The notes under the pieces are model-generated. The model was given only the letters and a program-made list of their open reading frames with translations, had not been told where the DNA came from and did not search any database. A program made the translations under genes and the position numbers. Positions 1-64,000 of a stretch of DNA of 64,000 nt are shown here, piece after piece (position 1 is the stretch's first letter; every line of letters begins with the position of its first letter). The stretch comes from Raillietiella orientalis (Eukaryota). The stretch is from NCBI GenBank assembly GCA_036172245.1, contig JAYWIR010000022.1, forward strand, positions 2,604,001 to 2,668,000, given 5' to 3'.

Positions 1-2599
1 CCGGTGTGAATGAACGCCGTTTCCGAGCAACCGTTCTCTTCCGTGTGTGACTTTCGCTTTTTGTTTCCCTGCGGTGGGAGCAGCGCTGGTAGGCGAAACG
101 AGAGCCCCCCCCCCTCCCCCCCCCCGAAATCTGGGATTGCGATGGCGCTCGGATGCTGCGGGCACGGCCCGAGTCGGACCGACCACGGCTGTGGTTTTTT
201 TCCTTTCCGTTCACGACCGATCCTGATGTGCCTCCCGGGTTCGCATCCTCGAATGCAGCCACGAAGGAATCCGAAGGAATCCTTTTCTTTTTTTAAAGGA
301 GGGAAGCAAAAAAAGAGAAGAAAGAAAAGCCACGCAGCTGCAGAGATGCGTTGGGGCGACGCATGCGTATTGCATCACTCGCCGTGGCGCACGGCACGTC
401 TGCTTCTGCCGGCATACGCCTCACAGGGAGGGAGGCGACGCTTCCGAGAAACCGATCCCTCGGAAGTGGGCGTATGAAGAAAATCGAAAACCCTTTCTCG
501 CGTCGTGCATCTCGAAAATTATGACGTACCGCGTTTAAGTTAATCACCTAATTTTTCGCAGTCGCTCTGAGAAAGGCTCGTGATCTGGAGGTTCGAGACG
601 GCCACGCTGAGGAGCCCGCCTGCTTCGTGATGCTTCGGCCCACCAAAGGAACCACTCGCCACTCGCACCCCCCACCCCCACTCCTCCTTCCCCTCAAAAA
701 AAGGAGGAAAAGAAAGGAAACGAAATCAATCCACCGAAGGTGAAAGTGACACCTCCGAAGGAGAGCCGAAGGAGGGAACCACCCCGGCCCGAACACCATT
801 CCAGGATTGCCCGAGGCGGAGACGCGCGGGGCTCGGCGGTTGCCTGGCGAACACCCGCGGGTGTCACTTTATTTACGCTTAGCAGGCCGAGTGGCCTCCC
901 CATTTCACCCCCTCCCCCGCACTTCGGAACGCTCCGTGATGGTTGCAACTGCTGACAGGTGGCTTTTGATTGTCCTCTGAAAGTGATCCAGCCAAAGATC
1001 GGATGCACGAGGCGGGGGGAGGGGGGGGGGCAAGTCCACCACCTCCTCGGTGAGTCCTTCCCTACACTTCAGATGCGACCCTTGTGTGTCCGATGTTGCT
1101 GAATCACCGCACTTGCGACGGAACCCACACGGATCCCCGATTTTAAGAGACGTGTTGAGCCCCCCACCCTCGGTTTTCCCGTCGCCCTGCATTGCACGCG
1201 TCCACCGTCCGTCCGTTGGCACGCGAAATGTTCGAAAAAAAAAAGGGACGCTTTCCGCACTTTGTGATGGGAGTGGGTTCCTTGTTCCGTGCTCGTCTAC
1301 CGTCCTCTTTTGAAACGAACTCATCCGGAAGTCCTCGTTTCAGAAGAAAAGAAAAAGCTGTTTCATTTCCATCTCGCTAACCCCCCCCCCCCCCCAAAGG
1401 AAAGAAAGACAAAGGAAGCCACGGAAACAGTCGGCGGAGAGGACCTATCGCGTTCGTATGCCGAGCCCGAAGAGAAGACAGGGAAATCGAAGATCGCCTG
1501 CTGCTAGGAAACACGCGGTCCATTCGAGAGACGGCATCGTCGTCTGAGTGCTGGAAGTGCTTCAGCCGGGTAGGTAAAGACGGTCATGTGCGGCCAACCC
1601 AAAAGGCCCCACGCTCCTCCGAGTGGTTTCCAGGCAACGCAGAGACGCCCCAAGTGGAAAATGGATCGTGGAAAAGTCACGCCGTGCTCTCCTAAAATCG
1701 CCCAAGCCGAGTTTCAAAAATACTCGAGGAAGCATTTTAGAAAGTCGGTTGAACAGCCAGAAAATTCCATGCCGCTATTGTTTTTTTCTCTCTCCAGTCG
1801 ATCCGCTGTTGATTTCTTCTTAGAAAGAAGAAGAAAAGGCAAAAACAAGATCTTGTTGATGTTTTCATTCACTAGGCTGCTGACCCGGTCCCAAGGGCAG
1901 GGATTCTTCAAAGACTCCATTTCTACACACTTCTTGCGCTCAACTCCGGCTCAAGATGCTCGCTCATGGTCTCCGAGGATATTGCAGGGTGCACTTGAAA
2001 CCTCAGGATCAAAGGACGCTGTTTAAACCACGCATTCTTTCTCTTTTTCTTTTTTTTAAATAGGAGCACATCTACGTTTCAAAGAGGCTGCGTCATCACG
2101 ATGTACGATAGAGGGAGCGCTCCTCGTTCAACTTTCGTTGGACAGATGGCAGGTCGGTGCACGGTGGCTCGTGGAAATGGTTTTGTTTCACGGAGTGCCA
2201 TCTTTTGCCCGCCACTCGAAGCCCGAAACCTCCAAGGGCGTTCTGCTTGCGTGCACGGATCTGTGAAAGTGTTTTGTCGATTCCTCGAATACACTCGGTT
2301 GATTTTTTTTTTTTCTTTTTTTCCAACTTCATTCGAATGAAACAGCTCTGCCGCCTGGCTGGAGATACTACTTCACTTGGATTGCAAGATGTAAAAACCT
2401 GCTACAGCACGATGCGAGCTTCATCTTTGTATTAGATGATTCGCACTTTTGTTGAATCGTGTATCTAATGCAAAGGAAGAAGCAGCTTGCTCCGAGACGT
2501 TCCAGTGAACTGCAGCAAGCCAGTTCTGCCTGAACGAGGGGAGCAGAATCTTCATTAAAAATGCAAAAGTTTTTTTTTTTCCTTTTTAGCCCAGGATCG

Positions 2600-3400
2600 C
2601 GCTCTCCATGCGAAACGGTGCTTGGCAATATCTGCAAAAGTGTCCTCTGACGCTTCCCTTCGTTCCATCACCACGCGTTACAGCGTGCAAAGATCCCTTC
2701 TCCGAGACGATAGTACTTTCGCCCGCTGACCAAACCGACCGGATTGGTTTTCCCTCCGAGTGAACGCTCAAACGAGACGAATCTCCTCTGGAATGGGAAC
2801 CCTTGCCTGCGGGGATCGATTCGCTTCTTTTCATTCGAACCTCGACGTTTCACTTGCGCTCCTCGCTGGGAGGTGAAAAATGGCCGAGCCGAATTGGGAA
2901 TCCGATGCATCTTCGACGCAGCCCCGGACCGTTCGGCAAATGCAATCAGGGAGATTTCCTCCCGCGCGGGGTCAGCTCCCCGACCAGCCAACGAGCCAAT
3001 CGGATCGCGTTTCACCTTTGATCCTGAGCTTTCATCCTGATCCCCAGCCTTTCAACCGATCCCATCTCCGGGTCTTGCTTCACTCATCCTTCACGTTTCA
3101 CGCCAGACCTCGTCGCGACAAAGAAGCTGATAAACGAAGACGGAATCCTAGCAAACCAGAAGGGTCGACCGTCTCTCCGAGAAGATTACCCAGTCCTCGC
3201 ATCCTTCGCCGCAGAAGGCGCACCGAGCGAAGCAAGAGCTACTTGGTACCTCCTTTCCCAGCTTACAGAGCATCACGTCGGCACTGCCAAGCGCCTGGCA
3301 GTCTCGCCTATCAACCCCGGACGCGCCCTGAAGCGGAACCGACCCCGGGCTTTTTATTGTCTCCTACCAAGTTCAATGTGGGGACGCCGCTCGTTACACT
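2600..3400 (-). mobile_element. Degenerate BEL/Pao pol fragment (RT-RNase H region)
   Basis: RDPIGSLAG resembles the Pao FDPLGLLAP motif, and LSVHSEG downstream resembles LHxFxDAS. Frameshifted. Confidence 0.4.
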
Positions 3401-4949
3401 GCGTTATTGATCCGAGGTCCCCCTCGACTGCGCGCGTTTGGCGCATCCCGCGTAGCTCAAGGCAGTTCTCCCCTGCGAGCCCTTCTGCCCCAGAGTAGCG
3501 TCGGATGTTAGGGACTCCCGGGGGCGTGCCTTTTCGTCCCGCGTCCGCAATTTCCCATCATCCGCAGAGCTGAAATCCTTGAGTGCTCAGGTGACCTGCT
3601 CGTGGCTTCCTGCGGAGGTCAGATTTCTGGGGGTGCGAGGGGAGCGATTTCCACTGGACTCGCCCGGCCGACGACGGAAGGGCGCGCACCAACCGCTCTC
3701 GAAAATTCGGAAGGGGCGAGGGTCTGGATTTGCGTGGAGCCACTGCCCGCGGCGGCACCTCCAGAAAACCGAAACATTCAAGAACCGGGGGCAACAGAGC
3801 AAGTGAAGACCCTCGAGTTGGATGCTGGTTCTGAGGCGGCGCTGCAGATGAAGTGGCCGCTGAGTCTGGGCTGGGGAATCGAGTGAGCTGCAGACCGGTC
3901 ACCTACTCCGATGCCTTATTTAGGTTCGGTCCGTGCAGCAAACGCTCGAGGAGGAGGGAAGGATGTCTACAATGTCTACCATCTGCTCACTCCATCGGAA
4001 GCTTGTTAGCGGTTATCCATTCAGGTCCAGCAACGTGCATGCCCTGGATGGTCAGGAGACCCCGCTTCAGAGACCCCGAGGTCATAAATGGACTTTGGGT
4101 GGCGCATCGGTTTCGGCATTGCTTCCATCTTGGGGGGGAGGGGAAGGGGACAGATCGTATTCTGTGCCCAGGTGGTTACGAGATGAGGAAGAGAACTCGT
4201 TGACTGGGAAGAGCAGTTGCGCTAGTTGGATTGCAGTGGCCGTCCTGGATGCCATCCTGGCATCGGTTAAACCACTGGATGCAGCGAGGGTTCACTTCCA
4301 GAATTTCGGCGGGACTTAAAATCCATCGCGGCGGCCATCCCGCTTGGCGGTCCACTTGAACATGGCGCTCGCCACTCAGCGGCCAACCGGCTGAAGCTCT
4401 GGACAGGCGGTTTGTTCGCTTCCGGCGTTCTCAGTCCGGGACTCTACCGGACGCCACTGATAGATGAACTCAGCTGACGCAGCAGGTCTTGGACGTGCTG
4501 GTGTGTGACCAGGAACGATGCAGCAGAGATGCAGTCCGCTCGTCGCTTCCCGTTCCCGCCAGACGCAAAAGTTGCGCTCCGCGCGCGGTCAGGGGGGGGA
4601 AGGGAACACCGCAAGTCTGTTGCCAGGACGAGTGACTGCTTCGGAGATTCGTGGTAAGGGAGAGAATTCGCGACGAGGAGGAGGGTTGTTGGGCTGGGGA
4701 AGGGGTCCTTTCCTTGGTTATTGGAAGTCGATCGATCGTGGTCAGGGTGGAACTTGATCAGCAACCGAGTTCCGAATTCGGTACAGTTCGCTTATCACTC
4801 TTGACAACGAACGGTCAACGCCTCAGGCATGACCAACAGGTGAGTTCTGCGCTCCTTTGCGTGCGTGTGTGTGTTTCAAGAGATGAAAGGAATCTGTTCC
4901 CTTTGTGCGGAAGAAGAGAGGAGCAGCGCAAATGGCGCTGACGGAAGCA

Positions 4950-6000
4950 CTTGGTGACCATGGAAACCTACTCTTCGGAGAGCGGATGCGCTGGGATTTT
5001 CGCTTCCCAGACACCAACAAGTTCGAGCCGTCACCGCCGCTCATTCAACAGCCCGATCGAGAGGCGGCGAGATGCTTTCCTTGCATCTTCACAGTCTCTC
5101 GAAGTCGGGTGTCTCTGATCTGCCGCTGCCTCCTGCAAGCTTCTTAGTGGCGAGGCGGGAACCGCTTCGAACGCCTTGGGTGTCCGTTACGAGATGTCGC
5201 GCTAACGGTCGCTCCCCAGGAGGAAGGAAGGACGTCTGGTGCGAATGCAGAACGGGAGCGCCTCTCCCCCAGCGATGGGCGTTCCCGGCAAACCTCCTCG
5301 CTTGCCCGTCAGCGTCCTGCTGCCGGGGAGGAAGAGGAGGAGCAGCGGCTGCTTCCACACCACCAATAGAGCGCTCGAATCCATCCCCGACTGAGAACGT
5401 CGCCACTCACCTCCCCTGGAGCGAGGGAAGCCCTCCAGGAAGAGCAGGCTGAAGTCGCAGAGAGTCCATGTACTCGGCGCGGAAACGCCCACGCAAAGAA
5501 AAGTGACGCCGGACCCGCTCACTTTCGGATGGCTGCGAGCGTAGCAGCAGCAACCGCATCCTGCATGGAACGGGGGTCGCGCGGCTCTCAGAGCCCGTGA
5601 CGACGAAGGCGGCGTGCCAGGAGTCGATGGCGGAAGCGGGGAAAGTAGAGGACAGGAATTCCTGTCTCCACGGAAACCTCTCCAAGCTCAAGATATCAAC
5701 GCCTTCCTCGTTACAGGCGGTCGGCCGGCGGCAGCGGTTCGTCATGTCGTCCAAGGCACGAGGGCGCTCCAAAGAGAAGGGAGGGTGTCGAACCGGGCGC
5801 TCCCACTTGCCCTTGGGGGTGCTCGGAAGGGGCGAGAACCGAGAACCGGCTCGCCGCTTGTCCTCCAAAGGAGTGCCCTCGACCGTACTGTTGAGGAATC
5901 GCGGGCCGAGGTATGTGTCTCACGTGAAGTGCTGAGGGAGCTGATGGTCCAAAAGAGGCAGGAGGAGAACATGGGAAAGGAAAGGGTGCGCTCGTACGTC
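4950..6000 (+). mobile_element. Degenerate 3' part of an RLE-type (R2/NeSL-like) non-LTR retrotransposon
   Basis: Motif remnants occur in the expected order: ENVATHL (zinc knuckle ExxxH), TPDPL (~5506, RPDL), RYQRL (~5691, KxxKY) and LPL/LGVLGR (~5801, PxVxGxxG). Confidence 0.5.
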
Positions 6001-6400
6001 CGATAGCCCCGGGCAATACACCGAAAGCATCTGTTGGGCCACTGCTCGTAGTAGAGAAGCTTGGGCAGCCCTCCGCGAGGATGAGTTGCTGAAAGGATAG
6101 GCAGACGGAGAAGATGGCAGGATCCCTCCCTTTCATCCCCATTCCCTTCACTTCGCTCGAGATGGACATATTCACGCAGAGGCGAAAACAGGGGGACAAC
6201 AACCAAATTTCCATGAAGAAGTGCCCTTCATTAACAGGGAACCTGACAGGAGATCCATCCTTCCCGACCGGGCGGACTCGCTTCCCGAGGCCCAAGAACG
6301 CCACACGCGGTGCAGACCCTAAGGCGCTCACAGATCGCCCCTCGAAGTAAAACGGCGATTCTCTCTCCCAGCGTACCATAGAGGACCGGAAATGAGGAAT
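6000..6400 (-). mobile_element. L1/Tx1-like ORF1 fragment
   Basis: CFRLCVNMSI followed by KLLYYEQWPNRCFRCIARG resembles the ORF1 YExLPxxCxxCxxxGH knuckle. Confidence 0.45.
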
Positions 6401-6449
6401 GGCTCCGAATTCGCAGTCGCGAATTCGGAGCCAGGGTGCCAGAACCACT

Positions 6450-6950
6450 GGGATCCGGAAGAGCGCGAGCGACACGGCCCACAGCCGGGAGTCGAGGACC
6501 TCGCTCTCGTCCTTCGCCGGGTTCACGGCGGCGTCGGAGGCGGCTGAGCGTGCGCACGGTCCCGCGCGGGAACCCTGACGCGTATTCGCCTGCCGACTTC
6601 GAGGTTCTCCCCCTCGCTCGTGCTACCACCGCGACGCCTTCGGATGGAGACTCCTGCTCTGGACTCGCGCCGCGTTGTGGAGACATAGCGCGGACTGACC
6701 TGCTGCAGGATGTTCGAGGTCGCGGCAAGGACGTCGTCGGGGACCCATCGCCGAGAGAGAACCTCGCTCACTTCCTCCGGAGGAAGGAGGGACCGGGAAG
6801 CGAGGAAAGTCCTTCAGGAAGAGCAGCCTGAAGTCGCAGTCCATGCGAGCGAGTCCGTGCAGTCGGCGCGGATACGCCCACGCAAGGGGAGAGCATCAAG
6901 AGCTCTCGCTCCCCCCCCACGCGAGACCGTCTCTTCGCCAGTGCCGTGAG
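6450..6950 (+). mobile_element. Second diverged copy of the RLE-element zinc-knuckle region
   Basis: 6744-6890 aligns by eye with 5382-5500 (ccatc.ccga..gagaac.tcgc; caggaagagcag.ctgaagtcgcag; tcggcgcgga.acgcccacgcaa). Encodes RENLAHFL. Confidence 0.55.
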
Positions 6951-6999
6951 GTCGCTACGGAGAGGGGCGGAAGAGCGTACCGAACAGTTCACGCGTCCC

Positions 7000-9900
7000 G
7001 CAGCTCTTGCAGCGCGGTTCTCGGTCGAACCAGCTGGCATCGGCTAGGCGAATACGAGGACCGGCCACGCACGGGAGAGTCGGGGGCGCAGGAAAACTTT
7101 CGGAATGCCCACCGGAGCGAGCAGGCCCGGGAATTCGCCCGCACGCGAGGATGGTGCGTGCGCTCTTCTCCCTCACGCCTGGTACGCGTGCCGCTGCTGA
7201 GTCCCAGCTCAGCGCGCGCATGAGAGACCCAGACGCCTGGAGGAAGCGCTTCTGCTTCCGGGAGGGGCACGCCCGGAATAAAAACAAAGAAGGAGAAGAA
7301 GAAAGTCGGCGGTCCGAATTCTTGGAAGGCTCGAACTTCCGCCCGGCACGACCCATGCTCTCCCGCGACAAGTTTACCGCCCTCCACATGCGCACGCTCA
7401 TGTCTCCGTCGCATCCCTGACGGTGTGCGTGTTCGTGGGGGGCTGTCGCAACCCCTCATCCGTCCCCGCTTCAAGCGGGTGAATTGTCATGGGCGATAGC
7501 GCCGCAGGGACACTCGTAATGGCTTCCTCCTTCTCGAACGTTCGCCGGGTTTCAGCGGGCAAGCCGCGCGCCCGCTAGGGTGCCCGCAGGTCCATGGCGA
7601 GGATGTGGTTCACCAGCGTGAACCATCACCACCTGCAAACGAGCTCGCGACACAACTGTTGGGTCGAAGAAGACGCGCAGAGACGGGAGCGTTGCGCCGC
7701 CACTCATGGGAGACATCGGCGTCGTATCGTCTTCCGATCCCCCAGCTAAGGAAAGGCAGCGAGCAGTGGCGGCAGCGGGTGCCCAGCGCGTCCTCGCGGC
7801 GTGGGTGCACTGCGAGGGACACTGAGAAACGTGAGGGCGCCGGTCAATCGGTCTTGAGGATCCGCGCCTCTGGCACTTCCGACCCTCAAGCCTCCCCCCG
7901 CAGCCACGGAGTCGCTGCTGTCGGCGCCTCATCCACCGAAAGAGGGAGCCAATTCCCGTTCCGCGACGTTCGGTTTCCACGCGCGACGCGTAGCCGCGAG
8001 CGGGCATCGCCTTCCGAATGCGTCGCGCTGCACAAGCAAGATGGCGAACAGCTCAGAGATGACGGACGGCGGTGCTCCAGGGAGCGGCTCGTCCCTCAGG
8101 AGGAAGGGGCTCGTGGCACGCGACCGGAGAGGCACGTCGGCGACGACGTGAACCACGCCCTACCGCCGCAGGCGAGGGAGAAAGCGACGCGCGGGATGAC
8201 GGGGGTCAACCGCTCTCCGTTCGCCGCGCTGCGCTTCCCGTTTGGCCAATGGTGGTGGCTTCCCTGTCGACCTCTGGGGACCGAGGGCGGTCCTTTGTGG
8301 TTTTTGACGAAAACAGCTGCATCGCGCAGCGATGTGATCTCCTATCGCCGGGAGCGAAGGTCCCGGACGTCTCCAAGAGAACCCTCGCGCTTCCCTTCCC
8401 CTCCCGCTTTCCTCCGCCTCTTCCGAGAAAGAGGGCCGAGGGCTCGGGATGTTCGAGAGAGAGGGCGGGAAGAGCGACCAAAGAACGCGTGCGGGACGGG
8501 GAGGAGGGAGGGAGGACGACCCCTTCCGCCGTTCCCGAGGATGCAAGGGTTCTGCTCCCACAGCAGAGGGCCATCCGGTAGCGTGGGGAGCTGACAGTGG
8601 CGGCCGCCGGGCGGAAGGTCGTCTGCTTGACAGAGGGAACGAGGCGGCTCTGCCGAGACGGCAAGGGTTCGCCCAATCCCGCGTGCACCCTGCAATCCTG
8701 GACGAGGGCATTAGTCCTCGGTACCGCTCGCCTCCGCTCCCGGGCTCCAAAAAGATTACATTGTGGAAGAGGGAGAGGAGGAAGCGCAGCGACGGGAACG
8801 ACTTGACGACGGATAAACGGCCTGGAGCTAAATTTGAACGCGCGCGCGCAGCTACTGTTCCATCCTTTCAGTGGGGGAGCAGGATGTCCCTTGACAAAAG
8901 AGGCTGCGCGTGCGGGGGATCGGATGATGCGCGGTGCCACTGCGGGGCAAATCCCCGTCTAAATTAGGTGCCTGTCTCATTTCGGGAGCACCTGCGAAGG
9001 CCCCCAGGGAGCCCTCTTATGTGGGGAGGGGGGACGAATGGTAGATTTTTCTCGCTCCGAGATCCCAGCCACCACACAAATCACTCACCGGCGCGCTCAT
9101 CGCAGCTTCCGATGCGTCATCTCCGGAAGAGCCGACGAGGAAACGTTTATGCGCGCCTCGCTGACGCGTCGGGACGCCTGCGCATCCCTCCGAAAGACAG
9201 TCCGACGACAAACGCAAGTATTTTCGTGGTGCTGATGCTGCAGCTCGGGAGGAAGGTGCGTGATCTCTCTCTCCCGCACTTAGCGATCGCAATTAGGGTG
9301 GGACAGGGGAAGGGAGGATGCGTGGAAAACTGCGGGGAGACTCACAGAGGGAGAGGAGGATGTCAGACCTCAGAGAGGATTCTGCTTGGTGGAGGCTCGC
9401 TCAGCTCCGCATCTCCAGATCTTGCCGTGGACGGGAGAGGGCGCGGGAGTGACCGATCGGGCGCCGCGGGGATCGTGGAAGCCCCTGACGCCCGGGGCGG
9501 CGAGCGTCTAGTGGGAAAACGCAGGGTCGGGCAGCTGCAGCAACCACCGCCACTCGCGGCCCCTTCGCGACGAAGTATCCGCGTGGCCGAGAGAGCGCAC
9601 AGCCTCCCCTGGGTGTCGGGCGGGCTGATCGACGGCCCTGACCTCCTCCTCCTCCCCTTATGCCTGACCCTGACCCGTTTCTAGGAGCATCGGGCCCTCC
9701 ATTGGCGCACGAATCACCCAGCATCAGGAGCAGCAGGAACTAAACGGACCTTTGAAGAAGACTGGGCCGCTATCAGCATCGGCCCGTCCGGCCGGCTTCG
9801 CGACGCATCGGTTTGCGCCGGAGACCTACGCATCTCCAAGAGGAACCGTACTTGGAGCTACTGTCCGCTCCTCCCCGCGAGGGCATACCGCCGGTGGGAA

Positions 9901-10300
9901 CCTCGTCCGCACCGCATGGAAACGCACCGTGAGATGCCGACCTCATCTTCTCCTCCGGCATCCGATTCTTGATCTCCCCCTTTCCCCGTCTCGGTCCACT
10001 CCGGCGCCCGCGTCCTAGCATTGTCCAACCTCATTAGCCCCCTCTTTCCCCCCTTGTATGGCCTCTCGCCAGCAGCTTCGCAGACGCAGCCGGCGCGACT
10101 TCCCCGGATGCACTTTCTGGAGCATCCGCTGCCGCCTATCCCGGCAGTTCACATCGCAGGGCGAGCGCAAGTGCAGGTGGATGCGAGGGAATCTTCAGGA
10201 AGCTCCCGAGGTAGGAAGGGCCAGGGAGTGATGGAGACTCCGAAGCGCCGAAGATTCCGGTGAAGGAGACGTCTCCTCTTTCTGCGAAGGGACGGGACCG
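7000..10300 (+). mobile_element. Degenerate RLE-type non-LTR retrotransposon (RT, thumb, zinc knuckle, endonuclease)
   Basis: Remnants in order: NFRPARPMLSRDKF (~7335), LQGAARPS (~8075), HVGDDV (~8133), GVNRS, VYAR...GRLRIP (~9145), ETYAS/RGHT (~9820-9890) and RPSIV (~10010). Confidence 0.55.
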
Positions 10301-10899
10301 ATTGGAGGGTGTGGTGGACGGGTCCCCGGAAGATTCTCGGATCTGCCTCCGACGTCATCGCTCTCGAACCCTCGGAGCGGGGGAAAGCTCAGGTTCGAAA
10401 GGGACCTTCCCCACTCCCCCGCTCAGTGCATCCTGCCGAGCGTGCATCTTCCTGAGAGTCAGATCGGAGGAGCTGCAGAGATCACTGTGGTTGAAAATGC
10501 CAGGAGGGAGTTGCGTTGCCCGCCTCCCCCCCTTCCTACCGTCCACTCGCACCGCTCTCGGTGGCCGGCGGCGGCTTCCGCCCGGCTTCGACGAAGCAGC
10601 GCAAACATTCGAAACATCGTCGCTACGCGGCATCGCCGTGCCCACGGGCGAGAGGACGAAGTCAGCCGGTCAGTCAGCATTCTCGCATTCGATGGTCGTC
10701 GCGGCGTCCACCGAGAAGATGACCACGTGATGCAGTCAGAGGAGCAGACGCCAATCGCATTTTCGGGTCAGCGAGCCACAAAAAGAGGGGGGGAGGAACA
10801 AAAGCACCGCCGAAACCTCCTGCTGCGAAAGACGCCTAACGGCAACCTCCGTTCTCCTTCCGTCACACCATCAGAAGGACGATGAGAAGCGACAGGAGG

Positions 10900-13800
10900 G
10901 AGGGCGGCCTCTCAATCCGCGAAATCCTCAAGCGTGCGACCCCCCAAAGTCCTTGGATGTCGACTCGAACCGCAGAAGTCCACCCAGTCGCGTCAGGGTG
11001 GACAGTGGGCACCGAAGAGGCAGGAGAGGCGGATCAAGGGAGCGCGCATCTCTGAAGGCACCGGGATCGACTCAGACGGTGAGCCTTCCGCGGCTCCACG
11101 TGCTCCAGCGGGGAGGCGCGGCCGATCCAGGACGCGCGCCCGCAACTCTTCCCCGAAGCTGTTCCACCCGCCCGGCACGGACCTGAATCCGTCTGCCTTC
11201 GAGACGAGGGACTTCGACGAGGAAAGGCAGCCTTCGCTCGCCACGGCCACCACCTCCGCTGCCGGGCACGACCCACTACCCATCCCGACGTCGCGGCGGC
11301 GGAGGAGAAATCGTTCACGGCAGGAAGCGTGGCGCCGCCGCCGGGCAAACTCCACGGAGCTTTCGCAGGGAGCGAAATTCGGGAGCACCGAGCAACGCGC
11401 AGCCTCTGCTGAAGAAGAAGTCTTCCTTCCCTGTGCACCCTTCGAGGGGGGGACAAAAGGGAACCTCCTCAGCTGCCTGGAAGGGCAGTCATCGCGCAAA
11501 CAGGCACGTTGTCTTCGCTGGTGGGAAGCACCGCGTGAAATCCTCGGAAGGAGTAAGGAACAAAAAAGAGGGAGGGAGGAAGGAGCAAAAAAGGAAGAGG
11601 AGGAGGAGGAGGAGGAAGAAGAAGAAAGGCATGTCTCGAATCTGTTTCAATTCGCCATCAGCAGCTGCGCACCCGCGTCGTCCGGTGATCTGCTCGCTGC
11701 TGGCCGCAGAGACTGCTGACCGTCCTGCCCTCGGCCGCGAGCTCGGAAGCTCCGGCAAACCCCTCAAGGCGGCGAGGCCCGGAGAGGCCCGGAGAGGTCC
11801 TGCAGGGGCCAATTCGCGTGCAGCGCGCCGAAGGTTCCCTTTTTTGTCGCGGGCGAGGCGACGCCTGGGCGGACCCACGACCGTGTGCGCCGAAGAGCTC
11901 CTGTCCATCGGGTCGTGCGCGTCGCCACGTGGTCGCCTCTCTTCGCGCCCGACGCGGCTCGGAAGACATCCAACTGGCCCCCTCCTTTTCAGGAGCCTCC
12001 GAAAGCCTCCCGGCAGAAGGGAACCGGGTGAGAGGGGGGGAGAAGCGGTCGAGGACGCCGTCGGGTCGGCAAAAGAGCTCTCGGGAGTCAAAGAGCCTCC
12101 GTCCGAACCGGATGCCTCGCGGACCTCCTGCGTGCGAACTCTGTCCCCTGGTCCACTCTTTCGGGTTCTCTCGGATGGCCGGAGGACCGAACCGCGGATC
12201 TTCGGCTGAAGAAGAAACCTTCCCGCTGGCTTCTCCCTCTGGAGATCTCTGGGCTGACTGATCGGAGCACCAGTCTTCGAGCGCGTGTCCGAACGCGCGC
12301 GCGCCCGCTTTGGTGCATCAGACGGCCAGCGAAAGTTTCCATGCTCAACGCCACGTCATTTTCTTGGGCAGCGGTCAGAGCGCCTTCCGTCGCACCGGAT
12401 CCGAGCGGGTGGCGGCGGCGAGAGCGTTTTTGTGCGAAAGGTGAGTGCCACCTCTTTTCTTTTTTCTTGGAAAAAAAAAATAAAAAAATAGAATCTTTTT
12501 TTTTCTGCCGCTTTTCCGTTCTTTGCCGCCCTTGTGAGAGCGCGAGAAGCGCCCGTCATGCAGAAAATCAAAAGCTGCGTACCTCCAGAAGTGAGCAGCA
12601 TAACCGGGACAGCGATCTTTGCAATGGGAGCAGATTTTGGGAGCATCCATCTTCTAGCGGGCCTCACGTCCAAACGTGGGGGAGCCTGAAATTGCGAGAG
12701 ATGCGGTGACAAACATCTCTCGAGACGAGATCAGATGCCAAGCAGCAACAACAAGTGTGGAGCGCCACGCGTCGCTGCTTGTTGAGGCGACAACCGCAGT
12801 CTCCCTCGAGAACAGCCATGCGCCGGGCCAGCACTAGCTGGTGCGCCGAGAACCTCGCGTGCTTCAAAGGTCTTCCACGTGAAGACCCCAGCAGACCCGT
12901 CCTCCCGCTGCGAAGGGGCGAGAAACTCTGGAAGCGAAAACAGACGAACGGCAAACCGAGGAGGCGGTTCCCGGAAGAGAACGGATGGTGGGCCTTTCAC
13001 GTGGCCTTTCACCTCCACGCCAGACGACGATGGCCCCTACGCAAGAACGCGTTCCGAAGGGGAAGCACGAGAGACTGAAGCCGAAGGCTGGGAGAAAGCA
13101 CTCTACTGCCGGCGAAGAGTCGCAGGAAGGAAGGGAATAGAAGGAAAGGGGCAAGAGACGCTGCTGCGGTGCAAAGGGGACGTGGGGGCAATGCGCTCCC
13201 ATTCGGGACGAGTTCCCTCCAGCAGACATTCGCAAGAGGGGACTGTGATGCGGTTCAAAGGAGCACGCAGGTCTCCGAGCCACAGACGGAGGCGAAGGAA
13301 TCTGCTCTGGATCTACGCAAGGTGAAGCTTAGGCAGACAACGACTTTTTCGAGAGAACAGTCGTTCTTACTTCTGTTTTTGGTTTTTTTTATTCATGACC
13401 TCCTCACCACCATCAGGACCATTTCAATTTCCATTGGCACACGCAGTCTTGGTTATAAGGGTCGTGACGGTCTTCGTGTCACCGGTTTTTGTGTCTTTGT
13501 GATTCTGAGCACGTGCATGTGCATATGAGTGTACCAAAACTGGTGCACACACTTTGTGTGTGTGGGAGGGGGTGGGGGGGAAGACGCAACAAACAAACTG
13601 TGCGTCTTCTTCCTCCCTTTAAAAAATAGAAAGAAGGGAAAGAGCATCTCAAATTAGAGTTGGAAGGAACCGAAACCCTGGATTGATCCTTGACGAGTGG
13701 ACAGGATGGGAAAGCTGCGTTGTGAAGACGAATGCCGCCCCAAGGCACGCGTGTCGAGACACATGGTGCGGTCGACGCCACTCTCGTTTTTCCGAAAGCA

Positions 13801-15432
13801 CGGAAACCGTCCCGAGCTCTCTGCGCTTCCACGGAGGGCACGGCATCGGCAGGCAGGATGGGCTGCCATCTAACGGAACGGCGGGGAACTTTAGCACACG
13901 GCAAAACCTAAACCGTGAATTCAAGAGCCAAGTGCTGCACAGGGCTCGAAGCAACGCACGCATATTGCAGAAGGAAGGAGGGGGAGGAAGCGTTTCAGTT
14001 TCCTCGGAGACACCACCACAAAAGCTTGACTCGTCTTGGATAAAAGCGCCTAGGGAAACATACGAAACCGACGATGCGTCCAGTTTTCCTTTTGTCGAGC
14101 ACCACCTACCGGTGTAGGTGGTGCTCGACAACCACGCTTCCCAGCACGCCTCCGGAGTGCTGGGGAACACCGTGGCTCAAGCACGAGCAAGAAGATTGCG
14201 AGGGAGGAGGGGACGCGATTACCTCCAAGCAGTGCCACCGGGAGCTGCCGGGAGCTCAGCGCAGGCAAAGGGCCCGCGACGCGGTGCCTACACAGATGTT
14301 TGAGGCTATCACTGCACGCAGCATTCCCGCGGATCACACACGGTGCACGTGCGCGCGCACGTGCCTCCACTGGGCGCGTGCGGCCGAGAAGCCAAGCAAA
14401 CAAACGCTGCTTCTTCAGGCCGAATGAGAAACCAACGGCGACGCGCTGGACCAAGGCGCCTGCGGCCATCCAGAAGCGGTACTGCGTAGGTTTGTGTTTC
14501 GCCGGATGCGAAAGCGAGTTCGAGCATCACCTCGAACGGGTTGACACCCGTGTCTGCCTTAAAAATCACATGCAACAGACGTATGGGCGCTCCTGCAAGC
14601 GTCGGTACGCGAAGAACCCATGCGAGGCAATCTGCCCCCCGGGGATCCGAATGCAGATACCGCTGCGACGAGGTAGGGCATACGTCCAAAGGAATCCCTC
14701 TGCGTTTGTCTTCCTCGAAGAGGACTAAGGGATGGGACCGTTCGGAACGTGCGAGGATCGAAAGTGCGAACAAATCGAAGCGGACCCCCTGAAGATCAGG
14801 GAGGGAAACTCCGGACACCTCCAAACTTGGGAAGTCCCGTTTCGGAGAGAGGCCCTCAAATGAAGGGGGGAGCCCTTCTCTCGAACGAAAGTGGATGGGC
14901 GCGCGTTGAGGTTCGCTCGCCGTCTCGATCCGAGAAGCCCAGGCGACGGACGACGGACCGTCCACGTGCCTTCACGTGAGGCGCCCACGACTGTGCTGGT
15001 GCGCGCGGAGAGGTACGTGCCTACCCCCCCCCCCCCTGGCACACGCGCAGCCAAGGCGCCGTTCCCCGTGCGCCGTCAACCTGGCTCCGCTGCAGCGTAC
15101 GAAGGCGCGTACGCACGCGACACTCGCGGACCAGGCGGCAGCTCGGCAGGACGACGCCGTCTCAACCTTCGCTTCGGACGGCGATGGCCGCCGCGGCGCC
15201 GCTTCCAGAGCTCGACACAGGTGGCACTGCACGATCACGAAGTCTTCTCCTCTCAGCGTACAAAGGCGGGCACAGGGGGCGATAAGGGGGGGGGGAGGGG
15301 CGCACGGGGTGTACTGACGCGCTCTTTACTAAACACGAGCTCGCGGACGAGACGACTACTACCTCTACCATTAATAACCAGATACTGTTGCAAGCCACTT
15401 TTTTATTCTCTCGCTTGTAAATAAATTATACA
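10900..15432 (+). mobile_element. Degenerate BEL/Pao LTR retrotransposon: gag, protease, integrase, probable PPT and 3' LTR remnant; RT/RNase H not seen
   Basis: Gag: LPIPT..., KGNLLSCLEG and WEAPREIL, with Cys/His knuckle remnants at 12520-12780. Integrase: VGLCFAG, LRRGR..QRNPSAF, PPEDQGG, RVEVRSPSR and C-terminal DGDGRRG...ITKSSPL. A purine run (15284-15300) is followed by TGTA...AATAAA...TACA (15310-15432). Confidence 0.6.
11105..12174 (+). repeat. 1070-bp direct repeat, copy 1
   Basis: Matches 18190-19259 at a constant offset of 7085. Only two substitutions were seen by eye (11187/18272 and 11380/18465). Confidence 0.95.
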
Positions 15433-16339
15433 ACTATCAAAGATCTTCCCGTGAGGGAGATGATTAACAGCTATCAGGCACCCGTTTCGTGATCATCTTA
15501 TTCATTAATTTTCAGGAGCTTCGCGGCAAAACACAAGTTCTTTTCTGCTTTCCTAAACGTCCTTTAAAGCCGGGATTTTTTTGTTCTTTGTCTTTGAAAG
15601 AAAGAAAAAACACGAGACGTCCGTGCTCTCTGGCTCTTTCGCTTCGTTCTGGCGTTGCCTAGCGTTCGGCTCACAAGTCCTCTTGGTGCTCCTCGTCCCT
15701 CTTCAAAGACAAGGATCACCGGAATGAAGGAGGAAGGCTGCTGAAGAGTAACAAGAAGCCAGCCGAAGGGTTCGGAGCTAGAAGCAAAGGAGATGACCTG
15801 AGGAACGCGTAACGCCCGTGCCCCGAAATCTTCCGCGCGAGGTGCGCGGGGTGGAAGACAACCATCTTCCTACCCAGCCAGAGTCACGGGCACCTCGCTC
15901 CCATGTCTTTCCCTTTTTGGGAGTGGGGAGTGGGGGGACCAGGAATGCTGACTGTTCCGTCGCGCGCAAGCTTGCTGGTGGACGCCAGCAGCGGAACTCC
16001 CGGTGCGTCCCGCACGCGCGCGCACCCGGACGGGAGCGACCTTCCGCGCAAACCCCTGTGAGCAACCACCCTATGGCGAGCCCACGAGAGCGCGCTCTTT
16101 CGCACCGTAGCCTCAGGATCCGCTGGGGCGTCCCCTTCGCCGTTCGCACGCGGTGGCGGCCGGCGGGCCGGACGGGACCGCGGCAGCTGCAGGGAGGCTG
16201 CCGCCTCGCAGTTTCGTCCACGGCCAGGGCCTGGCTGCGCGGAGCGGATGGCTCTGCTTCGAGGTGCTCTTTGCCGCCGCAAAGAGCAGCTCGAAGGGCC
16301 TCCGCCTTTGCCGGCGGGACATCCTGGTCGGGATGACTG

Positions 16340-17900
16340 AAAACCCTTGTGGGGGCTGTTTTTCTGCTTCTGCTTCGCTGCTTTCCTTCCCGCCTTTCTT
16401 TCCCGCCTTTTTTTTTTGTTAAAGGAGGAGGTGGAGGTACGCCAAGTACTCGATTACCGTCCGCCTAGGGGATCACGAAGCTCTTTGATGCTGTTCCACG
16501 CCACCGGAGGATTCGTGTCGACTCTTCAAGTTGGGGAATGACGTGGGTGGGGACCACCGCCCTATGAATCTAGGAAGGGCTCCGAGGGGAGGAGTCCCTT
16601 CTTCTCACGCTCGAGGGGGAACCACGAAGGGAACCGCCTCTGTCTCACTCTCTCCGAAGGGACCCCTCCTTGTTTCCCTCTCTTCTGAAGAGGACCGCTT
16701 CCCAATTTATCCGGAGGGATGAGACTCCACTTGGACCGCGCTGGAGAGAGCGCGAATCAACTACCAACAAGAAGGGGGCGTGGAACTCACGAAGAGATCA
16801 CGGCACGCTTTCCTTAGCGTCCCCCTCCCCTCGATCCCGTACCCGGTTGCCTCGGGAACGAGAAGGGAATTCCGGGAAGTTCTCTCGAGGCAGGATGACA
16901 GCCTCATCCCGCTGGAGGATGCCTTCCGGGATGCGAGGGCGTTTGTGTGCCAACCTGGAAGCTATGGACATTCCCGTGGCACCCTCCCGCCTTTCTCCTG
17001 GAAGATCCAGGAGCGGAACCCGGTTTCACCTAGGCGAGGATGCCACCTTCGTCGAGGAAACCGCCTTCTAGGGACGCTGTCGCTGAGCATTCCCTTGCCG
17101 GAGCGTCCGTCCCTCCGCACGCTTGCGTGGGAGCAAGCGGGCGGGGAGAGGGCAATGCTCCCCTAGAGCCGCGCTTCCCCATTACGTGTGAGAAGATGGA
17201 CAGATCCTCCTCGTGATAATTTTTTCTCCTCCGATGGATCCGCGACCCACGGAAAGACCCGGTTGCGAGGCGGCGCAGGGAAGCGAAGCCGCAGGGCGCA
17301 GTCTCGCCTCGGTTTCCTGCCGGCCGGCCTTCGGCGCGCGAGCCCACTCGCTCCGTTGCCTTGGCGACCGGCGACCGCAAGGGGTAGGTCGCGGAGGGTT
17401 TTCCTCTCCCTGTCCTTCCCTTCCGTCCGCATGCCCCGGGGATGCCGGTCCGTTCGAACCGAGAGAGGCGAAGGATCACCTCCCCTCGGAGGACCCGTCC
17501 TGAGGAACACGCACCAGGGGTCGGGTCGCCTCCATCCATCACCAGGAGCGTCACAGCGTGATCGATTCCGGCGCTCTGGACCTCTCCAGAATCTCTTTCG
17601 CGCCTCCTCTGGTGCGCAGCTTCCGAACCAGAGGAGGGTTCTCGGCGTGGATAAACTCTGACGCCGGATGAAGACAGCGAACCGGCCCAAGCATCCTTGC
17701 GTGCGTTGTCGCAATTTCTCTCCACAGGAAGAGGAATGCGAGTTTTCCGACAACCCCGATCGAGCCTGAGGCCCCAGGAACAGGGTGACGGCTCCCGAGG
17801 GAACCCCATCCGCTTCCGCGATCCCCGACTGCCGCCCTGCCTTCTGGCCGCGCGCGAGGAAAGCGGTCCCCTTTCCCCCGTTCCCCCCATCTGCAGGATC
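16340..17900 (-). mobile_element. Degenerate L1/Tx1-like 5' region (ORF1 end, endonuclease, linker)
   Basis: ~16350-17030 is visibly homologous to ~43200-43800 (tccacgccacc.g.agg..cgtgt.gactcttcaagtt.gggg; ccctatgaatc.aggaagg). VAWNSIKE resembles the post-endonuclease WxxxK linker. Confidence 0.5.
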
Positions 17901-18189
17901 GAAAGATCCCTCCCACGCACCAATCCCCGGACCCCCTCACCGCGCGCGCGCTCGGGAGCAGCTCGCCATCACCACCGGGAGAGCCAATTTCCGGACGTGC
18001 TCTCTCCAGCGTCTAACTCGCCTCGAAGAGAGTAAACGCGCCTTCTCTGCGGCGCTCCCGCTCTGCTGTCGCGCCGCGAGCGCTCAACCGGACACGTGAG
18101 CACCAACCGATCCACGCAGGGGTCTTCCGAGTTCCTGGAAGGTCCTCACCAGCGAACCACCGCGTGAGCTTTCGGCAGCACCGCGCGCG

Positions 18190-19259
18190 CCAGCGGGGAG
18201 GCGCGGCCGATCCAGGACGCGCGCCCGCAACTCTTCCCCGAAGCTGTTCCACCCGCCCGGCACGGACCTGACTCCGTCTGCCTTCGAGACGAGGGACTTC
18301 GACGAGGAAAGGCAGCCTTCGCTCGCCACGGCCACCACCTCCGCTGCCGGGCACGACCCACTACCCATCCCGACGTCGCGGCGGCGGAGGAGAAATCGTT
18401 CACGGCAGGAAGCGTGGCGCCGCCGCCGGGCAAACTCCACGGAGCTTTCGCAGGGAGCGAAATTGGGGAGCACCGAGCAACGCGCAGCCTCTGCTGAAGA
18501 AGAAGTCTTCCTTCCCTGTGCACCCTTCGAGGGGGGGACAAAAGGGAACCTCCTCAGCTGCCTGGAAGGGCAGTCATCGCGCAAACAGGCACGTTGTCTT
18601 CGCTGGTGGGAAGCACCGCGTGAAATCCTCGGAAGGAGTAAGGAACAAAAAAGAGGGAGGGAGGAAGGAGCAAAAAAGGAAGAGGAGGAGGAGGAGGAGG
18701 AAGAAGAAGAAAGGCATGTCTCGAATCTGTTTCAATTCGCCATCAGCAGCTGCGCACCCGCGTCGTCCGGTGATCTGCTCGCTGCTGGCCGCAGAGACTG
18801 CTGACCGTCCTGCCCTCGGCCGCGAGCTCGGAAGCTCCGGCAAACCCCTCAAGGCGGCGAGGCCCGGAGAGGCCCGGAGAGGTCCTGCAGGGGCCAATTC
18901 GCGTGCAGCGCGCCGAAGGTTCCCTTTTTTGTCGCGGGCGAGGCGACGCCTGGGCGGACCCACGACCGTGTGCGCCGAAGAGCTCCTGTCCATCGGGTCG
19001 TGCGCGTCGCCACGTGGTCGCCTCTCTTCGCGCCCGACGCGGCTCGGAAGACATCCAACTGGCCCCCTCCTTTTCAGGAGCCTCCGAAAGCCTCCCGGCA
19101 GAAGGGAACCGGGTGAGAGGGGGGGAGAAGCGGTCGAGGACGCCGTCGGGTCGGCAAAAGAGCTCTCGGGAGTCAAAGAGCCTCCGTCCGAACCGGATGC
19201 CTCGCGGACCTCCTGCGTGCGAACTCTGTCCCCTGGTCCACTCTTTCGGGTTCTCTCGG
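18190..19259 (+). repeat. 1070-bp direct repeat, copy 2
   Basis: Same sequence as 11105-12174. Identical translations appear twice in the ORF track. Confidence 0.95.
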
Positions 19260-19299
19260 CCTACCTCCTCCGTGCTCCTCCCTGGACCCTTTTTTTTGC

Positions 19300-20700
19300 T
19301 CCCTCCCGCTCAGCCGGAGAACGCCTCGCTCTCCGGTGGATTTATGTTTTTTTCGATGGCCACTGTGCTCACGAGGAGCCTCGCCCACCACTGGCTCGGG
19401 GTCGAATGGAGTCCTCCGGTTCGCCGCAACCTTCGTGACGGCCGCGTGACTTCTCGGACCTCTGTCCGCAGATGTGCCGCATGCGACGTCCTGCTCCTGC
19501 CGCATGCCCTCTACCTCTTTCCCGCCACTCGGTGCTCGAGGCTCCTGCCGCTTGCCGGAGGAAACCGGGCCGGGTCGAGTCACTAGCCCCTTCGATGGCG
19601 CCCAGGTCGTCAGGAAGATTTCGGCGTATGGGATGCTTTGCACCTCGTTGCCGCCGCCGTCGCCTCCGAGGGCGCCTTCGTTTGCTGCCGCCCTCCTCCC
19701 CGATCGCCTGGAATGTAACCGACGGCCTTGCGTTCCGTTTCATCCGTGTCCGGAGGCAGGCGGAAAAACCCCTCTTCGGACTCTGTAAGGAACCTCAGCA
19801 TCTCACAGAAAAGGGAAAGTCTTTTTTTCCCCCTCTCTCCCCCTTTTTTTCCTCCCTCCCCTTCCCACCGAACGTCACCTCTTTCGACGCATCGGGTCCG
19901 TTTCTGGCGTCGTCGTGATCGTGCGGATTCCCAGAACTTCGAACGACCGGATCCATGATGGATTTTTAATGACTCCGCGGTCGACGCTTGGAAGCGGCAA
20001 GCGGGCGGCCCAATAAGCAAGCTGCCGCCAAGAGGTTTTCCTTTCTTTCCGCTCTGCTGCCCTCCTGCGCGGTGAAAGGCGGCGAGCAGCGTGGCACGGC
20101 CAGCCTTCTTCGACGCGTGCAGCATTTCCCCCTCCCTCGAGGCCCCCACTGGTGGGGGCAGGCGGACGCCTTTCTCCCCTCCCCCCGTCGCTGTTCCTGC
20201 ATGGACCAGCCGACCTCCCTCACACCTGGAGGATGCGCGAGGAGGAGCTACGAGCTGGAGCCTATCATCTGCCCCTACATGCTGATACAGTCCCGCCGCC
20301 AAGAAGAAGGCATTTCCTCCTCCGATGGCTGCAGCGCACAGCGGGCGCGGCAGGTGGCTTTTACCGAACGAAAAGTCATCTCACGGTGGTGCGCACTCTC
20401 TTTCCCACACGACCCACGCAGCCCCTTAATACGATCAAGTCGACCGCTTATTAGATGGTCGCGGGTTCGCGGGGGAAACCCAGAAAGGGTACCCAACGCG
20501 AGTGGCACGTGCACCACTCTCAGAAGTCGCATCCCGCGACGGCGTGCATCTCTGGAGTGGGACGCAAACATGCGTCCGGACCAGAGATGCAGTTTCCGGA
20601 TCTCCCAGAGCGCAACGGTTCTTGCAAAGGACGGAACAACCATTGCGAAACGATAGCGCCAGTACGAAAAACTAAAAAATATCTTCCTGCTGCAACCTAG
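19300..20700 (+). mobile_element. Degenerate BEL/Pao reverse transcriptase
   Basis: Remnants in order: GRPNKQ (GPxL), RPAFFD (DIxKAFLQ), YELEPIICPYML (FGLxxSPFLL), SLEWDA (LGLxWD) and TIAKR (TKR). Confidence 0.5.
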
Positions 20701-21749
20701 AAACACATCGTCACCGTGCAGGAAAATTAGGCCACTCGCAATCTTTCTTTCCCATAGCGCTCAATTCCATCACTTTTTCGGATGGCTCTCTGCAGAGAAC
20801 AAGACTGGTTCGGGCTGGTCTTCAAGGCACAAAGGCGGGTTCCTCGCTCAGGAAAACTCGGGAGCCGCAGAAGGCAGGCACTGCGGGACCATCGACAAGA
20901 GCTGCACCCGAAGACCAGCCAGAACGCGCTCGCTGCCTGAGGCGACCTGCGTGCGTCGTCATTGCATTGCCCTGCGCACGCGTACCGAGCAACCGAACTA
21001 GGAAGCGCAACCGGGGTCCGAACAGCGGATGCCGTCGGTCGCGCATCAGGGCTGCCAGCTTTGTTTCCCGGTTGCCTGCAGTCAACAGTTGCTCATAGTA
21101 CGTCGGCGCGACCGGCCCGTGAGAGGTCCAGGGTGTGTAGGACACCCGGAGAGATCGTACCCAGACATCTTGATAGCAATCCCTACATTCTGAACCCCCC
21201 TCCCCTGCCTACTGGATACAAAATCCTATTTGCTTGCCCTTTTTCCCCACCGCCTCATGGCTCGATGCACCTTCTCTTGAGGGTGCAAGAAGGCAACAGG
21301 AAAGTTACGCGGGACTTGACGAGCAGGTTGACGGGATTCTCCTTCGCATTAGCTCTCATGATGAAGCGGTCGCCCTCCTCCCCGTTTGGGAAGCGCAGAC
21401 CCATACGCTGATGATGAAAAAGCTTCTCCTCCTCCTTTATTGACGTGACGTACGCTATGGACTGGATATTTCAGATAAGAGGACATGCACCTGGGATGCA
21501 AAAACATCCTGACGCGAAGGATGTTTCTCAGAGGTTTCAGAAAGTCGTTTAAATATCTAGAGCTCGTCTGATTCGCCTTTATGAACTGATTTCCCTGTTT
21601 CATTAGCGGCTGGGGCAATTTCGTGGTCTCGGAATGAGTGCAACGCGATGAAACCAATTATCTCTCGTAGTTAAAAAGGCGCCAGGGATCCTTGCGGATA
21701 AAAAGCCGCGTCAATTAATCACTCGCTCCGTTATCTTTTGCGGACTGCT

Positions 21750-24700
21750 ATTTTGGTTGCAGAATGATTGTTTTCCATCCACCTAAGACCTCTCTTCCAT
21801 CACCGCGCAACCCAAAATGTCGCTCTGCAGCAGCAGCAGCAGCGCCCGATAGGAGACCATCTGATCCGGCACCGGAAGTCTGAGGAAGGAACTTGGACGC
21901 TTGAATTTGCACCGCTTCGGTTCCTTCCGACTCGTTCTCGGGACGCCGTGCGCTGCAATGCTGCCGTTGCGCCTCCACCTTCGGCTCTGCAAATCGACCC
22001 TGCGTCCCATAAGGACGGCAAAACTGACCTCAGCGGCATCCAGTCCGCCGCGGGAGGTGACTATCGAGGTGTCCGTTGGACGATTTTAAAAATCCAGACG
22101 GCAGCAGCTTCGTCTGCGACAAGTGCCTGAGGACGGGTCGGGAACTCAAGCAGAATTCAAGCAGCCCGTACACCGTGCAGGCCGACCAACCGCCTCCGAG
22201 GGTCTCGTGCCCGCAGGCACATCGCACTGGAGTGGAACCGATGGCCACCTTGTCGGTGCACGAGTTGGTGCGCACGGTTTGATTCGGGACGAGCACACGA
22301 GCCTCAAGAACCCCACGTGTTCTCCGTTTGGTGAGAAGGACGGGACCCGGTCCAGCAAACCGGAAGCGTAGCGGCGCGTGCTGCCGAAAGGGGAAACTCC
22401 GTTGGAAGCAGCAGGCAGACGTGATAGACCTGGATTCCATTCTGCTCTTCAGCAGGGGAACGGAAGACCTGCCCCCCTTTTCAAACGACCTGCCTTCCGG
22501 CACGTGTGCAAAGAAAGACAAGACCTGAGGAGTCAAGTTGTGTGCTCTTCGTCTATCAGTCTGCATGGACTACAGCGTCCCTGAGCTTCTTCCGACGAAA
22601 CAACCAGCTAAAGACTGGTTCTTCAGGACAGGATCGGATCCTGAAGAATTAGAATCCCGGGAGAGGAGGCGACGGCATCTGTTTCCAGTTGCGGCTTTCG
22701 TTGACTTCCCGGAAAGGTTCCCTCAGAGTTCGGAGAATCCCCGAGGTTTCGCGCCTGCGGCGGGAGTGCTGAGGGTGCGCAAGTGCCTGGCGTTCAAGCA
22801 GAAACTTTAAATGGAACTGATGAAACCAGCGAAAGAGAACAAGAATCCGATCGACGACGCTGTGTCGGCGGCAACACTTTCTTCGCCTGGATTTCTTTGT
22901 CTGATGAACTGAGTTTTTTTTCTTTTTTTCGTCTTCCGGAAGTACTCGCGCACCAGTTTGGTCGGAGCGGTTGTCGTCTCCAGCGCGCAGCGTGCGCCAA
23001 GGCCATAACAGTTCAAAGAGCTGTTTTCGACACCGCCCGACCAACATTTCCTCGAAAAATTTAACGGTTCCGCGGAGAGCTTTGCCTCTTGGAGAATCAG
23101 CTGCCGGAAAATGGATCTAAATCTACCAGGAGTGCCAAAAGCTGCAAGAAAGGTTTCCTACGTTTGACCTCGAACCCTGATGGAGAGTTTACGAGGAAAT
23201 CCTCATCAAATGCGGCAGCGAAACCGTCGCCCCCTCCTCAGGAACAACAAAAACTGCGTGTCTCCTTCGATCGTGAATCCACGCGAAGCGGCGGAAGACA
23301 CGGCGAAGGCAAAACCTGGCAGGCGGTGGGGAGAGGTCCCGATGCACACTGCTCGAGATGCTCCATGTTTCGCCAACCTGGTTCCCTGGGAGACGCCAGC
23401 GAAAGGGGTGCATGCTTCTCGGGGTGTCTCGCGAAGAGTCCGCCGTTTGATGCGGGGCCGTGCAAGCGCACGGGCGCTCGCTCTCGACCTGACTGAAAGA
23501 CCTGCTCTTCGTCATTCGGTCAGGGAGAGAACCGTCTCGCGAGCCTGGATCCGAGTCGCTTTGCACGAGCAGGCAGACCAAGAAGACTCGGGTGGGCCAA
23601 GCGACAGCACGTGCGCGCGCACAACAAACGTCCACGGGAGAGTGGTCGCGCCGATGCTGACGGAAAAGGAGGGGGGGAGGTGGGGGAAGAGAAAGAGAGA
23701 GAGGGGGAAAAAATGTGGTGTTTAGGATCCGCTCCCACGCGCAACCCCTCGAGACTACAACCAGCCGTGGGCCCGTGCAGCCTTACCGGATGAGCAATCC
23801 CTGCCCTTGCCAACTCAACAGCAACACGTCTTCAGGAGAGTCCGAAATCTCGCGGCAGACCGGGTACTTGGAGAAGACTGAGGAAAACACTGACGTGGAA
23901 CGAGCAACAAGGATACGAGGATCTTCTCGAGGCAGAAGGAACGTCACCGAGCGCGCGTGAGGTGAGGAACGGTGCACCGAACTTGCTGAAGTCTGAAGTC
24001 AACGACGTCCGATCATCTCTGGGTCACGAGACTGGAATGAAATTCCCTACGAAAACGCACGAGAGCACGCGTGCCACTTGGAGCTCTCGGCAGCCGTTCC
24101 CTCGACCCAAGAATCCCTTCCGAAATTCCGTGGTTCTGAAATCCGGAAAGGAAGAACACCGTCCACCGCGGAGATGCTTGCCCCGGGTGCCGCAGCGGAT
24201 CGTTGGTCACATTCAACGCATCCTGTTCGGCGAAACAGAGATCGACCAGGCCTTCGAATGGTCCGAGGACTTCTGAAACTCGGAGTCAACGGACTCGCCT
24301 CGCGTAACCACCGAACGAAGAAGCCTTCTGCTGGCTGGCGATCGTGTCTGCCGGGAGCGAAAAAGGAAGCGAGGGAACCAGAGGGAAAGAGCTTGGCGGG
24401 ATTCCGCGAGATTTCGGGGAACAGATAGCGCGCGGAAAGACGCTGGAAACTGACCAGCAGGGTCGCTCGTGCGGTGCAAGGCAGCTCGGGAGGGGCAGCT
24501 CCCTTCTTGCAGCGCCCTCGCGGGGGGAGCGCAGAAGACCGTTTTCGGCATACGGCAGTCTGGGAAGAACCCGGTGCCGAGGATCTCGGTGCTTCCACCG
24601 CGCGTCCACGCGTGGTCTCCACTCGCATCGACAAGTCACGCACGCACCAAAAGCGAAGCGGCCCCTGGCGAACTGCAGACGGAAAACGCAACGCGCGTGT

Positions 24701-24880
24701 TCGACGCTGTTTTCGATGAAGAACTCTTTTTCCCTTTGCTTTTCGGGAACCTTCCGCAAGGTCCTCGCGCCGAGTTCCCGGAAAAGTCCCTCTGCTCCTC
24801 CGTGAAACGACCGAGAATGTACCAATCACGGTTGTTTTCCAAAGATGCTCTTGGACTTGGTCGCCGCTTCACGGCATGAG
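21750..24880 (-). mobile_element. Degenerate Ty3/Gypsy pol (RT, RNase H, integrase)
   Basis: RT-like GRFAFG/LPYAENGLL (~24660-24530), RNase H-like YGLGARCALETTTAP (~23000), and integrase-like GFLKSSNG (~22090) and LRLPVPDQMVSYR (~21870), in Gypsy domain order. Confidence 0.5.
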
Positions 24881-24899
24881 AGTCTTTAACAGGACGTGC

Positions 24900-25650
24900 T
24901 TTATTGAATTATGGTTCGAGGCAAAACACATACACTCTGGGTAAATGGTGCTGCTTGGGGAAGCTCACGAGGTCCGCAGGTCCGCAAAGCACCTAGAGAA
25001 CGCCCGGAGGAGAAGGGGGGGGGGGGAAAGGAGGAGAGATCGGTGAGGGATGATGATTCTTTTCGCACCTCCCATCTGCATTCAGCTGAAGAGTCGGAAG
25101 CGGCGGGTCGAAACACTGGCAGCGAAGTTTTTTGTCCGGAACAGGGAACGATCGCTGTGATCCTCCCCTCCCCCTTCCCCCCAATCTCTTTTCGAACGCC
25201 TTCTCCTCGGAAAGGTTTCCATTTCTCTTTGGGACCGTCGACTTGAGATCGGCATTTCGTGTGCACGTCGCAGGGGAAGCACCCGGACCGAAGGATTCGC
25301 ACGAAAGGGTTCCAAGAGGGTGCGCCCGCGAATGCAGGGTAAGGAGCACCCTGCCTTCGCGGGCGAGAAGGAGAACTCCCGTGCCACTGCGCCCTTGAGC
25401 TGACCCCCGGCTCCCGGTGGGACGCCCTCAGTCCCCAAGTGGGCGCTCGCAAGTGTTTCTGAACGAGTGAGCTGCCGGCGTTCCCTTCCGATCGCATCTC
25501 TTCGTCTGCCTTGGAGTCGTTTCCGGGCGGTCCGCCGGATTCTAACAGCATGGGTTCGAAGCCCGAAGGCGCGAAAGAACGAAATCCCCCGAAAGGGAAT
25601 CGCCGTTTCCGGCCCGAACCACAGTCCTGCCAAACCCGAACTTTCATATG
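24900..25650 (-). mobile_element. Degenerate L1/Tx1-like RT fragment
   Basis: RRQGAP...LLEPF (~25360-25305) resembles RQGCPLSP..LEP. RNADL sits at the YADD position. Confidence 0.5.
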
Positions 25651-25918
25651 TCATCATTATCATTATCATCATTCGACCTGCAGTTTCAAAAAGACGCGCT
25701 ATACCCGATCGTCTTTTCGGAAGGCCTTACTGACTGTCTGAACTAAAAATAAATAAATAAATAAAAGAACAACCTCGAAGGTTATTTAACCACTTTCTGT
25801 TCCGTCCCCTCGACTCATTGAAAACAAAAAAAGCAAAAGAGGAAGGAAAAAAAAAAAAGGCAGAAATAGATTAGAATCGCAAGAGAGTCTGAGCAGAAAC
25901 AGCAGTTTATTTATCTCC

Positions 25919-25972
25919 AGGGAAAGGGAAAAAGGAAGAGAGAGAGAGAGAGGGGGGGAGGAGAGGGAGAAC

Positions 25973-26012
<40 letters not shown>

Positions 26013-26020
26013 AGAAGAAG
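25919..26020. repeat. Polypurine tract containing (GA)14 at 25981-26008
   Basis: Read directly from the sequence. Confidence 0.95.
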
Positions 26021-28213
26021 CATATCAAAGATATTGGCACTGCAAGAACGGAATGCCTCATAAATAAAGCGTGGATAGAAAGAGAGGTGGGCTGGGGGGG
26101 GGGGGAGAGGAGGAGGAATCACCGAAGAGATGTCGAACGATTTTCGTAAAATGGGCCGTGCCGGTCGCGCACACGGAAGACGACGACGCTGACGCGAGGC
26201 AACGAAGGGCCACGCGGGCTCGACTCATTTCCGTGTACTTCCAGGCAGGCGGCACTTCCCTTCGCCTTCCGTTCCCCCCCTAAGATCGATGTTCGCACGT
26301 AATATTCATGCATACAACCTCTGAAGTACACCGGAGGGGACGTCGAAGCGGCGAAGCTCAGGCATCCCAGTCGGCGGCAGATGCAGCAGCAGCAGCAGCA
26401 GCCGATGTGCGGGCGAAAGCGGAGAGGAAGTTCGGCAATAAAAGAGAGGCTTTCCGTCTTGGAGCGGGCAATCGTTCTTCAAGGTGAACCTCCGTCACTG
26501 TTCTGCGACCAACACCTCCACGGCACGCTCGAAATCCCAATCCCCTCGTGAAAGCACTGAGCTCCTCTGACACCTCCGCCGAATGGCTCCGGGATATTTA
26601 TCCTGGTTTTGCCGTCGAGGGGCATCAAGTTCGAAAAGACGGGGGGGGGGGAAGGAAAACTCGGAAAGATGCGATTGCTACGCGCGCGCGAAAGCACTGC
26701 CGTGAATTCCTGATTGAAAATCTTGCACGATGGTGGTAGGGGGGGGGGGGGGGAGGGATCGGATAGGGCCGCACGCGGGAATTCTCGGCTTGCGATTACG
26801 CGAGGCGAAATTCGCGGTCAGTCGTCGCCGCTGCTGCTGAAGCGCGAACCGACGTTCGTCTGGCAATCCTGCGGTTTCCGTCCGCCTCGTTTCCATCCCT
26901 GCGCTGCTGCTGCAGAAGCTGCGTTCTTTCTTTCTTTTGTTGTTGCAGGCTTTGCTGTTTGCAAAACGAAACACACACACACACACACAAAAGGAAGAAG
27001 AAGAGGCAAATGATTGCTCCAACTCGAAAGCCCCGCCAGGAATTTCGAGCCTCAATTTGAAATTCATTGTACGTATAAATAAATACCCCGGTGATCTGGA
27101 GTTCCCCTTAACCCCCCCCCCCCCCCCCCCACGCCCTCTTCTTGTTCCTCCGCTTCTTTCGACGGAGGAACGCCACTTTCTTTTATCACCTGGAACATGG
27201 AGACGATTTCGGAAAGCCCTCCTCCGGGACGAAGTGGATGGAAAGGAGATCCGTTGCTCAAACACCGGATACACTGCGAGAGCACGCGCGCCTCCGCGAG
27301 TTCCACGATCGGCACGTCGGCGAGAAACTCCGGAGGAATCCCAGCCGGTTCGGCGCTCGCGCAGCCTCCTCCTTCCGCGGGAACGGTCGGCTCCCCCCCG
27401 CGCGCGCGAGCGCGCGTCGATCGTCGTCGGCTCGCGGGAAGAAAGCGACACCGGCAGTCGTCCTGCTGCTGCTGCTGCTGGCCGTGTCACGACCGCGAGG
27501 ATCGCTGCTGCTGCGGAAACACCGGCGAACGGGACGTCGAACCCCGACGTCCAGAAAGATCTTTGGCGAAGAAAAGGGGGGGGGGGGGAAACACGAATTT
27601 CGACTGCCGCACTGTTGTTCTCGACAGGTTCTTTTTTGTTGTTTTGGAAACGTTTGCTAGGAAGAAGCGATGCGGTTGTCTGGAGGAAGGGGGGGAGGGG
27701 GGGAACGCTACCTGATGCAACCGCCTGACCTCTCCACCTGAAGCACAGATAAGTCACTTCCACACCACCAAAACGCAGGGGGAGGAAAAGCACTCACGAT
27801 CGTTACCGTTGCCGAGATAACCACCACAACCGGAATCCTTCACTGCTTTCTGCAAGCCTCCTGAAACCGAATGTACATACGTTTGTACATACGCTTCTTT
27901 TTTTTTTCCTTTTTTTTTTTTTTTCGGTGTGTGCGAGTGGGGGGGGGGGGGGAGGGCAGAGAACGCTCTTTGTTTTCATCGACGACAGGTTCCGAGAATT
28001 TGCAAGCCGCGACGCGAACCCCTTGATATATAAAAGAAGTGGAAACTCGGGCAAACATACTGAAAACAAAAGGAAGACAAAGTTTGCAGCCAGAAAAGTT
28101 CACAGTTCCAGGGGATCCTTTGTTTTCGCGTGTTTTTTTTCTTCCTCTTCTTCTTCTTCTTCGTTTCCTCCTTTCTTTCCTTTCGCCGTTGCGCCAATTT
28201 CACGAATACCAAG

Positions 28214-29148
28214 ATAAGAAAACGATGCTGTGAATTGTGCCTCAAATCATACTGGGTGCAGATTTATGAGATAAAAAGGGGGGAAGAAAACTTTTCGATC
28301 AAGATGCCCGAGGCATGCGTCTATCACGTACGAGCCGTACAAAAAAAAAAAAAAAAGTGAATCTCGGTGGCTAGTAATAACTCGCAATTAATAAGGCAAC
28401 TCTTACATCCAGCACTTTCCATGCTGCCGCGAACAGATCTCGGCACACTTTCGCAAAAATCGCGTGTCGTCGAACACTCCGCAGCAGAGTACGCAGCACA
28501 AAGTCGGATTCCTTTTGAAAGGAAGAAAGAAAAAACGAAAACAAAAAAATAGGTCGGGTCGTCGTCGTCGTCGGAGTGGACGAGCGAAAAGCTCGGGTCG
28601 AACGTCACCAACTCTTGGCAGGATCCCCACCTCCAAGTACCGTTAAAACACCCGTCCGAAGATTGCCAACACCGAATAGGGAGTGAGGGGCTTTCGTCCT
28701 TTACCGGCTATCACAACGTGCGGGTAGCAGCAGCAGCAGCAGTCCAGCTACTCTTCAGACCATCTTCGGAACCGTGAGGAGCGCTGCGAGATTCACGAAC
28801 TGGACTTTCCGCACCGGCGGCACAGCCACGAACTCCAGCTGCCACTGAGGAAGACGTGCTCGCAGCATCACCACGCGCGCGCACGGACCTCCGGCGAGGC
28901 TACGCGCGCCGGTAAGCCGAACTAGCAGACGCGGCGCTCGCGTTGCACAACTGACCAGCTGCGCGCAAGCGCACAGCCGACCCGGTCTCAGTGCGTGCGT
29001 GCGTGCGTTCGTGTGCGCGTGTGTGTACTCGCCCGCCGAGATGGTGTACCGCAGACGCGTCTCCGAGCGACGGGTCACCCCGTGGAACGCTCCTGAGAGA
29101 GCCCATCCCCACCCTGATCAATTACACCCCGCGATGGAGTCGCTTCCG
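28214..29148 (+). CDS. Candidate multi-exon host gene of unknown product; exons 28214-28255, 28413-28502, 28553-28682, 28759-28911, 29055-29148
   Basis: Five consecutive AG..GT-bounded segments join in matching phases (0,0,1,1) without a stop: IRKRCCELCLKSYW/HFPCCREQ.../VGSSSSSEW.../HLRNREERCEIHELDF.../DASPSDGSPRG...PRWSRF. No recognisable domain. Possible further exons at ~27.1-27.6 kb and 27989-28097. Confidence 0.5.
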
Positions 29149-29399
29149 GTGAGCACCCAGGGAACACGCCGCTCCCCGCGTTCGGGCGCGTAACTTGCGC
29201 AGTGCCTGCATGCCCGTTTGCCCAGGATGTGGTCGGAGATGTGCGTTTTTTTTTTTTTTGAACTGTTCGCGTTTCTGTCACCATGGCTGTGTCAGGTGCT
29301 TCGCCTTCGTGACACATGAATCATGAAATGCATCGCATCATGATGTAATGATAACGCACGTGATCCGTGAAGCCCTCCCGTTTCCACATCCTTCATCCG

Positions 29400-30420
29400 T
29401 AACTGCGAAATGGAACCGAGGCAGCCAATCTGAGAGGCAGCTCCACCGCAGTGCTGGAAGAGTACGATGGACCAAATGGAAGCTGCGATTCTGAATGGGT
29501 TTCCCGAATTTGATCAAGTAAAATGCCATCGGGAAAACTCTCGTTATCTATTTACGGCATCGTTGATGGTTCCCCAGCATCTTGGCAGGAGGATTTATCC
29601 TCTGGCAGAAGAAGTCGGTTGCTCTCAGGCATGAATTGATGAAAGAACTATGCAAATTGCTGCGGCGAGAAGCCTGCAAACTCGGGTTCCAACAAATGGA
29701 GCATATGGAATGCAACGCGTGTGATCAAAGTGGGTAGGTTCCGGTGTGGCTGTGGAAGACCGATTCATCATCCCAACCGGACCAAAGAGGTGTTCACGTC
29801 TACTTAGGCCTCCTGTATCGAATGCACCACTCCCTGCGTGGGGGGGAGGGACAGCAAAAAAGCGTCTAACGATCCCTCGCTCTCGGTGAGCGTCCGGGGA
29901 TGAGCGGACTCTTCTCATTTTTCGAGTGCCAAGAGATCCCCCCCCCCTCACTTCCAGTCCCTACGACCGCATTGCTGCGCGGCGTGTGCGACCCACGGGC
30001 GTTTGGGATTATGACGAGTTTCTCGCGTGGGAGGAAGGGAGTTTTGCAACAGGATTGGAATTTTCTGGAGCTGTCTCTGGCTTGAGATTTGCGGTGTCCC
30101 ATGAATGCGGCGTAAAGCCACAGATTCCTATCTGGTCCCGCATCTGGGAGCGTTCACCTTCAAGAGAACCGTGAGACCAGAGTGACTGTGCTGTGGCGCG
30201 CCACAGGCACCTCCTCTCTACGTGTCGATGGTGACCGTTCAGAAGAACGCGATCCTTACTCGTTGTATCTATTTCTCCAGCGCCCACCGAACCTCGATCC
30301 TTTTCCTTGCGCTTCTGTTTATGACGATGGAAAGGAGCTCGAGGAGACTGCCTACGGCCACGGAACCTCGTTCCCGATGAAGGACGTCTTCCGGAGGGGC
30401 TGCACTTCCTGAGCAAAACG
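29400..30420 (+). mobile_element. Degenerate Ty3/Gypsy integrase fragment
   Basis: Remnants resembling YLxxxVDxFS (~29545), HHPN (YHPQ, ~29766) and PTG (TGxSP, ~29992). Confidence 0.4.
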
Positions 30421-31862
30421 AAAAGATGCTGAAGAGTTTTCGATTTTCGGGCCGCTTGTTTGTCGCCCATCGGTGAAGGAGCGACCTGAAAAAAAAAAAA
30501 AAAATGCGATGGTCGATAGCATCATGCCAAAAGACGGTAGGGGAGAAAGCTCTAACTACAGACTGGGGAGAGGGGAGAGATGGCTGCAGTCTCAGGTCTC
30601 ACTGGCAGTCCGCCGTCCCAAAGCTGCTGCTGCTTCTGTGGAAGAAGGACTGTGAAATCGGAGATGATTGCTCAAGGGGAACTGGAAAGCTTCCTCAAAA
30701 ACGAGGTACTGAGGTCGCCGGAGTCATCGGATGCGAACTCATTTCGATGCCGAGAAACCTTGGCTGGCGACCCGAGGGAGCTGCAGAACCATAGCGGTCG
30801 CGAGCGACACCGGCACTAGCAACGGAAGGGGGGGGGGGGGGGAGGGAAGAAAGCAGAGCACGAGAGCACGCGGAGAGAGCTCACGTAATCGAGCACTTCG
30901 GAAGGGGGGCTGACCGCACACGAGGCAGATGAGCTGTTCTCTGGCTCCATCCGTTTCTCGCACGATACGGCAAATAAAAAGCACTGCCGTTACTCACGAT
31001 GAGAGTCTAAAGCAGAGGCAGTGTTTTTGATTCTCCTCTCTTTTCTACCCCTTGCCCCCCTCTTTCAGTAGTAGCCTTCAGGACCTAACTTGAACCCTTG
31101 GGGGCGCACCGCTGAGGATACGGACTGTGCACTTAGCATCAAGCGCCGACAGATGTATTGCTACTGACTTGCCTTCTGATAGGAGCTTTCCCTGGGATTT
31201 CTTCACCATTTTCCGTCAAAAGGGAAAGCAATGCATCGAAGTCCGCTTTCGCTCGGTCGGATCCCAACAATGGATCCCAACATCGGCCGCAACAATCGAT
31301 GAGCCGTCTCCCCGAGAAACCGACTCATAGCAGCCTATCGGAACACATCTGCAACAATGAATCGGTCGCAACAATCGATAAACTGTGTCCCTGAGCAACC
31401 GGCTCGCGGCATCCTGTCCGAATGCTGTCTTTTCGTGCTCACCGCAACGCAGCGAGCATTCCGGTGTCACAGTAGGTGGTGCATCGGTGATACCCACGGC
31501 GTGCTAAAGTTTACAGAGAAGGCATCGCGTGATAGATGTTCGGCTACCCACCCATCCACGCAGTGCATCCACATTGGCGGTTGACAAGCAGCCTGAGCTA
31601 AGTTTGCCTGCAAGGCGATCTGTGTGAAAAATAAAAACACTGCACTCTGAAACAGAGGGTCAGCAATTCGAATCGACACGAAATGAAACTCGGAGCCAGA
31701 AATAAATCTGCAGAACGCAGTGTCATTCCTTTTCAATGCAGGTTCAGTTTTCGAGTTGAGGGTTGGGTCAGACTCATCAAAACGTCCGCTCGTTCATTTA
31801 CTCACAGTACCCCACTAAAAAGTCTCTTCCACATTCGTTTTTTGCTTTATCACCAGTGTTAG

Positions 31863-31982
31863 CAGTAGAGGACACCTGCCACCATCGATGAGCAGATCCA
31901 CTGTACAGAGCATAGTTAAGAATGGAGGTGAATCTCCTTCAAGTGGGTTATACCACTCCGGCAGCTCAATTTTTTCGAGAAA
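31863..31982 (+). CDS. Possible isolated coding exon (Ser-rich)
   Basis: Bounded by ttag| and AA|gtaaga; 120 nt open (SRGHLPPSMSRSTVQSIVKNGGESPSSGLYHSGSSIFSR); lies in a lower-GC patch without transposon motifs. Confidence 0.3.
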
Positions 31983-33462
31983 GTAAGAAATACACATTTT
32001 GCGTTTCCCAGGTGGCACCATCCATCAGTGGGGTGTGTATTTTAGGTGACGGTAATTATCCATTAATCTGCAAGGCGCTTGCTTATTTAAAAACTGAAAC
32101 CATGGGAGACGCTAGTGAGCGAACATGTGCGAGCACGCTTCTGGAGAATCTCCTAGCTCGAGAACGTAACTGCTGCTTTCAGTTTGCCGTTCTTGAGAGT
32201 TTTGCGTACGTACTTATACACAAACACACACATACACGTGTTTAAGTGTATGCACACACGTACGTGTTTTAATCGTAGGGTGAATGGGCTAGTGCAAGCC
32301 CCTCCATGATCGGTCCCCATCCTGGTGATTTACAAGCACACCAGAAGAACCTCCAGAATTCTTCTGAAGACTCAACAGAAGCACCTCGCGCTCCTCGCGA
32401 GGCACTCAGGCGGAGCATCCTTTTACCATTCCTTTCCATCCTGGGATCTCGGGAGCGGGAGGAGAAGGTCATTACGGTTCTCACCAGCAATCGCGCCATA
32501 GGATTTGGATTCAGCATTCGGCTGGGCACTTGGCTCCACAGGACAGGCAGAGGTCGGCAGCAAGCTCCTTTCACTACAGCCGCAGAGCGCTTCTGTCTGC
32601 TCGCTCATGGGCACGTCGGAGACAACGAAGTCGGTAGTCCAAGGTCCGTCGAAACGGCAGCTCCTCCCCTCCAATTTTCCGGTTCCGCCTACATTTCCGG
32701 TTCCAACCTTTGTGGGCACCTGTGACGAACCGCGCGCACGCTAGCCTCCGTAGATGGAGGCTCTTTGTCAGGTGCGCTCGCTCACCTCACGCTCTTCGCG
32801 AGCCTCTGGCCACGAGTTTCTCCGTCCGATGTCTCGCGCCGGTTGTCTCGGAGCCGATCTTACCTACTGTTTATCTACTGAAAAGACGCTGCACATGTAC
32901 CTCCCCTAATGAGCGGCTGCGTCTTCACCCCCGATGATGCTCGATTTATGGTTTTATTGCTGATGAACGTTGCAACAGAAAAACGGCAACACTGTAACCT
33001 CGAGGATTTTACGCTGCGTGGAGTTATTTTTTTTCTTTTCTTTTCTTTTTCAATTCTAGGTCATCACCCTGGTCGGCCGCCGGCATCGTTGCGTTGTTGT
33101 CAGGGGCGTTCGCGGTTTGTTCCCGCTACGGAGCGTCTCCTTCTCCAGCACGACTGCTCTCAAGTGATCGGAACAAGGAGAGGGTTGTCTGGTGCTCCCG
33201 CTCAGCCAGACAGAAATCCCCAGCGCCTTCTGACTCCCTAAACACTGTGGGCAGCGATCTCGGTTCTCGGGAGGGCTCCCAGTCAGGCGGGCAGTTAGGT
33301 GGAGGTGGCGGCTTCAGTATGGCCCGCTCGAGTAAGGAGTGAATCTCACCATGGGGACGAAAGGAAAGGTAGCTTAACTCAAACAACTGGAAAAGTGGAA
33401 GGTCGTTCAGGAGGAGGGCGATGGCTCTTCCTAATTGGTTGGAAGCCATCTGGTCGTAGGTT

Positions 33463-34090
33463 GGTTTCGTACCCGGTCACTCCGGGATCTTTATTTATAA
33501 GAAAATAAATCACAAGTCAGTCACACAAAAAAGAAGCTTTCTGGAGATGATCACCAGCTCGCAGTCCGTCTTCCAAGGGAGTCAGGAGCGGAAGGGAAGG
33601 GACAAGAGTCTTTGGATGCAGCTGCCCCTGGCTCCCAGAGCTCGCGCTGAATGCGAGTGATCTCCTTGACCACCCCTTCTTGCAGGTGAGGCCACCTCGT
33701 AGCCGTCCTTATCAAGGCGGCCGCCATTCCGGTGGCCTCCCTTCGCTGCGAACGAGACTCCACTACGGAGCAGGCTGCGACGAGGGCGCCACTGCAGCAT
33801 CTCGTTGCAATCGCAGAGTCTGCGTTGCGTGAAAAAACGTCGTCGCAGTAAGTCCTTGGCGGTGCCTTCCGGGTAGAGGAGCGCCGAGGCTGGTCTCTGC
33901 TGCATGCCCTCCAGGCGGTCCAACAAGAAAGGTGAGGGGACGATTCAGTCGCACCACACCTCAAGCAGTTCGGGAATGCATCCTCCCTAAAAAATGTCAG
34001 CGTTGGTTGCACTTGTAATTCCTGGTGCAGAAATAGCAGGACGTCCCATTTCCATCGCACACAGGCACACAATGATGGGACCACGAGTTC
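33463..34090 (-). mobile_element. 5'-truncated L1/Tx1-like LINE, 3' end (copy D)
   Basis: Zinc finger PNCLRCGATESSPHL. The minus-strand terminus AATAAAgatCCCGGagtgaCCGGGtacgAAACC matches copy A. Confidence 0.7.
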
Positions 34091-34099
34091 TTCTAGGGG

Positions 34100-35319
34100 C
34101 ATGCCAAGCGAGCCACCGTCTACGCGGAACTGTCTTCGTTCCTGGAGCGGCGTCGCAGACGCAAAGTGTCCAGCTGCAGACTGGAGCTCCGGCGAGTGGT
34201 CAAGCTGACCAAGACCAACAACTGGATCCTCTTCCGGCCCGCGAACGGTAGTGCCTGGTTGCAGGAAACCATTCGCACATGGGCCAAGAACAACGAAGCG
34301 AGCACGGCAGCGACTGCTGCACCCCTTCTGCAACAACCGCTCGCTGCAAAACGTCATCGTGAATGTGCGTGGGCGCAAAGAACCTCCCTAGCCGCACCAC
34401 TGCCTTCCCTCAGGGAACACTTGGCAGTAACCAGCCGGTCAAATGGGAGGTCCGATGCGAGGTTGGAGGAAGAGCGAAGGAATTAGGTGGTTGGACCACG
34501 GACCAGCTCTCGAACGCTGCACCCCCAAATGCCCCACCGAAGGAACTATTATTGAACTGGAGTGAGCTCCTGAGAATCTCACAGGTAGACCTCGAGTGGT
34601 CCCCAGCGCTGAAGAACAACCGGGTCCTCTCCCTGAAGTGGAGGAGTCGGCACTTCTGCTGTTCCACTGGTGTCTCCCGTGCAACGCCCGCCGGTCTCAC
34701 TGGATCCGAGGGGAGATGACCCCAACTGTTGCAGGTGCGGGGAACGGGAATCCCTCCCGCAACTGCTTGTGGACTGGTAGACGTAGACGTAGACGGTCCC
34801 CGTGGTTGCGTTACGCAATGGCCCTTGGTGCACCGACGGGCAATCCCAGGGACGTGACGAAGAGCCTCTTCGTGCGCGATGCCCTTTCTCCTGCCGCATC
34901 CCTAGCAGCTCTTTATTGCCTACGTGGGATCGTGGCTGCATGGAGCAACTCCAGAGAAGGCCAGAACGACAGGAATGTCTATTTATTTTGCAGTCCTCTT
35001 CATGAGGACGGCTGCAAGATGGCCCCACCTGGGACATACTCCGATGAAACTTGCCCGCATCTTGGAAAGGATGCAGAGGACGTCCTCCGGCGGACAGTGA
35101 TTCCTTCCTGTGCCCCCCAGAGTTTTTTTTTATGATTGATTTTTATTTATTTTTATTTTTATTTGCCCCTTCCCCTCTGCTGCCGAGGCGAACCTCGCCG
35201 GTCTGTGTACCGATTACTCGGCAGGTTCCGAACATTTTCAGACAATGTAGGGCCGATGGTCCTACGCATCTATGTTTATTTTGTATAATAAACATCCCGG
35301 CGTTACCGGGTGATAAACC
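34100..35319 (+). mobile_element. 5'-truncated L1/Tx1-like LINE, 3' end (copy A)
   Basis: zf-RVT-like LFHWCLPCNARR then PNCCRCGERESLPQLL. 34720-35319 is homologous to 38360-38986. Has a structured 3' UTR. Confidence 0.75.
35180..35319 (+). other. Structured LINE 3' UTR: branched stem, hairpin, AATAAA, terminal hairpin
   Basis: CTGCCGAG/CTCGGCAG encloses GCGA/TCGC and CGGT/ACCG. Then GTAGGGCC/GGTCCTAC and CCCGG/CCGGG. The same architecture is at 38840-38986. Confidence 0.7.
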
Positions 35320-35339
35320 AAGCAGACTACTCCATTGAA

Positions 35340-36500
35340 GGAGCCCCTTCGCCCGGGAATGAGGAGCGGTGCCCTCCACCAGCTTACTGGTCTTCCAGCC
35401 ACCAACGAGTTTCTCGACTCCTGCAACGCTGCAGGGTAATTCCCATCCTTCCGGTTGGCTGCTGTAATCGTTTGCCCGTGGGCAGATAGTGCCGCGGCAA
35501 AAAGGCGAGACAGCCATCCGGGACCACTGAGTCCAGTCCTTCAGGATTTCTCCCAGAGGGTTGCATGGGAATTTCCACAGTCGCAAGTTGGTCATCGGCG
35601 ATCATGAAGTTCTGGTCAGATGTAGGCGGGAGCAAAGGGCATTCCGAAGGCAGAAAGAAAGGTCTCTCCCGCTACGAAGATGTGTGGGAAGAAGTCAGGC
35701 GAAATGGAGAGAAACAGGAGGAGGATCTTTGATGACAGAGAGCTGGAGGGATTGAAAGGACATCTCTGAGTCCAGGATACCTTCAGGTGGATTGCCAAAA
35801 AAAGAATAGCGTGGTGGTGTGGTCTCAGCCGCTGCTGTGGATGTTGGAGCATTAATCTAAGGATGGATAGGAAGTGGGATTTCTTGTGTGGGGTTGGAAA
35901 GGCATCGGGAGCTGATTCCAGTGATCTGGTTCCAGGACCAAAAGGCTGTCCAAGAGAAGGGTTCTCAGGCGTCAAAAGAGCGAGGTGCCTGAGGGTGCTG
36001 CCACGTTGACTCTGGGAAGGAATTTAAACTTTGGAAGGAACTCAAGGAGTTTCGAAACGGAGAAGGACGTGCAGGCAAGCGGCGAGTGCTGGTATGGGAT
36101 AGGAAAGAAGCGATCAGGCCGAGGGATGCTGGCCGATACTGGTAAGTCTTCCGAATAAAGGGCGATGGGTGTGGCGGTCATGAGAATGAGCGAATTTGGA
36201 AGGTTATCGGTCGGGATTGTTGTCTCGGGCTTTCGAAGGAAAAGGGGAGAGGAGTGAAGGGTCCGGGATGGGTAATTAACGGAAGGTTGAAAATATTGAC
36301 GAGGCCGAAGATGTTGTGCAAGAATGTTCGGGAGGTATCGGAGATGTTTGGTTTTTCCTCTGATACGGGGGATGCTGACCTCTTGGGCTTGCTCTGTGCC
36401 GCCGCGCGAGTGCCCCAACTTGCTCGTGGTCTCCGTCTGAGCGGTCCCTCGAGGCGCGCGGACAGGTAAGGCGGCTCCACCAGGGGGAGGTTGGATCTCA
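35340..36500 (-). mobile_element. Degenerate L1/Tx1-like endonuclease/linker fragment
   Basis: SKILLLFLS (SRIDxxF position), TSDQ (SDH) and LWKFPCNPLGEILKD (WKLNxxLL). Confidence 0.4.
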
Positions 36501-38986
36501 AGAGCTCGTGTGGTCTTCGGCCGAGCGCCGGAGCTCCCCTCGAAGCACAACGAAAGAGAGAGGAAAGGAAGGGGACGTGTTTCGGTCCCTACTCTTCACG
36601 TTGATTACGCATGCGCCCGCTGCCACTGAGGAGGATCCTGTCATCCACAGAACCCTGTGCCTCTCGAGGAAGAAGGGATACAGCGTGTAATCAACAGAGA
36701 GAGGGGGAGGAGAGGTCTCCCGTCCGCGCCGTATACCCCGCATTGTCCGCAGCTGACTCCTCCTCTCCTCCTCCCTTCTTCTTCGGCTCCGTGCACGTCC
36801 CGCAGGTCGGCCTCGGGAGAGGGGGGATGAGGACGAGGACCCGATCGCTTGTGAGACCGCTAGTGCCACGTGGTCCGCATCTCCTTCCCCTCATCCACTC
36901 CCGCAGTGAGCCATGGTACCGGTTCCAGCGCGGACGAAGAGCGAAGTGGATCGATGAAAGAGAGCGACGCTGAAGAAGGTGGTCTTTTTTCGGGTGTGCG
37001 ACAGACGCGCCTTAAACGGGAGGCCGAGATAATTCCTGGAGGAAAGGAAGCGTCGGAAGAAGAGGGAGGAGGGACCTCTCCTTCCAGTCAGGGCACCTGC
37101 AGACGGGTGGATTTGATCCGAGTGCTCCCAGGAATGGCGTCTGCCTAGAGTTGAGTGGAGTTGCCTCTCCGTCTGTCCTCAGCGAGCGCCTCTCTGGAAC
37201 GCGTCCGGAACCGGGGTAAGTCCGGAGAGAAAGCCCTCGTTTCCACTTGCCTTGTAGAGGAAAAGGGCTTTCTCATCCCCCTCACCCTCGCCGTCGCTCG
37301 AACCAGGAGCGCTGCCCTCTCCGTGACGGCATCTTCGTCGGAAGAAAAGAATAGGGACGAAGAGACAGAGCCGCCTTCCCCTCTTCCCTGATTCCCCTGA
37401 AGGAACACGAGGAGGAGAAGGGCCGATTCCCTGGTTCATCCCAGTTTGCTGACCACCATTCCTGCAGGGCGTGTCTGCTCGCCGCGCAGTGGGTGATCGC
37501 ACACAAGACGATCTCCTCGGAACACTTGCCCTCCATCCCTGAGGGACGCTTTTGGGCGCCCCTGGGTTCCTCAACGGAACCGACCGCTCCTTCCCCTACA
37601 CTAATCCTTTGGTCCCTGCCCCGGTCAGCGATCGTTTTGCAAGAGCTCCCTCCCACTCGCGGGTAAACGCGCTGGAGTCCGGCCGCTGTCGCGCCTGTGC
37701 CCTGCCTTCCCTTTCGGCAACGCTCTGCTTACATTACGAGCTATAAATAAGCCCCGGGGAAGCTCACGGGAAGCAGCGGTGCACACCTCCGCCGCGCACC
37801 TCTCTTCCCGGAGGAATGTTTACGTGACGCGCGCAGGGGATCCTTGCACGCGCCTTGCGGCTCCCGAGCGAGCCGTGCCGAGAGCGGTTTTCCTTCCACG
37901 TCTTCGTCTGGGCTGAGGGCGCGGCTGCTGCTGTTTCGAGAGTTGGCAGCCGGCACATCTCCGGGATCGCCTCTGGAGCGGACAGGGAGCGAAGCTCCTT
38001 TCTGCTTAGGGGCAGGACGCAACAGCAGGAGCTTTTAGGGAGAAGGAAATTTCCACAGTAACCTCCCATCTAGCCGTAAGTCTGCTGCCCATGTGTTCCT
38101 CAAGTGAGGGCAGCGCGGCGGTGAGGAGGTTCTGCTTGCCCGCGCACGCTTCACGGGATCTTTCATGATCTCAACCCCGATTGCTCGATCCCATGGACTT
38201 TTGCGCTAGGGAGTGCTACTGGGTATTTCGGAGGAAGACCTGAAGTGGCCTACGGTTCTCATGAACACCCGCACCCTCCCCTTGAAGTGGTAGGAATCGG
38301 CTCTGCTTCTGCTGCACTGGAGCTTCCCCGGAATCATTGGACACGGGGGGAGGGGGGGACCCGAACTGTGCAAGGTGCAGGGAGCGGGAATCTCTCCTGC
38401 ACAACCTAGTGGACTATGTTACCCTCCGGTCCCTTTGAGGACGCTTTGCTGCGATCCTTGCAACCCCCTGCGGCAACGCTAAAGACGTTTCGAAGCACCT
38501 CTTCCTGCGCGATGCCCTCACGCCGGCCGCATCCCTAGCAGCGCTTGGCTGCCTACGCGGCGAGACTGTAGCTGCATGGAGCACCGCCAGAAAAGGTCAG
38601 GACGACAGGGACGCCATCCACTTTGCTGTCCTCTTCATGAGGATAGTGTCAAGATGGCCCCATCTGAGATTCTTGAAAGAGGAACTTACCGGCATACTTA
38701 CAAGGATGCAGAGGAGACCCTCCAGAGCACAGTGATCTATTCCCGAATTTATTCCCGATCTATTCCCCCCCTTCCTTTTTTTTGACTGCTTGTTTTTTGC
38801 TTTATTTTCTTCTTTTTGTTTGTCTCCCCTTCCCCTGTGCTGCCGAGGCGGATCTCGCTGGCTTGCGTGCTAGTTCCCGGCAGGTTCCTTCTCGTAGTTA
38901 TAAGTAAGGTGGCAGGATAAAACGTCCTGCCACAGACATATATGTTTATATTATAAATAAACGCCCGTCGTGACCAGGTGTCAACC
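36500..38986 (+). mobile_element. Degenerate L1/Tx1-like LINE, RT to 3' end (copy B)
   Basis: Remnants of RPxxLxxxDY (~36580) and QGxPLS (~37305), QFADH (~37442), zinc finger PNCARCRERESLLHNL (~38360), and a 3' UTR homologous to copy A. Confidence 0.7.
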
Positions 38987-39049
38987 AGGGAGAAGGAAAG
39001 GAAGCCGCAGGAGGAGCGCGTTCCGCCGGCGAGACGGAGATGACATCCG

Positions 39050-41250
39050 TCCTGATCCGACGAAAACTACTTGACCATCCTCCTCCCTTTAGGCGAAATC
39101 CGCCAACGCCATCGTCAGCGTCGTCACACTAGCCGGGATGCTCCAATCCTCCTTGCCGCCGCCGCCACCTTTTGGCCCGGGTCCTCGAACAGCGCCTCCT
39201 CCCAGATCTCCGCCGTGATCGGCGAGGAGAATCACGACGAATGCGTTTCTTGAGGGGTGGCCTCCCTGTTCCCAGCCAGGAGACGAGATCTGTGGGGGCG
39301 GGACGAAACCTTCCCGATCACCTGGCCTGAGGCAACTCACACAAGTTCGTGCTGGATCCTCCTCTCCGAGGCGTTTCGCACTGTCTGAGGTGGGGAAGAA
39401 GAGGAGGAAAAATGCTTCCTTTCCTCCTTTCCTTCAAGACATGCTGGACAACTCATGTCTTGGACCCTGTCCTTGCCCGAGTCGGGACGCTGCAACTTAC
39501 CGCTCCGCGATGGTCCCACCTTCTGAAGATCTGGCGACGCTGCGGAACCTTTCGTGTCCCTTCCCCGAACGGCCTCGAGCCAAGTGCCCGTGGGACCGGG
39601 GAATTGACTCCTCTGCCGCCTTCCCGAATCTGCTGCTCTCTTTGGAAGCCGCTCTTCTTCAGCACCTTGAGAACTCCTCGCCGTCCCGCTTCGATCCCAC
39701 GTCGCGACCCCAGACACGTGCCCTTTCTTTCAACGAACGCTCACGGAACAAAGCGTCGGCAAGACGAAGAGGGGCTCCCTAAGAATTCTCTTCCTCCCCC
39801 TCGCGATCTTTGAAGCGACGCACATCCCGGGTAAGCGAGCGCGGGGCTGGCGATGTTGCTACGGGCAACCGGGAACACTCGGCTGGGCCGGTGAGCAGGA
39901 GGGGAGTTTCCATCGATCCCTCTGCTTCCCACGCGCGCGCGAAAACGCAAGGGAGAGGGGGATCTCTAGGTCTCCCTTTTGCGTCCAGAGTGGAGCCGGA
40001 GTCCACGGCGAATGCTGCGGCCTTCCTCCCCTCGAGGGGAGCGCAGATGGCAGTCCTTCGTGGACCTGAATGGCGTTTCCGGGAACGGACTGACCTGGTT
40101 CGCCGCGGCGCTCCCCAAGGAAGATCACAGCATCTGTCCTGAAGACCCCTTTTTCCCCCACGAGGTCCCCTCTCGTGCTGGAAGAGGAGCGGCGGGACGG
40201 AACTGGAAAGGGAAGACGAGCGGAAGGGACACTCGGGATCGCTGTGGCTCTTCCCAGAGTTCGGCACGGACCTTCCCATCTGCCTGGTCGCCGTCCCGTG
40301 TCGCTCGCATTTTTCCGTCTGCCTGCTGCCTAGGTGCGGTGACCCCAACTTATGGCTCGATTGCATCTCCCGGGAATGCTGGATGCAGCTGCTGCACACC
40401 AATCACCTCCTGATCTCGAGCTCCTTCAACACTTTGCTGCTCGTTCTGAGGCATATGTCTGCAGCCACAGTGACCCTCGGGACACCGGAGCGAGGGGTGG
40501 CGCTTTGGAGGGGAAGTATACCAGAGTCTCTCTCCCTCAGAGAAACTGGTGATCCCTCCCTTTTGTTCCCGAACAGTTCCATGCTCTCCCCTCAGATGGC
40601 AGCACGTGGTGGCGTTCTTTTCTCTCTGGGCTTTCCCATGCAACCCACAGTGGCACCTCGTGTCCAGACGAGAGAGCCAGATACCTCCCCGAACTAAACC
40701 TCGTGCGGGAGCAAACCAATCCTTCCCGCGTCCAGAACAGTGGACTGTGCCCTCCGCTGTTCACGGAGACGTCATGCAGGAGAGTTCCAAAATTCGTAGG
40801 ACACCCACCCCGTGGGAGACTGACTTTCGTTCGCCTCAGCAGAGCCTCAGCATGGGAAATCCCAGTGGTCATCCGCGCGTGGCGACGAATTGCTCTACAC
40901 AAAGTCGAGGGGCATAGCAGGAGAAGAAACGGGAAGCCATCTGCGCAGCAATTCTCATGGTGAAGAGCTCGGCAAGATGGCTGGCTCCACTTAGAAAAAG
41001 GGCTAAAGAAGGAAGCATCATAGGCTGTAGAAGAAAAGGAAAAACCATTTCCGTGACCCCAGCACCCTTCTGTTACGCACATTTTTGTTTGTTTGTATGC
41101 CGCCTCTTCCCTTCATCGCTCCAGTCTTCGTGCGAAGTCGACCTGTGAGTCGGCGTCGCCTCCTCTCTGGACGGCGTAGGCACGTGCTGGCGGTGGTTGT
41201 TTATTTATTTGTTTTCCCCATAAACGTCCCGGCGTGAACGGTTGACGGGC
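39050..41250 (+). mobile_element. Degenerate L1/Tx1-like LINE, RT to 3' end (copy C)
   Basis: LD...EAFRTV (~39353, LDxxKAFDxV), TPLPP/LLLSLEA (~39605-39650), and terminus cATAAAcgtCCCGGcgtga. Confidence 0.6.
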
Positions 41251-41299
41251 CTCTACTCTCAGATTATCCTAAGGCTCGTAGATGCCCCTCTCATTCCCA

Positions 41300-44150
41300 G
41301 AAGTTGCGAAGGAGCATTCTAAAGGGGGCGCAGTGGTTCTTCCCATAGTGAACGTGGGCACGAAATGATAAGATGGAACTTGATATTTCTCGCTTCAATG
41401 GCTTCCTGCATGAGGCTGTCCCCTCGTGCATGCTGATGGGCTGTCTTCGCCGTGGCATGTGCGTGCGAAGAATGGATTCCGGGACACAATCCTGCTGACC
41501 CTGCAACTGCGGTGGCTGCCGCAGTCGACCCTCAGATGAGCCGGGGCACGAGTGAGAATGCACACGGAGGACAACTATGCAAAAATCCTTATCCAGTGCT
41601 CAGACGCCGCAGACATCATCACTTGAGAACGCAGAGTGAATCACAAAGCGAGCAATCGAGATGAAAGGCGATAAACGCGGAAGAAAGAATATTTGGGCAA
41701 GCCATGACAACGGGGCGGTTGGCAACCGGCTTGAAAGGCCGGGGATTCATCATGCTCGAGTCGAAACGCACAGGACGATCGAAGCAATCTGGGAGCATCG
41801 GCGCCTCCTGAATGACAAATGAAAGAAATCGGCGATGGCTTCTTCCTCCCGGAGGAAGTCAAATGATCTCAGGAGATTGGTATCCCAGTAGTCTACAGAA
41901 ATCAGGCGGTTAACAGGAGAAGATGGCAGGAGTTGGCATCTTCCGTCAACGGAGGAACGGGGTCATTCCTTGCTGCGCAACCTCGCGAAACGTGAACTTT
42001 CTGTTCCTGCCATTGCGAGCTGGTTCGAGAGATTTCCCATCGTCCTCGCGGTTGGATCCCGTGCGCCGTTTGGACTGCATTCTTGACTTTTTTGGTTATT
42101 GCAATCTGGAAACGCCCTGGTGATGTTTCTCCGAAGGTTTCCGGAGCGGGTGTCGGTAAGCCCCTGGGTCGCAGGTCCAAGCGCTTGCAAAGCTTCCCCC
42201 TTGTCTCCAACGTGGAGCTCGAACGCGCCACTTCATCAGAGGAAGAAGGAACGGAGCGAAAACAACAGCATCGCGCCTCCGGAATGCAACCATGAGAAGA
42301 GTCTTGGACCACTCTTTCGTTAGGGCAGGCGCGAATTCGTAGACTGCAGGCAGGCACAGCTGACCTTCATCTCGCCTTCCATTGTCCCCCATATGTTCTT
42401 TTTTTCTTCCTCTTTTTCGCAAAAGAAAGAAATGAAAGTTGAATTGACTGGAGAAGAATTAAAGTGGGGAGGCAGCTCGAGAAATCGAGTCAGATGGCTC
42501 TTTCATTTCGTGGCAGAGTACCGATGATTCCGAGTAGCCGCCGAGAGGAAATCGCTTTGGCCAGCCAGCGTCGCTCCTCCTCCTCTTCATAATTCACTCG
42601 ATACCGCGCTGTTTACGGACGAGCTCTTTGAAAGTGGCGAGATGTGGCAGCAGGGAAAAGAATTTCGATATAAATCATTGCTGTTTTCCCGAGGAGCAGG
42701 AGCCTATCGCGAACGCTTGAGCTTATGCGTTTCTTCCCACCTTCCCTCCCAATCAGGAGTTTTTGATTATTTTCTCCCGGGTGGGTCCCTCTCCATTTTA
42801 ATCTCTAATTGAGAAGTCTTTTGAATCCGATCATAGCAACCCCTTCAGCTCCTTCTTTCTTGACTTCGATGCTTAATATCTCAATCGCAACGACTGGGGG
42901 TAATGCATCGCCATGGGGTCGGGTCGATGGAGTGGGCTGGGTCAACAGAATGGACAAAAATGTCTTTGCTTCCTGTCAGAGTTCTGCCACCTTTCCCTCA
43001 ATGGTTTAGGCGCATCCGTTAGCCCTTCCCGGATTGGAAATCTGCCACGGGTTTGGCACGCTGCCACTATCGAGCAGCCCTCGAGAAGTCCAAGCAAGCC
43101 CAACTAAGATCTGAAAATGAAGAACTTGCAACGAAGAGCTCCATTTTATCTCTCCTCGTTTCGTGATCATCCCGAAGTCGTAGCCCAATGACGCTTATCC
43201 TTTGGGGTTCTTCTGCTTTCGCTGCTTTCTTTCCAGCTCTTTTTCTTGCTTGCTTTCTCTTTTTTTGGGTTTCGAATTGTCTTTTTTTTTTGAGGGGGGG
43301 GGAGGGGGGTTCGTCAAGTGCAGAAGGACCGTTCGCCTTGCCAGGGAGACTCGAAAAGCTCTATCCGCACTGTCCACGCCACCCGAAGGTGCGTGTGACT
43401 CTTCAAGTTAGGGGTCAACCCTGGAGGGAGCACCCTATGAATCCAGGAAGGCTCCGGAGGAAGGGGAGTCCGTTCCTGTCACGCTTGGGAGGGAACTCAT
43501 TAGGGAACCTCTTCCTTCCTTATTCTCTTCAGAGGGGACTCCCCGGAGAAGGCTGCTTCATTATTTCTTTTCTCTGAAGGGAACCCGGAGAAGATTCCGC
43601 TCCAAGAACTTGTTCTCCGGAGGGAACCGCTCCTGGTTCCCTCCTTCTCCGAAAAGAACCCCGAAGGGATCAACGCTTCCCGTTTTCTCCAAGGGGTCCG
43701 CTCCCCGAAGGGAGCAGCGTGCTTCTTGATGCCATAGAGAGGCAACCTCCCGAGGGGGAAGAGGGGCATCAGTTGGCTCCAGTTGGTACCCGGTGGAGGG
43801 AGGCTCCCTCTTCACAACCGGAAGGGAACAGCCCCTCGATTCCTGGAAGGACCTCAGAGGGTCGACTCCCGATCCCGGCTAGTCAGCGGGGGCATCCGGT
43901 TTCCGCCAGTGCCGCACCCCAATGAGTTTCTTCCCACCTTCAAGTCCCCCCTGATAGGGGGGACTTGAAGCCCCCATGACGCACACCCCGTTGCCGGGGT
44001 GGATCCTTTCCGGGTATTCGAACCGCATCCTCGACACCTGGCGCCACTCGCTCGTAGGCCGCAGCTACAAGACCGCCAACGCGAGCTGGACGCTCACCCT
44101 TCACTTCTGGTGGTGGTGAGGTGATCTTTCCGAGCGCGCCGGTTCCCCCG
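41300..44150 (-). mobile_element. Degenerate L1/Tx1-like ORF2 (endonuclease, linker, RT)
   Basis: GGDLK at the GDFN position (~43950), charged linker KRESKQEKELERKQ, GQSDFLS (QGDPLS, ~42560) and HMGDN (YADD, ~42390). Homologous to 16350-17030. Confidence 0.55.
43938..43970. repeat. Perfect 15-bp inverted repeat with 3-nt spacer
   Basis: CTTCAAGTCCCCCCT-GAT-AGGGGGGACTTGAAG. Confidence 0.95.
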
Positions 44151-44666
44151 ACACGTCTGACACGTTAGTCCTGACACGCAATCGAGCAGGGAAAGTCGCG
44201 GACCCCGAATCGCACCGGTTGCGCGCTGTCCTTTCCGGAGCCCCATCTTTCACCCTGCCGAGTGTTCCCGTTTGTTTTCTTTGGAGCGCAGCCCCCGTTT
44301 ATTTTCTTTGAAAGTACTCCGTTTGGGGAGCGTGCGCTCACCGATTTGTTTGCTCCTCGATCATCTCATTCCGCCGGAGCCAGAGAAACAGATCCTTTTT
44401 TATTGTCTCATGGGGATATCCATTTTTTATGTTCTTCAGGCAGACAAAAATCGGAGCCCAAGTGACAAGCCGACCAGTCTTGGCTCCAGAGTGATTAGGC
44501 TGAAAAGTTGGAGTCGCTTTTTTTTCTTTTTTTATGGACTCGAAGCCTGCCTTCAAGAGATTGTGGCTTCCTCGCACTTAGCTACGACATGGGATTAATG
44601 TATCAGGGATGCTTGTTAGACTTCTCTACCAAGGTAGAGAATCCACACACGGAAGAATAGTCGCAG

Positions 44667-44948
44667 GTTGTTTCAACTGTCTGCGCACGTACGCGAACCC
44701 ACTCTGTGCTTGTTTCCCACGCAGCATACCTTCTGCCAACATCTCCGATTCGCGAAAGGTGAGTGAAGGTTTCTCACGGGAAGCAACCAGTTTTTCAGGA
44801 AGCAGCACCAGTAGGAAAGGTGGGAGGTAATACCTGCCAGTAATTGCGGATTCGCAGGACAGAAAGTGGACTTTCCTTCACGGTGGTACTTTTTCGACGA
44901 ACGCGTTGACAATGAGTGTGATGACCTATTTCGCCGATCATTGGAATC
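44667..44948 (+). CDS. Possible small coding exons of an unidentified gene (44667-44758, 44799-~44826, 44858-44948)
   Basis: A strong donor (AAG|gtgagt at 44759) and a tttttcag acceptor (44798) define a 40-nt intron. The frames read CFNCLRTYANPLCACFP... and QKVDFPSRWYFFDERVD.... The second intron would be only 31 nt. Confidence 0.3.
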
Positions 44949-47900
44949 GTAATCAGGGCTCCCATTTCTAAAGAGCTCTTCTGTAGGAATTCTTTTCATT
45001 CCAGAATTTCTCAACGAAACAAACTTGCGAGTCTTTTTTTCCCTTCTTCCGCGCCTTCCCTTATGCCTTCTCACCTGATTCATGGTTATTGCTCCAGGCT
45101 CAGTGTTGAATCGTGTCTTTCTTTATTCCTATACTTGTTGCTGTTCCCATGTATCCACGGGCGACATCTGCATATGAATCACGGAGGTTCGTTTCTTTGC
45201 AATTCTCCCAGTCCCAAATCGCTCTGGCTGCATATATCCGGTCCACTATTTCAAATCACAATTCATGAAGTGTACACTTAAGCATGGCCTATGGGGCATA
45301 TGCAGATGTTATATGCAAACCATCATACCATATCTTGTGCATCTGTAAAACTGTATTTCTTTTTTTTAAAAAAAAAAAAAAACTTCGCCCCTCCTGCCTT
45401 TTCCATGCTTTTCATTCTTTTCTTTTGTTTTCACTTTTCTCCTCTTTTGTGCTTACCCACTTTAGGTCCATGCAACTGCCCTAAGTCATTTCATATTCTT
45501 GGAATCACTGATAAAAGTATAAAATGTTCCAAATAATAAAATGTACTTGAATTGTTTCTTTGGATTCAGCAATGCAGATTGAAAACTGAGAATTGCTTTC
45601 TGAAAAGAGGGAAAAAAAATCAAAAGTTACTTTCATGGTTCATCTGCTTTCCTTCTTGTTTCGATTCACTGTTCTATTTTAGAGGCTGAGTCTCAAAGGA
45701 AAACTGCCCATCTTCAGATCAAGTAGGAAGAATGATGGAAGAATATCTATTCAAAATCCATCTCGAAAACAGTTGTGCAATCTGCAGAAACCTGGATGAG
45801 AAGATCAAGAATTTGAGCAAAATTAACCCTCACTAATCGAAATCGAAAAAGAATTAAAAAAAAAAAAAGGGAGGAGGGGGAGAGAGAGGAAGGGAAAGGA
45901 TTCTGTGAGTACTTTTGAAAACAGAAACAATCGATTTGATATAGTCATCATCAACCTGTGCCTATCTTCCCCCTTCCTATTTTCTTGCACATAACACTGT
46001 GGACTTCTGTTGCTGGCAAGCAGCTTGTTGCTTCACCCTTCTAACTTCTTGTGCTTGTGTTCTTCGGCCCCGTCATGACTGCAGATGTTCCCCCCTTTCC
46101 AAATGTTTTTTGAGTTCCTCATCAAATCTAGAGGTCCGCCTCAAACCACCAGCGTTTCCTGTGGAGGCTTTCGACTTGAAAATAACACTTGCTGATCCTT
46201 TGCTTATAACCGTTTTTGTGTGTGTGTGTTTCAAAGGATTGAAGTGTTTAAACCCCAGAATGAAACAGGCCAGGCTTTGCATCTTACACAGTCAAATTCC
46301 TTGATTTGGAGGTATTTGCAAAGAGTTGTGATTTAGGCTCAGATTTCCATGGTCCTTGAAATGAGAAACTCCTACTTTGTGTGTGAAAGGAGGCACGATT
46401 CTGCATATTACTTCCTTCGAAGTTTATTGTGTTGGCATTTTTTGTGTTCTTCCTGAGAGAATCATTATGGAGCAAGCCATCTCTAATCATTTTCCAAATA
46501 TCTGTGTAATTCATCATCATGAGATGGATTCCGTGAAAAAAAAAAAAAAATTGGGACCATTTTCTTCCCTTACATTTCTTCTGTCCCCCTCATAAGAGTT
46601 TCCTTCATCAGCACGCCTCATCCTCTCGTTTCGAAATCATTTCATGATTCATTTCCTATTGTATTTATTTGCTACGTTCTTTGCTGCCTTGGACATGTGA
46701 TTCTCACCCTTTTTCAACTTCTTAAGAGCTTGGGGGTGGGTAGAATGGTAGGTCGTGTAGTAAGGGACTTACTATGCTTTCAGCAAATGGATTATATGGT
46801 GATTATGACATAATATTGGATTTGCCATTGGAGGATGGTTGTAGGTGGGATATACATGGGAGGGGAATGGGAATTATAGCTCTGGTCGCAAGCTTAATGT
46901 GATGAAAACAATATGTAGCGAGGGAAGAAATTCCTTTTTTAAATACCTCCAGCGTGTGTTTTTACAATTGAGATCTCAATAATACTTTTACCATTATTCA
47001 AAATTTTTTGGAAATGTGGTGATGATTACATCCTATGATTGACAATATACACCGCAAAGGATCTGAAATTTTTCTAGAAAAAAAAAAAAAATAGTTGGCG
47101 GGTGTTTGGTAATGTCGTTTAGACGTTGGGGAATGAGGACGGCTGATTGAAAACGGTTTGGGGGAATCACACTGAACACGAAGGAGCTGCATGAATAACG
47201 AACAGCAAAATGGTTTCAGAGTTTCTTGATTCTTCGGTCAGGGAAGGGGATATGGTCAAGCATCTCACTGAACTGCCATGGGGATTAGGAGGCTTCAATT
47301 TTCCTCACACTGCGAGTTGAGGCAGTGATGATGCAAATACCAACTAAGGTGAAAGAAAAGGAAAAAAAAAATTTTTTTTTTTTCTCTCTCATAATCAAGT
47401 GCAGCAAATCTTTCACGAGATCCAAAAAAGATGATGTGAGCATACGTAATCTGAAAAGTCCCACAACCTGTGTGTGAGTGCAATGAGCAGAAATCGAAGG
47501 TCTCCGAGGTTGGGACGAAATGAGTGCCAAGAAGTGGGGAGTGGTGTGCATGCAAGTGGATGCAGAAAACCCAACTATCTCCCAACCCTCGCATTCCATT
47601 GCGTCATCACGGAAAAGTGTTTGGCCGGAAACACGGCAGAATCGAGTTCCGAGCTTCCGGTTTCCACGTTATCCACCGACTGGTGGTGGTCGTGGCTGCT
47701 CGAGGCGCTCCAAGGTGGAACCGCGGCGGGTGGCACGCCGTGTGGTGTACGGCTGCCTTCCCAAATGTTGACCGTCGACATTCCAAGAAGTGTACACCCC
47801 GTCTGGGGTTGGGTCGCACACCCATTTCGTGCTTGCACGAAGAAAGAGGTGGTCCCTGAGATCATGCAGACTTGCTGGTTCAGAGGGAAAAGATGCTGGC

Positions 47901-49328
47901 GTGTTAGTCTTCGGAGAATCGTCTGTCGAATTTTTTTTTTTCTTTTTTTCCCCCCCTTGTAGAGATTGCTTGGAAGCTTCAGGGCCGGATCACTCTCAAG
48001 TGATTTTTATTTTTTTGTTTTGTGGACTGTTATTTTATATCACACAGTCGCAGTTTTTACCACAGCCGATCAAGTTTCACAACGTGTTGTGATCAGTAGG
48101 TATGATGATCTCTCGCGCCATAAAATTTTCGTGTTTTGTGTTTTCCGTGTTACGTAACGGCACTTACCTCAGATTTGATTTCAGGAGTCAAATGCTTTGC
48201 CATCTAGGTAGCCACTTCTGTTCATTTGTTTTTAATTCGAAATTCTGAATCACTGTGTGCTATCGAGTAATTCGTTGCAGAATGACGAATGCTTTTGTTT
48301 TCATGTTCACAACATTCATAGTATGTGCTCCCCTAAAATTCAAACTCTTTGGACGCGAGTTGGTTTGAAGGCATACAGCGAACTGTCATGTTGAGGATAG
48401 AAAGTTTGTTCATCAGAGTGTATAAATTCCAACATGATTTCCGGAATATCCGGCGGACTGGTGCCAAAAATTTGTTCTTTGAAAAAATTCTCATTGCACA
48501 TGCTTGTTATATGATTGTGGTTGCAGCATAGGTAAATGTTTCAAAAGAATCCAAACGTCAAATGAAATCTTAGTGAAGGATTCAACGTTTTGAAATAAAA
48601 GTCAATGCGATTGAAACTATGCTTGCATTGAACCAATATTTGGTTTCAGTTTCAAGCACTAATTGTACTTTTGTATTTCTCAAAGGTACTTTCAATGACT
48701 TTTTGAAATTACTTGTTCTTGTCCATGTATATCATAGTGCACGTCTCTGAGTTAATGGAAGGTTACGTCTTGAAACTTCGTTTTTAATGCATTGGGTGTA
48801 TGTTATGTTGGTGATCCAGGCTCATACCAGATCAGGACAGTTGTTAAATTCTATCTGCATGCAATTATCCGAATTGTGTGGGCAGTATTTTCCCAGTTGA
48901 CAGCGCATACTGCTGCCAGAGTTGTGAATAGAATTTTGTATTGGAATCTTTATTTCAGTATGATTTGTCATTTTATATAATCAGATCATTTGTATGTATA
49001 ATTTTTTTGTCAGAAATAGCAGAATATCTTGACTACCCCTATTTTCCTGATATCCACCTATTGGAATGTCTCTGGACTGATCCAAATAATTTTTTGGAAA
49101 TGTCCAATGAAAAGTACTTCAAAACACACTTTTATGCCATTGTACACAAAAAAGATCTTAAGCATCTATTTTGAAATGTTTCCATGAATGTTTATTCACA
49201 TTAAAAAAAAGAAGTGATAGTTATATGAAGAGTTGAATTTTATTGCTATATATTGTAAGACTGATTTCAGGAGTTAATTATTTTCTTCAACTTGAATTTA
49301 GAAACTTGAAAGTTCCATAAATTTCGAA

Positions 49329-50515
49329 ATGAACTTGGAAAAAAAACTTGTCTCCTCAATAATCAAGTTTTTGAATAATCAAATTGGATCAGGAAAGTGT
49401 ACTTCAGATCAAGTAGAAAGCTTAGAAGTTGCTGTGCAATGTTTGGAAGCAGGATTTGAAATTGATCCTTCAGATGGGAGTTTAGAAGTTCCTGCTGATT
49501 TATTGAGCATTTTTAAAGAATTTCTGAATAAGGGTACACAGGTGGGTATAAATATTTTTTTCCTTAGTGCTTAAAGGCGTTAAGTGTATTAATATTCAGG
49601 AATATGCACAAGAATATTTAATTTGAGATGTTATATATACTGAAGCTTTCTGATTTCACAACAAGTGGTTTCAGGCAGCAGAATGCATCCATAATCCACA
49701 AGCTGCAGAGCAGTATAAGCATGCAGCCAATGAGCTCATGAAACAAGAAAAATTCAAGGAAGCTGTTGAACTATATAGCAAGTGAGTTGATTGGAACACT
49801 GCTCCTCTGATTTTCTGTAGAGCTATAGATATGGATGGAACAAATAGTGTTTATTACTGCAACCGTGCTGCTGCTCATAGCAAATTGGGGAATCATTTGG
49901 CCGCTGTCCAGGATTGCAAGACTTCTTTGAATTTAAATCCTGATTACAGCAAAGCTTATGGTCGTTTGGGGTAGATGAGCAGCTGTTTGGCAGTTAAGAT
50001 CGGGAGAATCTATGTTATAACCATAGGTTGGCATACACCAATATGAATCAGTTGCCAGAAGCAATAGCAGCTTTGAAGAAGGCTTTGGAACTGGAACCAG
50101 ACAATGTGGCATACCAAACAAATCTCAAAGTAGCTGAGGAGAAGCTGAAAGACAATGCTGGTGGTAGCAATCGAGCTTCAGGAATTGACTTGAGTTCTTT
50201 ATTGACCAATCCTGCACTCCTAAACATGGCAACCCAAGTAATTCAGGATCCAGGGATGCAGCAGATTATGTCGGGCATCATGTCTGGAAACATGGCGCAA
50301 TCTCCAGGGAGCATGAATGCTCTGCTTGAAGCGTGAGTCAATGCATGTATGTGTGTGTTCTAGTTTTATTCTGTGCACCTCAAAGGGGACAGCGACTTGC
50401 TTCCTATATGCAAAATAGTAATCCTGATCTTGTGGACCAACTCCGCCGTCAGATGCAGGGATCAAATCAAAATAATAACAGCACCAACCCAGAACCCCAG
50501 GATCCTAGTTCTTAA
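49329..50515 (+). CDS. SGTA: Small glutamine-rich TPR co-chaperone (SGTA/sgt-1); exons 49329-49541, 49675-49781, 49821-49970, 50027-50332, 50386-50515
   Basis: The spliced product has the SGTA dimerisation motif (QVESLEVAVQCLE), three TPRs (AEQYKHAANELMK, YYCNRAAAHSKLG, PDYSKAYGRLGLAY) and a C-terminal STI1/Q-rich part (NPALLNMA...LLEAGQRLA...NPDLVDQLR). All four introns are GT-AG (133, 39, 56, 53 nt) and preserve frame. AATAAA lies at 50552. Confidence 0.95.
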
Positions 50516-50789
50516 CGTGTTTGGTTACATTCCTCGTTATTTTTGGCTGATAATAAAAAAAGTCGTACGAACATCGGTTATAGTGGGAGAAGTGAAACAA
50601 ATAGTGGGAGAAGTCAGAAGAGATGAATGACTTGCATCTGAAGAGTTAAACAGTGGGATGAGCCATACGACATTTGTCTTGGGAAGATATGGAGTCACTT
50701 TATGGTGGTTTAAAGTTTATTTCCGCATTTTCTTTGATTCCTTGGAATTGAGCTATTGATGTGTTGAAATAGACAGACAGAAGAAATCT

Positions 50790-53154
50790 TTAGTATTTCC
50801 ATTTTTGTAAGGAGTCTGATCCCCATTTGTTCCATTCTTCTGAAGTAATTCTGAGTGCCTTGAAATCAGAAGATGTAGCCAGGAGGCATGATCCCAAGTA
50901 TGATGCATGGTGGCGGTAGGGAGATGAGTGCACCTATTCAATTGGGAATACACTCATATATCAGCTTCAGCTGACCTTTGGTTGCATAGATGGAGGAGTG
51001 AGCTTGCTAATCTCAGTTGCTAATCTTTCACTGAATCCAGGAAGCATTGTTACACCGCCTGAAAGAAATATGCTTTTGGCCATTAATTTTCTGATATCCA
51101 AACTACATTCCTATAAAAACAAAAATCTGTAGAAATTGCGCAGTTTGTTGTAGTTTACCATTAATGCCTTATGCACCACCTTGTGTAGACCAGGATTGTC
51201 TAATCCCCACATATCGGGCTGGAATAAGCCTTCCGTGCACCGAAATCTCGCCACATCCAAGCATATTTGTGTGTATGGTAGCCTGTCTGGCGTTTCACAA
51301 AATTGCTCGATCTTAACCCACTTCTGAAAGGTTTCAGGATGGTTCTGATGTTGACGCAATTCCTTTTTGTACGATTGAGCACAGTAACAGTGCGTTTCCA
51401 GAATGTAACGGATCAGATAAGATTCCACATCCGTATCGAATGCGCTGTCTTCATTCAGCAGATACTGTCGCAAATAGTCAACCATGGACCCTCCACCATG
51501 TGGAATGCTGAAAACTCCGCTTTCGATAACATAACCTGGAACAAGTACAGATTCCTTAAAGGTTGCAATTGCTGCCGTACCATCCGTGACCGGGACCACA
51601 TCAATCCGCTCTCCAATGTCCACCACGATGCCGGTCCTCGAGTTGTAAGAGTATAAAGAAAGAATCGTTTGAGGTGTCACGTTCAGCCCTTTCATGCCAA
51701 ACTGATCGAATACAAGGGCTGCCAGCTCCGACTGCATGCGCATATTGGATATACTGATCTGCAGATAATAATTTTGGGGATTGATTTCAAGGCCGTTAAA
51801 AACATGCTTCAGTATCTCGGCAATTTCCTTGATGTTTACTTGATGCTAAAATAACTGGTGAACTGAAGAAGCGTTTTCTAAACGAACGCACCTTGTTTAT
51901 TCTGACATTTGATCTCAGAGGATAGATAAGTGTGGAACGGTTTCTTACTGAAGAGCGCAGTGCATCGCACCCAACTATCGCACGTCCGGTCGGGTCATAG
52001 GCGACCACGGTCGGAAAAAATAGTTTCGGTAGAACAGCTTCGGTAGTACAGCGTGTTATTTGTGACCCAGTGAATCCAAGCTTACGTTGCGAACTCACTA
52101 TTCCGGCTCTGACAGAACAACTTCCCAAGTCCACTGCTATAATGTTAGTGAATAAGCTGGGATTTGTACAGCTAGCCAAAGGTTGTACATATAGCGTATC
52201 AAAGGCTTCGACTGTGTGTGAAAGCAATGCTTCTTTCCAGCGCTGAAATTCCTGCTTGCTGCCACATCGGACGACCAAATAGTGACCTTTCTGCACGAAA
52301 AAACTTTGATTAGCGTCTTTTGTTCCGCCACGACGTGTACTTACGTTATCATCAATCCCAATCGTATACATTTCTCCTACTTCCTAGGTTTTATTCCCCA
52401 AACAGATGTACATTTATTTCAGAAGGAAAAAAAGCGCAATGGTTACCTTTCCGTCTACAGAAGGCGATGGTTCCATGGTTTCAATGTTTCCACCCATTAG
52501 CTGCAGAAGTAAAGTTGGCTTCTCTGACTGATTATTCTGAAATCATGCATTTTTTTTGTTGTTGTTGTTGTAACGATACCAATCGTAAGTAGACCTGATA
52601 ACAATAAAGATATCCATTTTCGACTCTGAAATACCGGCGTTTCCACGCATTCCAGAACGTTGCCTTGCGGCGTCCGTGAGGCAAGTTGTCGAGGTAACCT
52701 TCGATGTTGATGAAATCCGGCGCATTACCAGGAGGAACTTCTGGTATTTGGATACGATAGAGTGACTGGAGTAATAGATGCTGGAGTACTCGCATCATGA
52801 ACGTCATGAAACTGAGGCAGGGATCGACCTAACTGGACTCCAGTTCAGTGTGGTGACGCGTGCTCTCCCAATGCTTCCATTCTCCTCGGAATCGGAGGAC
52901 TCTCTCATTTTCATCGTTTCCCAGGACTGAGATTCGTTCATTCCGGCCTCGTGGTTCGGTGAGGTCTTCCGGTGGCTGTGATCATGGAGATCTCCGCTTT
53001 CAAACTCTGTGCCCTTGGTCGGAGTAGTTTTCAGGTTGCGATTACCGGAAGCGTCGATCATGCTACTTTCGAAATGGTTCCTTAGTGCTTTGACTGAAGG
53101 CAGGAGGTTTTTCTCCCTGCATTTTTCTTCTTGCGAGTTCTTCATGTCTGCCAC
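50790..53154 (-). CDS. PH-domain + actin-like fusion protein, 5'-incomplete; exons 53154-52834, 52780-52595, 52536-52447, 52383-52345, 52290-52086, 52037-51892, 51845-51581, 51535-51159, 51110-50976, 50933-50790
   Basis: PH domain: IEGYLDNLP..WKRRYFRVENGYLYCY...EFQRWKEAL. Actin motifs: IIAVDLGSCSVRAG, LFFPTVV, QTILSLYSY.RTGIVVDIG, RFRCTEGLFQP, IFLSGGVTMLPGFSERL, ASYLGS, ITSEEW. Nine GT-AG introns (42-63 nt) all preserve frame. TAA ends at 50790 and a minus-strand AATAAA lies at ~50716-50721. The first visible exon starts at an acceptor (gtgtag|GTG). Confidence 0.9.
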
Positions 53155-53649
53155 CTACACACAGTCGTTCAGGTACTCAGAATTCTATTCGGGACTTTCA
53201 ATTCTTAGAAAATAGCGAGCAAAAACCATCGGAACCGTATTAGCGAAAGAGGTTACAGAGAGAAGCATTCGGAACACCAACGCGACTGAGTTTGTTCCAT
53301 TGGACAAGTGACGATGATGCTTATTCCATCAGTGAAACAGTGCCTTCCAATGAAGCAGACTTGCTAAAAGTACAGTGCATTCAAAGCATTAGCCCCCGCA
53401 ACGTCCAATATCAGCATAACCGGCCTATGGAACCGACAAGTCCTCTTTTATTTTCATTCTCGGTCATTTTTTTTTTTTGGCAATCGTTTAAACGTGAATG
53501 CAAATTCACTCGAATTTTTATGGAGCTCATTTTAGCAGCATTACTTTCATGCATTGAGTTTGCACGCTGTCCCCACCGACTCGTCCCTACTATGAAGACC
53601 GGCCGACCTCGGTTCCATGGGAAGCCAGGTCGGGAGTGCGGTCACCTTG

Positions 53650-55400
53650 TCGGGATTTCGTTCCCGGAAGACATACGACAGCGGGTTTGAGAATTTCTTT
53701 CCTACCTACGACAGACCCAAACTTAAAAAACGTACTGGAGGTTGCCTTCATTCCGAGATTCGGAATTCACAAAAGGCAAACGAAGCTGCTGCAAGCGCGA
53801 AGACGTTCGTACACGGAGGACGCTGACCGATTCCGAGCGCACTCTTCGCAGTCTGGTCAGTCGCCCAGAGTAGGCGAAAGAGAAAGCTCCGAACCTGCAG
53901 GGACCACGAAGCGGTTCCTGCGGAGATTCCGTCGAAGGTCCGGCAGGACAGAGGCCAGACGCGCGTCACGTCACTTGCAGCGGCCCCAGGAAGGCGCGGG
54001 TTCCTGTGAGGAATCAATACCCGGGGTGAAGAGAAGGATGCAAAAGGAAAGGGCGGGGGAAGACTTCGAAGGAGAATCATGGAGAGAGGCGATTCCTACC
54101 CGGACTTCGAGCTGCCGCGCCCTCGTGTCCTGGAAACCGTCCCCTCCCCCGACTGTCTCCCGAATTCCCGACTTTTCTTCCCGCGCGACACTTCCGCCTT
54201 GGAGCTCCACGCGCTTGCGCGTGCCTCAGCGCCTTGAGGAAGTCCGGAGTGGAGGAACACCTGCCAACCTCCTGCGACTTCCCTGTCCGAGGTCGTTTCC
54301 CCACGTTCCTTTCGGGCCAGGCTGCAGCAACCAGCTGGAGCGATTCAGCTATCCCCTCAGAGTCAGTCTTTCCCTCTTCCCGCCTAACAGGGGCTCCCAC
54401 TCCGCTGATATGCTGCTGGAGGCCAGCAGGAGTCCTCCTTTCCTGTTTCCCCTATCAGTGACCTCCAAGGTTGCTGCCGGATACTCCGGACGGAGCGACT
54501 CCCGCAGTTCCAGGGAGCACGCGCGGGAAGACATCCTCTTTCCGGGAGCTTCCTAGGGTTTCCGGGAGACCGCTTGCGCACGCACCGGTGCGACAAGATG
54601 GGAGACCCATCTCGCCCCTCCCTTCCACCCTAGCCACCTCCAAACCGCCCTTCCCTAGGAGACCCAGCCTGAGACGAACTCCCTCCTTTCCCCTGCTGTC
54701 CGCGGCACCCATTCCAGGTGGGAGCGTTCGCGCGACCGAGAGGCACGGGAAGAGTCCACCACATACCTTTGCCTCGCTGCCCGGGGAGCGTCTCTGCCTG
54801 AGAGTCTCGCTGTACACGTCGACCGAGCGGTCCTGCTGGGGGTCCTCGCCTTCCGGGCCGGAGACGGCGCTCGGCGGCGCCGGCACGGTGCCTAAGGGAA
54901 ACGAGAGGGAAAAGAAGGAGGCGGAAACATCCGGCCACCTGCGGCGGAAGCGACGCGTCACCACCACCACCGCCTCGTCATGACCCTCCCCTTTCAACCC
55001 TCCGCGACGCAGACCGGGACGCGGGGGAATGACCCGACGTTTCGACGGGACTGCTGCACCCGGGACGCGTGCCTCTGCCAGAGGGAGATGTGGAGCAGCA
55101 AACCCGGCACCTCGGACGAAGTACTGAGCGCGGTGCCCCGGCTTGATCACCCCACCCGTTCCCAGCCCCCTCGTCCTCTGCTGGCACAGCGCTGACCTAA
55201 CCTCCCCCACTGGGGCTTCCTTCGCAACAGGGGAAGAGGGGAGGAGATCTTCTCCCCGTTTCGTGGCCACCCTAGGCGCGGGAGCTCACACTTCCTCCTT
55301 GGACCTGTAAGGAGTTCTTTCGCTCCGCGTTTACTCCTCCGCTGCCCTTTTCCTCCTCCCCTTCTTCCTCCCTCTCCTTGCTGCGAAGGAAGAGGGCGGG
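53650..55400 (-). mobile_element. Degenerate L1/Tx1-like ORF2 C-terminal half
   Basis: KGGLEV (GGLG, ~54645) and zinc-finger remnant LCPAGPSTESPQEPLRGPC (~53950-53895). Confidence 0.45.
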
Positions 55401-57349
55401 GCCAAGGCAATCGCGAGAGATACGTGGGAGATTTCAGAGATAAGGCCGCCTACCGAGACAGCCGTGCTGCCTGCACGCTCCCAAGGACTCGTCTCCTTGG
55501 CGACCAACCTGAACTGTCCTGCAAGCACGGCGAGGCATCCCTCCGCCCACTGACCTCGTCTCGCACTCTCTCCCCTCTCGTTCCACGGTGTTCCGCTCCG
55601 AGCTGCCGCTGGGCCCTGACACCGGACGTGGTCAAAGAGGTCTCACCTCGGGATCGAACGGACTGGCAGCCAACAGGTGGTGAAGATGGCGGCGGTCCCT
55701 GCTGCTGCTGCTGATGGTGAAATGCAGCCATCGCTGTCGTTGCCAGAGTGCCATCGTCTCTCCCCCCTCCCTTCCCGACCCCTGTTCCCATGCTCTAGGG
55801 AGCCGGAGAGGCAGCGGCAGCGGCGACGACCGGGAGAGACTCGGGGAGGTCGTGATACCACTGGGGGTGCAGGGGAGAGATCAGGGTCAGCGCCATTCTC
55901 ATCCCCCCCATACCTCTTCCCTCACTGTTCCGTGAGGAGAAAGAGCCGGCGCACATTTGCGGCGTCGAGACGGACCGGGTGATGGGGGAGACACCCTGTA
56001 GGGAGGGGGAGGAGAGGGGGCTAGAAGGAAAGCCTCTGTGTGCCAAAGATGCCAGCGGCAGGAACGCCCCTCCTCCCCTACCCTTCGCGACGCCCAAACG
56101 AAGGAGAGAGCAAACGTGCGGCCTACCGTCGCCGTCGTCGTCCTGAGGATTCCATAGCAATCCGTTGAGGAGCTTGCCGTGCAGGTGCCCAAGGGCCTTG
56201 GAGATCACGATCATGGCAACGATGGGGTGGGGATGGGAGGTGATAGACAGGAGGATGCCGCTGCTCGCAGTCGCCCGCTCCTCCTCCTTCTCTTCTCCCT
56301 GTCCGTCGACCCGAGGGGGACTCGCGAGAAGAAAGGACGAACGCGCCTCGCCACCTGCGCGGGAGCCTCTCGGGGGCGGCCGCCAGCCGTGGGAGGCTCG
56401 AGAGAGGCGATGCTTCTCGGTCTTTTAGCTAAGATCAAAGTGGGGAGAGACAGGAAAGGAGGGAGGAGGAGGAGAAGGGGCTTATCTTCGTGCGTGCGAG
56501 ATAAGGATCCTCCTCCTCCTCTTCCATCGCCGTCTCCTGCCTCTCCTCTGCTTCTCCCTCCGTTCATCTCCATGCGGCTACGTGGTGGTGCCCCGGAAGA
56601 GAGAGGACGTGCCATACGCTCAGGAACCGAGGACAGATGCAACTGGATGTGATGGGGGAAAGGAGGAGGGAGGCGTCCCGGTAAGGACAGCACCATCTGC
56701 CACCGCCGCCGTAGCAGCAGCAGCTGCGTGCGCACGGCCCTGTGTCCTCCCCTCAGAGCCGGTACAGGCGCAGGACGAGGACATGCAGTCGCGGCAGAGT
56801 AGGCGCGCCGGCCTCCCCTTCTCTCCTTCCATCTCCCCCCGGCACGTGCGCTTGAGGAGGGAGGTGGGGGAGAGAAGAAGCCGACCGAGACGCTGCCATC
56901 ACCCACGCAGAAGAGGATGCGCTCGCGAGCGGGCCCGTCTCGAGAAGCGAAGGCGCTGGAGGCACGCTGCTGCCTCCCGGTCCCCGCCTCCCGTCGCGCC
57001 GCTACGGAAACGGCCGGACGATTCCCGCCGACCACCCGAGTAGGAGGGGGGGGGAGGGAGGAACAGTGGAGAAAGAAAGGAGCGAGCAACTCCTGAGATG
57101 ACGCGTATGCCGGCTGATCGACGGAGGCAGTCGGAAAGCTGAAGAGGAGGGAAGAAGGGGGGCTGCACCCCAGCGAGCGCCGCGAAGCGTGTCCGTGTCT
57201 CGGAGCAGAAGTGCCGCCCCTTCCTTCCCCAGAAGACTCCCACACGCCGCACCACGGTGGTGGCAGTGAGTCCCCTTGGTCGGACACTCCCCCCGCGGCC
57301 GCCGCCTCTGAACGGCGCGACCGTCGAAGGTTGCCATGGCGAGCTGCGC

Positions 57350-58450
57350 CCGTCCCCGACAGATTGCATCACTCGACGCGGCATACGTGCTGCGCATTCC
57401 TCTCGCTGCGCCGCGCGCTCGAGCACGGGAATGCGTGCTTGCCGTGTTGCGTGCCCTTCACCGACGTGCGTGCCTGCTGTGTGCGGGAGCGTGTGAGCTC
57501 TGGATGTTCTTGCGTGCATGGGCACGTGTATGCACAAGCTTCGTGTCGGCAAGGGTTCGCTCTGGGAGTGTGTGTATGCGTACATACATTGTGTGCACGA
57601 GCGCGCAGGTCGAATCACGCTCAAGTGTGTCTGTGCGTATGAGGTTGCTTGCATACGCGTGTTGTGCGCGCGCTGGGTGTGAATACTCGTATTTGAGGCG
57701 TTCCTGGGCCAGCTTAAAGCTTATCCTCGGAAGAAAAACAACACTTCCAAAGTTTCCAAGCATCCATCGAACGAAGGAATGTGAAAAAGAAATTTTTTCC
57801 TTTTGGATCTCCGGGGAGTGCTCAGTTGACCCGGTTCCACGTGGTCTTCCCGCATCAACCGCACGCACTCGGTGCCTATGCCTGCAAGCGCACGATTCTG
57901 GTGCCAGACCACGCAGAAAGAGATGGCGACAGAGGGGCCTTAGATACCATAAGGAAGGTCAGAAAGGTCCCCAGTAGCGGCCAGGTGTGAACCTAGCGAG
58001 TGATGCCAGCCCCGCATCTCCCTACTGCAGAGTGGGGCCAGAGACACTTTGCGCGAGTGATCAGACACTGAGGCGCCTCGGAGTCTATTTCACCGCGTGT
58101 GTATCCCAAAGGAATGCCGAAAGTCGGTGAAGAGAAGCATTGGGAGATCCACGAAGCAAAGCAAAGAGAGGGACGCCGACAAAAGCAGGGAGTATTCCGC
58201 CCCGGCCGAGATGCAGCTGGCAGGAAAACGATTTGGCTCGCGGATGCACCCTCGAGCCCTCGTGAAGCAAAGCGAGGGGCCTATCATATGGTCTGGAAAG
58301 ACGCGATCGAGGTGACCAAGATGTGGGTCGTTTCGATATCAGCAGCATGACGAGACGCTGCAGCTCTGAGGAGCTGCCAAGCCAGCGGAATTTCTACTGG
58401 CACGTGGAGACTCCGGCACGGATCTCTTCCAGTGCGCTTGAGAACAGGCA
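57350..58450 (+). mobile_element. Degenerate Ty3/Gypsy RNase H and integrase zinc-binding region
   Basis: QASCRQGFALGV (DASxxGxGAVL), RLLAYA...EYSYLRR...LKLILGRK, and an HHCC-type remnant at 58240-58385. Confidence 0.5.
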
Positions 58451-59199
58451 ACTTCTTTCGCCACTGTTGCTTTCTATCCTGGCTTCTGAAGAACTTCAGA
58501 GAGGAAGGTCAATTAGGTTGTCACCATCCGCTTTTCGCGAAATACAGAAAGGGATTGGCAGCAATCGAGAGGAGTGCCAGCGCTCCGAGGCTTTGTGGCG
58601 CGTGACCTTTTTCCTTGAATCACCTCCAGCACTAACCCACAAAAGCAGCAGGGCCAACCTGACCTGGCAAGTGCCTTGGTTCTCTCCCCACGAATCCCAA
58701 CCGCGTGCCAAGCCGAAGCACACGAAAGGCAAACTGGAAGTGGATTGCCGTGGTCATTTGCTGGCTATTCCCTCTCGGATACAAAACGAAAAGAAGTAAA
58801 AAATAAAAAAAGTGGCCTGAAATTTGTGGCTGCTGACACAGTGACTTGAATGGAACACAGGTCGAACGCACACGCACACATAGGTGCACCGACGTGCACA
58901 AGGGAGGTAACAGACACGAAGTGAGACGCGACACCTTGCTTCGGTCACTCTGGCAAAGTGAGGAGTCCGCCGAAGGGAGGAAAAAATTTTGGATTTCTAA
59001 AATCCGACGTTGAAAGTAAGAAGCAGAGCCTACGGCAAATAGGCGGAGAAAAACAAAAGCGAAAGAAGGAAAAAAAAAATACTAGCTCTGTATCTGCTTC
59101 AACTACAATCTGAGGGAGGTACGGGCCATTTACCCTCTTCGTTTGGAGCAGGGCACGTGGCAAGCAAGCCGCAAACCGTCCGCGTGCGAAGACTCGGCA

Positions 59200-60260
59200 A
59201 GCGTTGAAGAGAAGGTGCCCCTATGTCTGGGTAAGTGAGCGGGATGATCGTCGGCAGAGGACAGCTCCCGAAGAATGAGACCCAGAAGACGAGAACCGCT
59301 TTCTCGCGCGATTTCCCAAAGCAGGAAGCACGGGCAAAGGAAAAGGCGGAGCTCTTGCGCGCTCTTCAGGATAGCAGCAGCCACAGTCGAGCCCAGGAGC
59401 ATCGAGGAATGCTGTGGTCGGGCAATTGCTGCCCAGGAGTGCATTTCTTGCAAATCGAAGGCGTTTTCATGGAACAAGAGAAAACACTCGTTCTCTCTAC
59501 GGGAAGGATCAAGTTGGTTTCCTCAGTAGCATCCGTTGATCGTTCTTAAGCAGGCGGCAAGGAAGAAATCTTTATCGAAAGAGAACGAGGGCACAGCAAC
59601 GGACTTAGGAACGGCAAAAAACCGAAGGATCGAAGGGCCGTCGCTTTCGTCCGTAGCGGAAGAGATCTTGCAAGCTAGGCCAGCACCAGTCCGTTGCCAA
59701 CACTCCAGCGTGGGCCTCATCCCCACCGAGCCGGAGACGGGCCGGAGACGACGGCAGTGCTCCAGGATTGCACGTGGAGCAACCACGGGGGAGGAGTTTG
59801 CGTGCAGCTGACTTCGACAGCCGCGCTCCCGCAGACGGCACTTAGCGGGGACAACTGCAGAATTGCGAGGTGCCCAGATCACGAAGGGACCCGCAACATG
59901 GCAAGCGTATGTAGGGAGGAAAGAAAGGGAGGTTCTTCTCTGATGTTTTCGGTCGCTGGAAGAAACTCCCGCTGCCTGTTTTCTCCGGTCCCCTTTCGAT
60001 CGGCTCCTATTCCCCGATGGGGATGGAACTTTGGGAAAGTTTCCTCCAGCGATGGGGCAACACGCTCGTCATCCGAGAGAAATTCCCCTCCACCGCACAT
60101 GCGTGGCGCGTTCACTCGCGCGCCTGAAGTGATTGCGGCGGCCGCCACGGCCGTTCGACTTGGTTTTGGGGGGGACGCCGTGCGTGCGTTGCTGATGGCA
60201 CCGAGGCTGCTCGTGGAGGAGGGGGAGATCCGCTCCAGTTGACCTTAACGGACAGGGTGA
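59200..60260 (+). mobile_element. Degenerate L1/Tx1-like linker and start of RT
   Basis: SRAQ...GVHFLQIE (RSR..GE...FF), EEILQ, and LLVEEGE at the LxxKxG position. Confidence 0.4.
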
Positions 60261-61319
60261 AATTCAATTTCACTCTATTAACTCGGCTATCATCCCATCA
60301 TACGCCATTTTTTTTTGCTTTCTTTATTTCGGGAAACATTGGAGGCGTTTGTGTGGGATGTCCTTCTTTACCCGCTCGGATCTCTGTTTAATTTTTTTTT
60401 TCTCTTAAACGGATCTCTTTAGGGACGCAGGCTGCGATCTGCGCTTTCGAAACACCACGGTCCCTCTTGGGATCTTCACGTGGATAGGAACATAGGTACG
60501 AGATAATCCTCCGAGAGGGGGTCACTGCGGAGGCCCGGGAAACACATAGCTGTGTAACGGACCCTTTCCGATACCAGCCATCTGCCGAAGGTCGTTCGTG
60601 CGGAAACGCTGGGAACTGCGGTTGGAGCCTGTCTTGTCCGAGACCACGTTGCCGCGGCTGCCCTGTCCCTCCCACGGCGCAGCCTCGACACGCGCCTCCC
60701 AGGCCACATATCGAATGTGACGGTCCCGTTTGTCTTTTACTTCCCACTCGGAAAATGCTCCCACGGGAACAAACGGCAGTCCCGCGTGCCGCTCGTCTCC
60801 TAGGCAACGCCCCACGGCTGCATCCAGCGTTGCAAAACCGAAACGGAACCCGAGGCCAGAATAGCAGCGGCCGCGTGCGAATAGACGCAGAAGGAAGACC
60901 GTACGAGGTCTCACGTTTCCTTGCCCCCCAGCTCTTGCGCCGAGTGCATTTCGGCATGCGCCTGGGAGGGAGCGCTGAATCTCCGAAAACTTCATAAGGT
61001 GATGCTGCCTCTCTCCCCGGAGAGCACCCGTAGGACTGAGCGTGGGGATCAGCCACGTTGAGGGGCAGGGATGACTCTGCTTCTGGCCCCTCTCCCTCCT
61101 CCTGCTGCCGGTCCCTTCCAGAGGCAAAACAAATTCTCCAGGAGAAACTCGGGCAGGCCCGCTTCAAAAGCCATCCCGACCAATGCGAAGATCCGAATGC
61201 TCCGAGTGGGGCGGCAGAGAAAGGGAAGAGGAGAAAGCGGAGAGTGAAACGAAGAGTCCTCTCTCGCAGGGTGCCGGCATTCCGGCCACTCGCTCTGGCG
61301 TGACATCGGTAAGGGGGTG

Positions 61320-63280
61320 AGAGGAAGGGAAGCGAGGAATGCAAGGAGGAATCGATCGTCCGGGGAGAGTACACGCGACGGGACGACCCTATGTGCCGCG
61401 CAGCAAGGGGAACCGCGAGACCCTGACTATGCTTGCCACAAGATGCTCCCCCCCTACATCGAGAAGAACGCAATCCCCTTGCCGCCAGAGGGCGGGAGCT
61501 TCTTTCCGCCCGAGGACTACGCGCCTCCACTGGGAGCTGGACCGAGGGAGGCCGATCTGGGTCGAAGTTCCCCAAAACGCCGACCGGAATCAGAAGCAGA
61601 CTGGGGGAACAGGGGGAAGAGAAGGGGACAGTCGCTTCCTCCACAGGGTCAGGAACTTCCGATGAGGTCAGAGGCGAGGCTACAACAGACCCGTCCTTCC
61701 CGAATGGGAGAGAAGTGGGAACGCCTCACCGCCACTCTTCGTCGTCTCCTCGCTCTTCCCTTCCCTTTTCCTCTTCATCTCCTGTCCTTGGGGCGTTCCT
61801 CTCGTGGTTTCGGGATCTCGTGCGCGAGCCCTGAGAGCCCCGCCGGACGCCTCGGAGAATGATGGGGGTCATGTTCGGTCGGCGCGTGTTACGACAACGC
61901 AACAATGCGGTCCGGCAACGACATCGGCGCCGTCTCCTCAGCGGTCGGCTGTCGGAGCGACCGCTCCGAGCGCCGAGCTGAGACGACCGTGAGGGGGCGC
62001 ATTCCGGTTTCCGGCGCGAATTCTCGGGAGTTCTTTGAACTTCGAACCGGTCAGCTGGAAGCTCACAGTCCCGTTCGGCCTCCTCCTCCTCTTTCTCTTC
62101 CCCTTCTCCGCTGCCCGCTGCTCCTCAGACCGACTGAGTCCTCTCCCGGGGAACCCAGATTTGACAGGAGGAGCGGAAGGGGGATGCCCTCGTCTCTCTC
62201 CTTCCTCACGGGAAGTCGGGCGCCGTTCCGTGCCAGGACGCCACACTCTGCCGTCTTCTCCCGTTCGCCTTCCCCCCACCTCGAGCCACTTCGTTTGGTG
62301 ATAGCATCCTCCCCTGGCAGCATGTGCCCGTCAAACGGCAACGGAATCCTCCGCGCTGAAGAAGCTCAGAGGGCATTTGGATTCTGTTTGAGGGGGGAGA
62401 GCGTGGTCAAAAGGGTCGGCCCCCGAACATGAAGGCATTTTCTAATCCTACTCCTATTCCTCCTCTCAACACAGGAGCGCTCAGGAGATCAGCTGTCGCA
62501 ATAATCCAATCGCTGCTTGCCCTCGAGCCATTCCCGCGCGGGAAGACGGTGAGGCTCGTCAAGGTCACCAGCGTCCTCCTCCTCCCTTCCGCTGCAAGCT
62601 GCGGCACCTCTGATGCTTCCTGGCCAGCAGTGCGCGACTTGGTTGCACTCGAGGCTCCGGGGGAGGAGCGCAGGAAGAGAGGGGGTCCCGATATAGGGGG
62701 TCGAAGGGGACCCGGTGGAGGAGTCAACCAGCGGACCTCGGGACACGGGAGGCACCTGGACCCGGCTGGGACATCCGATTTCCCTCCTCGGGAGGGTCAA
62801 AAATCCTTTCTGGGGATGAAGGAGGAGGATTTGGAAACGGTGGAAACTGCTGCGGCAGAACCTCCTTCCTTTCCCTCCCCCAAACGGACTGCAGTGGACC
62901 CTTCCGAGGATGAGGGAGGATGCACACGCGCATTCCGTCTGCCTCGCCGAATTCCCCTGCAAAAGGCGAGAGAGCTCGAAGGCCGGAGCAGGGGCAGGGA
63001 GCGAGACCTGCCGGTCTCGCTCCAACCCGGTCCCACCCTCCAGGAGCGCCGCTATCTCGCGCCGAGAGGAAAGGGGGATCCCCCACCCTGGTTCGTTCGC
63101 GGGAGGAGCACCATGCAGCGGCAGCGGCTCCTCATCCTTGCAGAAGAAAGGGGAAGGGGAGAAGAGCATTTCCCCGATCTCCCGTTTGACCGAGTCCTCC
63201 CGACGCAGGGATCGCCGCGCTCTTTCGAGGGAGTGGCAGATTCCGGACGTCGGTACCGGGGGAGGGGTTAAGGGGAATAT
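61320..63280 (+). mobile_element. Degenerate L1/Tx1-like element: ORF1 end, APE endonuclease, linker, start of RT
   Basis: APE remnants in order: LQQT (LQET), SRGFGI (SRGVAI), REFFEL, RFDR, TPHSAV (SDHxAV) and NGILRAEE. Then LQKKGEGEKSISPIS (KKG..RPIS). Confidence 0.6.
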
Positions 63281-63333
63281 TCTCGTCGCTACTCCCTCAC
63301 CCCCCACCCCTCGCAGGGAACCGCGACGCTTAC

Positions 63334-64000
63334 CCGCTTCCGGTAGCAGATCCGCTGGGTCATCCAAGAGATATGCGCCTCCGCTGCTCCGGCCGCCGGC
63401 TGTGGGGGCTCGCGCCGGCATCCAGGAGTCCTGTAGGAAGGGAGCGCTGAAGTGGCGGCCGGGCGGAGGAAGAGGATGGGGGAGGGGTGCGGCGCCACGT
63501 ACCTCCAGGAGGGTCTCTTGGCACGGACCGCCAGTTCCGCGGGGGAGGGCGATGGACCTGGGCGTGTCGTAGATCGGAAACGCCGCCTTCGGCACGTCGT
63601 ACACCGCCGCCTCGACGTGGGAGCCCTCGTTGGCGTAGGTGGGCTCTGCCGCTGCCCGCTGCCCCCACCTGGAGGGGTGGACGCGGTCCCCCGCGTTGTC
63701 GTCGCCGCCGCTCTCCTCTTCGGGCGACCGGCAGCCTCCGGAGCGGCGCGCGGGACGCCCGCGCGCGTCCGGCCCCTGGCAGCGGCAACGGAAGCGCGAG
63801 CAGCAGCAGCACCTTGCGGGGGGTCGCCTCTGCTGCTGCCCTGGAGGCGGCGCGACCGCCTCGTATGGGTTCTCGGGGCTGTCGGCGGAGGCGCCGTCGA
63901 CCGCATCTGCGTCGTCCATCCCAGGCGCTGCGGCGGCGCGGCGGTCACTCCGTGCGCCGCGCTGTCCTCGCCGCTGCTGCTGCTGCTGCTGCCGGCGACG
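63334..64000 (-). CDS. Probable coding exon of a host gene; low-complexity with clustered Tyr motifs; runs off the window edge
   Basis: The frame is open from 64000 to a consensus donor (GCGG|gtaagc, intron starting at 63333). It encodes ENPYEAV, EPTYAN, VYDVP and IYDTP. Confidence 0.55.

Follow-up and report, generated by a model that had tools for sequence, protein, structure and literature searches.

The question raised by this locus is whether one intact gene of Raillietiella orientalis fuses a PH domain to an actin fold and, if it does, what such a protein might do. In the window, the 64,000-nucleotide stretch of DNA that was analysed, the PH-actin gene lies on the minus strand from 53154 to 50790 as ten exons separated by nine GT-AG introns of 42-63 nt. 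Splicing these exons gives a single open frame of 632 codons from the ATG at 53145, free of stops and frameshifts, and the 632-aa product runs from a disordered N-terminus through a PH domain to a complete C-terminal actin fold. The first-pass annotation had described ten cleanly spliced exons and an intact PH-actin fusion, and both descriptions were borne out, the first by the nine GT-AG introns and the one 632-codon frame, the second by a PH/actin boundary that falls inside an exon. Because exon 5 (52290-52086) carries the last helix of PH as well as the opening phosphate loop of the actin part, the two parts belong to one gene. The PH-actin locus is a real, intact gene.

Exon junctions were based on homology to relatives together with splice signals, and all exons lie on the minus strand. 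Exon 1 (52834-53154) has an acceptor-flanked start at 53154 and its first ATG at 53145, and contributes the disordered N-terminal region, ending halfway through an NWSP/HLLLQSLY motif; residues 2-104 of the protein can be aligned to crustacean homologues. The PH domain is divided among four exons, starting in exon 2 (52595-52780, residues 105-166; Pfam PH E 0.0094 on the enclosing ORF), continuing through exon 3 (52447-52536, residues 167-196), which is mid-domain and collinear with homologues, and exon 4 (52345-52383, residues 197-209), a PH-domain loop whose length varies among homologues, and ending in exon 5 (52086-52290, residues 210-277) with the C-terminal PH helix RWKEALLSH, followed by a linker and the first actin phosphate loop, DLGSCSVRAG. 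Exon 6 (51892-52037, residues 278-326) carries actin subdomain 2 with a shortened D-loop (FPTVVAYDPTGRAIVG), exon 7 (51581-51845, residues 327-414) the Gln137 site PQTILSLY and phosphate loop 2 (VVDIGERIDVVP), and exon 8 (51159-51535, residues 415-540) actin subdomains 4 and 3. The adenosine loop LSGGVTMLPG lies in exon 9 (50976-51110, residues 541-585; Pfam Actin E 5.4e-9), and exon 10 (50790-50933, residues 586-632; Pfam Actin E 2.6e-4) supplies the C-terminus ...QKWKY and the TAA at 50792-50790. About 70 nt past the stop codon an AATAAA (50716-50721, minus strand) is a likely polyadenylation signal.

Two of the junctions were settled by comparison with homologues. The donor of exon 5 was set at 52086/52085, which recovers RAGIVSSQPVLPKLFFPTV, matching RAGILSSQPSLPQIFFPSV in homologues, and excision of a 45-nt intron ahead of exon 8 restores VPVTDGYVIESGV, matching their VPIIDGYIVEGGV; as the latter intron is in frame and stop-free, it was invisible to the ORF scan. 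Another acceptor for exon 2 and another donor for exon 5 were discarded on the homologue alignment. Peptides quoted in the first-pass annotation were present in the minus-strand translation where it had placed them, namely DLGSCSVRAG (within 52143-52102), FPTVVAYDPTGRAIVG (52017-51970), PQTILSLY (51674-51651), DIGERID (within 51626-51591), LSGGVTMLPG (51065-51036) and a C-terminal WKY followed by TAA (50792-50790). When the seven stop-to-stop pieces were scanned, Pfam Actin was found on three (E 2.1e-16, 5.4e-9 and 2.6e-4), and three of the seven matched no Pfam family.

Base 53154, given earlier as the left edge of the gene, is the first base after an AG acceptor, but the gene continues upstream of that coordinate. 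An in-frame upstream exon at 54891-54767 (minus strand, 125 nt, 73% GC, reading ...EDPQQDRSVDVYSETLRQRRSPGSEAK) is new to this analysis: it is flanked by AG and GTATGT, joins 53154 in frame without a stop, and gave tblastn matches to 12 of the 17 family queries (best E 8.5e-4). From these sequence features we infer the following 5' end and isoforms. Since the upstream exon has no methionine of its own, a long isoform would need further 5' exons; its upstream exons together would supply a large disordered N-terminal region. The 1612-nt intron between the upstream exon and exon 1 (53155-54766, minus strand) would contain an internal promoter if a short isoform from the ATG at 53145 exists, and because an in-frame TAG occupies 53157-53155, that ATG would be the first available start if transcription begins in this intron.

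A candidate far-upstream coding segment of the long isoform (VYDVPKAAFPIYDTP, with two YxxP-type motifs) was placed with low confidence at 63518-63640, on the same strand and collinear, from tblastn matches of three of the 17 family queries, all decapods, at E 0.017-0.23. A further tblastn match at 9466-9344 was weak and is interrupted by a stop codon, and we took it for a chance match. Searching 18 long family proteins against the 112 minus-strand ORFs upstream of exon 1 with phmmer returned nothing at E<=1, so tblastn is the sole source of support for the upstream exons, and neither the 502-aa upstream ORF nor the piece with the 125-nt exon matched a Pfam family.

Homologues had been predicted to exist as uncharacterised database proteins, and we found them across several invertebrate phyla. 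The R. orientalis product aligned with crustacean family proteins over residues 2-630 at 44-50% identity (up to 586 bits), with uncharacterised arthropod proteins end to end at 40-50%, and, over 531 aa, with C. elegans F42C5.9 (UniProt Q20329, named 'PH domain-containing protein') at 29.8% (E 3e-90). Of 69 family columns conserved at 85% or more, 65 have the majority residue in the R. orientalis product as well, and the resemblance goes well past what chance would give. A word-indexed search with the largest exon piece returned none of 1436 candidates at E 1e-5, and an exhaustive HMMER search recovered the family; a Protein Atlas query with a divergent member matched only the family's own nematode and arthropod clusters. 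In the records found, members occur in protostomes only, comprising arthropods, molluscs, annelids, brachiopods, nemerteans, priapulids and nematodes. In a tree whose outgroups were actin-like matches and not curated Arps, all 88 family sequences grouped into one clade (SH-like support 0.83), whose stem measures 0.79 substitutions per site, with the R. orientalis protein inside a 31-leaf arthropod clade (support 0.91).

The R. orientalis gene is thus, by sequence, an arthropod-clade member of an F42C5.9-type PH-actin family that is catalogued and functionally unstudied. The novelty suggested in the first-pass annotation is reduced: a 2013 table already lists the family as 'Actin-like PH domain' (PMC3651406), while our literature search found no dedicated or functional study of it, 'actin-PH' matches being phalloidin papers. 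F42C5.9 is regarded as nematode-specific and a possible drug target in PMC3083401, a view that the wide range of phyla found here corrects. The PH-actin fusion is conserved across invertebrate phyla, including C. elegans and parasitic nematodes, and is not the curiosity of one genome. F42C5.9 and its protostome orthologues share with the R. orientalis protein a WDPxxLLxxLY-type motif, a PH region, a short linker, a C-terminal actin fold with a shortened D-loop, deleted His161 and G158R, and membership of one clade; the R. orientalis protein differs from F42C5.9 in its place on the arthropod branch and in a lineage-specific three-residue deletion at actin positions 109-111.

The actin fold itself is complete yet remodelled, as had been proposed. 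Actin positions 40-48, the core of the D-loop, and position 161 are deleted in the R. orientalis protein, and position 73 is Ser and not His, in agreement with the annotated loss of most of the DNase-I loop and of the His73 position. The same protein carries Arg158 and Arg18, and the shortened D-loop, missing His161, G158R and lost His73 are family-wide. Among 86 family sequences including that of R. orientalis, the following were kept: D11 (76 Asp, 10 Glu), G13 (86), Q137 (85), D154 (75), G156 (86), E214 (82), G301 (86) and G302 (81). This places the Gln137 site and the adenosine loop, both annotated as retained (PQTILSLY and LSGGVTMLPG), among the features conserved throughout the family. 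Changes in the same set were K18 to Arg (84), G158 to Arg (67), deletion of H161 (86 of 86) and K336 to Tyr (63). The label 'non-polymerising' would follow only from three losses, those of the D-loop core, His161 and His73, and the filament-like pattern of the worm orthologue and a weak predicted contact with actin would be compatible with co-assembly or end binding.

Conventional actin resembles the family in its four-subdomain fold and in Gln137, Asp11, Asp154, Gly156 and Gly301/302, and differs from it at G15 (Cys, Ser or Ala in the family), K18 (Arg), G158 (Arg) and K336 (mostly Tyr); relative to actin, the family also has insertions after positions 80 and 235, lacks the D-loop core, His161 and His73, and has a PH domain and a long N-terminal region fused to the fold. 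The R. orientalis protein is 27-29% identical to actin. An AF2 model of the barnacle orthologue had pLDDT >90 across the PH and actin parts (pTM 0.78), and its best structural match was conventional actin (VIA Z 41.3, rmsd 1.6 A over 344 residues; Foldseek target-normalised TM-scores 0.88-0.94). Arp-containing entries scored lower, with Z of 35.6 for the Arp2/3-complex chain 1k8k_A, 33.5 for Arp4, 31.4 for a dynactin chain and 29.3 for Arp8, and when the family profile was compared to the PDB, the best 60 of 167 matched sequences were all named actin and none Arp. Among the matches listed, the family is closer to conventional actin than to any Arp, both by profile and by fold, which is compatible with the earlier placement outside the standard ARP classes. 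Canonical Arps (Arp2/3, nuclear Arp4-9, dynactin Arp1/Arp11) share with the family a divergent actin fold that probably serves as a non-filament module in a larger assembly; the barnacle model matches Arp-containing entries at Z of 29-36, and the family is limited to protostomes in the records found. To our knowledge, no canonical Arp has a covalently fused PH domain.

The PH domain is less obvious from the R. orientalis sequence than the actin fold. Pfam PH was found on one of the seven pieces at E 0.0094, with 16.9 bits against a cut-off of 25.1 bits, and that piece carries just the first part of the domain, spanning profile positions 2-35. Orthologues P0175, P0172 and P0173 gave PH matches of 33.9-46.4 bits, above the cut-off, and R. 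orientalis residues 127-234 align with PH-positive orthologues without large gaps, so collinear PH homology holds. Among the top 20 family matches scanned, Pfam Actin was found in all 20 and PH in 14; at E<=0.01, Pfam PH was found neither in C. elegans F42C5.9 nor in the Steinernema protein. The beta1 Lys of homologues is Asn in the R. orientalis protein (YLDNLP versus YLEKLP). Just ahead of the PH domain, the family-specific motif NWSPHLLLQSLY (residues 101-112; 52757-52845, minus strand) crosses the exon 1/2 junction and so includes a 53-nt intron at the DNA level. It fits the family consensus WDPxxLLxxLY, whose Trp, Pro and Tyr reach 90% conservation or more (alignment A2), and the corresponding motif forms a confident helix (H169-175) in the AF2 model of the barnacle orthologue.

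Upstream of these parts, residues 18-26 in exon 1 (VKALRNHFE; 53068-53094, minus strand) fit the V-x-x-L-x-x-x-F-E core of the SFM, the short linear F-actin-binding motif of Lifeact/ITPKA type. Conserved SFM positions are P1 Val, P4 Leu, P8 Phe and P9 Glu, and published affinities for actin filaments are 2-12 uM (PMC13364712); the human proteins analysed there do not include the VKALRNHFE protein. Unlike in SFM proteins, the R. orientalis motif shares a chain with an actin-like fold. It is conserved in 9 of 10 aligned rows, and among the family members that have 150 residues or more ahead of PH, 45 of 149 have an SFM in that upstream part compared to a shuffle mean of 0.7 and maximum of 4 in 200 shuffles, counts that are not independent as the proteins are related. 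With a relaxed pattern, none of the 16 nematode, chelicerate, mollusc and annelid members checked had an SFM, save for one off-position match, and the motif and the conserved upstream exons distinguish the R. orientalis gene from the nematode F42C5.9-type proteins checked.

In the AF2 model of the barnacle orthologue the SFM is a short helix (H47-54) with pLDDT <50 in a disordered region. Docking of this helix on the protein's own actin-like domain was unsupported, as the helix pLDDT was <50 in the monomer model. We therefore describe VKALRNHFE as a conserved putative F-actin-binding motif, identified for the first time in this analysis from a short pattern.

The literature that we found on the PH-actin family consists of high-throughput data. 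According to PMC3096668, F42C5.9::GFP in body-wall muscle localises to the cell membrane and to filament-like and dense-body-like structures, with the caveat, given by its authors, that this was an over-expressed C-terminal fusion. By analogy with this orthologue, the membrane targeting suggested in the first-pass annotation appears reasonable. Because the SFM is absent from the nematode members checked, it cannot explain the filament-like pattern of the worm protein. F42C5.9 was also among the proteins with an actin-binding GO term that rose after Cry5B exposure, as reported in PMC9704757, and PMC3083401 lists an interaction of Q20329 with Q03601 (NHL-1, TRIM-NHL) from interactome databases.

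We propose that the R. orientalis protein is an F42C5.9-family orthologue that probably works as a cortical adaptor between membrane and actin. Its PH domain, with a basic beta1-beta2 loop (GRRKATFWNAWKRR), would hold the protein at the plasma membrane, and in arthropods the Lifeact-like SFM helix VKALRNHFE would bind the side of actin filaments. The actin-like domain is probably still nucleotide-binding, and would be missing what a standard longitudinal contact within a filament and standard hydrolysis require; rather than self-assemble, it would attach to actin filaments, filament ends or actin-binding partners. Complex prediction of conventional actin with the barnacle actin-like domain scored 0.50 (runs 0.53, 0.50 and 0.44; best control 0.00), which passes a mark that 51 of the 78 solved complexes attained, as did 2 of the 108 mismatched pairs, but passes at or below 0.60, covering 5 of the 78 solved complexes and all 4 mismatches that passed, are wrong oftener than right. 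Partners were modelled with pLDDT of 83 or more, and 95% or more of the contacts agreed between runs. This prediction weakly suggests that the barnacle domain may contact actin, and it may reflect model memory of solved actin-actin complexes.

A different account of the same features would be an actin isoform still able to polymerise and anchored to the membrane through its N-terminus, which co-polymerises, nucleates or caps and so fixes filament ends to the membrane. That the closest structural relative is actin (Z 41.3), that most nucleotide-site residues are kept, that complex prediction with actin gives 0.50 versus 0.00 for the control, and that the C. elegans orthologue occurs in filament-like structures without an SFM (PMC3096668) all speak for it. 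Nevertheless, we consider it unlikely, albeit with some plausibility, since the D-loop core at 40-48 that makes the longitudinal contact is deleted (five aligned sequences shown are without most of the loop), none of the 86 sequences retains His161 and His73 is missing too, identity to actin is just 27-29%, and the fold has a bulky PH domain attached immediately to its N-terminus. Quite improbable, in our judgement, is a nucleotide-free or nucleotide-locked platform that binds other proteins, such as NHL-1, without direct actin contact. G158R, loss of His161 and the change of K336 to Tyr (63 of 86) do alter the nucleotide cleft, and nuclear Arps act as scaffolds. The NHL-1 interaction recorded in PMC3083401 points the same way. 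Conservation of D11, G13, Q137, D154, G156 and G301/G302 would however be hard to explain without nucleotide binding, and the filament-like and dense-body-like pattern of the orthologue (PMC3096668) suggests the actin cytoskeleton.

UniRef auto-names family members 'Actin-related protein 8' in Toxocara and 'Actin-related protein 10' in Brugia timori, as might be expected if a canonical Arp class such as Arp8 or Arp10 had gained a PH domain, yet the best 60 of 167 PDB matches to the family profile are named actin and not Arp, the VIA Z is 41.3 for actin versus 29.3-35.6 for the listed Arp-containing entries, and the family forms its own clade on a 0.79-substitution stem, which makes that origin highly improbable. 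Least credible of all is a decayed or mis-assembled locus, either a pseudogene or two adjacent genes read as one. GC content does differ, at 73% in the upstream exon versus 46% in the ten exons, but decay would be at odds with 632 codons free of stops and frameshifts, nine introns that are all GT-AG, 65 of 69 conserved family columns kept, a single exon that crosses the PH/actin boundary, and the same architecture in many phyla.

The family offers a natural experiment on roles of the actin fold besides polymerisation, with the nucleotide site kept, the D-loop core and His161 lost, a PH domain attached and, in arthropods, a Lifeact-like motif as well. More speculatively, and in our estimate rather improbably, the family could be a membrane-anchored, hydrolysis-disabled mimic of actin at one end of the actin filament. 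The barbed-face cleft and nucleotide pocket would be kept with the D-loop core and His161 lost, so that the domain could present a permanent 'ATP-like' barbed face, templating or capping at the plasma membrane, where the filament would be secured by the PH domain, joined in arthropods by the SFM helix. Should this hold, protostomes would have a filament tether or nucleator of their own, made of a single chain and independent of Arp2/3.

Dictyostelium filactin and primate POTE-actin are likewise large multidomain proteins that end in an actin or actin-like fold. These have other N-terminal domains and probably independent origins, and POTE-actin carries a near-identical actin retrocopy, whereas the fold of the PH-actin family appears ancient and is strongly remodelled. 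Among database names, one clam member of the PH-actin family is auto-named 'POTE ankyrin domain family member J-like'.

The PH-actin fusion gene consists of ten exons on the minus strand (window 53154-50790): E1 (53154, or from its ATG at 53145, to 52834), E2 (52780-52595), E3 (52536-52447), E4 (52383-52345), E5 (52290-52086), E6 (52037-51892), E7 (51845-51581), E8 (51535-51159), E9 (51110-50976) and E10 (50933-50790). The nine introns between them measure 42-63 nt, each with GT-AG ends; the reading frame is open for 632 codons before a TAA, and an AATAAA lies ~70 nt 3' of the stop codon. Our first choice of splice sites at E1/E2 and E5/E6 was dropped because homologue alignment showed both junctions to be wrong; the junctions that the alignment required, NWSPHLLLQSLY and RAGIVSSQPVLPKLFFPTV respectively, were restored with alternative GT-AG sites. 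The intron before E8 is 45 nt, in frame and stop-free, and its excision gives VPVTDGYVIESGV, the same as in homologues. Among seven stop-to-stop pieces, Pfam Actin matched three (E 2.1e-16, 5.4e-9 and 2.6e-4), the first third of Pfam PH matched one (E 0.0094, 16.9 bits, cut-off 25.1), and three had no Pfam family match. Since the final helix of PH and the first phosphate loop of actin are both encoded in E5, PH and actin cannot be separate genes. The peptides quoted in the first-pass annotation were all found at the expected positions, and its observation of one ten-exon fusion gene is confirmed; its interpretation is largely right.

With the largest exon piece as query, HMMER run exhaustively matched 1455 proteins at E <=1e-3; 243 of them reached 1e-10 and 36 reached 1e-30. 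Identity in the best matches was 42-48%, and, partial records aside, these were proteins of up to 3013 aa matched at their C-terminus. All 20 top hits scanned contained Actin, with PH just before it in 14. Family members, named in their sources 'uncharacterized protein', 'PH domain-containing protein', 'actin' or 'actin-like', occur in decapods, barnacle, ostracod, copepod, centipede and odonates, in scorpions, spiders and Limulus, and in many molluscs, Lingula, annelids, a nemertean, a priapulid and many nematodes, a list drawn from named records, several family clades being metagenome or transcriptome records. Some members carry the automatic names 'Actin-related protein 8', 'Actin-related protein 10', 'POTE ankyrin domain family member J-like' or 'Histone-lysine N-methyltransferase SETMAR', which do not fit the family. 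One cluster includes C. elegans F42C5.9 (UniProt Q20329, 552 aa), to which the spliced protein is 29.8% identical over 531 aa (E 3e-90); residues 2-630 of the spliced protein are 44-50% identical to crustacean proteins, and of the 69 family columns conserved at 85% or above it keeps 65. The gene is no orphan and adds a new member to a family already catalogued, bearing out the earlier suggestion that homologues might sit in databases as uncharacterised proteins. In a FastTree phylogeny (LG+gamma, 100 sequences, 382 columns) with 12 actin and actin-like HMMER hits as outgroups and curated Arps left out, all 88 family sequences formed one clade (SH-like 0.83, stem 0.79 substitutions per site). 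The protein is the earliest branch, and a long one (0.62), of the arthropod clade (31 leaves, support 0.91).

The fold was modelled with AlphaFold2 from an 86-row alignment, using the barnacle orthologue P0175, which shares 42% identity with the protein. The model had a mean pLDDT of 82.3 and a pTM of 0.78, with pLDDT > 90 across the PH and actin parts and a disordered N-terminus. All 50 Foldseek matches listed were actin entries (target-normalised TM 0.88-0.94, 25-28% identity), and a Foldseek-independent comparison placed conventional actin at the top (Z 41.3, rmsd 1.6 A, 344 residues aligned), with Arp-containing entries at Z 35.6 for Arp2/3 chains, 33.5 for Arp4 and 29.3 for Arp8, and INO80, SWR1 and dynactin complex chains at about 30-33. 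Searched with the family profile, the PDB yielded 167 distinct sequences, and every one of the top 60 bears the name actin (best E 5.5e-72). The actin fold is complete and closer to actin than to any Arp among the entries listed; with a tree that holds no named Arp sequences, we lean against placing the family within a canonical Arp class.

Residues were counted in 86 sequences, this protein included, against a conventional actin from the search (P0148), numbered as muscle actin at Asp11. Gly13, Gly156 and Gly301 are kept in all 86, Gln137 in 85, Glu214 in 82, Gly302 in 81, Asp154 in 75 and Ser14 in 62; position 11 is Asp in 76 and Glu in 10, and position 157 is Asp/Glu in 72. Gly15 is mostly Cys, Ser or Ala, Lys18 is Arg in 84, Gly158 is Arg in 67, Lys336 is Tyr in 63, His73 is Pro in 45 (Ser in this protein), and His161 is deleted in all 86. 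The protein lacks actin positions 40-48 (D-loop core), 109-111 and 161 and has insertions after positions 80 and 235. Within what we take to be the subdomain limits, its identity to actin is 26/122 in subdomain 1, 9/37 in subdomain 2, 36/104 in subdomain 3 and 26/89 in subdomain 4. The family pocket could still hold nucleotide, and both the hydrolysis machinery and the D-loop longitudinal contact are probably altered.

E1 encodes LLPSVKALRNHFES, a segment conserved in 9 of 10 rows of the N-terminal alignment, whose core VKALRNHFE fits V-x-x-L-x-x-x-F-E (P1, P4, P8, P9). According to a 2026 paper (PMC13364712), P1, P4, P8 and P9 are the positions conserved in a short linear F-actin-binding motif (SFM) that Lifeact and ITPKA share with many human proteins. 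In 45 of the 149 family proteins with at least 150 residues ahead of the PH domain, isoforms and close relatives included, the pattern lies 105-277 residues before that domain (shuffles: mean 0.7, maximum 4). It was seen in decapods, barnacle, ostracod, centipede, a damselfly and copepods; the nematode, chelicerate, mollusc and annelid members checked showed no match to it. New here are this putative SFM-like motif and the predicted extension of the gene upstream of E1.

We consider it somewhat probable that the protein is a cortical adaptor, in which the PH domain would attach to the membrane, the SFM (in arthropods) would bind filament sides, and the actin-like domain would dock on filaments or their ends, or on actin-binding partners. 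That the actin-like domain instead co-assembles with or caps actin filaments seems to us unlikely. In a complex prediction, conventional actin and the actin-like domain of the barnacle protein scored 0.50 (runs 0.53, 0.50 and 0.44; best control 0.00), with partner pLDDT of at least 83 and run-to-run contact agreement of at least 95%. Of 78 solved complexes, 51 reached the pass mark, as did 2 of 108 mismatches; passes at scores <=0.60 took in just 5 of those solved complexes, together with every one of the 4 mismatches that passed. Here the model's memory of actin-actin structures may also account for the pass. The prediction thus lends weak support to contact with actin, so the proposal in the first-pass annotation that the fold is non-polymerising continues to draw on the deleted D-loop core and His161, which suggest it.

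Upstream of E1, the exon U1 (window 54891-54767, 125 nt, flanked by AG and GTATGT, encoding EDPQQDRSVDVYSETLRQRR) drew tblastn matches from 12 of the 17 family queries, the best at E 8.5e-4. Its join to the AG acceptor at 53156-53155 is stop-free and gives ...SEAKVADMKNSQ..., and the gene appears to continue upstream of E1. As U1 lacks a Met, more 5' exons must exist for its isoform. A weaker collinear tblastn match, VYDVPKAAFPIYDTP (window 63640-63518), came from 3 of the 17 queries (E 0.017-0.23); phmmer gave no match upstream of E1 in the window. On the minus strand at 62489-64000, a Pro-, Gly-, Arg- and Gln-rich frame of 503 codons is open up to the window edge and has YDVP and IYDTP (YxxP-type) motifs matching decapod long isoforms. 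If this frame codes, the gene would exceed 13 kb and extend beyond the window.

Several papers mention F42C5.9: flagged with an RNAi phenotype from an earlier screen, and as a GFP fusion located at the cell membrane and in filament-like and dense-body-like structures of body-wall muscle, with the authors' own caveats of over-expression and a C-terminal tag (PMC3096668); among actin-binding GO proteins rising after Cry5B (PMC9704757); in a table row as 'Actin-like PH domain' (PMC3651406); and among 'foundling and orphan genes' in an antifungal RNAi screen (PMC4850687). One, drawing an interaction with NHL-1 from interactome databases, takes it as nematode-specific (PMC3083401), whereas here the family spans many protostome phyla. 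No dedicated study of PH-actin fusions or orphan Arps was found in literature mostly outside subscription journals. The family is functionally unstudied and worth study, and C. elegans is the easiest system for it.

GC content is 73% in U1 versus 46% across E1-E10, whose GC3 is 48%. In bins it is 35-48% at 44-54 kb of the window and 52-66% elsewhere, with a sharp shift located within the PH-actin gene. Convergent with this gene on the plus strand (49302-50515) is a gene for an SGTA-like small glutamine-rich TPR protein, with an SGTA dimerisation domain (E 8.8e-18), TPR repeats and similarly short introns; the stop codons of the two genes lie ~275 nt apart. Two GC-rich stretches ~7 kb apart (10993-12355 and 18084-19309) have near-identical ORF translations on both strands (for example 10993..11646 and 18084..18731), which indicates a duplicated segment or repeat of ~1.3 kb.
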